From assembly GCF_006345805.1 (NCBI RefSeq), contig NC_043026.1, forward strand, positions 868,001 through 932,000: 64,000 bases of DNA, in the 5' to 3' direction. The position numbers and the translations under genes are program-made. Positions 1 to 64,000 of the stretch are shown here, piece after piece (positions within the stretch are counted from its first letter, which is position 1; each line of letters starts with the position of its first letter). The notes beneath the pieces are model-generated. The model had not been told where the DNA came from, did not search any database, and worked only from the letters and a program-made list of their open reading frames with translations. The stretch is from Octopus sinensis. Lineage: Eukaryota.

Positions 1-1230
1 GAACCATCCTCCATGCGAACACATTTCTCTCCTACCAATCACGATTCTCTCTCACACACTGTCTTGCAACACGAAATACCTCAAGTCTTTCATCCTCACG
101 GCGCAGGACATTGGCAATTTTCTCTTATCTGCTTCCCCTCTGGCTAGATAGACCTGTCTCTAGCTTCCCTTCTGGCAGTCTGATACCCTTCCTGCTACCA
201 CCGTTCTTCCAGGCCTTCAAGCCTGTTCTTTGTCTATAGCCCTGTCAACACTATTGTTCCAACCACCACGTTATTTGGGGTCTTAAGGGGCTTTGCACCA
301 GCCACAGATCTGGTCAGCGGCTTTCAGCAGGTTGTCCCTCAGAAACGTCCAGTTGTTCTTCTACCCCATGTGTAGCTATACCCCCTTCCACTTCGTCAAG
401 GCTTCAAGTAACATATCTCAAATCTCTGTCCATTCGCAGGGGCTTAAAGCTTCCAGACCCTTCTTCTCCATGTGGTCGTCTCTAGTCGCCCTTAGTCCTG
501 ATCCTAAAGTCACTAACTACCAGTCTATGTTGTGGGGTGCATTCTTCGCCTGGAAGGTTTTGGCATTTTTAAGCAGCCATCTTTCCCTTTTTCTGGCAGG
601 ATGTAGTCGATTTGGCTAGTATGCCGGCCCGATCGGTAGGTGACCAGGTGGCTTGTTGGTTTCCTGAAGTTAGTGTTGCAGACCATAAGGACTATTCGCA
701 TCGCAGAACTCCAGCAGCCTGGTCCCTCCTCGTTGCGGGAACCATAACCGAGCTCCATGTACGCCATGGTAGCCCCAGCATGTCGTCCAACATGCCCATG
801 AATGAATCACCAGCCACAAAGAGAAGGTCCCTGTCGTTCGTCGATGAGGTGGTCTGCAGTAGGGTGTCATAGAAACTGTCTTTCTGTCCATCGGGTAGCC
901 CTGGCTGAGGGGCATAGGCCGAATATAATGGTGCTAATCTATTATGAAGCACTATTCTAATCTTAAGTAATTCTGCACTTACTCTGATTACCCTCAATTA
1001 CTCTATCTATCCATTTCTCAGCGATAATTATACCCACGCCACCAACCCCGTCAGTGTCCCTGCCCAGAAAATCTTGTACCTGTGTCCCTTGCCTGTGAGG
1101 ACCCTAGCAATCCTCCTCTCCACCTTATTTCTTGCATACAACATACATCAACACGTCCTCCCGTTCAAAGCCTGACTATCTCGCCAGACCTACTTTCAAT
1201 GTGCCAACGTTGAGGGTGCCTACCCTGAGG
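1..1230 (-). mobile_element. RTE-clade non-LTR retrotransposon, AP-endonuclease region (frameshifted, runs off window start)
   Basis: Minus-strand fragments read SAYAPQPGLP..KDSFY, LFVAGD, GSRNEEG, CNTNFRK...TYRSGRHTSQIDYIL, which are APE motifs of RTE LINEs. Many indels. Confidence 0.9.
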
Positions 1231-1414
1231 GGTGGGAGGTGTGGGGCCTCTGAGACCCTGGGATGAGGGGCCGCAGTGTTCTGTACCTGAAAGAAAGCTT
1301 GCATTTGCCAGATATCATACTGAGACTCTAGACTACAACCTGCCAAAATTTCAAAGTTTTGCGCTATATGATCACAATAAACCCTACATAGGGGTGCGGG
1401 GGGGGGTCAAGAAA

Positions 1415-1530
1415 GATGAAAACAGAAACTTCCGGTTCTGGTAGAGGGGTGGGAGGGCGGGGTCACCTGAAAGATAGAAAGCAGAAACTTCCGGTTCTGG
1501 TAGACGGGTTGGAGGGCGGGGTCACCTCCA
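1415..1530. repeat. ~60-bp tandem duplication inside an unclassified repeat
   Basis: CAGAAACTTCCGGTTCTGGTAGA.GGGT.GGAGGGCGGGGTCACCT occurs twice, ~60 bp apart. Confidence 0.8.
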
Positions 1531-1566
1531 AGGAACAACAGGTTTTAAGTTAAATATATTATACAT

Positions 1567-1597
<31 letters not shown>

Positions 1598-1725
1598 AAT
1601 ATATATATTATATATATATATAAAGATACATACAGACACATGTACACATGTATAGATTCAATAATATATATACATAATATGAATATATATATGTATATAT
1701 AATATACATAATAAAATAAATATAT

Positions 1726-2228
1726 TCTATATTATTAAACTGTAGTTGTGTGAGTGTCTGTCCCTTCGATTTAGATTCCTAACTACTCCCACATTTTGCG
1801 GTGCAGTTAACCAAATTCGGGTATCTTATAGTCGTGATTAATATCAAGCCCGTCTGGCATCAGCGTGCGTCTACGATGAGTCTACGATTTTAAAAATAAT
1901 TTAACATAATTTTTTATTCCATTTTAATGCATAATTTTTCGTGTGTCTATGGCGGCGGAGTTGGCGTCCATGGTCACCAACCTGCACCTGTTTGCTTCTC
2001 CCCCTTCTTGTCCTCCCTCGTGAAGCTGTGGGGAAGGGAGTGTAAGGAAATCAATGTCGTAAAGCGTTGTCAGGAGACCAGCGTTCCTTTAGAACGACTT
2101 ATCAGGCTTGGACACCAAAAGAAATGGCTAAGAAGCCCGAATTGGCAACTATAAGGGAAGTAACTCTCTAAAAATGCTTATATAGTTATTTCCTTACAAA
2201 TCCGAGCAACGCCGGGTGATACTGCTAG
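1726..2228 (+). mobile_element. Non-autonomous Helitron
   Basis: 5' TC; 3' GC-rich hairpin (CCGAGCAACGCCGGG) followed by CTAG|T. Homologous copies at 30736-31133 and 40262-40770. Confidence 0.85.
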
Positions 2229-2383
2229 TAATATATATAATAAAATAAATATATAAATTAGAAAAATTAGAAACAAAATAGACAGTACAGTACTGTTTCT
2301 ACTTCGCAGACTTTCACCTATTGCAGGGAGTTTAGGAATATAACACTCTTGATAGTCGAGGGATTATTGTACGTATATATATT

Positions 2384-2414
<31 letters not shown>

Positions 2415-2446
2415 GTATATATATGTATATATATGTATATATATGT

Positions 2447-2727
2447 CAGTAGGGGACTCCACTTCACGCCTCTCACATGCCACTGCGACGAATTTAAAAA
2501 GCATTCAAAATGTGACCGCGCGTGTACCGTTGGCGATTTTTTTTCCTCCGTCTTCGCTTCTCTAGATCTTTCCTTTTCCTATCTTTCTGATGAAGAGCTC
2601 CGGCTCAAAACATAAATCCCTCCTTCTTCCCTTCCTTCCTGAGCATCCAATAATACTATATTTGTTCCACGTCCTCGCATTGCTGTGTTTTCTCTTGGTG
2701 TTTTCATGTTTGGATTAACTTTATACG
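2447..2727 (+). mobile_element. Penelope-like element end fragment in a (TA)n tract
   Basis: Flanked by TA microsatellite and contains a hammerhead-like core at 2584-2617. Confidence 0.6.
2584..2617 (+). ncRNA. Degenerate minimal hammerhead ribozyme
   Basis: TTT CTGATGA A GAGC TCCG GCTC AAAA CA TA AA. GAAA and CG appear altered by CpG-type G>A changes. Confidence 0.55.
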
Positions 2728-2746
2728 TATATATATATATATGTAT

Positions 2747-3249
2747 CACTGAGGAAATGACCAGAGACCGAGACCTTTGGAAGTATGCCGTGTGTGGGAA
2801 ATCCCGGCAGGACAAGTGAGACCATAACCTGTGGCCTCTACCTGGGACGTAGCCAGCCCACTTATGCATAACTTTCCTTCTTGTGACACAAACCCTACTT
2901 GTGAAGACCTGTTGAGGCAAGTGAAAATTGAAATCGATCAACCGGTGGCACAAGAGAACCGTCCGAACGTGGCCATTGCCAGTGCCGCCCCGACTGGCCC
3001 CAGTGCTGGTGGCACATAAAAAGCACCATCCGATCGTGACCGTTTGCCAGCCTCGTCTGGCACCTGTGCAGGTAGCACTTAAAAAGCACCCACTACACTC
3101 ATGGAGTGGTTGGCGTTAGGAAGGGCATCCAGCTGTAGAAACACTGCCAGATCAGACTGGGCCTGGCGCAGCTACTGTCTCCCCAGACCCCAGTTGAACC
3201 GTCCAACCCATGCTAGCATGGAAAACGGACGTTAAACGATGATGATGAT
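2747..3249 (+). mobile_element. RTE 3' end / RTE-tailed SINE ending in (GAT)n
   Basis: Starts with the RTE ORF terminus (TEEMTRDRDLWKYAV), shares the body seen at 4430-5555, ends GGACGTTAAACGATGATG. Confidence 0.8.
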
Positions 3250-3319
3250 ATATATATGCTTTTGGTGTGAATGGTTTCTTTACATGGTACCGTGATTTAC
3301 AATCCTGTAAATAATAATA

Positions 3320-3548
3320 ATGGTATTTTTATATAAGCTTAAAGCTAATGGTGATCACCATGCAATGAATAAGGAAAATAGTTTAATAATGGGGCATATA
3401 AGTCCTCAACAGAAAAAAGAAGGCTTTCCTATCCGTGTGAGAAGCCTTCTTTTTCTGTCGAGGGCTTATATGCCTCTTTATTAGACAATTTTTTCTTAGT
3501 CACTGCATGGTGATCACCATAAGCTTTAAGCTTGTGTAAAAATACCAT
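3320..3548. repeat. Long inverted repeat (fold-back), ~105-bp arms
   Basis: ATGGTATTTTTATATAAGCTTAAAGC...AGAAGGCTT pairs with AAGCCTTCT...GCTTTAAGCTTGTGTAAAAATACCAT; loop about 12-14 nt. Confidence 0.9.
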
Positions 3549-3551
3549 ATA

Positions 3552-3842
3552 TCATCATCATCATCGTTTAACGTCTGCTTTCCATGCTGGCATGGGTTGG
3601 AGTATTTGACTGAGGACTGGCGAACCAGATGGCTGCACCAAGCTCCAATCTGATCCAGCAGAGTTTCTACAGCTGGATACTCTTCCTAACGCCAACCACT
3701 CTCAGAGTGTAGTGGGTGCTTTTATGTGCCACCGGCATGAGGGCCAGTCAGGCGGTACTGGCAACGATCTCACTCAAATGGTGTTTTTACGTGCCATCTG
3801 TACAGGAGCCAGTCCAGCAGCACTGGCAATGACCTCACTCAA
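3552..3842 (-). mobile_element. RTE-tailed SINE copy
   Basis: CATCATCATCGTTTAACGTCTGCTTTCCATGCTGGCATGGGTTGG is the reverse complement of the family tail. Confidence 0.8.
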
Positions 3843-3877
3843 ATATATATATATATATATATAATATATATATATAT

Positions 3878-4020
3878 ACAACTTATAAATAAGGGCAAAC
3901 AAAAAAATCTTTTTGTTTGCCCTTATTTATAAGTTGTTTATAATCTAACCTTTAAAGGTATTTTTTAATATGCTGGCCATGGATAAATTTTTTTTTCGAA
4001 AAAATTTTATCCTACATTAG
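3878..4020 (+). mobile_element. Penelope-like fragment with terminal hairpin (3878-3937)
   Basis: ACAACTTATAAATAAGGGCAAACAAAA pairs with TTTTGTTTGCCCTTATTTATAAGTTGT. The remainder is the reverse complement of 8605-8710. TA-flanked. Confidence 0.65.
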
Positions 4021-4039
4021 ATATATATATATATATATA

Positions 4040-4505
4040 TATGACTAAAGGCCTCTCGCTCAGAGTAAAAGGCAGACTGTATGATGCGTGTGTACGAACA
4101 GCCATGCTACATGGCAGTGAAACATGGGCCGTGACTGCCGAGGACATGCGTAAGCTCGTGAGGAATGAAGCCAGTATGGTCCGATGGATGTGTAATGTCA
4201 GTGTACATACTCGACAGAGCGTTAGCACCTTGAGAGAAATGTTGTACCTAAGAGGCATCAGTTGTGGTGTACAAGAGAGACGATTGCGCTGGTATGGTCA
4301 TGTGGCAAGAATGGATGAAGATAGTTGTGTGAAAAAGTACCAATCCTTAGCAGTTGAGGGAACCCGTGGAAGAGGTAGACCCAGGAAAACCTGGGACGAG
4401 TGGTGAAGCACGACCTTCGAACTTTAGGCCTCACTGAGGAAATGACCAGCGACCGAGACCTTTGGAAATATTCTGTACGTAAAAAGACCAGGCAGGACAA
4501 GTGAG
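4040..4505 (+). mobile_element. RTE LINE 3' coding fragment
   Basis: LSLRVKGRLYDACVRTAMLHGSETW...RRLRWYGHVARM...RGRGRPRKTW is the RTE ORF C-terminus. Confidence 0.92.
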
Positions 4506-4544
4506 CCCACCCACTTATGAATGCCTTTCCTCCCTTGGACACAA

Positions 4545-5555
4545 AGACCTGTTGAGGCAAGCGAAGTCGATATAGAACCTCATCACGACAGGCACCCATG
4601 CCAACCCCCTTGCTTGCGAAGACATGATGGGGCAAGCGAAATCGAATTGAACCAGCCAGGATCCCTGGTCTGGTGGTACGTAAAAAGCACTATCCGACTC
4701 GTGGCCGATGCCAGCGCCGCCTCCACTGGCTTCCGTGCCGGTGGCACGTAAAATACACCAATCTGACCGTACGACAGGCACCCATGCCAACCCCCTGCTT
4801 GCGAAGACATGTTGGGGCAAGCGAAATCGAATTGAACCAGCCAGGATCCCTGGTCTGGTGGTACGTAAAAAGCACTATCCGACTCGTGGCCGATGCCTCC
4901 ACTGGCTTCCGTGCCGGTGGCACGTAAAATACACCATCTGACCGTACGACAGGCACCCATGCCAACCCCCTTGCTTGCGAAGACATGTTGGGGCAAGCGA
5001 AAACGAAATCGAAATCGAATTGAACCACCAGGATCCCTGGTCTGGTGGTACGTAAAAAGCCCTATCCGACTCGTGGCCGATGCCAGCGCCGCCTCCACTG
5101 GCTCCGTGCCGGTGGCACTAAAAATACACCATCTGACCGTACGACAGGCACCCATGCCAACCCCCTTGCTTGCGAAGACATGTTGGGGCAAGCGAATCGA
5201 AATCGAATTGAACCAGCCAGATCCCTGGTCTGATGGTACGTAAAAAGCACTATCCGACTCGTGGCCGATGCCAGCACCCCCTCGTTTGGCTTCCGTGCAG
5301 GTGGCACATAAAATACACCAATCCGACCGTGGCCGTTGCCAGCCTCGCCTGGCACCTGTGCAGGTGGCACGTAAAAAGCACCCACTACACTCACGGAGTG
5401 GTTGGCGTTAGGAAGGGCATCCAGCTGTAGAAACACTGCCAGATAAGACTGGAGCCTGGTGCAGCCTTCTGGATTCCAGATCCCCGGTCGAACCGTCCAA
5501 CCCATGCTAGCATGGAGAACGGACGTTAAACGATGATGATGATGATGATGATGAT
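4545..5555 (+). repeat. RTE 3' UTR with ~180-bp unit in ~4 tandem copies, then (GAT)n tail
   Basis: ACAGGCACCCATGCCAACCCCC recurs at about 4588, 4774, 4949 and 5144. Confidence 0.85.
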
Positions 5556-6049
5556 ATACCCAACCCATGCGAGCATGGACAACGGATACAGAGAAATGAT
5601 GATGATGATGATGATGATATATATATATATATATATATATGGGCTTCTTTCAGTTTCCATCAAACAAAATCCATTCACTAGGCTTTGGTCAGACCAAGGG
5701 TACAGTAGGAAACAATTGCCAAGTGTGCCACGCAGTGGGACTGAACCCGCAACCATGCTGTTGGGAAGCAAACTTCTTACTACACAGCCATGCCTGTGCC
5801 TGTTTTGTTTTTGTTTCACTTTTGGTTTTTGTTCAGTGATGGGACTTCAAGGGATTTGTTCCTTCGTTGATGTTGTTGTTGACAGAAGGGTATAAATTCA
5901 AGTGAGACTAAGCTGCTATTTCTAACGAGTGGAGGGACCACATGGTGGCTTCTTCGCTGGCTGGTGGTTGATGTTGTTAGTGATGATGATGATCATTGCA
6001 ACAATGCAGACATCCAGTTTAGGTGCAGCTGCACATCAAACTACCAAAA

Positions 6050-6302
6050 TCTCTCTCTGTCTCTCTTTCTTCCCCCTCTCTCTCTCTCTCTCTCTCACAC
6101 AGTTTGTCTGTCTGTCTGTCTGTCTCTCTCTCTCACACTCTATCTGTCTGTTTCTGTCTCTGTCTGTCTCTCTCCCTCTTTCTCTCTATCTGTCTGCGTC
6201 CCACTCATTCTCCAACTCTCTCTCTATCTCTTTCTCTCTCTCTCTCTCACTGTTTGTCTGTCTCTCTTTCTCTCTCTCTCTCTCACACTCTATCTGTCTG
6301 TT

Positions 6303-6337
<35 letters not shown>

Positions 6338-7010
6338 GTCTGTCTGTGTCCCATTCATTCTCCCGCGCTCTCTCTCTCTCACTGTCTGTCTGTCTGTCTT
6401 TGTCTCTCTCTCCCTTCCACTGTCTGTCTGTCTGTCTTCGTCTCTCTCTCTCTCACTATCTGTCTGTCTGTCTTTGTCTCTCTGTCTCACTGTCTATCTT
6501 TGTCTCTTTCAGTTTCTCTCATTCTCTCTCTCTCTCTGTCTCACTCACCCTCCCTCACTCTCTCTCTTACTCTGTCTCTCTGTCTGTGTCTCACTTTCCC
6601 TATTTCTCTCTCTCTCTCTGTCTATGTCTCACTCAGTCACCCTCCCTCTCTCTCTCTCTGTCTATGTCTCACTCACCCTCCCTCTCTCTCTCTGTCTATG
6701 TCTCACTCACCCTCCTCTCTCTCTCTCTCTGTCTATGTCTCACTCACTCACCCTCCCTCTCTCTCTCTCTGTCTATGTCTCACTCACCCCCCCCTCTCTC
6801 TCTCTCCTGTCTATGTCTCACTCACCCTGCCTCTCTCTCTCTGTCTATGTCTCACTCACCCTCCCTCTCTCTCTCTCTGTCTATCTATGTCTCACTCACC
6901 CTCCCTTTCTCTCTCTCTGTCTATGTCTCACTCACCCTCCCTCCCTCTCTCTCTCTCTCTCTCTCACTCTGTCTGTCTCACTCTCCCTCCCTCTCTCTCT
7001 CTTACTTCCT
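6050..7010. repeat. (CT)n/(CTGT)n low-complexity tract with CTGTCTATGTCTCACTCACCCTCC units
   Basis: Direct inspection. This tract produces the spurious Ser/Leu ORFs at 5929-7346. Confidence 0.95.
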
Positions 7011-7207
7011 CCCTTCCATTCTCTGCATTTCTGTGTATGTATGTATGTATGCATCTCTCTTCCCTCCCCCTCCTTTCTCTCTCTGCGTGTATATACTGCA
7101 CAGGTAGCAGTGGAAGCAGCAGATTGTTGTATAACTGTAGACAGTCAGTTGCCTGCCATAGCCTTGAACATATGTAGTGCACAGTGTTGCACAGTGCAGC
7201 AAGGAAT

Positions 7208-7244
<37 letters not shown>

Positions 7245-7279
7245 GGGAGGAGGAAAGAGAAAGAGAGAAATAGAGAACA

Positions 7280-7870
7280 ATATATTATATATATATATAT
7301 ATACACTTACACACACATATATATATATAGAGAGAGAGAGCCATAAATACAAATGTACATACATGCATATATATATTTATATATATATATATATATATAT
7401 ACATACACATGTATATATACACACACACACACACACATACACATATATATATACATACATATATATATATATACATATATACACACACACACTTATATAT
7501 ATACATATATACACACACACACACACACACATATATAATATATATATATATATACATACATATGTGTATGTTTACATATATATATATATGTATGTGCATA
7601 TATATGTGTGTGTGTGTACATGTATATATATATAAATATATACACACATACATATATACACTCACATATATATACATATACACATATATATATGTAAACA
7701 TACACATATGTATGTATATGTATATATAAATATACACACACACACACATATATACACACACATATATATACATATATATATATGTACACATACACTTATG
7801 TATGTATATATATATATAATATATATATACACTCACTTACATATGCATATACAAACATATGTACACACAC
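7280..7870. repeat. (TA)n/(CA)n compound microsatellite
   Basis: Direct inspection. Confidence 0.95.
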
Positions 7871-8464
7871 AGACTGATAGACCATGAGAAAAGGAAGAGC
7901 AAGGCGGGGCATACTGCCATGTGCTGAAGGTTGACAGGCATATGTTGCACGTGCACTGCACATCGATGCAACGTCACGTGATGACGGATGCCAACCAGAC
8001 AACCTAGAACCAGCATCACTGGATCATCAATCACAATCCAGTAAACATATGGTTAAAGACAATCCGACCCCGACCACCCAGTCCTTTGTTTCTCTGCACC
8101 CATCTTTATAGGTCTACACGTCTTCATTGTCCAATATATCCTGCCTTTTACTTGTTTCAATCGTTTCATTGTGACCAAGCTGGAGCACTGCCTTATGTGT
8201 GTGTGTTTGTGTGTATATGTATATAATATATATATATATATATATGTATGTGTATGTATATGTCTGTCTGTGTTTGTCCCCCTAGCATTGTGTGACAACC
8301 GATGCTGGTGTGTTTATGTCCCCGTCACTTAGTGGTTCGGCAAAAGAGACCAATAGAATAAGTACTGGGCTTACAAAGAATAATCTCGGGGTCGATTTGC
8401 TCGACTAAAGGCGGTGCTCCAGCATGGCTGCAGTCAAATGACTGAAACAAGAGAGTAAAAGATA

Positions 8465-8594
<130 letters not shown>

Positions 8595-8604
8595 TATGTT
8601 ATGA

Positions 8605-8985
8605 CTAATGTAGGATAAAATTTTTTTCGAAAAAAATTTTATCAATGGCCAGCATATCAGAAAATACCTTTAAAGGTTAAATTTATAAATAATTTACAAA
8701 AGAAGGGCAAAAGAAAAATTCTAATACCAAATATGCCGAGAAAAAGACAGAATTGTCAATAACCATTAAAATTTATGCGTCTCGAAACAAACCAATAGAA
8801 ATTTCTAAAAAAATCCGTTAGTACTGTATTGGTCCCAATTTCGGGGTTAATTCATAAGAATTTTCCCCTCTTCAGCGATAAATATGTAAGACATAAATGG
8901 AATACTTACTCATACCCATGGAAAAAGCAAGCACTAAGTCCTGAGCAGACCTAAGTACCCCAAATATATCCAAAATAGAAAATAT
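8605..8985 (-). mobile_element. Penelope-like element fragment in a (TA)n tract
   Basis: TA-flanked, homologous to 3910-4020, carries a hammerhead at 8822-8880. Confidence 0.65.
8822..8880 (-). ncRNA. Minimal type I hammerhead ribozyme, core intact
   Basis: Minus strand: TATCG CTGAAGA GGGG aaAATTCttatGAATTaa CCCC GAAA TTGG ga CCAA TA CAGTA. Stem I has one mismatch and one G.U pair. Confidence 0.75.
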
Positions 8986-9383
8986 ATGTATATATGTATA
9001 TTACTTCTATAATACACAAAACCTTTTGACAATTTTTTTTTATACAGTTCCTAATAAGGATCTAATAGGAGTTTTTAAACATGGCATAGTTATGAGGGTC
9101 CAGCCAAGTAAAACAGGAATTAACGGAGTCCATAGGAAAAAAAATTGTTGAGAACCACTGATGTAGGCACTACAGGGTGATTGGAGGGGCAGCTGGCATA
9201 ATGGTGATGACAATGATGCTGATGATGATGATGATCATAATGACAATGACGATGATCATGATGATTATAATGACAATGATAATGATGATGATGATGCTGA
9301 TGATGATCATGATGATCATGCTGCTGATGATGATGATGACAACAACAATGATGGTTTATAATATTACCATAAAGTCATATATA

Positions 9384-10170
9384 CAGGGGTTGGACAAAAT
9401 AATGGAAACACCTAGCATCGTGATTTTCAAATATCTATAAAACCATCGAAAGCTTGTTTATTTTTATGTTTTTTGATTTATTATTAGTGTTGTTTACTTT
9501 GTTCTGCTAAAATTGCTGTTTCTTTTCAGATGTCATCAGAAAAAGTAATTAAAATTCATTAAAATGACAGATCTATCAGACTTTCAAAAAGGTCAAATTG
9601 TTGCTGCTCGTATTGCAGGTGCTAGCATAATGAAAACAGCCTAAATGTTTGGTGTATCAAGAAGTACTGTCTCAAAAGTAATGCCAGCCTTTGAGAAAGA
9701 GGAAAAAACCTCCTCGTCAAAAGAAAACTCAGAAGAAAACCAAAACTTTCAGATAGGGACTGGACTATATCTTGGAAATCCACCGGCCCAATGGTTTCCC
9801 TTCATGGCAGAATTAATAGTTAAGACTATTTAAGCATTTTATCTGATCAAATTCATCCTATGGTCGCAAAACTATTTCCAGAAGGAAACGCAATCTTTCA
9901 GGATGGTAATGCACCAATTCACACAGCTCAAGTTTTTACTGAATGGCACAAGGAACATTTTGGTGAAGTTCGGCATCTTTTCTGGACACCACAGTCCCCA
10001 GATCCCAATATTATTCAACATTTATGGTGCATTTTAGAAAAACAAGTAATGAGTCGATATCCCACACCATCATCACTACAAGAACTGGAGACTATTTAGC
10101 TGAAGAATGGACAAAAATTCCTTTGGAAACAATTCAAACTTTATAGAAGGCCATACCTTGTGGAATTCAA
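9384..10170 (+). mobile_element. Decayed Tc1 transposon
   Basis: TA then CAGGGGTTGGACAAAATAATGGAAAC (Tc1-like end). N-terminal MTDLSDFQKGQIVAAR..FGVSRSTVSKV and catalytic IFQDGNAPIH...WTPQSPDPNIIQHLW are present with stops and deletions. Confidence 0.85.
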
Positions 10171-10248
10171 GTGAGGAATTCAAGACAGTGAGGAGTGGTG
10201 CAGTCTGTCAAACCATCCAACCCATGTCAGCATGGAAAGCAGACGTTA

Positions 10249-10486
10249 AATGATGATGATGACGACGACGATGACGATGATGATGATAATGATGATTATG
10301 ATGATGATGATGACGATGATGATGATGACGATAATGAAGATGATGATGATGATTATGACGATGATGATGATGACGATGACGATGATAATGAAGATGATGA
10401 TGATGATTAGGACAATGATGATGATGATGATGATAATGACGATGGCGATGATGACGACGACGATAATGAAGATGATGATGATGACA

Positions 10487-10518
<32 letters not shown>

Positions 10519-10795
10519 TGAGAGAACAAGCAAACTAGAACAAGATTCCAATTCAGAATGAAAATGTGTGTTACAAAGCACTTTGCTCCACCAGCATCAC
10601 CACCACCACCACCATAATCATCACTACCACCACCATCACCACCATCACCACCACAACCACCATCACTACCACAACCACCACCACCACCACCATCACCATC
10701 ACTACCACCATCATCACTGACACCACTGCCGCAGCCACCACCACCGCCACTGCCACCCCCACCACCACCAACGTCGCCGTCACCGCCTCCGCCAC
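10249..10795. repeat. (GAT)n and (CAC)n microsatellites
   Basis: Direct inspection. Confidence 0.95.
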
Positions 10796-11417
10796 CAAAT
10801 TCTCACAACTCCCATTCTACCCGAATTGCCATTCAATAATCTAACACTGAAATCACACAGCCGCTCCGTGTTCTGTACAATCACTGCCCAACACTGAAAC
10901 TCTATGTACACACATACATACATACATACATAAACACACCCACCCACACCACACACACACACATACACACACACGCATATATATAACAAATCCACATACA
11001 CACACACATGCACACACACACACACACAACCCATCACTTTATACGATCACCACCCAATAAAATAAGACAACACATACCTTTATCTAATCGATACTTGACA
11101 CCGTCACACCAAAGCTCACGTTCAACACAATTGCCATACAGCAGCAGCAGGAGCAGCAGTAGCAGCAGCAAACACGATCTAAACAGCATACACATCATAC
11201 TTCGTGCCACAGTCACTAACCAGCTCCAAACTCACTCACAGCAGCACATATAAAACAATCACCCTTCTGATAAAATAATACAGTAGATTCTCTTACATAA
11301 TTCATGCTTTATACTGCGATAGACTTCATAACACCCAACGTTTCACACGATTCGCAAACTTATGTTCGACTCAATAATATAATATAACCGACACACACAG
11401 CACATAGAGTTTACAGT

Positions 11418-12010
11418 AGGCGCAGGAGTGGCTGTGTGGTAAGTAGCTTGTTTACCAACCACATGATTCCCGGGTTCAGTCCCACTGCGTGGGACCTTGG
11501 GCAAGTGTCTTCTACTATAGCCTCAGGCCGACCAAAGCCTTGTGAGTGGATTTGGTAGACGGAAACTGAAAGAAGCCCGTCGTATATATGTATACGCAGG
11601 CGCAGGAGTGGCTGTGTGGTAAGTAGCTTGTTTACCAACCACATGGTTCCCGGGTTCAGTCCCACTGCGTGGCACCTTGAGCAAGTGTCTTCTACTATAG
11701 CCTCGGGCCGACCAAAGCCTTGTGAGTGGATTTGGTAGACGGAAACTGAAAGAAGCCCGTCGTATATATGCATATATATATGTGTGCGTGTGTATGTTTG
11801 TGTGTCTGTGTTTGTCCCCCTAGCATTGCTTGACAACCAATGCTGGTGTGTTTATGTCCCCGTTACTTAGCGGTTCGGCAAAAGAGACCGATAGAATAAG
11901 TACTGGGCTTACAAAAGAATAAGTCCCGGGGTCGAGTTGCTCGATTAAAGGTGGTGCTCCAGCATGGCCACAGTCAAATGACTGAAACGAGTAAAAGAGA
12001 GAAAAGAGAG
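11418..12010 (+). mobile_element. tRNA-derived SINE (family A) with tandemly duplicated 5' half
   Basis: GGCGCAGGAGTGGCTGTGTGGTAAG (A-box-like) and GGTTCAGTCCC (B-box-like) occur twice, 180 bp apart; tail GAGTAAAAGAG. Confidence 0.85.
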
Positions 12011-12323
12011 ACTATGGCTATCTGACTCCAAACTCAGACAGAACATAGAAAAACAATACGCAACGCTAATGAAATAATTTTTTGTGTTATAGCACAAGGC
12101 CTGAAGTATTTTTGGGCGGGAGGCAGCAGCCAGTTGAATACATCCGCCTCGGTGCTTAGCTGTACTTGGTTCATCGACTGCAAAAAGATGTGGGGCAAGG
12201 TTGACTTTCCAACAGAATTTGAATCCAAAATGTGAAGGCAGACGAAAATGACGTTAAAGATTCTGCCCAACGTCCGAACAATTCTGTCAGGTTGCTGCCT
12301 GAATAGTAATAATAATGATGATA

Positions 12324-12360
<37 letters not shown>

Positions 12361-12503
12361 CGAGGATGATGATGAAGATGATGATGATGATAATAATAAT
12401 GATAATAATAATAATAATAATAATAATAACGATAATAATGATGATGATGATGATGATAATAATAATAATAATAATAATAATGATGATAATAATAATGATG
12501 ATA

Positions 12504-12547
<44 letters not shown>

Positions 12548-12920
12548 GATGATAATGTTAATAATAATAATGATGATGATGATGATGATAATCCCTTCTA
12601 CTATACGTACAAGGCCTGAAATTAGGGGGCAGGGGGCTAGTACAGAACTGGTACTTAATTTATCAACCCTGACTGGATGAAAGGCAAAGTTGACTCCAAC
12701 AGCATTTGAACTCAGAATGTGAAGATATATATAACATACAGAAAATTGCACCACTGGGCACTGCACACATCCTATGCAAAACACTTTCAATACAGAAACC
12801 ATCAGAGCATCACAACAAACCACAGCACATACCCAAGGCGCACAGAGCTGCGCTCGGTAGTGAAGTGAAAGCACACTATAAAAATAAAACTACTCAATAA
12901 TAATAATAAGTATATTATAT

Positions 12921-13348
12921 AGGCGTAGGAGTGGCTGTGTGGTAAGTAGCTTGCTTATGAACCACATGGTTCCGGGTTCAATCCCACTGCGTGGCACCTT
13001 GGGCTAGTGTCTTCTACTATAGCTTCAGGCCGACCAAAGCCTTGTGAGTGGACTTGGTAGACGGAAACTGAAAGAAGCCCATCGTATATATGTATATATA
13101 TATGTATGTGTGTGTATATGTTTGTGTGTCTGTGTTTGTTTCCCCAACATCGCTTGACAACCGATGCTGGTGTGTTTACGTCCCCGTAACTTAGCGGTTC
13201 GGCAAAAAGAGACCGGTAGAATAAGTCCTGGGTTTACAAAGAATAAGTCCTGGGGTCGATTTGCTCGACTAAAGGCGGTGCTCCAGCATGGCCACAGTCA
13301 AATGACTGAAACAAGTAAAAGAGTAGAGAGAGAGAGAGTAAAAGAGAG
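12921..13348 (+). mobile_element. SINE family A, full length
   Basis: Same head, body and tail as 11598-12010. Confidence 0.85.
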
Positions 13349-13359
13349 TATATTCTCTG

Positions 13360-13625
13360 AAGTCAAAACGCTGATGTAGACCAAGCAACAACCCATCAGT
13401 GGCTGAGGAATTCAAGATTGAAAGCAAAGACGAAAGGCTTCATGTCGTGGCACAAGACCCTAGCTTGCTTACCAGATATTACCAGGATAATTTTCTCCAA
13501 ATCTGTACTGACCCTAAATGGAGATTCTGTGACATGTATAATGAAACAGTAGAACAAACAAATCCAAACAACTCCAAAAATTGCCATGAGATGATAGGAC
13601 AATATTTACATTAGAAAATCAGCAG
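13360..13625 (+). mobile_element. R4/Dong-clade (RLE) retrotransposon fragment, zinc-knuckle region
   Basis: DVDQATTHQWLRNSRLK..VVAQDPSLLTRYYQ...DPKWRFCDMYNETVE...IGQYLH resembles the R4-clade AQDQ.L.TR...CR.C...ET..H pattern. Confidence 0.7.
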
Positions 13626-14194
13626 ACCCTGCTTACTGGTATTTCATTTCATTTCATTTTATTTGAGTTTGAGTCCATGCTCAGGCCAAGTCGAAGACTC
13701 CACCCTCAGAGTCTGGTGTGGTTGCCAGGTTGTATTCTCTGTTTAATTTTAAAATAAATGCGCCCTTAAATGCTCATGGGCCCGGTTTCCCGGTTTCTAT
13801 GGCGTATGTGCTCCCCAACTGGATGGGACGCCAGTCCATCGCAGCGTTACTCATTTTTGCCAGCTGAGTAGACTGGAGCAACGTGAAATGAAGTGTTTTG
13901 CTCAAGCACACAACGCATCGCCCGGTCCAGGAATCGAAACCACAATCTTACGATCATGATGCTGACATACTAAACACTAAGCCACGCCATTTCCCTTCAG
14001 CAAGCTTTCAGTTATATTTCAACATGTCTTAACTTTTACTTTCCCAAGGGGTTGCTGGGTGTGTTCCGGCAAGCGATTGTATCGAACATGTATAACATTA
14101 TTATTATTCAGGTCACTGCCTGGAATCGAACTCAGAATCTTGGGGTTTGTAGCCCGCGCTCTTAACCACTACCCAGGCTCAAAATTTCCCCAAG

Positions 14195-14236
14195 ACACCT
14201 GAAGAAGGCGAGGGTATACCAGCCAAAACATTGTAT
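14195..14236 (+). ncRNA. Degenerate minimal hammerhead in a Penelope-like fragment (element ~14180-14752, interrupted by a SINE)
   Basis: ACAC CTGAAGA A GGC...GCC AAAA CA TT GTAT, with CpG-type decay. The element resumes after the SINE (TATAATTCCTCATCTC), matching 57040. Confidence 0.5.
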
Positions 14237-14295
14237 TAACAACAAACAAGGTCACAACAAATACCTGTCAAATGTAAATAATGTAAATAATGCAC

Positions 14296-14720
14296 GTAAG
14301 AGTGGCTGTGTGGTAAGTAGCTTGCTTACAAACCACATGGTTCCGGGTTCAGTTCCACTGCATGGCACCTTGAGCAAGTGTCTTCTACTATAGCCTCGGG
14401 CCGACCAAAGCCTTGTGAGAGGATTTGGTAGATGGAAACTGAAAGAAGCCCGTCGTGTATATGTATATATGTATATATATATATGTATGTTCTTTGTCCC
14501 CCCAACATCACTTGACAACCGATGCTGGTGTGTTTGTCCCCCTAGCATTGCTTGACAACCGATGCTGGTGTGTTTATGTCCCCGTTACTTAGCGGTTTGG
14601 CAAAAGGAGCCGATGGAATAAGTACTAGGCTTACAAAGAATAAGTCCTGGGGTCGATTTGCTCGATTAAAGGCGGTGCTCCAGCATGGCCACAGTCAAAT
14701 GACTGAAACAAGTAAAAGAG
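14296..14720 (+). mobile_element. SINE family A inserted into a Penelope-like fragment
   Basis: Family head and tail present; internal ~36-bp duplication. Confidence 0.85.
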
Positions 14721-14974
14721 TATAATTCCTCATCTCTTAAATAAAGAACTGTATTCTCTGCTCCAAGTTTGGATGAGCAAGCATCATGTCAATAGTGTTG
14801 AGGTATAATATTTTTCAGCCAGATTTTCGCCCATATTGCAAGTCTCATTAGTTCTTCCTCCCAACTTTTTCGGATTCTAGATTCTAGACATTGAGACAAA
14901 GAAAATAATATACAAAGAAATCTCAAAAATGGCCAGGCTGGAGCTTACGACACCCTGTTACAAAATGCCTCATA

Positions 14975-15282
14975 TTTTGTTTGTTCCTCCTCGAGCCATG
15001 CCTGGCTCATAAGGGCCGGTTTCCCGGTTTCTTGGCGTATAGGTTCCCCGCCTGGACGGGACACCGGTTCGTCGCAGGTGAGCTGCAAGATGCAGGAGGA
15101 AAGAGTGAGAGAAAGTCGTGGCGAAAGAGTCAGCAGAAGTTTCACCATTATCTTCAGCAGGAGCCGCGTGGAGCTTAGGTGTTTCGCTCATAAACACACA
15201 CATCGTCCAGTCTGAGATTCGAACCCTCGATTCCTCGACCGCGAGTCCGCTGCTCTAACCACTAGGCCATGTTGCCTCCACT
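14975..15282 (-). mobile_element. tRNA-derived SINE (family D)
   Basis: Minus head GTGGAGGCAACATGGCCTAGTGGTTAGAGCAGCGGACTCGCGGTCGAGG...GGTTCGAATC. Flanked by the direct repeat AAATGCCTCATATT (TSD). Confidence 0.85.
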
Positions 15283-16224
15283 AAATGCCTCATATTCTTA
15301 CATAATTCATACCTTATGTTGTTACGAGCCACATAACACCAACACCTCACACAATTTGCAAAGATGTAGTCTACCCAATTATATTAAAAAAGTGCCTTCA
15401 TAAAACACACTCCGTCCAATCACAACCCGACACCTAAACATCATAACACCAATCACTCAACACGTACGAAAAGATGGTTAAAAAAAAACACTGCTCAAAC
15501 AAAATAACAGAAGTCACATGGCACAAAGTCAAAACATAAACGGACAAAACACAAAAACAAGATTGGAAGCAGCAAACCAAATCCCTCACCGACAACAGTA
15601 CAAAACTTATGTAATGCAAGTGGAGTCAGGTTCAATCCCTCTGCATGGCACCTTGGGCAGGCAAGTCACTTCTACCTACAGCCCTTCACCAATCTATGCC
15701 ATGTCAGGGAATTTTCTAGGTGGAAACTGTGTGAAGCCCATCATATTTTTTTTTTCTTTGTTTCTGAGCAGAATTTGAACTCAGAACATAATGTTGGACA
15801 AAATGCTTAACAGATGGTTGCAGTAGTTGTTTGTGGTGGTGGTGGTGGTGGTGGGTGGTGGGTGGTAGTAGTGGCGGTGGTGGGTGGTGGTAGTGGCGGT
15901 GGTGGTGATAGATGAAGATGGTGAATGTTAGCAGTAGCAGAAATGATAATGGTGGTAGTAGTAGTAGTAGTAGTTGTAGTAGTGGTGGTGGTGGGGGTAG
16001 TAGTAGCAGTAGCAGTAGTAGTAGTAGTAGTAGTGGTGGTGGTGGGTAGTAGTAGTGGGGGTAGTAGTAGTAGTAGTAGCAACAGCAGCAATGGTGGTAG
16101 AAGAGGCAGCAGTTATAAAGGCTGGTTATGAATGGTGGTGGGGTGACTAAAGACTAATTGGTAGATGATTAACAAAGAATTCAGTGGGAAATTAAAAACT
16201 CATAAATATTTAAGACGTTGTGGT

Positions 16225-16350
16225 GTTATGGTTGTGAGCGAGAAGAAACAGAAGACATGAAAGACAAAGGAAAAGAAGCAGGGAGTTTATGCCAAGAGTG
16301 TGGATGTCTGGAGAGGAAAGAGGAACGAATACTGAATGCATAGGTGTCTG
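16225..16350 (-). mobile_element. Old CR1/L2-like LINE 3' fragment
   Basis: SSFLSRHPHSWHKLPASFP resembles the SFF.R...WN.LP terminal motif. Confidence 0.4.
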
Positions 16351-16977
16351 AAGAAAAAAAGGGGAGAAGCGTATAGGGTGTATTGTTTTGGGTGGGTTGT
16401 GGGGCTGCTGTTATCATTTGAAAGACTAGGTCAGTTGTCTTCACTGCCAAATTTAGAAGGTTGCAGTATTCAGGCTTGAAACTGGGAAATTTGGCTTTCT
16501 TTTCTTTGGAAAATTAATTACTAAGAGAAAGATGACAGCTCACTGGCACTCTTTACTCTTTCCTTCATTGAAGAATGTGCAGGAAGGAAGGTCTGACCTT
16601 GTTAGCCTCCCACTCTGTTTCAGGAAAGATCAGGGTGGGGGTTATTTTTCTATTATTTTATCATTTATCTTTCACCGGTTTCAGTCATTGGACTGCAGCC
16701 ATGCTAGGGGGCATGACTCCGAGGAGTTTAATTGAACAAATCAACCAACCACAGAACTTATTGTTTGCTTTTCTTGTTTTTTTAAATGTCTGGTCCCTAT
16801 TCTATTGGACTCTTTTGCTGAACTGCTAAGTTAGAGGGATATAAATAAACTAATACCTGTTGTCATAGTGGGAGGGGAGAGACAAACACACACAAACATA
16901 CACATATACACTCACATACATATACACACAAACATACACATATACACATACTCACTCACATACATACACATACATAC

Positions 16978-17008
<31 letters not shown>

Positions 17009-17036
17009 CATACATACATACATGTATACACATAAA

Positions 17037-17293
17037 TATTTATAATAATATAAAATACAGCTATAATGAAGGGCACAGAGATTTCTATGCCTATATGCTG
17101 AAGATAGATGCTAAGTCCATCTAACCACTTCAAAATATCACTTTATAATTTACATGTATTATAATATATAATTATAATTATGATTATAAAGTGATATTTT
17201 GAAGTGGTTAGATGGACTTAGCATCTATCTTCAGCAAATAGGCATAGAAATTTGTGTCCTTAATTATAACTGTATTTTATATTATTATGAATA
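17037..17293. repeat. Long inverted repeat, ~110-bp arms, AT-rich spacer
   Basis: TGCTGAAGATAGATGCTAAGTCCATCTAACCACTTCAAAATATCACTTTATAAT pairs perfectly with its reverse complement at about 17184-17237; outer arms have a few mismatches. Confidence 0.92.
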
Positions 17294-17446
17294 TATATAT
17301 ATATTTATAATAATAATATAGTAATAATAATAATATATATATAATATATATATAAAGGGACAGTTTACGAAAAAAACCAAAGACGAAGACAGGTGGTGTA
17401 CAAAACAAACAGATGTATTAGTATAACGCTGAGGAATAGAAAAAAT

Positions 17447-17482
17447 CTTTTACGTTTCGAGCCTACGCTCTTCTACAGAAAG
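17447..17482 (-). ncRNA. Minimal hammerhead variant in a Penelope-like fragment (17355-17545)
   Basis: CTTT CTGTAGA A GAGC GTAG GCTC GAAA CG TA AAAG. Stems I and II are perfect; core has A6U. Confidence 0.6.
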
Positions 17483-17936
17483 GGACACAGAAAAAACAAG
17501 GAGAGAAAAAAATGTGTGTAGTGGCTAATGATCTATCATGGCAACTCATATATATATATAAACAATTGCAATGTGGAAGGTGTTTATAAACCATTTAAGA
17601 CACACAAAATATCTGTTAGATTCACTTTAACATTTAAATTTAATTTGCCAAAATATTTTCGTCGCTTTGAGACCGTGACCTGTTCACTGACAAAATTCCG
17701 TGTTGCATTGATGTTGACTGAGTCAAGTACATCAACATCAATATAAAAACCAAACAGAAATTGCAGTTGTGATTCCGCCAGCCCACCACCTTGATAATCC
17801 TTTCTACTAGAGGCACAATGCCTGAAGTTTGGGGGAGGTGGGTAATTGGTTACATCAACTCGTATTTCACTGGTACTTAATTTATCGATGCTGGAAAGAT
17901 GAAAAGCAAAGTCGACCTCAGTAGAATTTGAACTCA

Positions 17937-18241
17937 GCACGTAAAAAGCACCATCCGACCATGGCCGTTGCCAGCTTTGTCTGGTCCCCGTACTGGTGGC
18001 ACGTAAAAAGCACCATCCGATCGTGGCCGTTGCTAGCCTTGTCTGGCACCTGTGCCGGTGGCATGTAAAAAGCACCCACTACACTCTTGGAGTGGTTGGC
18101 ATTAGGAAGGGCATCCAGCTGTAGAAACACTGCCAGATCAGACTGGAGCCTGGTGCAGCCTCCTGACTTCCCAGACCCCAGCTGAACCGTCCAACCCATG
18201 CTAGCATGGAAAACGGACGTTAAATGATGATGATGATGATG
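17937..18241 (+). mobile_element. RTE-tailed SINE nested in a family B SINE
   Basis: Family B sequence breaks at 17937 and resumes after the (GAT)n tail. Confidence 0.75.
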
Positions 18242-18451
18242 AATGCAATGACAGATGACATACTACTAAGCATTTCATCCAGCGTGCTAACGATTCCCCC
18301 AGCTCACTGAACAATGTATCAGGCAGTGACTTGGCAGAAGCATTAACATGCCAGACAAGATACTTAAGGATATTTTGTCTGTCTTTACATTTTGTGTCCA
18401 AATCCCACTGAGGTTAATTTTGCCCTTTTTCCTCTTTCCAGGCTCAATAAA

Positions 18452-18617
18452 CACTGGTGTAGCTAGAGTGCATACCGCCCAGGGTGGCCCTTCAGTTTGC
18501 TGCCGCCGAACACCACAAAAAGCACATATTGTCTTCAGCAAACCCCAAAGTACCACCCTGTTAAAAGTCCCACCTGGGGCAGACCGCTCCTCTCCCCCCC
18601 CCCCAGCTACACTAGTG
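18452..18617. mobile_element. hAT-type MITE
   Basis: TIRs CACTGGTGTAGCT / AGCTACACTAGTG; 8-bp TSD TCAATAAA / TCGATAAA; inserted in a SINE. Confidence 0.75.
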
Positions 18618-19431
18618 TCGATAAAATAGGCACTGGTTGAGCACTGGGTTTGATCATTCCTCGAAGTCCAGCCCTTGACTTCATCATGGTGGGAAGGTTA
18701 AACTAGTGAGTGTCAGAGCTATGCTGTCGGGGACTTTGAGTCCCTGGAAAGGGCCTCCCAAGTGGACAGATCTGACACTGATGGAGCTAGGGCTGCAACC
18801 TGGCTAACTCGAGGGTAATGGTGCATTCCAGGCAGTGTCTGTTCCAGAATGCAGCAGCCTCCTGGAAGCACTGGACTGCATCTGCAGGCATCCTGGAGCA
18901 AAGAAACATAACATGAGGGTGACCTGACACCAGACGTGTATGGTGGCTTACGAATGCAAACAGGAATTGTTTACACAGACTTTGATCATCCTTTGAAGCT
19001 CCTATGAACTCGCAATAGGAACCGGCTTAACTCCTTCCAGGTGAATGCCTTTACAAGACAAGAGGAAGACGGGGTTTGATATAATTCACATACAACCTGC
19101 CACAGCGAATATGCTGGCCTTGTACCAAAATTTTAAATCAATAATAATAATGATATATAAGTTTCAAAATAGGCAGAAAAATGTAAACTAGAAGTGAATT
19201 TTAGGTATTGATGTGAAAAAAAGTGAAACGTCTCTACAACAGGTTTTATATGACTTTTAGTTCGGTAAGAACAAAAAGCGAAAAGACTTGACTGCCTATA
19301 AAACGATGTCAATAACGAAATTTGAAGCTGTTTCAGTTTGTTAGCCCATTAAATAAATGAAAAGTAAATATTACAGATTTTGTGTTTCTAGCTGGCTGAA
19401 ATAACTCTTTGAACATGTTCCTATATACACA

Positions 19432-19464
<33 letters not shown>

Positions 19465-19470
<6 letters not shown>

Positions 19471-19533
19471 GCAGGACCACAATCTGTGGGCTGAAATGCA
19501 TAAAAGAATAATGAATAGGAAGAAAAACACGCA

Positions 19534-19564
<31 letters not shown>

Positions 19565-19900
19565 GCAAGGGGACACACACACACACACACATATGCACGA
19601 GCACACACACACACACACACACACATATGCACGAGCACACACACACACACACATATGCACGAGCGCACACACACACACATACGCAGGGCCACAGTCTGTG
19701 GGTTGAAATGCATAAAAGAATAACAAATATGAAAAAAACACACATACGCACACACACACACACACATGCATACACACATGCACGAGCACACACACACACA
19801 CACGCAGGGCCACAATCTGAAATGCATAAAACAATAATAAATAAGAAAGATACACACACACATGTACACAAACACACACGCACACACACACACATGAAGT
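19465..19900. repeat. Minisatellite with embedded (CA)n, 3 units
   Basis: CGCAGG.CCACA.TCTG...GAAATGCATAAAA recurs at about 19470, 19682 and 19803. Confidence 0.8.
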
Positions 19901-20100
19901 CATTCACAAGATAGGTTCAATACACTCTGGAACTGTCAAAGACATGCTTCCATTTTTCTAAAATTGAATAAAATAGGCAAAAACAGTGATGAATATACAT
20001 ACACTTGTACATGTTGAACAAAATGAATAATAATAATAATATAATAATAATAATGATAATGATAATGATGATGATGATAATGATGATGATGATGATGATA

Positions 20101-20143
<43 letters not shown>

Positions 20144-20158
20144 CGGTGATGATGACGG

Positions 20159-20194
<36 letters not shown>

Positions 20195-20212
20195 CGGTGA
20201 TGATGACGATGA

Positions 20213-20246
<34 letters not shown>

Positions 20247-20364
20247 CTGATGATGATGATGACGGTGATGATGATGATGATGATGACAACGATGATGATG
20301 ATGACGATGATGACGACGACGACGATGATGATGGTGATGATGATGATGACGACGATGATGATGA

Positions 20365-20665
20365 AACTTGGTGAGAACACAAACCACCTCCAGTACTTGA
20401 AAAATGATCACATCTCACTCCTCTGGAACTTCACCGTTCAAACTGACAGAAAGATAGATGAGAATAGGCCAGACATTATATTGAAAGACTTCTGACAAAA
20501 ATCAGGCCTCCTCATTGATATGACTGTCCCAGTGGATATAAACGTATCTGTCAAGACCTACCAAAAACTGAGCAAGTATAAAGATCTTGAAATAGAAATT
20601 GGCAAAATGTGGAACCTGAAGACTAAAACAATACCTGTTGTCATAGGTGCCCCAGGAATGATAGC
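20365..20665 (+). mobile_element. R4/Dong-clade restriction-like endonuclease fragment
   Basis: LLWNFTVQTDRKIDENRPDIILKD*..LLIDMTVP....KTYQKLSKYKDL...IPVVIGAPG carries the RPD..D..K..KY RLE signature. Confidence 0.9.
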
Positions 20666-20815
20666 TATTTTCAGTTTCTGTCAACCAAATCCACTCATAA
20701 GGCTTTGGTTGGCCCAAGGCTATAGTAGAAGACACTTGCCCAAAGTGCCATGCAGTGGGACTGAACCCGGAACCATGTGGTTGGTAAGCAAGTTACTTAC
20801 CACACAGCCACTCCT

Positions 20816-20869
<54 letters not shown>

Positions 20870-21139
20870 AAGTATTTAATTTATTTCTATTCGTATTTTC
20901 TACTGACAAGGAAAAAATCTATTATGAGATTAATTCCGGAATTGATTCAATATAGAAATAATGAACTTTTTAAAAAAAAATCTATCGGCCAGCTTCCCTC
21001 GATTTCAGCTCTTTGTGTTTTTCTGTAGCGAGTAAATAATATGTGGAAATTGACGATTTAAAAGTCTGTTAACAGCATTTTGGCATAGAAATAATTTTCT
21101 TTAGCCCTTATTTATAAGTTATATATCCTTCTTCTTCTT

Positions 21140-21538
21140 CTTCTTCTTACTTGTTTCAGTTATTTGACTGCGGCCATGCTGGAGCACTGCCTTTAGTCGA
21201 GCAACTCGACCTCGGGACTTATTCTTTTGTAAGTCCAGTACTTATTCTATCGGTCTCTTTTGCCGAACCGCTAAGTGACAGGGACATAATCACACCAGCA
21301 TCGTTTGTCAAGCAATGGTGGGGGGACAAACACAGACACACAAACACACACACGCATATATATATACATATGTACGACGGGCTTCTTTCAGTTTCCGTCT
21401 ACCAAATCCACTCGAAAGGCTTTGGTCGGCCTGAGGCTATAGTAGAAGACACTTGCCCAAGGTGCCACACAGTGGGACTGAACCCAGAACCATGTGGTTG
21501 GTAAACAAGCTACTTACCACACAGCCACTCCTGTGCCT

Positions 21539-21540
<2 letters not shown>
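21140..21540 (-). mobile_element. SINE family A
   Basis: Reverse complement of the family A consensus. Confidence 0.85.
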
Positions 21541-21582
<42 letters not shown>

Positions 21583-21787
21583 TGATTGGCTTCATGTAGT
21601 TTCTCTCTACCAAATTCATTCACAAGTCTTTGGTTGTTGGCGTAGGAGGTTAACAGAAGACACTTGCCACATGTGCCATGCAATAGGACTGAACCTGAAT
21701 TCATGTTGATGAAAAGCAGGCTGCCTTACCATGCCACACTCCACACGGCCAGAGCTGCTCCAAACGACTTACGATAAAGTTGAAAAT

Positions 21788-21851
21788 GACGATGACAATG
21801 ATGATGATGATGCTGATGTCCATGACGAAGATGACGATGACGAAGATGATA

Positions 21852-21884
<33 letters not shown>

Positions 21885-21919
21885 GTGATGATGTCCATGA
21901 CGAAGATGATGATGACGAA

Positions 21920-21959
<40 letters not shown>

Positions 21960-22280
21960 GTGATGGTGATGATGTCCATGACGAAGATCATGATGATGAT
22001 GATGATGATGATGATGATAATGGTGATGGTGATGATGATGATGTCCATGTCAAAGATCATGATGATGATGATTGATGATGATGGTGATGGTGATGATGTC
22101 CATGACGAGGATCATGATGATGATGATGATGATGATGGTGATGGTGATGTTGATGATGATGGTGATGATGTCCATGACGAAGATCATGATGATGATGGTG
22201 GTGGTGATGATGATGATGTCCATGACGAAGATCGTGATGGTGATGGTGATGATGATGGTGATGGTGGTGGTGGTGGTAGT
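21788..22280. repeat. (GAT)n-based minisatellite with GATGTCCATGACGAAGAT units
   Basis: The unit recurs about 7 times. Confidence 0.9.
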
Positions 22281-22755
22281 GGCGGCGCTGAAGGAGGTTG
22301 TCATACAAGTTGTAAAGAAAACAATCTCGTCGACGACAATGAGGAAGTTTGATGTTACCGATGATAATGATGATATCATAATCATCACCATGATGACGAC
22401 TATGACGATGACGACGACGACGATGAGTAGAATGGTGGTAGTGGTGGTGGTGGTGGTGGTGGTGGTGGTGATTATGCTTGTAACTGCTCGGGCACCAATC
22501 TATTGATTGACTATCCACCAGCCAATAATAGAAAACTACACAGGTGGGTAGGACTACACACTCACACACACACACTCACACACACACACACACACACAGA
22601 CACACACTAAGACCAAAGACACACAGACAGACATGTCTTCAGCAAGAAGATTTACATATGTTTGTGGCAGAATGCAGTGCTTTCATGGTGTGGGTTGTTG
22701 TTGTTGTTGTTGTTTTGTGGTGGTGGTGGTGGCAACTGATGTTTTTGGGCTTTTG

Positions 22756-22787
<32 letters not shown>

Positions 22788-22945
22788 GGCAATGGTTGCA
22801 GTGATGGTATTGGCGGTGGTGGTGGTTGTGGTGATGGTATTGGTGGTGGTACTGATGTTGCTGTGGTGGTGGTGGTAGAGGTGGAGGTTGAGGTAAGTTA
22901 TGTTTGAGTGCAAGTGAATGTGTGTGAGTTTCTGCACACGTGTGT

Positions 22946-22983
<38 letters not shown>

Positions 22984-23531
22984 ATACATATATATATATA
23001 TATATATATATATCACATATTTACATATATATATATGTGTGTGTGTGCATGTGTGATGATGATGTATGTATATATACATATATATATACACATATATATA
23101 GATATCTACATATTTATATATACTTATATACATACTTACACATATATACACATATGTAGACATGTATATATATATATATATATTATATATATATACACAC
23201 ACACATGCACACATACACATCAAGAATTTTTTCCACAAGTTAATCATATTTTGTCTTCTCCTTCTACAACAACAACAACAACAACAACTACTACTACTAC
23301 TACTGCTACTTCATATCATTCTTCTCTGTCCTGTTTTTTTTTTTGTTTTTTTGTGTCTCATTTTTCTTATATTTGGCCCTTTCTTCCCCTCTTTTCTTTC
23401 CTCCATTTTTCCTCTTCACCCTGTCCGTGTATTATACTTACTTTCTCACTAACTGTCGGTCTCTCTTTCTATCTATCTATCTATCTGCCTGTAGGTCTGT
23501 CTGCCTGTATGTCTGTCTGTCTGTCTATCTA

Positions 23532-23566
<35 letters not shown>

Positions 23567-23678
23567 GTCTGTCTATCTATCTATCTATCTATCTACCTAT
23601 CTACCTACCTATCTATCTATCTACCTATCTATCTATCTACCTACCTACCTACCTATCTACCTATCAATCTACTTATCC

Positions 23679-23723
<45 letters not shown>

Positions 23724-23750
23724 ATCTATCTATAAGTTTCTCTCTCTCTT

Positions 23751-23781
<31 letters not shown>

Positions 23782-23811
23782 TATGTATATATATATATGT
23801 GTATATATATA

Positions 23812-23850
<39 letters not shown>

Positions 23851-24210
23851 ATATATATGTGTGTGTATATATATATATATAGATGTATGTATGTATATAT
23901 ATATATTATATATATATATATATATGTATCCCACTCATGTTGCTGCTTCCCTTCACTCATGCACACACACTTACTCTCAACCAAATATTGCAGCCTCATC
24001 CACTCACGTTGATACACTTTGAGATATTGGCATGGTATCAGAGTATGACTCTAATGGCATTGTTGCACTTATACACATGTATACACGTGAACACATACAT
24101 ATACACACACAACACACACCATACATATATGTGAATATATACAAAGACATATATGCATACATATATATATATATATATACTATATGCATATATATACATA
24201 TATATATATA

Positions 24211-24261
<51 letters not shown>

Positions 24262-24964
24262 GCATATATGTATATATATATATATTATATATATATATAT
24301 TATATACACACATACATATGCATCTATATATATGTATGTATATATAAGTGTGTATATTGTGTGTGTATGCATGAACATGTTTATACATCTACTGTATATG
24401 TTACAGATACATTTAAATACATAAATATATGAATATACTAGCAATGCATCCCGGCGTTGCCAGGGTGTTGTAACCTACAGCCACATTGTATTATTTGTTC
24501 CTTTTTTTTTTATGAGAAGAGGCAGCACATGAAGAGGATGAAGCAAATCACTCTTGTTTATAAACATGTTTGCTGGTCATTTTCTGATGAACAACGCTAC
24601 AGTTTCCATCTGCCTGATATTCATTCACAAGTCTTTATGTTCTGTGTTCAAATTCCGCTGCGGTTGACTTTGCCGTTCATCCTTTCAGGGTCGATAAATT
24701 AAGTACCAGTTACGCACTGGTGCCATTTAATCGACTTAATCCGTTTGTCTGTCCTTGCTTTTCCCCTCTGTGTTTAGCCCCTCGTGGGTAGTAAAGAAAT
24801 ACATATACATATATATATATATATACGAAGCATGGTGACGATGATGATGACGATGACAATGATGATGGTGGTGGTGGAGGTGGTGGTGGTGGTGATGATG
24901 ATGATGATGACGACGACGACGACGACGAAGATGGCAACAACAATGATGATGATGTGAATGAATG

Positions 24965-25382
24965 TAGGAGTGGCTCTTTGGTAAGTAGCCTGCTAACCAA
25001 CCACATGGTTCCGGGTTCAGTCCCACTGCGTGGCATCTTGGGCAAGTGTTTTCTGCTATAGTCTCGGGCCAACCAAAGCCTTGTGAGTGGATTTGGTAGA
25101 CGGAAACTGAAAGAAGCCTGTGGTATATACGTATATATGTGTGTATGTGTGTGTGTGTGTTTGTGTGTCTGTGTTTGTCCCCCTAGCATTGCTTGAGCAA
25201 CCGATGCTGGTGTGTTTACGTCCCCGTTGCTTAGCGGTTCGGCAAGGGAGACCGATAGAATGGGTGCTGGGCTTGCAGGGAGTAGGTCCCGGGGTCGATT
25301 TGCTCGACCAAGAGCGGTGCTCCAGCATGGCCGAAACTGTGGAATGACGGAAACAGGTAGAAGAGTAGAAGAGAGAGAAGAG
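24965..25382 (+). mobile_element. SINE family A with A>G-rich 3' half
   Basis: Family head and tail present; many A>G differences from other copies in the window. Confidence 0.85.
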
Positions 25383-25384
25383 TA

Positions 25385-25619
25385 TGCCGGCATCGGTTGT
25401 TAGTTGTCGGAGCACTGCATCCTTCAAAACTTCCATGCTTCCTGAGATTCGCCAACACTACACCTGATTTTCTCCCCTCCATACACACGCAAGCATGGAT
25501 CTGACTCATACACTGTTCACTTTCCAGACATTTCTACATTACTGCATGTACTTTATATGCACTTTCTGACAAGTTGTGGTGCACCTGAGCACTGTATACA
25601 ATAATTTCATTATTATTAT
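25385..25619 (+). mobile_element. CR1/L2-like LINE 3' end
   Basis: PASVVSCRSTASFKTSMLPEIRQHYT* followed by a 3' UTR and (TTA)n tail. Confidence 0.55.
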
Positions 25620-25889
25620 AACACAAAGAACTAAAAGTGTCAAATATCGCATTCCACTTTAAGCGCACCCGGTCGCAGTTCCAGTGCATCTCGCCGGCGC
25701 AATTACCGTTCCTCCTGCGACAACAATAGAAAAGAGCCAGTAAACAGGTCGCAGATGTGCAACGAAGGTTTCTCTGTCACTGGATACGAGAGCGAGGGTA
25801 ATTATTAAGAAATAAATGAGCAGCGAATAGCACGTAACGGTTTAATGTGCTCCAAAGAATTGAAATGTCTTTGGCCTGCTGTATGAGAT

Positions 25890-26099
25890 TACTCTTTTAC
25901 TCTTTTACTTGTTTCAGTCATTTGACTGCGGCCATGCTGGAGCACCACCTTTAGTCGAGCGAATCGACCCCGGGACTTATTCTTTGTAAGCCTAGTACTT
26001 ATTCTATCGGTCTCTTTTGCCGAACCGCTAAGTGACAGGGACGTAAACACACCTGCATCGGTTGTCAAGCAATGCTAGGGGGACAACACAGACACACAA

Positions 26100-26166
<67 letters not shown>

Positions 26167-26338
26167 ATATACATATATACGACAGGCTTCTTTCAGTTTC
26201 CGTCTACCAAAATCACTCACAAGGCATTGGTCGGCCCGGGGCTATAGCAGAAGACACTTGCCCAAGATGCCACGCAGTGGGACTGAACCCGCAACCATGT
26301 GGTTGGTTAGCAAGCTACTTACCACACAGCCACTCCTG
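25890..26338 (-). mobile_element. SINE family A
   Basis: Reverse complement copy, inverted relative to 24965-25382. Confidence 0.85.
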
Positions 26339-26589
26339 CAACAGAAACAAATAAACCAAGTCACTCGCCAAACAAGTTACAACGCCAATGGATGCGTGCG
26401 TATAAACATATATGGGTGCGTGTCTTAATGTGTGTGTGTGTGTCTTTGTGTGTGCGTGCGTACGGCATCATACATATTTATAAAGAAACGGGATGCAAAC
26501 CAATAATATACAAACTTGTGTATATAACTCGCTACATACATAATACAATGCATAATACAAGTGAAAGATAAAAGAAACTATATGTATTA

Positions 26590-26738
26590 TATGTTATATA
26601 TACATATATACATACATATATATACATATACATATATATACATATATATATATACATACATACATATATATATATACATACATACATATATATATATATA
26701 TACATACATATATATACATATATATATATATACATACA

Positions 26739-26773
<35 letters not shown>

Positions 26774-26905
26774 TCATACATATATATACATATATATATA
26801 TATATATACATACATATATATATACATATATTATATATATATACATACATACATTATATATACATATATATATATATATATACATACATACATATATACA
26901 TACAC

Positions 26906-26954
<49 letters not shown>

Positions 26955-27136
26955 CACACATATACATACATATATATATGTATGCATATATATATATATA
27001 TATATATATTAATATATATATATATATGTATAGATATATATGTATATATTATGTATATATAATGTATGTATATATATATAATGAAATATACAGTATTATG
27101 TATATCCTGTACTTCATAAGGACATATATCACATCA

Positions 27137-27175
<39 letters not shown>

Positions 27176-27283
27176 GTATGTAATATAGGTGAATGTACAC
27201 ATAAAATATGCCTTCCTCTATCTCTGTAGCTATGCACACACACACACACATGCATGTGTTTACATAATTCTTATGTGTGAGCC

Positions 27284-27327
<44 letters not shown>

Positions 27328-27413
27328 TATATATATATATATCTGTGTGTAATATTATATACATATAATATATATAAATTATGTATATTGTATATGTATG
27401 TGTATATATATAT

Positions 27414-27445
<32 letters not shown>

Positions 27446-27490
27446 GTATACACACACACACACAACCACACACACACATACATACACATT
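26590..27490. repeat. (TA)n/(TACA)n microsatellite field
   Basis: Direct inspection. Confidence 0.95.
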
Positions 27491-28167
27491 ATAAAGCATC
27501 AGACAGCTTCATATACAGGGAGAGAGAGAGAGAGAGAGAAGGAAAGAGAGCCCACCCATCTGACAAACAGACAAGAGAACTGATCTGCCAGACTGCCAGC
27601 CACAGATTTTCATGAATTCTTGCAGCACATAAAGGAAATTAAACTCAACTTGCGACTGTGATCAATACCGATAGATGAGCAGGCCTTTCTATCCTTGGTC
27701 AATTTTGCCGTTAGCTTCCTGCTGCCAATCCACACCCCCGTTCCGCTGCCACACACTTTCTATGCCATATTCTATATATTGTGTATTCTATAAATGAAGC
27801 ACTTGTTAACTCTGCTTATCACCTCCCAAAACCGATGAACTAACCAGCCAGCCAGCCAGCCAGCCAGCCTGCCTGCCTGCCTGCCTGCCTGCCTGCCCGC
27901 CAGCCAGCCCCTCCCGTTCTCCGAATAACCCTTCCTGCCTCCCGCGAACCTCAGTGCGTAGATATATGTATGCACGCGTGTATGTATGTATGTATGTATG
28001 TTTGAACGCACGTATGTGTATATGTATTTAATGTATGTATGTATATGTATATAAATATATATGTATGTATGTATATATATATGTGTGTGTATGTATGTAT
28101 GTATACATATATATATATACATACATATATATATGTATATATATGTGTATATATATATATCTATATC

Positions 28168-28200
<33 letters not shown>

Positions 28201-28419
28201 ATATATATATATACTTTGATACTTTGATAGGTTTCGGCCATTATTGGCCCAGGCCATGTCTAACTTAATAGCACCACCTATATATATATATATTTTTATT
28301 TATTTATACATATATATGTGCATATATATGTATATATGCATAGGTGTGTGTGTATACACATATATATATGGATATATGTATATGTGTATGTATGTATTAT
28401 ATATAAAAGAATATTTTCT

Positions 28420-28860
28420 CTTTTTCTCTTTTTTTCTCTTTTTACTTGTTTCAGTCATTTGACTGCGGCCATGCTGGAGCACCGCCTTTTTTTTTTTTTA
28501 GTCGAGCAAATCGACCCCGGGACTTATTCTTTGTAAGCCCAGTACTTTATTCTATCGTCTCTATTGCCGACCGCTAGTGACGGGGACGCAAACACACCAG
28601 CATCGGTTGTCAAGCAATGCTAGGGGGACAAACACCAGACACACACACACACATACACCCACACCATATATATATATTATATATATATATACATATATAC
28701 GACGGGCTTCTTTCAGTTTCCGTCTACCAAATCCACTCACAAGGCATTGGTCGGCCCCGGGCTATAGCAGACACTTGCCCAAGATGCCACGCAGTAGGAC
28801 TGAACCCGGAACCATGTGGTTGGTTAGCAAGCTACTTACCCACACAGCCACTCCTGCGCC
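28420..28860 (-). mobile_element. SINE family A
   Basis: Reverse complement copy. Confidence 0.85.
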
Positions 28861-28864
28861 TATG

Positions 28865-28895
<31 letters not shown>

Positions 28896-29371
28896 ACATA
28901 TATATATATACATACACACATATATATATATTTATATGTGTTGTGTGTGTGTGTGTATTATATATATGTGCGTGTATGTATCTATGTATGGAAAAAGAAA
29001 AAGAATAAATGGTGGAAGGAATGAAAGAATGCATGAATTTGTGAATTAGTATGTGAGGGAATGAGAAGAAATAGAGACTTATTGAAGGAATGAGTGACTA
29101 AAGGATTAAGGGAATGAGAGACTGGAGGAACAATGGATTGAATGAAGGAAGGTATGAGGGATTAGGGAAATGAAGGATTGATGGATTGTGCAATGAGGGA
29201 TCAGAGAAATGAGACTCTGAATGATTGGAGGAATGCGGTATTAAAGGATTGAGAGAATGAGAGATTAAACAAACAGGTGATCAAAGGAATTTAATCACAA
29301 GGCCAACAAGTTTGATATGAGCTTAGTTGGACTCATCAAGTCCCAATGCTGGACTGGTACATCATCTTATG

Positions 29372-30510
29372 AAGGTGGCGAGCTGGCAGAAACGTTAGCA
29401 CGCCGGGCGAAATGCTTAGCGGTATTTCGTCTGCCGTTACGTTGTGAGTTCAAATTCCGCCGAGGTCGACTTTGCCTTTCAAAATCCTTTTGGGGTCAAT
29501 AAATTAAGTACCAGTTACGCACTGGGTCGATGTATCGACTTAATACCCATGTCTGTCCTTGTTGTCCCCTCTGTGTTTAGCCCCATGTGGGTAATAAAGA
29601 ATAGGTATTTCGTCTGCGTTACGTTGTGAGTTCAAATTCCGCCGAGGTCGACTTTGCCTTCATCATCCTTTGGGGTCGATAATTAAGTACCAGTTACGCA
29701 CTGGGGGTCGATGTAATCGAATTAAATACCCTGTCTGTCCTTGTTTGTCCCCTCTGTGTTTAGCCCCATTGGGTAATAAAGAAATAGGTATTTCGTCTGC
29801 GTTACGTGTGAGTTCAAATTCCGCCGAGGTCGACTTTGCCTTTCATCCTTTCGGGGTCGATAAATTAAGTCCAGTTACGCACTGGGGGGGTCATGTAATC
29901 GAATTAATACCCATGTCTGTCCTTTTGTCCCCTCTGTGTTTAGCCCCATGTGGGTAATAAAGAAATAGGTATTTCGTCTGCGTTACCGTTGTGGTTCAGT
30001 TCAAATTCCGCCGAGGTCGACTTTGCCTTTCAATCCTTTCGGGGGTCGATAAATTAAGTACAGTTACGCACTGGGGTCGATGTAATCGATTTAATACCTG
30101 TCTGTCCTTGTTTGTCCCCTCTATGTTTAGCCCCTTGTGGGTAATAAAGAAATAGGTATTTCGTCTGCCGTTACGTTGTGAGTTCAAATTCCGCCAGGTC
30201 GACTTTGCCTTTCATCTTTCAGGGTTCGATAAATTAAGTACCAGTTACGCACTGGGGTCGATAATCGACTTAGTACTTATCTGTCCGTTGTTTGTCCCCT
30301 CTATGTTTAATCCCTTGTGTGTAATAAAGAAAGAGTATTTCGTCTGCGTTACTTTTGAGTTTCAATTCCGCCGAGGTCGTTGCCTTCAAATCTTTCAGGT
30401 CGATAAATAAGTACCAGTTCGCACGGGGGTCATTAATCGCTTAGTACTCTTGTCTGTCCTTGTTTGTCCCCTCTGTGTTTAGCCCCTTGTGGGTAATAAA
30501 GAAATAGGTA
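29372..30510 (+). repeat. Family B SINE amplified as ~6 tandem ~185-bp units
   Basis: One head (GGTGGCGAGCTGGCAGAAACG), then GGTATTTCGTCTGC...AATAAAGAAATA repeated at about 29421, 29603, 29787, 29967, 30155 and 30335. Confidence 0.9.
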
Positions 30511-30735
30511 CATCATCTTATCAAGTCTTGAAAGGAAGAAAGGCAAGCTGACCTGAGCAGGATTTGAACACATGTTGTAAGAACTGGAAAGAATGCCACA
30601 TGGGGATTCAGTCTGGTGTTTTACCAATCCTGACAATTCAGTAAGAAATTATGATTTCTGATTCAGGTAGAATTCCAGCTGTTTTGAGGAGATGACTGTC
30701 TGTAGACTATATTGCCCCTAGTTCTTGACTGATAA

Positions 30736-31133
30736 TCTTTATATATAAAAGAGAGGTTGTGTGCTGTCTGTCTCCTACGAATTAGATTCCTAACTACTCC
30801 CACATTTTGCGGTGCAGTTTAACTAAAACCGGGTATCTTATAGTCGTGATTCATATCGAGCCCTTCTGGGTATTAGCGTGTGTCTACGATGAGTCTACGA
30901 TTTAAAAAAAAATTTACCATCAATTTTTCCCATTTTTAATGTATTTTTGGCATATATAAGGGAAGTAACTCTCTAAAAATTTATTATTAAATCTCAGAAC
31001 GTAAAAAGCTACAGTAACACCCCGCCCCTTTGTGGTTAGCCATATTGAGATGGCTATTATACTTTACATCTCTAAAAATGCTTATATAGTTATTTCCCTT
31101 ACAAACCCGAGCAACGCCGGGCGATACTGTTAG
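30736..31133 (+). mobile_element. Non-autonomous Helitron
   Basis: A|TC start, 3' hairpin, TTAG|T end. Homologous to 1726-2228 with a different internal segment. Confidence 0.8.
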
Positions 31134-31174
31134 TTTATTATAAAAACAGGACCAAGATATATGATACCTTGCAG

Positions 31175-31577
31175 TACTCTTTACTCCTTTACTTGTTTCA
31201 GTCATTTGGCTGTGGCCATGCTGGAGCACCGCCTTTAGTCGAGCAAATCGACCCCAGGACTTATTCTTTGTAGCCCAGTACTTGTTCTATCGGTCTCTTT
31301 TGCCGAACTGCTAAGTGACGGGGACGTAAACACAACCATCAGCACGTTTGTCAAGCAATGCTAGGGGGACAAACACAGACACACAAACAACACACACACC
31401 ACCATAGAATATATACATATATACGACGGGCTTCTTTTCAGTTTCCGTCTACCAAATCCCACTCACAAGGCTTTGGTCGGCCCGAGGCTATAGTAGAAGA
31501 CACTTGCCCAAGATGCCACGCAGTGGGACTGAACCCGGAACCATGTGGTTCGTAAGCAAGCTACTTACCACACAGCC
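31175..31577 (-). mobile_element. SINE family A
   Basis: Reverse complement copy. Confidence 0.85.
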
Positions 31578-32231
31578 CTTGCTGTACTTTTGGTATCATA
31601 GTAATCATGGTGCCATCTAAGAAGTACTGGTGCCACATAAAAGGCACCCAACACACTCTGTGGAGTGGTTGACATTAGGAAAGACATTGGGGTGTAGAAA
31701 CTTTGGCAAAGCAGACAATGGAACATGGGGTGAAAGAGTACAGCGGGGTTCAGCCTACCCTTGTCGGAGCCCTGTGGAGCTTAGGTGTTTTTGCTCAATA
31801 AACACTCACAATGCCTGGTCTGGGAATCGAAACCACGTTCTTACGACAGCGAGTCTGCTGCCCTAACCACTGAGCCATTGCGCCACCACACTGTTGGTGC
31901 TGCCACCTACAGTTGCATTTGGAGTAAGAGAAGAAGAGAAAGACAATTTACTAAGAAATAGAAAGGAGGACGAAGTTTCCCTTTAAGTGGGGGGAACCAC
32001 TCAGGAATTATAATCTTTTTTTTTTTTGCTTTATTATTGTTTCTGTATCTTATTATGTGCTGGTGTCACACGAAAAGCACCCAGTACACTCTGTAGAGTG
32101 GTTGGCATTAGGAAGGACATCAAGCCATAGCAGCCATGCCAAAACAGACAACAGGAGCCTGGTACTGCTCCCCAACTGCTCAATTCCTGTCAAGCCGTGT
32201 AGCCCATGCCAGCATGGAAAACAGATGTTAA

Positions 32232-32646
32232 ATGATGATGAGCATGATCGTGATGGTGGTGGTGGTGGTGGCGGTGGCGGTGGTGATGATGATGGTGGTG
32301 GTGGTGGTGGTGGTGATGGTGTTGATGGTGGTGGTGATGATGATAGTGATGGTGATGGTGATGATGATGATGATCATTATGATCATGATGGTGGTGGTGG
32401 TGATGGTGATGATGGTGGTGGTGGTGGTGGTGATGGTGTTGATGGTGGTGATGATGATGATAGTGATGGTGATGGTGATGATGATGATGATCATTATGAT
32501 CATGATGGTGGTGGTGGTGGTGGTGATGGTGATGATGGTGGTGATGATGATGAGGATGATGATCATCATCATGATGATGGTGGTGGTGATGATGATGATG
32601 ATGATGATAGTAGTGATGGTGTTGATGGTGATGATGATGATGGTGG

Positions 32647-32688
<42 letters not shown>

Positions 32689-32710
32689 GGAGGAGGAGGA
32701 GGAGGAGGAA
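32232..32710. repeat. (GAT/GGT)n microsatellite with higher-order duplication
   Basis: Direct inspection. Confidence 0.95.
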
Positions 32711-33016
32711 GAGGTTTCCTGATATAGCTCTGGTACTTTTGTGATGTTGTCAAGCGCATATTTCAAATATTACATATTCAACAGCGGTGGTGCCCCAGCA
32801 TGGCCATGGCCTTCGGGCTAAAACATTTTTAAGGATTTAAGGATTTATACACAATAAAACCGTTTTTTTTTTTTTACTTCTTCTTTCTTTTTCTTCTGAA
32901 CATGAAATGCTGAAAGTGGGGTGCATCAGATACAACCGTGCGTCTCTTTTATGGCAACACAAAAACGCAACCCCAGATCTGAAAAACGAAGAATATATAT
33001 ATCAGAGTTTACTTAC

Positions 33017-33183
33017 CGATGGGCCACACCTCGTTCATGTAAATAATGAACGGCCGATATTATCTGCCTAATGTAAGGACGGGCCCGATCTTCGGGCAAC
33101 CGATTTTCAGGGTGTATTTTTATGAATGAATATAGTTCTCCACCTGCTGCGTACTCCATACACACACAGTACAATGTGGCAGC
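33017..33183 (-). CDS. Internal exon of a CAMK-group AMPK-related Ser/Thr kinase (HUNK-like), subdomains IV-VIb
   Basis: Encodes AATLYCVCMEYAAGGELYSFIKIHPENRLPEDRARPYIRQIISAVHYLHERGVAHR. Acceptor: pyrimidine tract TCTTTCCTGCTTTCTCCTTCATTACAG|GCT (phase 0). Donor: CATCG|GTAAGT, splitting the Arg of HRD (phase 2). Confidence 0.93.
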
Positions 33184-33507
33184 CTGTAATGAAGGAGAAA
33201 GCAGGAAAGAAATGATTAGACAAGCAGCAGAAACAGATGAACTCAAAAACTTAAATATAAACAAAACTGACTCACCTGTCTGTACAGTTACTAGTTAATT
33301 AATGATCTAATAAATCTAATTAAATTAATTCTTGTCATGTCGTCTGTTCACTTGTTAAAAGAAACTGGTGAGTTAGAGCAAGGAAGAAAAACAATGGAAT
33401 AAAAGTTTCATGTGAGAGTGGGCAAGGGCCAGGCGCAGATCTGAATTATGAATTTTGATTGACCAGGACCTACATGACTTTTGCACATAGACATATATAG
33501 ATATATA

Positions 33508-33725
33508 CAAGGCAGTGCTGAAAAGTTCCTGGTTTTAAGGGTCACGTAAAAAGCCTGACTGGAGGCCCAAACTTCCGAGTTCTTTTACAGGGTTTTAAAA
33601 AACTGAAGGACCGTTGCAATAAGTGTGTGAACCTGAGAGGGGAATATGTTGAATAAAACCATAATTAACTGATTCCCTTGTATTTTCTTTTACCCAGAAC
33701 CAGGATCTTTTCAGCACCCATTCAT
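33508..33725 (+). mobile_element. Mariner-derived MITE
   Basis: TIR GTGCTGAAAAGTTCCTGG / CCAGGATCTTTTCAGCAC. Interior reads KKLKDRCNKCVNLRGEYVE*, a mariner C-terminus. Confidence 0.8.
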
Positions 33726-33732
33726 ATGCATA

Positions 33733-33779
<47 letters not shown>

Positions 33780-33783
<4 letters not shown>

Positions 33784-33868
33784 TACTTTATATAATTAGG
33801 GTTCAGCAAAAACATTTGCCTGAATGTTTGCTGAATGTTTTGCTGAACCCTAATTAATAAAGTAATGT
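33780..33868. repeat. Short fold-back of a Penelope-like end
   Basis: ACATTACTTTA..TAATTAGGGTTCAGCAAAA pairs with TTTTGCTGAACCCTAATTA.TAAAGTAATGT. Confidence 0.8.
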
Positions 33869-34081
33869 TTAATATACAGTAAATGGTCCCTTTACATACT
33901 GAACACTGGTTTGGTAAAATTATTATTACTAATTAATTAATTTTACCTTGATTATTATTGACTATATATATAATATAATATATATATATAATATATATAT
34001 ATGTATATATATGATTTTTTACGTAATGAGATAAAAAAAAAACCAAGGCTGTATAGATATTAGAGCATTTATAGATAGAAG

Positions 34082-34136
34082 GTCTTACAGCTGTTTCGAG
34101 AATATTAATTAATAATAATATCCCTTCATCGGAGAC
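34082..34136 (-). ncRNA. Minimal type I hammerhead ribozyme (U4C variant)
   Basis: GTCT CCGATGA A GGGATATT...AATATTCTC GAAA CAG CTG TA AGAC. Stem I is perfect, stem III is the palindrome ACAGCTGT, cleavage triplet GUA. Confidence 0.7.
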
Positions 34137-34169
34137 GGTGTGAGAGGAACAATTTATATATATATATCT

Positions 34170-34390
34170 ACAAGGCAGTGCTGAAAAGTTCCTGGTTTTA
34201 AGGGTCTCGTAAAAAGGCCTGACTGGAGGCCCAAACTTCCGAGTTCTTTGACAGGACTTAGTAAAACTGAAGGGCCGCTGCAATAAGTGTGTGAATCTGA
34301 GAGGGGAATATGTTGAATAAAATCATAATTAACTGATCCTCCTAGATTCTCTTTTACCCCAAGCCAGGAACTTATCAATACCCCCTTGTA
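34170..34390 (+). mobile_element. Mariner-derived MITE, second copy
   Basis: Close match to 33508-33725. Confidence 0.8.
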
Positions 34391-34394
34391 TATA

Positions 34395-34435
<41 letters not shown>

Positions 34436-34678
34436 TATACACATATAAAGGGTGAAATATAATTAATTTAATAAAATCGATAAATTTCACCTAGTAGTCT
34501 TTCGGTATGGAAAGGACCATATTCGGTAAAAATTATAGGTTACAAATACTGTTGTTTGTGGAGACTTATTTTTGTAGTAATAGTAATAGTAGCCCATTTG
34601 ACTGCTATTTCTAATATTTTCGGTATGTGATTTAAGCAACTTGTTGCAAAAAACCCTTTATTATAATTATATATACAT

Positions 34679-34726
<48 letters not shown>

Positions 34727-34734
34727 ATGTATAT

Positions 34735-34892
34735 ACAGATTCAGGTGATATGGTACTTAAGTAGGCAACCAGATTTTAGTACGGTATTATCCATACAATT
34801 TGAAAGTAAGGTGATTAAAATCAAAATAAGCAACAGGATATCCCGAGGTAATGCATTACCCCTGGATATCCTTGTTGCTTATTTTGATTATA
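34735..34892 (-). mobile_element. Penelope-like end with terminal palindrome (34819-34889)
   Basis: Homologous to 44030-44148; palindrome apex GGTAATG|CATTACC. Confidence 0.7.
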
Positions 34893-35072
34893 GATATATT
34901 TAAAAAAAACAGACAGATAGAGAAAATCTATCTAAGAAAGGAACTCTATCTCTCTTAAAAAATATCTTTTGATAAGCATAAGAAATGCGCAACCGGTAAA
35001 AAGAACTTTCACCTAATTAAATACACTCTCCCTTACTTAAATTATTTTGTCAGCATTTTCTTCATTTCCTTT

Positions 35073-35106
<34 letters not shown>

Positions 35107-35540
35107 TTTATAATTTCAGTTAGACATAGCAATATTAATAACCAGTTGTTAGGACTCAACGTAAAGGCGCGACACTTGGTGCTTTGAGGTGTATGGTTTT
35201 CAATCATGAGGTTACGAGTTTGATATCAGGCAACATCTATCATACATGCACACACACAACACAGACACACACACACACACACGTTCATCTATTTATGTAT
35301 CTGTCTGTCTACCTATACATACATACATGCACGCACACACACACACGCATGTTTATCTATTTATGCATCTCTGCCTGTCTATCCATCTATACATACATAC
35401 ACGCACGCACACACACACACACACAGACACGCACATACACACACACACACATACAAACACATACACGCACACACGTTTATCTATTTATGCAATTCTGTCT
35501 ATCTATCTATCTATACATACATACACGCACGCATGCACAC

Positions 35541-35594
<54 letters not shown>

Positions 35595-36067
35595 TATTTA
35601 TTTATGTATCTGTCTGTCTATCTATCTCTACATATTTATATACACGTTTAAATAAGCACACACACACACACAGTGGATACTCCTGTCAGAAACAGCAGAT
35701 GAAGGTGTCTGCCCCTTGGTATCTTTAGCTTGGTGAAGGCAAGGTGTTCAGTGATTGCAATATTTTCCTCATAACCGTTAGGTTATGAGTTCAAGTCCTG
35801 AATTGTTGATTAATCAACAGGTCACTGCCCTCTGGTTTATTTGGTAGTCTAATGAGATAAGAGTTGCATAATATATTGCATAATCTCGTAGATGCTGTGC
35901 AGCAGTGGCTGTGTGGTAAATATCTTGCTTACCAACCACATGGTTCTAGGTTCAGTCCCACTGCATGGCACCTTGAGCAGGTGTCTTCCTCTATAGCCTC
36001 AGGCTGACCAAAGCCTTGTGAATGGATTTGGCAGACAGAAACTGAAAGAAGCCAGTCACATATATAT

Positions 36068-36480
36068 CATCATCATCATCATCATCATCGTTTAATGTCC
36101 GTTTTCCGCGCTAGCACGGGTTGGACGGTTCGACTGGGGTCTTGGAAGCCAAGGCTGCACCAGGCTCCAGTCTGATCTGGCAGTGTTTCTACAGCTGGAT
36201 GCCCTTCCTAACGCCAACCACTCCGCGAATGTAGTGGGTGCTTTTTACGTGCCACCTGCACAGGTGCCAGGGGGTCTGGCATCGGCCACGATCGGTTGGT
36301 GCTTTTAACGTGCCACCGGCACGGAAGCCAGCCAAGGTGGCGCTGGCATCAACCACATTCAGATGGTGCTTTTTATGTGCCACCGGCACAGGAGCCAGTC
36401 GAGGCGGTGCTGGCATCGGCCACGTTCAGATGGTGCTTTTTATGTGCCACCGGTACACATATCACAACTACTATTTCCAT
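36068..36480 (-). mobile_element. RTE-tailed SINE with ~60-bp internal repeats
   Basis: (CAT)n CGTTTAATGTCCG family tail; inverse homolog of 62670-62997. Confidence 0.8.
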
Positions 36481-36500
36481 TGATATTTGTTTCGATGTTC

Positions 36501-36536
<36 letters not shown>

Positions 36537-37689
36537 TGTGGTACACGACCAGACCAACTTATGACTTGTCGGTTGGAATGGAACTCGGTCATAAGTCAAG
36601 GGGAAGGTGTATAACAAACTATGTTGAACAGAAGATCCTAAAACAATATATGTATACTGTTTATATTAGCTGGTTCATTGCTCTTGTTTTGACTGTTGCA
36701 TTGCTTTCACTGTCTTTTGATTGTTGTAACCTCTAGCGTTCTTCATGCGTCTTGTTTTCATCTTGGTTGTTGAATCAAAGTTCCGATGCAACAACCAAGT
36801 TTGACATAAGACACCTGTAAGAAGACTGAAGCAAAAAACAGCCAAAAGATTGTGAAATCAACACTAAAGATCAGGACACCATTCTAACTAATATAAACTA
36901 TGTACGTAGTAGTGGGGCTCTGAAAGGGATCTCAGGGAGTAGCGTCCCTGCCTTCCTGGGCTAGTTTTCCACCACAATTCTTAAAAATTATGGTAGAGGC
37001 CTTGGTCTCAGGACTGCTCATGTCTAGAAACTGAAGTTGGGGATAAGCAAGGGAATGAACCCCTTGGAAAATACAGCTCCAAAAAAGCCTCATGATAGCA
37101 AAGGAGAATGGGCACCAGCCAGCCCAAAGGTTGGGGTGGGCTACACCTGCTTACCTCGGTTGCTATGGCATTTGAGGTAGATCCAGCCACCCCCGTTAAC
37201 AGGGACAAAACCTGGGTTTAAAACACTGGATGATGATGATGATGTACAAAGTATAAATTCCTTGTCTCACAAATGTAGGTTTTCGTAAAACAATTTACTT
37301 CACATCAACATAAGTGACATGCATGCCACACTTACAGACCACTGATTAAATCAAGAAAAATACAAAAAAAAAAAACGAAAATGAACGATAGTATTCAAGG
37401 GGCACAGTTTGTTATTGCAGTAAATTCCAGTCCTCAAAATCCCTGTCACTAAATGGGAAATTACCACCAAACCTCCAGGCATATATACAATACCTCAAGA
37501 ACATAATCATAACAGCTGTCTGAAGCACTAGCTTTCCAACTTAGCTCAGACAAGCATAAAAATATATATACACAGAGAATGTGGTCAACGCCGGTGTCAG
37601 GTGTATAGCACCTGTGCTGGTGGCACATAAAAAGCACCTTTCGAGGGTTGGGCCTCACAGAAGCAATGACAATGACAAATAACTATGCT

Positions 37690-38012
37690 GGATCAAAGAT
37701 ATGCAATAACGAAGAAAGAAAAGTCGAGAGATATGACAGGTTAGCTTGGGAAGTTAAGCAGTTGTGGTCGATGAAAATGGTAGCAGTAGTGTCAATAATT
37801 GTCGGAGCCCTGGGAATCATGAGTAAAAATCTCAAGAAGTACATGGAATAGGGGCTGCAATAAGGGTGGAGCACTTGCAGACAACAGCACTGCTTGGAAC
37901 CGCTCGAATACTCCGGAAGGTGCTCAAAAACACAAGAGGTGTTACCTTAGTTCACTGTTAGTGAACAGCTGACGCTGTAGTACATCTCCAGCGTAAGAAG
38001 GTGAGCAAAGGC

Positions 38013-38044
<32 letters not shown>

Positions 38045-38056
38045 TGATAATAATAA
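37690..38056 (+). mobile_element. R4/Dong-clade element 3' end with (AAT)n tail
   Basis: EERKVERYDRLAWEVKQLW...VVSIIVGALG...LQTTALLGTARILRKVL, a short UTR, then (AAT)n. Confidence 0.85.
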
Positions 38057-38057
38057 C

Positions 38058-38608
38058 GACCTGATGCAATATGAGGCAGAGAATTTCATGGCTTTTGGTC
38101 TTAGCTGATTAGAAGTGTTAATATGTACATATTTTTTCTTGGTATAAAAGAAGGGCCACAGTAAATTTTTTGTTGAACCCCACAGACTCACTTTTCAGTT
38201 GTTTGACTGTAACTAGTCCAGCAGGTGCCCTAGTGGCTGATGATATGTGCGTCTCTGGTCATGAGCAGAAGTGGGAGAGCATCATAGCCATGTGTTGAGA
38301 GAAATTCTTTGGGGTTTGAATAATTCACCTCTGAAAACATGGGCGTTTCGTTTATCATCCTTAAACAAACCTTATTCAGGAAATTTTTGAACAGGATGGG
38401 CTACATGACCTGACGAAAATTCTAAATGAGCCCCACCTGCAAGCTCATGAGCTGTTTATCTTCATATGACTTCACCATGTTGCACACATATGGTTGTAAT
38501 ACATGTGCCTGGTGCATCTTTATCAGATGGGGAGTCATGGTGGGTATATTGGGCCTCATATATTTGTACTCCAGTGTCACTTCGATAGCATTCGCTGCTC
38601 TTTCACTC
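38058..38608. mobile_element. ~550-600-bp non-coding interspersed element flanked by (TAA)n
   Basis: Homologous to 57946-58465; both copies start right after (AAT)n tracts. Confidence 0.75.
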
Positions 38609-40105
38609 AATAAAAATAATAATAGTAATTAGAATAACAATGGTTTCTGATTAAGATACAAAGCCAGAAATTCCAAGGGATAAGGAAGGAATCAATTCCA
38701 TAAATCTCAGTCCTTAATTAAAGCTTAATTGACCCTGCGAGGAGATAATAGGTTAATGTTCCCTGCTATTCTTGATGTAGTTGTAATTATTTTGTCGTTT
38801 AACCCTAGGATAAACCTTATCTACCAGGTATAGGATTTGGTCAGAGGCATTCCATTCATGACCATCCTGTTTTGTTTTAGGCATATGTAGGTCTGCATCA
38901 GCATCATTGAATGTTTCCTTCCCTCGAGTTAAACGACGGATTGTGATCCGAGTGAGATTCAGCTGCTATTTCTAGCCGATCGATTGACCATGCACAGGCT
39001 TCCTCACTGGATTCATCACAATTGCTGTCCGTCTGCCTGAGGAAATCCACACAACTCGATCAACAGATCAATACGCTATGATTGTTTCAATGACACTCAG
39101 TGTTGAGATCAATACTTTTCCAGTGTAAATCCATTGTTTTATGTCTGGGGGAATCCACACATCAGATTCAACAGATCCAGTGCTTTTAATAGCTTTGTTT
39201 TCAAGAAAATCCCCATCACTGGACCAACAGATTTATTATCATATGTGATGGTGTTCTTTGTGCCATGCCAATGACATAACGACCCCCACCCTCTCACAGC
39301 ACGAGGAAGTAAGAATTAAGAAGATTTAAGGAATCAAGAAGAAATTACAGTTTTCTACACGGAAGAAAAATAACGTTTCAGTGTGCGGGCCAGGCTGTGA
39401 GTTAGAAATATATATATATATCTATATATCTATATATATATAATATAATATCATTATCATTATCATCATTGTCATTGTTCTTGGGCAAGTGTCTTTTACT
39501 ATAGCCTCGGGCTGACCAAAGCCTTGTGAGTGGATTTGGTAGATGGAAACTGAAAGAAGCCCGTCGTATGTGTGTGTGTGTTTGTCCCCGTATCATCGCT
39601 TGACAACCAACGCTGGTGTGTTTACGTCCCTGTAACTTAGCGGTTCGGCAAAAAGAGACCGATAGAATAAGTACTAGGCTTACAAAGAATAAGTCCAGGG
39701 GAGGGTCGATGTGCTCGGCTAAAGGCGGTGCTGCAGCATGGCCACAGCCAAATGACTGAAACAGGTAAAAGAGTAAAGAGTAGTAGTAGTAGCAGTAGTA
39801 GTAGTAGTGGTAGTAGTTGCAGTGGTAGTAGTTGCAGTGGTGCTGCTGCAGTAGTGGCAGCAGTGTTATGATTGATGGGATGCACATCTGCGTCTATCTT
39901 CGCTATTCAAGTTCCATTTGGAGAGGATTATAATTTCAGCTGTCCTAGATTTGTTGCTAGCTTTCGCTGCAACACTAAGTGCAGCTCTTTTCACAACATG
40001 ATGGTGATGATGATGATGATGATCACAGTGTTTACTGCCAATCACTATACTATACATATATATATATATACATATATACATATATATATATACATATATA
40101 CATAT

Positions 40106-40136
<31 letters not shown>

Positions 40137-40261
40137 CATATATACATATTATATATATACATATATACATATACATAATACATACACATATATATATATA
40201 TAATACAATATACATATATATATTATATTATTAATATATATATAATATATATATATATATA

Positions 40262-40770
40262 CTAGCAGTATCGCCCGGCGTTGCTCGGGTTGTAAGGGAA
40301 TAAACTATATAAGCATTTTAGAGAGTTACTTCCCTTATAGATGCCAATTCGGGCTTTCTTAGCCATTTCTGTTTTGGTGTCTTCAAGCCATGAAGTTGTG
40401 GTCTAAAAGAACGCTGGTCTCCTTGACAACGCTTTACGACGTTGATTTCCTTACACTCCCTTCCCCACAGCTTCACGAGGGAGGGAAGAAGGGGGAGAAG
40501 CAAACAGGTGCAGGTGTGACCATGGACGCCAACTCCGCCGCCATCGACACACGAAAAATTATGCATTAAAATGGAATAAAAAATGATGTTAAAATTTTTA
40601 AAATCGTAGACTCATCGTAGACGCGCGCTATACTCAGACGGGCTCGATATGAATCACGACTATAAGATACCCGAATTTGGTTAAACTGCACCGCAAAATG
40701 TGGGAGTAGTTAGGAATCTAAATCGAAGGGGACAGACACTCACACAACTACAGTTTTATATATATATAGA
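40262..40770 (-). mobile_element. Non-autonomous Helitron
   Basis: Reverse complement of 1726-2228 with A|CTAG and GA|T ends. Confidence 0.88.
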
Positions 40771-40774
40771 TATA

Positions 40775-41316
40775 CAGGGTGTCCCCAAAAAATGTATACA
40801 TTGCTGTAACAGTCTGTCATGCCAAGCATTTAGAGAGGACTTTGAAGAAAGGAGAAGAGTTTTATTCCAGCAAGATGGAGCACCTCCACACTACCATCGC
40901 GATGTTAGATCCTTTCGTGATGGGGATCTTGCCAAACAGGTGGATTGGACGGAGAGGTTTTGTTGAATACCTCCACGTTCACCAGACCTCACACCACTAG
41001 ACTTCTTTTCATGGGGATACCTAAAGGACAAAGTCTACGCACAGAAACCTGCAACAGTCGTTCAATTGAGGGCAACCATTGAACATGAATGTACGAATAT
41101 CCCAAGAGAATTGTTCCATGATGTGTGCCATTCCATCGCTTTGCGTTGTGTCAGCAGTGTCTGGATCAGAACGGACATCAGTTTGAGAACATGCGAACAA
41201 GACAATAGAATTGATATTTGTAAATTCTTTTACATGTTGAGAAAATTATTCGAATTATAATAAACCCCAAATTTACAATTATTTAAGGTGTGTATACATT
41301 TTTTTGGGACACCCTG
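40775..41316 (+). mobile_element. Internally deleted DD41D (rosa-type) Tc1/mariner element
   Basis: TIRs CAGGGTGTCCC..AAAAATGTATACA at both ends, TA on the left. Remnant FQQDGAPPHY...RWIGRRG...PRSPDLTPLDFFSWGYLKDKVY has about 41 aa between D2 and D3 after correcting frameshifts. Confidence 0.85.
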
Positions 41317-41341
41317 TTATATATATATATATATATATATG

Positions 41342-41720
41342 CATCATCATCATCATCATCATTGTTTAACATCCGTTTTCCATACTGCCATGGGTTGGAT
41401 GGTTCAACTGGGGTCTGGGAAGCCAGAAGGCTGCACCAGGCCCCAGTCTGATCTGGCAATGTTTCTATGGCTGGATGCCCTTCCTAACGCCAACCACTCC
41501 GTGAGTGTAGTGGGTGCTTTTTACATGCCACCGGCACAGGTGCCAGACGAGGCTGGCAAACGGTCACGATCGGATGGCGCTTTTTCCGTGCCACCGGCAC
41601 GGAGGCCAGGCGAGTCTGGCAACGGCCACGATCGGATGGTGCTTTTTACGTGCCATTGGCATGGAGGCCAGGGGAGGCTGGCAACGGCCACAATCAGATG
41701 GTACTTTTTACGTGCCACCG
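41342..41720 (-). mobile_element. RTE-tailed SINE
   Basis: Family tail and internal repeats. Confidence 0.8.
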
Positions 41721-42056
41721 ATATTCAGGTCACGATTGTAAAATCTTGAGTTCAATTCCTGGCAAGACACTTCATTTCACCTTGCTCCATTTCACCCACT
41801 TGGCAAAAATGAGCAGGCCCTCTATTTGACAGGACCAGTTTTCTCACATTCTTTGTCTCGCTGAATCTCCCTGAGAATTACACCAAGCACTTGCATGTCT
41901 GTGGAGCGCTCAGCCACTTGCACATGAATTTCATGAGAGGGCTGTCCTCTTTATTGAATCAGCTGGAACCTTCATCATTGTAACCATACAAACCAGGAAC
42001 CAATAAATGTAGCAAATATTTAGAAGAATTTTACCTAATTTTTACATCTAAGGGTA

Positions 42057-42425
42057 ATAGAATCTCTACGGCCCCTTACATCTGTCCTTCTGCAACGGTG
42101 CTTGCAGTGATTTGGCCATGCATGTAGGTGTCCAGTGGGTGAACTGAGCCGTGATGTCCTTCTCTCAACCCCATTTCCCAACTGGTGGAAACACGCGGGC
42201 GGGCAGATGAAGACCTGGGCTATGACAATCAAGGAGGACCTCTCCATGCTCACGGGTCCGCAGGTGGTCAGCCTGCGCTGATGGAACCGTGACAGGCTCA
42301 CTATCTCCAGTGAACTGGCGCAGGACCGTCATGCATGGGCTGCCATGGTTCGAGATGCCTCGAGGGTGGTAGAAGAAGCCGACTCAACCCACCCAGGGTG
42401 AATGTTGCCACAAGTACAAGTAAGT
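42057..42425 (+). mobile_element. 5'-truncated RTE-clade LINE of a second family with (CAAGTA)n tail
   Basis: FGHACR...GGQMKTWAMTIKEDL...LAQDRHAWAAMVRD. Tail CAAGTACAAGTAAGT; 11-bp TSD ATCTAAGGGTA at 42046 and 42426. Confidence 0.8.
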
Positions 42426-42941
42426 ATCTAAGGGTAGTATAATAAAATGTAGACAGAAACAAGCTTTAAGACATTTGCATATGAGGAAATTTACCTTTGC
42501 ATAATATAAATGAGTAATAAACATTTAAAAAAAATACTCCCTAAGTGGCCCCTGATGCCAGGACCCTCTGACTGGCCCAATACCAGTACTGCCTGACTGG
42601 CCCCCATGCCGATGGCACATAAAAAGCACTATCCAGATGGGATCGATGCCAGGCCCACCTGACTGGCTCCTGTGCTGGTGGCACCTAAAAAGCACTGACT
42701 ACACACTCGGAGTGGTTGGCATTAGGAAGGGCATTGAGCTGTAGAAACATTGTCTGATCAGATTGGAGCCTCGTGTAGCAACTGGCTCTCCAGACCTCAG
42801 TCAAACCGTCCAACCCATGCAAGAAAGGAAAACAGACGTTAAATGATGACAATGATGATGATGATGAACCATAAACAACGACGACGACGATGATGATGAT
42901 TATGATGATTACAATAATATGTATTATAATATGTATGTGTG

Positions 42942-42996
<55 letters not shown>

Positions 42997-43251
42997 CCAA
43001 ATGTATAAAAGTAGCACATATTTTGGACATGTTATACCACTTCGTTCTGCTTACACAAATAACTACATAACAGATACATACATTCACATGCAGAGAGACT
43101 GAAGATATCACCACACAACAGGTGATATCTAGTTGTATAGCTGCCAGAAAAGAATAGAACAATGGCATAAATAAGTTACTCATATTTTTGCAAGGCAGTC
43201 ATTGTGTTTTCAATATCTAGACTACTGAAGACTTACACTCACATTAATATA

Positions 43252-43326
<75 letters not shown>

Positions 43327-44004
43327 ATGTATATAATATATAATATATATATATAATATATATATATATACACATATATATGTATATGTATATATATTAC
43401 ATATAATATACATATATATTTGTATATATATAGTATATATATATATATATATTATTTAGTTATATTTACATACATACATATCCTTATATGGTGTTGTACA
43501 GAGATGCCCTTATATATAAATGCCTGATCACACACACCACACACACACACACATATATATATATACACATACATATACATACACACACACATAAACTTAT
43601 GCACTGATGAGTCTGTAGATATATATATATATGTATGTATGTATGGTATGTATGTATGTATATATGATGTATATATGATGTATATACAATACATATATGT
43701 ATATATATGTAATATATACAATATATATAACATATATATATATATATGGATAAGGTGGCAAGCTGGCAGAAACGTTAGCACGCCGGGTGAAATGCTTAGC
43801 GCTATTTCGTCAGTCTTATGTCCTGTGTTCAAATTCTACCAAGGTGGACTTTGCCTTTCATCCTTTCAGGGTCAATAAATTAAGTGCCAGTTGTGTACTG
43901 GGGTTAACCTAATCGACTCGCCCCTCCCCCAAAATTTCAGGCCTTGTGCCTAAAGTAGAAAAGGATATATATACATGTATGTATATATAAATATATATAT
44001 ATAT

Positions 44005-44250
44005 ATTGTATAAGTTCAGCAAAAATTTAGATTCAAATGAATATGGTACTTAATTTAGATGCACCAGAATTTTGAATGATGTTATCCATAAAAATCCATG
44101 GGGTGATTATAATCAAAATAAGCAACAAGGGTGACTCCGGTAATTTGGTACGATCGTTTCGTACTACATCATTTTATTAAATGTTGTAATTATTACAACA
44201 GATTTAAGATGCTGGGAACTCATCAGCCAATTATAGAGGTTTTCCATTAT
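44005..44250 (-). mobile_element. Penelope-like fragment in a (TA)n tract carrying a hammerhead
   Basis: TA-flanked and homologous to 34735-34855. Confidence 0.7.
44141..44233 (-). ncRNA. Type I hammerhead ribozyme with complete core and extended stem II
   Basis: TAA TTGG CTGATGA GTTC..CATC TTAAAT cTGTTGTAAT a ATTACAACA TTTAA..GATG..GTAC GAAA CGA TCG TA CCAA a TTA. All core nucleotides present; predicted cleavage between 44149 and 44148. Confidence 0.85.
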
Positions 44251-44490
44251 ATATATTGTATAATGTATACAATAAATATATATATATATATATATACACA
44301 TACATAATATGCAATACATATACACACACACACACACATATATATACATGTATTTATATATATACACATAAATATATACATAGATGAATGAAGTGTGTAG
44401 ATATGTTGCTATGTATATATATTATATGCAATACACACACACACACACACACACATCTACTTATCCTTTTTAATACATATCAGCAACAGA

Positions 44491-45695
44491 TCATCATCAT
44501 CATCATCATCATCATTTAGCGTCCGTTTTCCATGCTAGCATGGTTGGACGGTTCAACTGGGGTCTGGGAGCCCGAAGGCTGCACCAGGCCAGTCATCTGG
44601 CAGTGTTTCTACAGCTGGATGCCCTTCCTAACGCCAACCACTCCGAGAGTGTAGTGGGTGATTTTATGTGCCACCGACACAGGTGCCAGACGAGGCTGGC
44701 GAAGGCCACGCTCGGATGGGGTTTTTATGTGCCACCGACACAGGTGCCAGACGAGGCTGGCAGACGGCCACGCTCGGATGGTGTTTTTATGTGCCACCGA
44801 CACCAGGTGCCAGATGAGGCTGGCGGACGGCCACGATCGGATGGTGTTTGTTACGTCCCCAAAGCACGGAGGCCAGTCTATGCGGTACTGGCTACGGCCA
44901 CGTTCGGATGATTTTCTTGTGTGCCACCGGACTGGTACCACAAATAATACAAATTCCATTGATGTTCATCTATTTTGATTTGTTTTGATTTGATTTGATT
45001 TTCACTTGCCTCAACAGGTCTTCAAAGTGTCACAAGAAGGAAGGTATGCACAGGTGGACTGACTACGTCCCAGTAGGGCCACGGTTATGGCCTGACTAGT
45101 CTTGCCGGGTCTTCGATGGTGTTTTTATGTGCCACCGACCAGGTGCCAGATGAGGCTGGCGAACGGCCACGATCGATGGTGTTTGTTGCGTGCCCACAGC
45201 ACGGAGGCCAGTCGACGCGGTACTGGCTACGGCCACGTTCGGATGGTTTTCTGTGTGCCACCGGCACTGGTACCACAAAGATACAAATTCCATTGATGTT
45301 CATCTATTTTGATCTGATTTGATTTGATTTTCACTTGCCTCAACAGGTCTTCAAGGTCTTCACAAGTGTCACAAGAAGGAAGGAAGGTATGCACAGGTGG
45401 ACTGACTACGTCCCAAGTAGGGGCCACGGGTTATGGCCTGATATTCTTGCCGGTCTTCGGTTGGTGTTTTTATGTGCCACCGACACAGGTGCCAGATGAG
45501 GCTGGCGGACGGCCACGATCGGATGGTGTTTGTTATGTGCCCACATCACAGAGGCCAGTCGATGCTGTACTGGCTACGGCCACGTTCGGATGGTTTTCTT
45601 GTGTGCCACCGGTACTGGTACCACAAAGATACAAATTCCATTGATGTTCATCTATTTTGATTTGGTTTGATTTGATTTGATTTGATTTTGATTTT
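44491..45695 (-). mobile_element. RTE-tailed SINE/3' UTR with ~350-bp tandem triplication
   Basis: ATACAAATTCCATTGATGTTCATCTATTTTGAT recurs at about 44947, 45281 and 45629. Confidence 0.85.
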
Positions 45696-46054
45696 GATAT
45701 AAATATATAAATATTAACCAAAAATATGATATTTCTCAAACATTTAGAAAATGTCTCTTGGCACCTTCTACTCTCAGAAATGCAGAGAACCAAAGGAATG
45801 AATGGTAGCTCCATTTTGGATCAAGCACTTGTCTATGCTGGCATTCTCTGATATAAGGAATTTTCCTCACGTAACACTAGAATGTATGATGTTGATAGAT
45901 AGATAGAAAGAGAGGTAGATAGGTATAAAAATAAAGGGTCCCCTCTCCACCCTTCGGTCATGAATGACTATGGGATTGCATCTAGAAGGTTCCCCTGTGG
46001 GGCACAAATCCATGCAAGGTTGTTTATGGAAAACCAGTAGTCACCCATGCATAC

Positions 46055-46285
46055 CTATTTCTTTATTACCCACAAGGGGCTAAACACAGAGGGGACAAAC
46101 AAGGACAGACATAGGTATTAAGTCGATTACATCGACCCCAGTGCGTAACTGGTACTTAATTTATCGACCCCGAAAGGATGAAAGGTAAAGTCAACCTCGG
46201 CAGAATTTGAACTCACAACGTAACGCAGATGAAATACCGCTAAGCATTTCGCCCGGCGTGCTAACGTTTCTGCCAGCTCGCCGCC
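46055..46285 (-). mobile_element. SINE family B
   Basis: Reverse complement of the family B consensus. Confidence 0.85.
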
Positions 46286-46407
46286 TTGAATGAACTGGAG
46301 CAACGTGAAATAGAGTGTCTTGCTCAAGGACACAACACACAGCCCGGTCTGGGATTCGAACTCACAACCTCATGATTGTGAGCCTGATGTTCTAACTACT
46401 CTAACTA

Positions 46408-46517
46408 CAGTGGCGAACTGGGTCTAAAAATATTGGTTGCCAGAAGAGTATGGGGGCCCACCCACAACTACAAGAGGGGCCACCCACAACTACAAGAGGG
46501 GCCATCCTCAACTACAA
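46408..46517 (+). repeat. hAT-like end with three ~21-bp tandem repeats
   Basis: CAGTGGCGAACTGGG start; GGGGCCACCCACAACTACAAGA occurs about three times. Confidence 0.55.
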
Positions 46518-46919
46518 TGCTATCATTTAATTATGTTTTTTGCGTAAAGTATTCTTTTCAACTGTCTACAAACACAGCCAGGCTGAAATAATTGGTGCAT
46601 TCTTCCAGGAGTGAATAAAAGATTCTCAGACTTGCATATGCATAATTGTGTAGGTATGTATCTATTCAATTGTGTACGCACACACACACACACACACAAT
46701 GGCCCCACCCCACCACACACACACATAAACATACAGATATAGGTATAGATATTCGAGAGGCTTCTCCCAGTTTCCGTCTACCAAATCCACTCACAAGGCT
46801 TTGGTCAGCCCAAGGATATAGTAGAAGACAATTGCCCAAGGTGCCATGCAGTGGGACTGAACCCGGAACCATGTGGTTGGGAAGCAAGCTTTTTTACCAC
46901 ACAGCCACACCTGTGTCTC

Positions 46920-46950
<31 letters not shown>

Positions 46951-47395
46951 GTGTGTATATATACACATATATGCATATTCATAATTGTGTAGGTATGTCT
47001 TCAATTCAACTGTGTACACACACACACACACACACCCTGCCACACACACACCCACACACACACACACACACCCTGCCACACACACACGCCCTCACGCCCC
47101 CCACACACACGCCCACCCACCCACACACACACACACATATAAACATATAGATATAGGTATAGATATTCGAGAGGATTCTCCCAGTTTCCGTCTACCAAAT
47201 CCACTCACAAGGCTTTGGTCAGCCCGAGGATATAGTAGAAGATACTTGCCCAAGATGCCACGCAGTGGGACTGAACCCGGAACCATGTGGTTGGGAAGCA
47301 AGCTTTTTTACCACACAGCCACACCTGTGTCTCATATATATGTATATATATATGTGTGTGTATATATACACATATATGCATATTCATAATTGTGT

Positions 47396-47495
47396 NNNNN
47401 NNNNNNNNNNNNNNNNNNNNNNNNNNNNNNNNNNNNNNNNNNNNNNNNNNNNNNNNNNNNNNNNNNNNNNNNNNNNNNNNNNNNNNNNNNNNNNN
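47396..47495. other. Assembly gap (100 N)
   Basis: Run of N. Confidence 1.
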
Positions 47496-47638
47496 CTGAA
47501 ACTGCACTGGTTGTCTGGCCTCCATAGCTGATGAGAGGACACCCATGTTGCTTTGTTTTTCATTCTTTTTCTCCTAATTGTATTCCTGCTCCATTTTGAG
47601 TTTAAATATATACATATATATACATATATGTGTGTGTG

Positions 47639-47675
<37 letters not shown>

Positions 47676-47692
47676 GTCTGTCTATCTATCTA

Positions 47693-47727
<35 letters not shown>

Positions 47728-47774
47728 GTCTATCTATCTATCTATCTGTCTATCTGTCTGTCTGTCTATCATCA

Positions 47775-47816
<42 letters not shown>

Positions 47817-48795
47817 ATCTACACACACATACTAGTGCTCTGTTGGATTTGAGTACGTGTGCACCAGTTGAAGTATATATCTTTTTCTACTCTCGGCACA
47901 AGGCCCGAAATTTGTGGGGACGGGACCAGTCGATTAGATCAACCCCAGTACACAACTGGTACTTAATTTATCAACCCCAAAGTCGACCTCGGTGGAATTT
48001 GAACTCGGAATGTAAAGAGAGATGAAATACTGCTAAGCATTATTTCACCCGGCATGCTAACGTTTCTGCTAGCTTGCCGCCTTAGTTACCTGCACTTCAT
48101 AGATGCTTGTGTCATTATTTACACTACAGAGGGCACTGCCATTCTATGTTTCATGGATCAGCTGCAATAAATAGTCAAAACTATTTATATTTGTTTAGTG
48201 AGGTTGTAATGTGTAGGCTGGGATGGGACGGGTGGGGGAAGAGCAAAAGAGGAAGTGTTAAACGTGAGGAGGTCAAAACTGTGGGAGATAGATACGGTGT
48301 GAGGGATCGGGGGAAACGTGAGTGGAAAGGTTGTGTGTGCAGGGATATATGTGCAGACGTGTGTGAGAGAGAAAGAGAAAAAAAAAACAAAATCTGTTTG
48401 CCATCTTTGTTTCATTTTGAGCAAAGGTCAAGATATATAAGGTTTTGCATGTGTGTGTGTACAATATATTATATTATATATATATATATATATAATATAT
48501 GTATGTATGTATATATATGTATATATATATACACACAAACACATAGATATACACATATATACAAACATATGTGTGAATGTACAAATATATTCATATATAT
48601 ATGTGTACACTCTCTCCCCTACATATATAGGCATATATACATAAATATAATCATATATATACACATACATATACATATTCTATATACACATATATATATG
48701 TACATATATATATACATATATATATGTATACATATATATACATATGTATATATATATATGTAGATATATATATATGATACATATATATACATATG

Positions 48796-48835
<40 letters not shown>

Positions 48836-48963
48836 TATGTAATATATATATATATATATAAATAATATATATGCATACATACTTATGTTATTTGTGTGTA
48901 TAATATAATGTTTGTTCATTTACAGAGACAAAAATATGGTATGATAAAATATATTTATACATA

Positions 48964-49000
<37 letters not shown>

Positions 49001-50010
49001 ACATATATATGTATATATATACACAAATATATATGTATATATATATAGATATATATATATATATATCTATACACACCACACACACACCACACAATATACA
49101 TATATATACAGATATATATATATATAATACATAGATATACACATATATATACACACATATATATATAATATATATATGCATAAATACAGTTATTCAGACA
49201 TCATTTTGTAAGCATTCATCAGACAACAAACTTGACCAAACTCAAACACCAATAAACGGTAGAAAAAAAAAGAAAATATATATATATATATAAATAAAAA
49301 TTTTCTGAAAATTTCAATTTGATATGTAAATGAGGTAAAGACAATTATTAATTAATAAATAATTAATAAATAAAAAAGAAATATAAGCCCTCTTCCATAT
49401 AGTGCTAAGAAAATTGGAAAAAAGTATAAAATAGGTGTATACAGGTAAAATGGCTGAAAGAGGAGAGCGTGGAAAGTAAAGAGAAAAAAAGAGAAAGGGT
49501 GAGGAGAGAAGGAGAGTTGAAAAGAAAAGAAAGGAGGGAGGAGGAGGAGAGCCTTGAAATATATAATGAAATTCGGAGAAAATAATGCAATTGCCATAAC
49601 TGAATAACACACACACACACACACACACATTATTTATACATACATATATGAATGTTTATATATATGTGTGTGTGTGTATATATATATGTATAGTGTGTAT
49701 ATATATATATATATATATACATAACATATATATATATATATGCATATATATATATGTATATATATATATGTATATATAGATACTATATATGCATACATAT
49801 ACATATACTATATATATATGTGTGTACACATATATATACATGAATATATAAATATATATACATATATATATAAATATATATATATGATATATATATTATA
49901 TCTATACATACACACACATATATATATGCACATATATATATAACATTTATACATGTTATGTATATTATGTTATATATATAAAATATATATATATAATATA
50001 CATACATACA

Positions 50011-50063
<53 letters not shown>

Positions 50064-50277
50064 TCACCACACACATATATATACACACATATAGCTATAT
50101 ATGTGTGTGGTGTGCATGTGTATATTTATATAGATATATATATTGATAATATATAATATAATAAAATATTATATGTGTGTATATATATATATACACACAA
50201 CACACACACAATATATATATCTTATACATGAATATCATATACGTTCATCAATATAGTATACATATTATGTAGTCACA

Positions 50278-50341
<64 letters not shown>

Positions 50342-50581
50342 TATAATATATATATATTATATATATATATATATTAAATGCCATATGTTGATAATAATGA
50401 AAGAAAAGAAAGGTGGTTGCATAGATGCTGCTGAAGAACAATCAGAAGAAGAATAAGAAGAAGAAGAAGAGGAACAAGAAGAAGATTAAGAACAACAAGA
50501 AGAAGAAGAAGAGCAAGAACAAGATAAGAACAAGAGCAAAGAAGATCAATACCAATAATAATAATAATAATAATAGTAATA

Positions 50582-50616
<35 letters not shown>

Positions 50617-50764
50617 GAGAGCAGGTTTCAATAAAAGAGAACTTGTGAGTGGTGCAGATTGAGACAATTTATTGGAAGACTCACTCTTCGGCCAGATGAC
50701 GTTTTGTGAACAGCCTGAAAATAAGAACAACAATTTGCAACGGTCAAACATGGCAGCCATCACT

Positions 50765-50807
<43 letters not shown>

Positions 50808-50808
50808 A

Positions 50809-50853
<45 letters not shown>

Positions 50854-50924
50854 CAGTAGTAATAGTAGTAGCAAGTAGTAGTAGTAGTAGTAGTAGAATT
50901 AGTAGTGGTAGTATAGTAGTAGTG

Positions 50925-50971
<47 letters not shown>

Positions 50972-51634
50972 GGTGGTGGTAGTGGTGGTGGTGGTAGCAG
51001 CGGTATGGTTCCTCGGCTAGCCTTTAGCCACGTGTCAATATCGCTGTATAACCCCCTGGTCGGCTCTGATCCACCACTCGCCTGGCATGCAGCCTGTTGG
51101 CCGACCGGGGCGGATGGGGTGGGGTGGGGTGGGGCATAAACCTCTAACTGCAAGACCCCCACCCCCCGCAGGACCGATGTTCTGGTGGTTATATATATAT
51201 ATATATTACATCTGCCCCTTCCCCACACACACACCCGATAAATGACCCCGCACTCTAGCCCACTCTCACATGCAGCAGCGCTGAATGATATTGGGTTCCA
51301 AGGTAACAGACCCGACACAAAGTGACCCCGCTGACGTGCAACCGATTCTTGAACCGCGACGGTGGTTTGTTTGTTTTGTTTTTTTACATCATCTTTTATC
51401 TTTTACGTGTTTCAGTCATTAGGCTCTGGCCGTGCTGGGGCACCGCCTCGAAGAACCTTCAGGTGAATGAATTTTTTTTTTTCCAAAGCTTGATACTAAC
51501 TCTATCAGTCACTTTTTGCCAAACAGCTAGGTTAAAGGGACGTGAACACATGAACACTGATTGTGAAACAGTGGTGGTGGCGGTGGGGACAGACACAGGC
51601 ACAAACACATACATACACACACCACACACACAAC

Positions 51635-51930
51635 AGGATTCTTTCATCAAAAGCAACATGGTATCACTTCTGCATCTGTCCTATTCACCATATTTAACAC
51701 CTGTGGACTTTCATCTCTTCCCCTAGATAAAAAACACAGCTCAAATGTTGCCATTTTAACACCACTGTTGAGATCCAGAGTGAACTGCAGAAGTTCTTTG
51801 ACTCACTTATGGAAAACAACTTCCAGGCCCCGGATTCCAAAAGTGACAGGAATACTGGGAGGACAGGTGTATGACTGCACAAGGTAACTATTGCGGAGGA
51901 GATGGTGTTATAACTTGGGTAAATAAGTTA
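51635..51930 (+). mobile_element. Mariner (DD34D-type) transposase C-terminal remnant
   Basis: LLHLSYSPYLTPVDFHLFP*IK (degenerate YSPDLAP.DF.LF) ... DRCMTAQGNY. Confidence 0.75.
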
Positions 51931-52165
51931 CACCCTTATTAAGGTTCAACGCTGTTAACTATACATTTACCTCAATTAAAAGAAAAAAAACCTGGCTCAG
52001 TCACCACTCAAAAGGCATCAGCACAAACAATAAATAACCACATGTGTACATAGATATGAATAACTAAGTAAAGTAATGGCAGGTGTATGTTTGTGTACAA
52101 AAGCAGTGTCTAGTTTTTTTCAAATTTGAAAGTGTGTATGTAGGGCAATTTATGCGAGCTGGCAG

Positions 52166-52395
52166 GGCGGTGAGCTGGCAGAAACGTTAGCACGCCGGGC
52201 GAAATGCGTAGCCGTATTTCGTCTGCCGTTACGTTCTGAGTTCAAATTCCGCCGAGGTCGACTTTGCCTTTCATCCTTTCGGGGTCAATAAATTAAGTAC
52301 CAGTTACGCACTGGGGTCGATGTAATCGACTTAATACCTTTGTCTGTCCTTGTTTGTCCCCTCTGTGTTTAGCCCCTTGTGGGTAGTAAGAAAAT
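52166..52395 (+). mobile_element. SINE family B (further copies at about 43752, 52908, 59105, 60660, 60970, 61901, 63228)
   Basis: GGCGGTGAGCTGGCAGAAACGTTAG...GAGTTCAAATTCC (B-box-like)...GTCGACTTTGCCTTTCATCCTTTCGGGGTC. Confidence 0.88.
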
Positions 52396-53669
52396 ATATA
52401 TTAAACATTATTTTCAAATGGAGTACACTTTCCAAGGAGAAAAAAACAATTAGCATTTTGCTACAAGTCCTTCAAGACTTTTAGCCAATCACGCTTTGCA
52501 ATGCAATAAAAGAAGGTTAATTTTGATTGGAAATTCTTTGAGAAGACCAAATATGAGTAATTAGCTAGTCTTTCTAATCACAATAATCAAGCTACAGAAT
52601 ATTATTGTGTTGGAGGAATTTTTTGAAAGACATACATTTCCCAATTAAAAGAATGTTTTTTAACTTGGGAAATACCTGTTCTGGCATTGTTATTCTACTT
52701 GTCACTGCCTCCATGTGGCCCATCCTTCGAACAGTGCTTTGTACATGTCACCAGCATGGGTGAAAGTTGTGCAACACTGGCATTGGCCACAATTATGATG
52801 TCACTTGGCTTGACAGGTCTTCCCATGCATGGCATATCACTCAACATTCAACAAATGCGTTTTACGTGCCACAACTACAAGAGCCATCAGCAGCTTGATG
52901 GTACCACTTGGTAGAAACGTTAGCACGCCGGGCGAAATGCGTAGCCGTATTTCGTCTGTCGTTACGTTGTGAGTTCAAATTCCGCCAAGGTCGACTTTGC
53001 CTTTCATCCTTTCGGGGTCGATAAATTAAGTACCAGTTACGCACTGGGGTCGATGTAATCGACTTAATACCTATGTCTGTCCTTGTTTGTCCCCTCTGTG
53101 TTTAGCCCCTTGTGGGTAATAAAGAAATAGGTACCACTTGTCAGTGGGAAAAGATAGACCCTTTAGGTTCAGCCTGACACTGTTTTGAATCCCAATATGG
53201 GTCTACCACTGTTTTGATAACTATCTGCCATTTGTGAGAACAGGAATGGTTTGAGAGTCATTCAATTGGCAAGTCTAGCAAAAAGGCCTATCCAGTAGAA
53301 GTTTCACTGAATTAATAGATGGCGCAGAGTTTGAAAGCCAGCTTTCCTGAAGACTTTGGAACTCAAGACATGTTGCCATCCTTTGATGTTCATCATAGCT
53401 CTAAGATGTCGCCTGATGAGGCACTGAGCCTTTTGATTTGTGTTTTGTAAAGTGTCCTTGTGCCCGCGTGGTGCAGAAACGTTGAGGTGATGATGCAAAC
53501 AGGCATACGATTCCTAAATTAACGAGGTTTTTGTAGCCAGGTGTAAATGTCGGATTTAGAAAAAAAGTTGCCAACCTTGTCGTTAGATAAGTTCGGGACC
53601 AATGGAAGAAAGTGGGTTTGGTCAGCATTGGGAGAACAACATCCTCTTGTGTTGTTGACTAGCCTTTAG

Positions 53670-53789
53670 GGGGAAGGGAGGAAGGAAGGAAGGAAGGAAG
53701 GAAGGAAGGAGGAGGAGAAGAAGAAGAGGAGGAGGAGGAGGAGGAGAGGAGAAGAAGAAGTAGAAGAAGAAGAGGAAGAAGAAGAAGTA

Positions 53790-53824
<35 letters not shown>

Positions 53825-53855
53825 AGAAGAGAAGAAGAAGAAGAAGAAGAATGAA
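53670..53855. repeat. (GGAA)n/(GAA)n purine tract
   Basis: Direct inspection. Confidence 0.95.
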
Positions 53856-54257
53856 CAAGAAGACAAGCTAGAAGAGAAAGATGACGAGCTAGTAGATAAA
53901 TAAAGAAGAAGAAGAGAAAGAAAATCGAGAAGGAATCATTATTATTATTATTGTGCATTCAAGATTCCGAAACAAAAAAATGTCAACAACATCAAGAAGA
54001 AGAAGAAGAACAAGAATGCATACAAATAAAACAAAAGTACAAAAATATGGAAAAAGCTAACAAAAAATCATACAAAAAAAAAATGAAACAGTAGTTCTGT
54101 ATGATGAAAGTTTAACGAACTTAATGTTAATTTAGATGGTTATGAATATTTCGTTATTGATGAGGAATACCATTCCTGGTGGATTTGTTGTTTGACGCTC
54201 ATTATTCATGAGGAAATCTTTGCACAGACCACACAGCAGAGAAGAGAATGGGATTTC

Positions 54258-54854
54258 GTAGTTAGTGTCTAAGGAAGATAATTCTGTCGAGCAATTAAAA
54301 TTTTTTGTTTTTTTTTCTTAATTTTTCTTTTCGTTTATTTTTGGTAATTTCATAGCACTGGAAACACAGATACAATGATATCAAAAATATTCAAAATAAA
54401 TACTGTGTTATTATCATTATTATTATTATTAAAAAATCATAGTTAAGGGAGACAATTCAGTCAAACAATTTTTTTCAGCTTTTTTTTTTTTAGGGGATGA
54501 GGTAAAATTTTGTAATGAAATAAAAAAAAATAAAAAAATAAAAATTAATTAAATAAACTGACATTCTAGTTAATGTCTAAGAAAGATAATTCTGTTGAGC
54601 AATTTTTCTTTTTTTTTATATCTATTACTATTTTTCTTAATTTTTCTAATGAACACATTGATATAATAATGTTAAAAATATTCAAAAATAGTGTAATTTT
54701 TATTATCGTTGTTGTTATTATAGTTAATGTTTAATTGAAACAATTCAGTGAAATAATTTTCTTTTTCTATTCTTTATTAGTGGAGTGAAGTTGGGATAGT
54801 TTTGTAATGAATGCAATAATATGAAGAAAAAAAAAAGATTTCAAAAATAAATAG

Positions 54855-54903
<49 letters not shown>

Positions 54904-55040
54904 ACAATCATAATCTAAGGGAGACAATTCTGTCGAACAATTTTTTCTTTTTCTTTCTTTTTTTTTTTTTAGGCCAGGACGGAATTTTGTAATAAATGCT
55001 AATAATATAATATATTTTTTAAAAAATATTCAGAACAAAT
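54258..55040. repeat. Old AT-rich tandem repeat, ~150-170-bp units
   Basis: TAAGGRAGAYAATTC(T/A)GT(C/T)RARCAATT recurs at about 54270, 54444, 54578, 54738 (degenerate) and 54915. Confidence 0.7.
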
Positions 55041-55425
55041 ATTTTAAATATAAAAGGTAAATAAACAAATAAGTAAATAAGTGATTAAATATCCATGGAT
55101 TCAACATCTTCTAACAATGAAGAAACAATGAAAAAAAGGGTCAGAGAGAGAGCACCAACCATTTGTGGCCGTTGCCAGCCTGCCCTGGCACATGTGCCGG
55201 TGGCACGTAAAATGCACCAACCGTTCGTGGCCGTTGCCAGCATACCCTGGTACATAAAAAGCACCGACTACGCTCACAGAGTGGTTGGCGTTAGGAAGGG
55301 CATCCAGCTGTAGAAACACTGCCAGATCAGACTGGAGCCTGGTGCAGCCTCCTGGATTCCCAGACCCCGGTCGAACTGTCCAACCCATGCTAGCATGGAG
55401 AACGGACGTTAAACGATGATGATGA

Positions 55426-55458
<33 letters not shown>

Positions 55459-55471
55459 TATTCATACATAC

Positions 55472-55681
55472 ACAGAGGATGTTCAAAAAGTCTGTCCACA
55501 GTAAGTATTATGTTGCAAAATAAATATTTATAAGATGGTATAAGACTACAAAAGAATATATTAGACTTTACAAGACTTCGAAAAACTTTATAAGAGGTGT
55601 TGAAAGTGTCGTCCTTCATTTTCAGTACATAGGTTGACTCTCTTAAAAGAATTCATTGCAGAGAGACTTTTTGAACAACAT
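55472..55681. mobile_element. Tc1/mariner-type MITE
   Basis: TIR-like TGTTCAAAAAGTCT / AGACTTTTTGAACA in TA-rich context. Confidence 0.6.
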
Positions 55682-56032
55682 ATATATATATATATATGTG
55701 AACCCCTTCGGTCATGGTACTGACCATGGGCTTTCACCTAGAAAGTTACCCTCCCAGGAACAAGTCTGGGCAAGGTTGTTTATGGAAGACCAGCAGTCGC
55801 CCATGCATACCGGCCTCCCCTCTCCACGCCACCAGTGTTATCCAAGGAAAAGGCAAAGGCCAATACAGCTTGGCACCTGTGACGTCGCAACTCATTTCTA
55901 CAGCTGAGTGAACTGGAGCAACATGAAATAAAGTTTCTTGCTCAAGAACACAACACGCAGCCCGGTCCGGGATTTGAGCTCACAAACTCACGATTGTAAG
56001 CTTGACGCTCTAACCACTGAGCCATGCACCTT

Positions 56033-56095
<63 letters not shown>

Positions 56096-56159
56096 TATAT
56101 ATATAAATATACGCCAAGGAAATATACGCCAAAGAAATATATATATATACATATATATA

Positions 56160-56468
56160 TATTTCTTTGTTCCTTCTGAAGCCATGCCTGGCTCATAAGG
56201 AGTGGTTTCTCAGTTTCCTTGGCATATAATTTCCCCACCTGAACGGGACGCCGGTCTGTCGTGGGTGAGCTGCAAGATGCAGAAGGAAAAAGTGAGGGAA
56301 AGTTGTGGTGAAAGAGTCCGCAGAAGTTCGCCATTACCTTCTGCCGGAACTGCGTGGAGCTTAGGTGTTTTGCTCATAAACACACACATCGCCCTGTCTG
56401 AGATTCGAACTCGCAATCCCTCTACTATGAGTCCGCTGCTCTAACCACTAGGTCATGTGCCTCTACAT
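56160..56468 (-). mobile_element. SINE family D
   Basis: Homologous to 14975-15282. Confidence 0.85.
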
Positions 56469-56949
56469 ATACATATATATATATATATACGAGTGAGTAG
56501 ACAAACAAAAGAAGGGCTCTCAACACATTTATTGGGAGTTACATGTAAAGATCAAAAGAGTTTGATTCAAACTCCCTGGTTCACCTGTTTCAGTCATTTG
56601 ACTGTGGCCATGTGGCCATGGTCTTAGTCGAACAAATTGACTCCACTAAGTTACGGGGATGTAAACACACAAACACCAGTTGTTGAACAGTAATGGGGGA
56701 AGGGGGGGCAAACACAGACACAAAGACACACAAACATGAATATACACAAATATATATATATATATGACAAGCTTCTTTCAGTTTCCATCTACCAAATCCA
56801 CTCACCAGGCTTTGGTTGGCCTGAGACCAAAGCAGAAGGCACTTGTCCGAGGTACCACAGAGTGAGACTGAACCCGAAACCATGTCGTTGGGAAGCAAGC
56901 ATCTTATCACCGAGGAGTTAGTATTTAATAAATATCAATAAAACCATTT

Positions 56950-57073
56950 AACATTATTTACATTATTTACATTCGACGGATATTTCTTTTCGTCTTGTTT
57001 GGACAAATATCCATCAGATGTAAACAACGTAAATAATGTACATAATTCCTCATCTCTTAAATGTAGAACTGTA
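56950..57073 (+). mobile_element. Penelope-like 3' end with inverted 5' duplication
   Basis: ACATTATTTACATTATTTACATTCGACGGATATTT pairs with AAATATCCATCAGATGTAAACAACGTAAATAATGT. Same family as 14240-14752. Confidence 0.6.
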
Positions 57074-57625
57074 AAACCATTTAACCATTGCAATATTCAT
57101 GAGAAGGTCCATTCGAGATTCTCTACAGGCAAAAGAAAATTCTGTCCTAAACATAAAATGGAAAAAAAAAATCTAAATACCAGGAATGGTTTTATATTTT
57201 GGCACAAAAACCAGCAATTTCAGAAAGGTGGGGGTAAGTCGATTACATCGTTCTCCCTCCAATCCCCACCCCCCAGGACTTGACAGGTACTTATTTCATT
57301 GACTCCAAAAGGACGAAAATTAAAGTTGGCCCCCTGCTGAATTTGAACTAAGAATGTAGACACGGTTGGGATGACACTAAGCATTTTGCCCAACGTGCTA
57401 ACAAGCTTGCCATCCAAATTTTATTGTTGATAATAATGAATTTAATAGGTTTTGTTGCATTTTGGGAAGGTCATTATGCAAATAATAAACACATGCACTG
57501 GTTTTATTTCACTTATTTTATTATTATTATTATTATTATTGTTAGTAGTAGTAGTAGTAGCAGCAGCAGCAGCAGCAGACGCAACAGCAGCAGTAGCAGC
57601 ATTAATAGTAGTAGTAGCTGTCGAG

Positions 57626-57902
57626 TAGTTAACTATTTAATCAATTATTAATTGATTGTTTGGTTAATCAGTCGATCAATCAGTTGACTACTTAGGTTTA
57701 TCAGAGACCTTTCAATGCCATTTCTGACCTCATCAATCACATCTCCTCTCTGACCAGAAGCAGAACTAGAGTAGATAGGGTGTGTCATTGATGAGTCAGA
57801 AATGGCAACAAAGGGACTTTGACAAACCTAGTTGATTGATTGATTGATTGACCGAATAATTAATCCAACAATTGATTAGTTACTTAGCTAGATGGTTAAC
57901 TA
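57626..57902. repeat. Long imperfect inverted repeat
   Basis: TGCCATTTCTGACCTCATCAAT pairs with ATTGATGAGTCAGAAATGGCA, and TAGGTTTATCAGAG pairs with CTTTGACAAACCTA. Confidence 0.85.
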
Positions 57903-57945
57903 GTTGAATAATAATTATAATAATAATAATAACAATAATAATAAT

Positions 57946-58530
57946 GCCATGATGTAGTACCAGGCAGTGGCTCTCGTGGCTTCTGATCTTAACTGATTGG
58001 AAGTGTTATCATGTACATTGTTTTGTCTTGGTATAAAAGATGGGCTACAGCAAATATTCTGCTCAATACCACAGATTTGCTTGTCAGTTGCTTGACCTTA
58101 ACCAGTTGAGCATGTCCCTTAGTGGCTGACGATATGTGCATCTCTGATCACGAGCAGAAGTAGTGGGGAAGCATCATAGCCATTTGTTGAGGGGGATTCT
58201 TTGGGGCTTGAATAATTCACCTCTGGAAACATGGGTGTTTTGTTCAACATCCTTAAATGACCCTTATTTAGAGAACTTTTGAGCGGGATGAGTTACTTGA
58301 CCAGAAGAAAATTGCAACTGGGCCCCACCTGCAAGGTCATGTGCTGTTTATCTTGGTATGAGATCACCATGTCGTGCACATATGGTTGTGATGCATGTGC
58401 CTAGTGTACCCTTATCAGATGAGTAGTCATGAAGCGTATACTGGGCTTTGTATATTTTACGCCATGTGTTTGGCGTTTGAGTAATTCATCTCTGGAAACA
58501 TGGGTGTTTTGTTCAAATTCCTTAAACAAC
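57946..58530. mobile_element. Second copy of the (TAA)n-flanked element
   Basis: Homologous to 38058-38608; begins right after (AAT)n; partial internal duplication at the end. Confidence 0.75.
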
Positions 58531-59539
58531 TCGGAACCATGTGGTTGGTGAGCAAGCTACTTACCACACAGCCACTCATATATATATATATATATAAACA
58601 AATAAATAAATAACTAAAGAGTCATACAACTGAAACCAAATGAATAATGAATTAGTTGAATGACAATATCTGTTTTTCCTGATGAAGGTGTTGTCAATGA
58701 AGTCGTGAAATATTAAGTTTTATCGCCATGGATATAACCAATAGTGAAATATTGAAAAATAGCCACGCAGTATATTTAAGTACAAGTGTATCTTGCATCT
58801 ATTAATATGTGTGCATGTGGTGGAAGAAGACTGGTGCATAATCGTGATAACCAAGAGCATCTGGATTTGATCCGGGCGACCTTTGGCAATATGCAGGGCT
58901 TGAGTAAAAGACCCATCAAGTCAAGTGAAATCGTAGATGTGGGAGATATTGGTGTTGCGTAACCGGCACCCATGCCAGTGGCATGCAAAAGGCATTTTTC
59001 AAGCATTGGGCATCACAGAGGCAATGTGACTGATGCCAGTGTTCATGGGACTCAAACTCACATCTCTTGTACGCAGGACAGATGTTCTACCACTGGACCA
59101 AAGTAAGAAACGCTAGCACGCCGGGCGAAATTCTTAGCGGTATTTCGTCTGCCGTTACGTTCTGAGTTCAAATTCCGCCAAGGTCGACTTTGCCTTTCAT
59201 CTTTTCGGGGTCGATTAAATAAGTACCAGTTACACACTGGAGTCGATATAATGGACTTAATCCCTTTGTCTGTCCTTGTTTGTCCTCTCTGTGTTTAGCC
59301 CCTTGTGGGTAGTAAAGAAATAGGTTTTAGAGACTTTCGGCACAAGGGCCAGTCAGACGGTTCTGACAACTACCTTTTGAGCGTGGTCGTTGCCAGAACC
59401 ACCTGACTGGCCCTCGTGCTGGTGGCACGTAAAAGCACTCACTACACTCTCGGAGTGGGTATGATATGAGAAGTTTTCCACTATTATTCCTAGAAGATTA
59501 AGCAACCATATAAACAGGCTCACTACTTGAGCTTGCCGT

Positions 59540-59928
59540 TGCTGTTGTTGTTGTTGCTGTTGAGCGAACGGTCTTCGTCTCAGAGCTCGCAAGATGGGAG
59601 AAGTCCGAAACGTGGTCCTTTGCTATTCGTAAGACCCGCAGAAGAGAAAGCAGGCAAACCCCCGACACCGAGAGCATCGACGGATGGATGAATGCGCATC
59701 CAGGCTCAGCGGTTGCGTAGGAAGTCGGGGACAAGAAACGGGAAAAAGATTGAGAGAAAGTTGGAGCGAAAGAGTACAACAGGGGTCGCCACCATCCCCT
59801 GCCGGAGCCTCGTGGAGCTTTATGTGTCTTCACTCAATAAACACTCACAACGCCCGGTCTGGGAATCAAAAATGCGTTCCTCCGACCTTGAGTCCGCTGC
59901 CCTAACCATTGGGCCATTGCACCTCCAC
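59540..59928 (-). mobile_element. tRNA-derived SINE (family D variant) with (CAA)n tail
   Basis: Minus head GTGGAGGTGCAATGGCCCAATGGTTAGGGCAGCGGACTC; (GTT)n on both sides. Confidence 0.8.
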
Positions 59929-60515
59929 TTGCTGTTGTTGTTGTTGTTGTTGTTGTCGTTGTTGAGATGGTAGTGCTCATGCTGTTGATGGTTCTGTGTT
60001 GCTTACGATGGTGGCATAGATGTTGGTTATAGTTATTAGTTGCGATGTTTACGATGGTGATGATGATGATGAGGATGACCATAGTGGTGTTGGTGGTGTT
60101 GTTGTTGGGGAGGATTGATAATGATGATGATTGTGATGGTGGTGGTGGTGGTGGTGGTGGTAGTGATGGTGGTAGTGGCAGTGGTTGTTGTCAACATTAA
60201 GTGTTTTTCATCAAACAACTTTTGCTTGACTAAAGGCGGTGCTCCAGCATGGCCGCAGTCAAATGACAAACAAGTAAAAGAGTAAAAGAGTAAAAAAGTA
60301 GGGGCTACCTACTACTACTACGACGACGACTAATGCTGATGTCAGAACATGGGTAGCTGGGTGGGGATTTGCTAAAACCAAAAACCAAAAAAAGAAAAAA
60401 AGAACCAAAAAAAACAAAATTAAGTAGCAATCAATATGGTGGAACCAATGAGCTCAACTACAGCCCCCCTCTTCATCCTCCTCCTCCTTTCCTCTTCCCT
60501 CCTTACAAACATGTA

Positions 60516-60546
<31 letters not shown>

Positions 60547-62669
60547 CCTTGTGCCAATATTAAGTAATCAACTAACAATAAGCTCCTTAATATGAGTCCA
60601 AGCCCACGTAATCCACAGCTGGGATCTATGTCGGCATTTTAATGTTATGCAAAACGTAAAGGTGGAGAGCTGGCAGAATCGTTAGCATGCTGGGCAAAAC
60701 GCTGCTTAGCTGTATTTTGTCGGTCTGTACGTTCTGGGTTCAAATTCCACCGAGGTCGACTTTGCCTTCCATCACTTTGGAACCGATAGATTAAGTACCA
60801 GTTGAGCACTGGTGTCAATGAGATCGACTTAACCCCTTCCCACAAAACTTCTGGCCTTGTGCCACTCCTTTGCCTATTCGGTAGATAAAAATGAAAGAAA
60901 AAAAAACGTTTTCAAGAGAAAAAGTTGAAGGTTGCTCAAGGGACATGCTGTTATTTATAGCTTGATATAAAGGTGCCAAGCTAGCAGAATCATTAAGAAG
61001 CCAGATAAAGTGCTTAACACCATTTTGTCTATCTTTACGTTCTGAGTTCAAATTCTGGCGAGGTCGACTTTGCCTTTCATCCTTTTAGGGTCGATTAAAT
61101 AAGCACCAATTGAACATTGGGGTCAATGTAATTGACTAAAGGCAGTGCTCCAGCATGGCCGCAGTCAAATGACTGAAACAAGTAAAAGAGTAATATTAAG
61201 ATGCTACTATTTATGAGATGGTATTTATTTGCCATTTATTTGATGTTTGTAAAAACAAAAACCCACCCCGAAAAATAAAAGAAAATGTAAAATTATAAAT
61301 GGACGGTTTTAATTTTAAATACCATACACTTTAAACGAAGTTTTGTATCAGAGGTAAAAAAAAAAAAAAAAAAAAACAACAAAAACAAAAAAAAAAGGTA
61401 GAAATGAAAAGAAGATTAATCTGAGTAGAGTTGGTATGTTGGTATATCAAAAGGAATAAGAAACAAATACAGAAACAAAGAAAACGAAACAAATGAGATG
61501 CAAACCAGTTACATCAGTCGAATCCAGTACGCTTTCAGCTTCTACCTGTCCTGACAAATTCATTTAGCGTCAGCTATTGAGTTCATACCAACACGATTTA
61601 TTACCACCACCACCACCACTACTACCACCACTGCCAGTCTCTGCATGATGTCTCTACATGATCATTCGATCTGCTAGAAATAGCAACCAAATTGCCTCCA
61701 ACTGTGACTAGGACCTTTTGGAAAAAAAAAAATAGATAACCACACTGAATGGTGATGTGGTTACGGATACTTCTGTGAAGGCACGTGGCTTAGTGGTTAG
61801 GGGTGTTTGGCTCACAATCGTAAGGTTGTGAGTTCAGTCCCTGGTGGTGTGTTGTGAGCTTGAGCAAGACACTTTATTTTATAGGAAAGGCATCCAGCTA
61901 AGGCGGCAAGCTGGCAGAACCGTTAGCACGCCGGGCGAAATGCCTAGCGGTATTTCGTCTGCCGTTACGTTCTGAGTTCAAATTCCGCCGAGGTCGACTT
62001 TGCCTTTCATCCTTTCGGGTTCGATTAAATAAGTACCAGTTACGCACTGGGGTTGATATAATCGACTTAATCCATTTGTCTGTCTTTGTTTGTCCTCTCT
62101 GTGTTTAGCCCCTTGTGGGTAGTAAAGAAATAGGAAAGGCATCCAGCTGTAGAAACCTTGCCAGATCAGATTGGAGCCTGGAGCCGCCTCCTGGCTTGCC
62201 AGTCTTCAGTCAAACCGTACAACCCATGCCGGCATGGAAAACGGATATTAAATGATGATGATGATGATGATCATCATCATCATCATCATCGTCATGGTGG
62301 TGGTGGTGGTGGTGCATAAGATAGATAGACAGACAGATAGATAGTTGAATGTTCAAGAAGTTTACTTTGCAATCATCCAGTTTGCAGGTTCAATCCCACA
62401 GCCCAGCACCTTGGGTAAATCTATTCGTATTACAGACTTAGCTAGCTTCACCCCTTATTTTTCAGGTTCCTCAGTCAAATGTAACGCTTATTTACTCACA
62501 TTGTTTCGAAGTAATCATGCATTATCTGATAGCTTCGAGATTTCCATGCTGCAATTGTTGATTTTTAGAGTGACATTCCCGCTGTGCTTGAGGAGACCTG
62601 TTGAGTCAAGTACATGAACACTCCGAACACCCCTCCCCACTGGTGCTCCCCTATATTTCTGCACCCCCC

Positions 62670-62964
62670 CCACATAAAAAGCACCATCCGAACGTGGCCG
62701 ATGCCAGCACCGCCCCGACTGGCTTCTGTGCAGGTGGCACATAAAAAGCACCAACCGACCGTGGCCGATGCCAGACCCCTCTGGCACCTGTGCAGGTGGC
62801 ACGTAAAAAAGCACCCACTACACTCGCGGAGTGGTTGGCGTTAGGAAGGGCATCCAGCTGTAGAAACACTGCCAGACCAGACTGGAGCCTGGGGCAGCCC
62901 CTGGCTCCCCAGACCCCGGTCGAAACCGTCCAACCCGTGCTAGCGCGGAAAACGGACGTTAAAC

Positions 62965-62997
<33 letters not shown>
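62670..62997 (+). mobile_element. RTE-tailed SINE
   Basis: Family body and (GAT)n tail. Confidence 0.8.
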
Positions 62998-62998
<1 letters not shown>

Positions 62999-63698
62999 GT
63001 AAGGTAGTTGTGAGATGTTGGATCTGGCCAGTTTCAACATAAAAGGGGCAGAATACTTTGGTTGGGTAGTGCTGGACCCTACCAGTGCAAGTGTCACTTA
63101 AAAAGCATCCAGTCCACACTGTAAAGGGGTTGACATTTGGAAGGTCATCCCACTGTAAAAACCACGTGAAGACTGACCTCACCTGTGATGGTGCCATGTA
63201 GAAAGCACTCTGACCACTCTGTGGGCTGGTAAGCTGGCAGAAACATTAGCACGCCGGGCGAAATGCGTAGCCGTATTTCGTCTGTCGTTACGTTGTGAGT
63301 TCAAATTCCGCCGAGGTCGACTTTACCTTTCATCCTTTCGGGGTCGATAAATTAAGTACCAGTTATGCACTGGAGTCGATGTAATCGACTTAATACCTAT
63401 GTCTGTCTTTGTTTGTCCCCTCTGTGTTTAGCCCCTTGTGGGTAGTAAAGAAATAGGTATTAGAAAGGGCATCCAACCGTAAAAACCATGCTGAAACAGA
63501 CGCAGAAGTCTGGTGCAGGTTTCTACCTGGCTGGCTCCTGTCAAACCGTCCAGCCCATGCCTGCATGGAAGGTGGAACTTAAATGATGATGAAGATGATG
63601 ATGATGATGATGATGGCTGGTTTAAATGCCAAAAGGTAAAACACTTGTAACTGAAAATGGCAGACAGAAACTGAGAAGAACTCCATTGTAAATTAATG

Positions 63699-63735
<37 letters not shown>

Positions 63736-63751
63736 CTGTGTATGTATGTAT

Positions 63752-63787
<36 letters not shown>

Positions 63788-64000
63788 CAGGCTTCTTTCA
63801 CTTTCCATTAACCAAATACATAAATACATTCACAAAACTTTGGGTCATTCTGGAGCTACTTTAGAAGACACTTATCTAAGATGCCACGCAGTGGGAATCG
63901 AACCCCAAAGCGACACAGCTGCAAAGCAAACTCCTTAAACCACACAGCCACGCTTGCATCACCATAAAGCGAGATAATTCAATAAATACACAACACAACA

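Follow-up and report, generated by a model that had tools for sequence, protein, structure and literature searches.

The question raised by this locus is how an inverted repeat with no spacer came to have its apex beside the predicted cleavage site of a self-cleaving ribozyme. The window, a 64,000-nt stretch of Octopus sinensis DNA (NC_043026.1, positions 868,001 to 932,000 of the forward strand), contains a 39-bp palindrome whose arms pair in 35 of 39 columns (89.7%, E 6e-9) and meet at 34853/34854 in seven perfect base pairs, GGTAATG|CATTACC. The initial annotation had described about 35 bp mirrored at this point, and our alignment confirmed it. It also proposed that the template was a ribozyme-cleaved RNA and that the cDNA, having reached the cut end, folded back to prime its own second strand. 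The features of the locus and of a second copy in the window are given in Table 1.

Table 1. Features of the palindrome and of the second family copy in the window (positions of the window; distances are from the predicted ribozyme cut).
Feature	Position	Strand	Basis
(TA)n-rich left target	34670-34736	.	sequence
Long arm: Penelope-like element (PLE) 3' end, 5'-truncated 3 nt before the predicted ribozyme cut	34737-34853	-	91-93% full-length identity to 39 other best-scoring loci
Long arm, tail; left end at -123	~34737-34815		
Long arm, terminal-repeat part	34816-34853		
Native self-complementary TGCA at the junction, common to both arms	34852-34855	.	sequence and family read-through sequence
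Short inverted arm, tail-less, ending at the family's fixed internal end (-42)	34854-34892	+	arm pairing; partner-end distribution
Short TA-rich right flank	34893-34900	.	sequence
Divergent subfamily B copy: tail, terminal repeat, whole predicted ribozyme; truncated into (TA)n, non-inverted	44010-44249	-	alignment and motif
Predicted type I hammerhead	44149-44229	-	motif scan; stem I covariation, three subfamilies, 95 copies
Stem I 5' strand	44229-44227		
CTGATGA	44226-44220		
Long stem II			
GAAAC	44160-44156		
Loop GATC			
GTA	44151-44149		

The homology between the two copies, annotated as 34735-34855 against 44030-44148, was confirmed with a shifted start: positions 34737-34835 and 44029-44127 share 75.7% identity (E 9e-13), with a local score of 110, where 500 shuffles reached at most 62. 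The second copy runs up to the predicted hammerhead cut as had been claimed, the cut falling at 44149/44148, immediately after GGTAATTTGG on the + strand. The two copies belong to different subfamilies, and the cut site of the palindrome's own subfamily (A1) reads GGTAATGCAG|TACGATCG. When positions are counted from the cut, negative on the 3' product and positive upstream, the apex lies at -3, on a native TGCA spanning -4..-1. The apex had been placed at the equivalent of the cut itself; it lies near the cut, 3 nt short of it, because loci of its own subfamily read GGTAATGCAG|TACGATCG and 28 of 29 others, as well as L030, continue past the apex position as CAGTA or CAATA. Native A1 sequence is retained up to 1 nt from the predicted cut, which on the left arm would fall one base beyond the junction TGCA (34856/34857).

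The palindrome is a member of a large repeat family. A search of the species' own genome (2.7 Gb) returned 1657 candidates, of which 40 were scored and had 91-93% identity. Family copies lie in (TA)n, are 5'-truncated and in many cases are inverted head to head, and their outer ends are fixed, the tail end at -125 to -145 and the internal end at -37 to -42. Three subfamilies were distinguished: A1 with the palindrome, A2, and B with the copy at 44030. The window locus, like 14 of the 15 junction loci L031-L045, has a tail on one arm, the other arm stopping at about -23 to -42, the arrangement of an inverted pseudo-LTR (pLTR) with a one-sided tail, and 43 inverted copies were found in a tail-anchored sample described below. 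One head-to-head copy (L189/L190) had a tail on both arms, and at L238 tail pieces lay back to back. The flanks of the window locus and its siblings are (TA)n and other simple repeats, which mask any target-site duplication. The window palindrome is a head-to-head remnant of a Penelope-type retrotransposon, an architecture already known for PLEs; alone, the locus is ordinary, and its value sits in the family statistics.

Longer copies outside the window locus link the ribozyme to coding sequence. In L258, the ribozyme is followed contiguously by about 1.2 kb of AT-rich non-coding DNA and then by a decayed region with zinc-finger-like and GIY-YIG endonuclease sequence. In a relative, L270 (73% identity to L258 over a 75-aa match), an open frame of 428 aa includes a YVDD motif. 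This frame matched PF01541 (E 1.5e-6), Pfam gave no reverse transcriptase (RT) match on the partial frame, and the best named homologue was an RT-domain-containing protein of Octopus vulgaris (60%). The endonuclease of L258 and L270 is that expected of an EN+ PLE. Inspection of L270 and L272 revealed the CCHH motif, defined for EN+ PLEs in PMC8557442, with two cysteines between GIY and YIG (VYSIRC..AC..YIGE, then two histidine motifs). The zinc-finger-like CX2-5CxxC motif common to Neptune and Nematis lies upstream of the C-terminal endonuclease, as CTNRNCMLC in L258 and CTNDNCMVC in L270. The family is a PLE with a C-terminal endonuclease and is of Neptune type, a term that denotes resemblance. 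The stretch just upstream of the ribozyme was considered as the C-terminus of the endonuclease and rejected, being non-coding, with the ORF 1.2-1.5 kb further. In L256 (786-3042) and L257, the long AT-rich non-coding stretch was internally duplicated or inverted, and another repeat was nested there.

The family carries a type I hammerhead with predicted self-cleavage at GTA. A core of CUGANGA, GAAA and NUH with a short palindromic helix III was present in 95 distinct copies, although its conservation is not independent evidence because these copies were chosen by a strict core pattern. Base pairing outside the core was more informative. Pair I.2 was A-T in A1 (52 of 60 copies), G-T in A2 (20/25) and G-C in B (3/3), and pair I.3 was C-G in A1 (58/60) versus T-A in A2 (19/25) and B (3/3). 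Since stem I covaries between subfamilies among the 95 core-retaining copies, the position of the predicted cut is fixed. Helices I and II are both supported by these comparisons, pairs II.3 and II.4 being retained, and the helix III loop was GATC in 43 of 60 A1 copies. The unconstrained minimum-energy fold differed from the hammerhead in the examples, by 0.7-7.7 kcal/mol, and an Rfam scan of the window gave no hammerhead among the best 150 of 237 matches, only miRNA matches to simple repeats. Separate copies (L136, L155, L307, L148, L327 and L355) had recurrent deletions of 4-8 nt in the helix III region.

Further structures lie elsewhere in the window. A hammerhead-like motif on the + strand at 53413-53490 (CTGATGA, a GGCAC...GTGC stem, GAAAC and a possible stem I) lacks a valid cleavage triplet and may derive from the ribozyme of a different family that has since decayed. 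At 3311-3558 lies an imperfect palindrome of 250 bp (82%) whose arms are separated by a short spacer; it is the source of a sub-threshold MIR5048 match in Rfam and is nested in 2971-3834, where further inverted arms pair at 79%; the whole is possibly a MITE or another inverted insertion. Other imperfect palindromes (69-88%) lie at 17026-17304, 33771-33876, 36701-36861, 57626-57890 and 59340-59419, and several tandem copies of a unit of about 55-60 nt follow an (ATC)n run within 44500-45200.

The distribution of arm ends around the predicted cut was determined from a sample anchored on the tail, and so not chosen on the breakpoint. The pattern had 671 matches; the first 100 listed gave 96 arms, or 95 once a near-duplicate was dropped. 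Three ends first placed at +3 proved to be TG|CA palindromes and were moved to -1; two arms with internal deletions were scored as reading through. Arm ends numbered 21 in 1541 nt at risk in -21..0, compared with 13 in 5717 nt in +1..+110 and 16 in 6129 nt in -91..-22, making this 22-nt hotspot 3' of the cut 6.0 and 5.2 times denser than the two flanking regions (scan-corrected p 2e-4). Few ends fell across stems III and II (three in +1..+22, none in +23..+44). Of 79 arms that reached -21, 58 passed the ribozyme, and cleavage is therefore a minority route. When arms were instead anchored at -41 (1654 matches), the first 100 rows yielded 97 distinct arms, with both arms counted at some loci; 24 ended in -16..+2 and 2 in +3..+21.

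Breaks were then counted at base level around the cut. Among 2610 A1 anchor matches, 89 rows fitted a pattern for arms with a break in -5..+8; by design, the pattern does not capture perfect TG|CA palindromes or roughly half of the remaining breaks. Removal of 3 duplicates left 86 rows, and setting aside 12 internal deletions or insertions left 74 breaks. The cut itself (position 0) was the highest single base, with 15 of the 74 breaks (corrected p 0.003), and 43 breaks fell in -4..0 against 26 in +1..+8 (p 5e-5). Four of the rows at -2 lack independence, being the partners of arms in cut-site junctions. Another 15 of the 74 clustered at -5/-4, at the foot of stem I, and could reflect RT pausing. 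In A2, which like B lacks the TGCA, 15 of 27 breaks counted by hand did not extend past the cut (p 0.13; one deletion set aside), and the subfamily B break pattern gave no matches. The breakpoint excess likely records in the genome that the ribozyme cuts in living cells, and template cleavage, taken alone, appears quite probable. The histogram foreseen in the initial annotation, a sharp peak within a few nucleotides of the cut, was obtained in part, as a five- to sixfold peak 3' of the cut, with most arms reading on through the ribozyme. Its cleaved template is supported for the family, given the peak at or just 3' of the cut, the recurrence in separate sub-lineages and the drop upstream, but as a minority route. 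No account of PLE truncation or inversion points piling up at a hammerhead cut was found in the mostly open-access literature consulted, including the accessible portions of PMC6431247 and bioRxiv 10.64898/2026.07.22.740005.

Exact palindromes were concentrated on particular words. Genome-wide, 22 of 30 loci had a zero-spacer TG|CA apex as in the window; four had a CAG spacer, with one arm ending exactly at the cut, in three the spacer was 8 nt long with GTAC or a variant at its centre, and one was of another kind. As controls, the stronger 8-bp palindrome ACGATCGT at +2..+9, just upstream of the cut, was used four times among 7 loci (the anchor for this word includes a CpG and is longer by one base), and a matched AATGCA upstream at +38 was used at 0 of 6. 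The largest palindrome class was that of GGATATCC at -17 (apex GGAT|ATCC), with 23 of 50 among the loci listed and 67 in all, its anchor being shared with A2 and spanning more subfamilies. These counts indicate that palindromic words attract joins, mainly on the 3' side of the cut. Loci with TG|CA were scattered over sub-lineages, with 8 changes on the tree and a single clade in 0% of bootstrap trees, although the tree (11 palindromic rows among 69, 120 columns) has low resolution and its comparison set lacks the A1b sub-lineage, which inflates clustering. Amplification of one palindromic master was rejected on the basis of the 8 changes and the absence of shared unique flanks.

We narrowly favor an origin of the palindrome as a PLE insertion, likely from hammerhead-cut RNA, in which two cDNAs were joined by microhomology of their TGCA tips. 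The element protein would nick both target strands and prime reverse transcription at two start sites; for the green anole element in vitro, both strands were nicked and extended, and the two RT start sites match the tail ends observed here (PMC11167929). On cut RNA, each cDNA would run off and terminate in TGCAG. Trimming of one base would allow the two TGCA tips to anneal, and fill-in would then give a zero-spacer palindrome, with palindromes centred on GGATATCC arising from deeper trimming. About one-fifth of tailed arms would come from cut RNA and the majority from uncut RNA.

Snap-back would leave the same cleavage footprint: the run-off cDNA would fold and self-prime synthesis of its complement, and the short arm would be what remains once the endonuclease has opened the hairpin at about -41. 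PMC3846280 proposes self-priming as the source of palindromes at PLE junctions, but with an antisense template; PMC8557442 calls the way in which inverted pLTRs form undefined. Among the 43 inverted copies, 14 were symmetric within 10 nt, about three times the 4.7 obtained by shuffling, and 10 of these were in the hotspot, which speaks for fold-back. The short arm reached further 5' in 19 copies and the tailed arm in 10, and in five the arms had no overlap. Because fold-back cannot give partner sequence absent from the tailed cDNA, the 19 are not fold-back products, yet they share the same short-arm end; partner 3' ends lay at -43 to -35 in 30 of the 43. Later central deletion could mimic some asymmetric junctions, but three of 10 inverted arms ending exactly at the cut (L159, L162 and L350) had partners with upstream sequence, as did 6 of 18 hotspot arms (p 0.02). 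A terminal TGCA forms four intermolecular pairs (-4.2 kcal/mol) versus 0 bp in a hairpin with a 4-nt loop, so snap-back there needs non-templated bases; GGATATCC can form a 2-bp hairpin. Both arms were of the same subfamily in 40 of 42 pairs, which also suits snap-back, and no clear two-subfamily chimaera was found among the 42 (one was borderline), so the use of two RNAs is not proven. The self-priming of the initial annotation is therefore not the reading we favor.

Two further explanations were weighed. If RT stalled on the folded ribozyme at the foot of stem I, without cleavage, and the first native palindromes beyond the internal start site attracted the joins, the -5/-4 cluster, the commonness of the GGATATCC apex, the many read-through arms and the weak A2 signal would all be expected. 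Hammerheads of PLEs cut poorly in vitro (PMC4209133). Stalling is at odds with a top base at the cut itself, at the far end of the stem I 3' strand, with the scarcity of ends over stems III and II, and with the use of the stronger palindrome 8 nt upstream only 4 times versus 22. A longer inverted insertion may instead have lost its centre by deletion and stopped on TGCA by chance. Long palindromes are unstable at their centre, and 12 of 86 rows from the family show internal deletions, but deletion gives no reason to favor the ribozyme cut or to leave the matched upstream TGCA unused. Given the joins, their conflict with fold-back, the pairing of TGCA, the symmetric excess and the lack of chimaeras, joining of two cDNAs is marginally the probable origin, snap-back is unlikely, pausing without cleavage still less likely, and central deletion improbable.

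The family-wide footprint provides genomic evidence on PLE hammerhead cutting in vivo, for which PMC4209133 states that evidence is absent, and on inverted pLTR formation, and the family yields precise predictions for the existing in vitro PLE system. It is an evenly balanced possibility that the fossil copies, which number in the thousands, form a base-resolution in vivo record of self-cleavage by a metazoan PLE hammerhead, with the cut halting synthesis outright, so that about one-fifth of insertions become short, two-cDNA, head-to-head palindromes, sometimes from one cut and one uncut RNA. If so, the activity of the ribozymes and the integration cycle of PLEs could generally be read from junction histograms, whatever the genome.

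The 5' ends of R2-type elements coincide with the cut of their HDV-like ribozymes. As in R2 and other non-LTR elements of this kind, which are named in PMC4209133, a self-cleaving RNA would set the cDNA run-off point in the octopus family, although the ribozyme and the element class differ and about 145 nt separate the cut from the 3' end, giving short abortive inserts. As in LINE-1 twin priming (PMC11702581), a second cDNA would be primed internally on the opposite strand of the target and joined head to head by microhomology. In the octopus family this second start lies at a fixed position, overlaps of tens to hundreds of bases between the arms are frequent, and the ribozyme would set one stop. 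The EN+ PLEs of the available passages of PMC8557442 and PMC3846280 have the same head-to-head, 5'-truncated terminal repeat with a one-sided tail, microsatellite target, junction palindrome and hammerhead in the terminal repeat. Their tails are 30-40 nt versus about 85-105 nt in the octopus family, which also differs in its 1.2-1.5 kb of AT-rich non-coding DNA between ORF and ribozyme, and junction position is related to the ribozyme cut here and not in those passages. The green anole Poseidon element behaves similarly in vitro: its tail lies between two 3' ends at fixed positions, its target is AT-rich, both strands are nicked and extended, and RNA that has not been cut serves as the principal template; its cleavage was dispensable and no reads ended at the hammerhead site (PMC11167929), whereas about one-fifth of the octopus tailed arms stop at or just before it.
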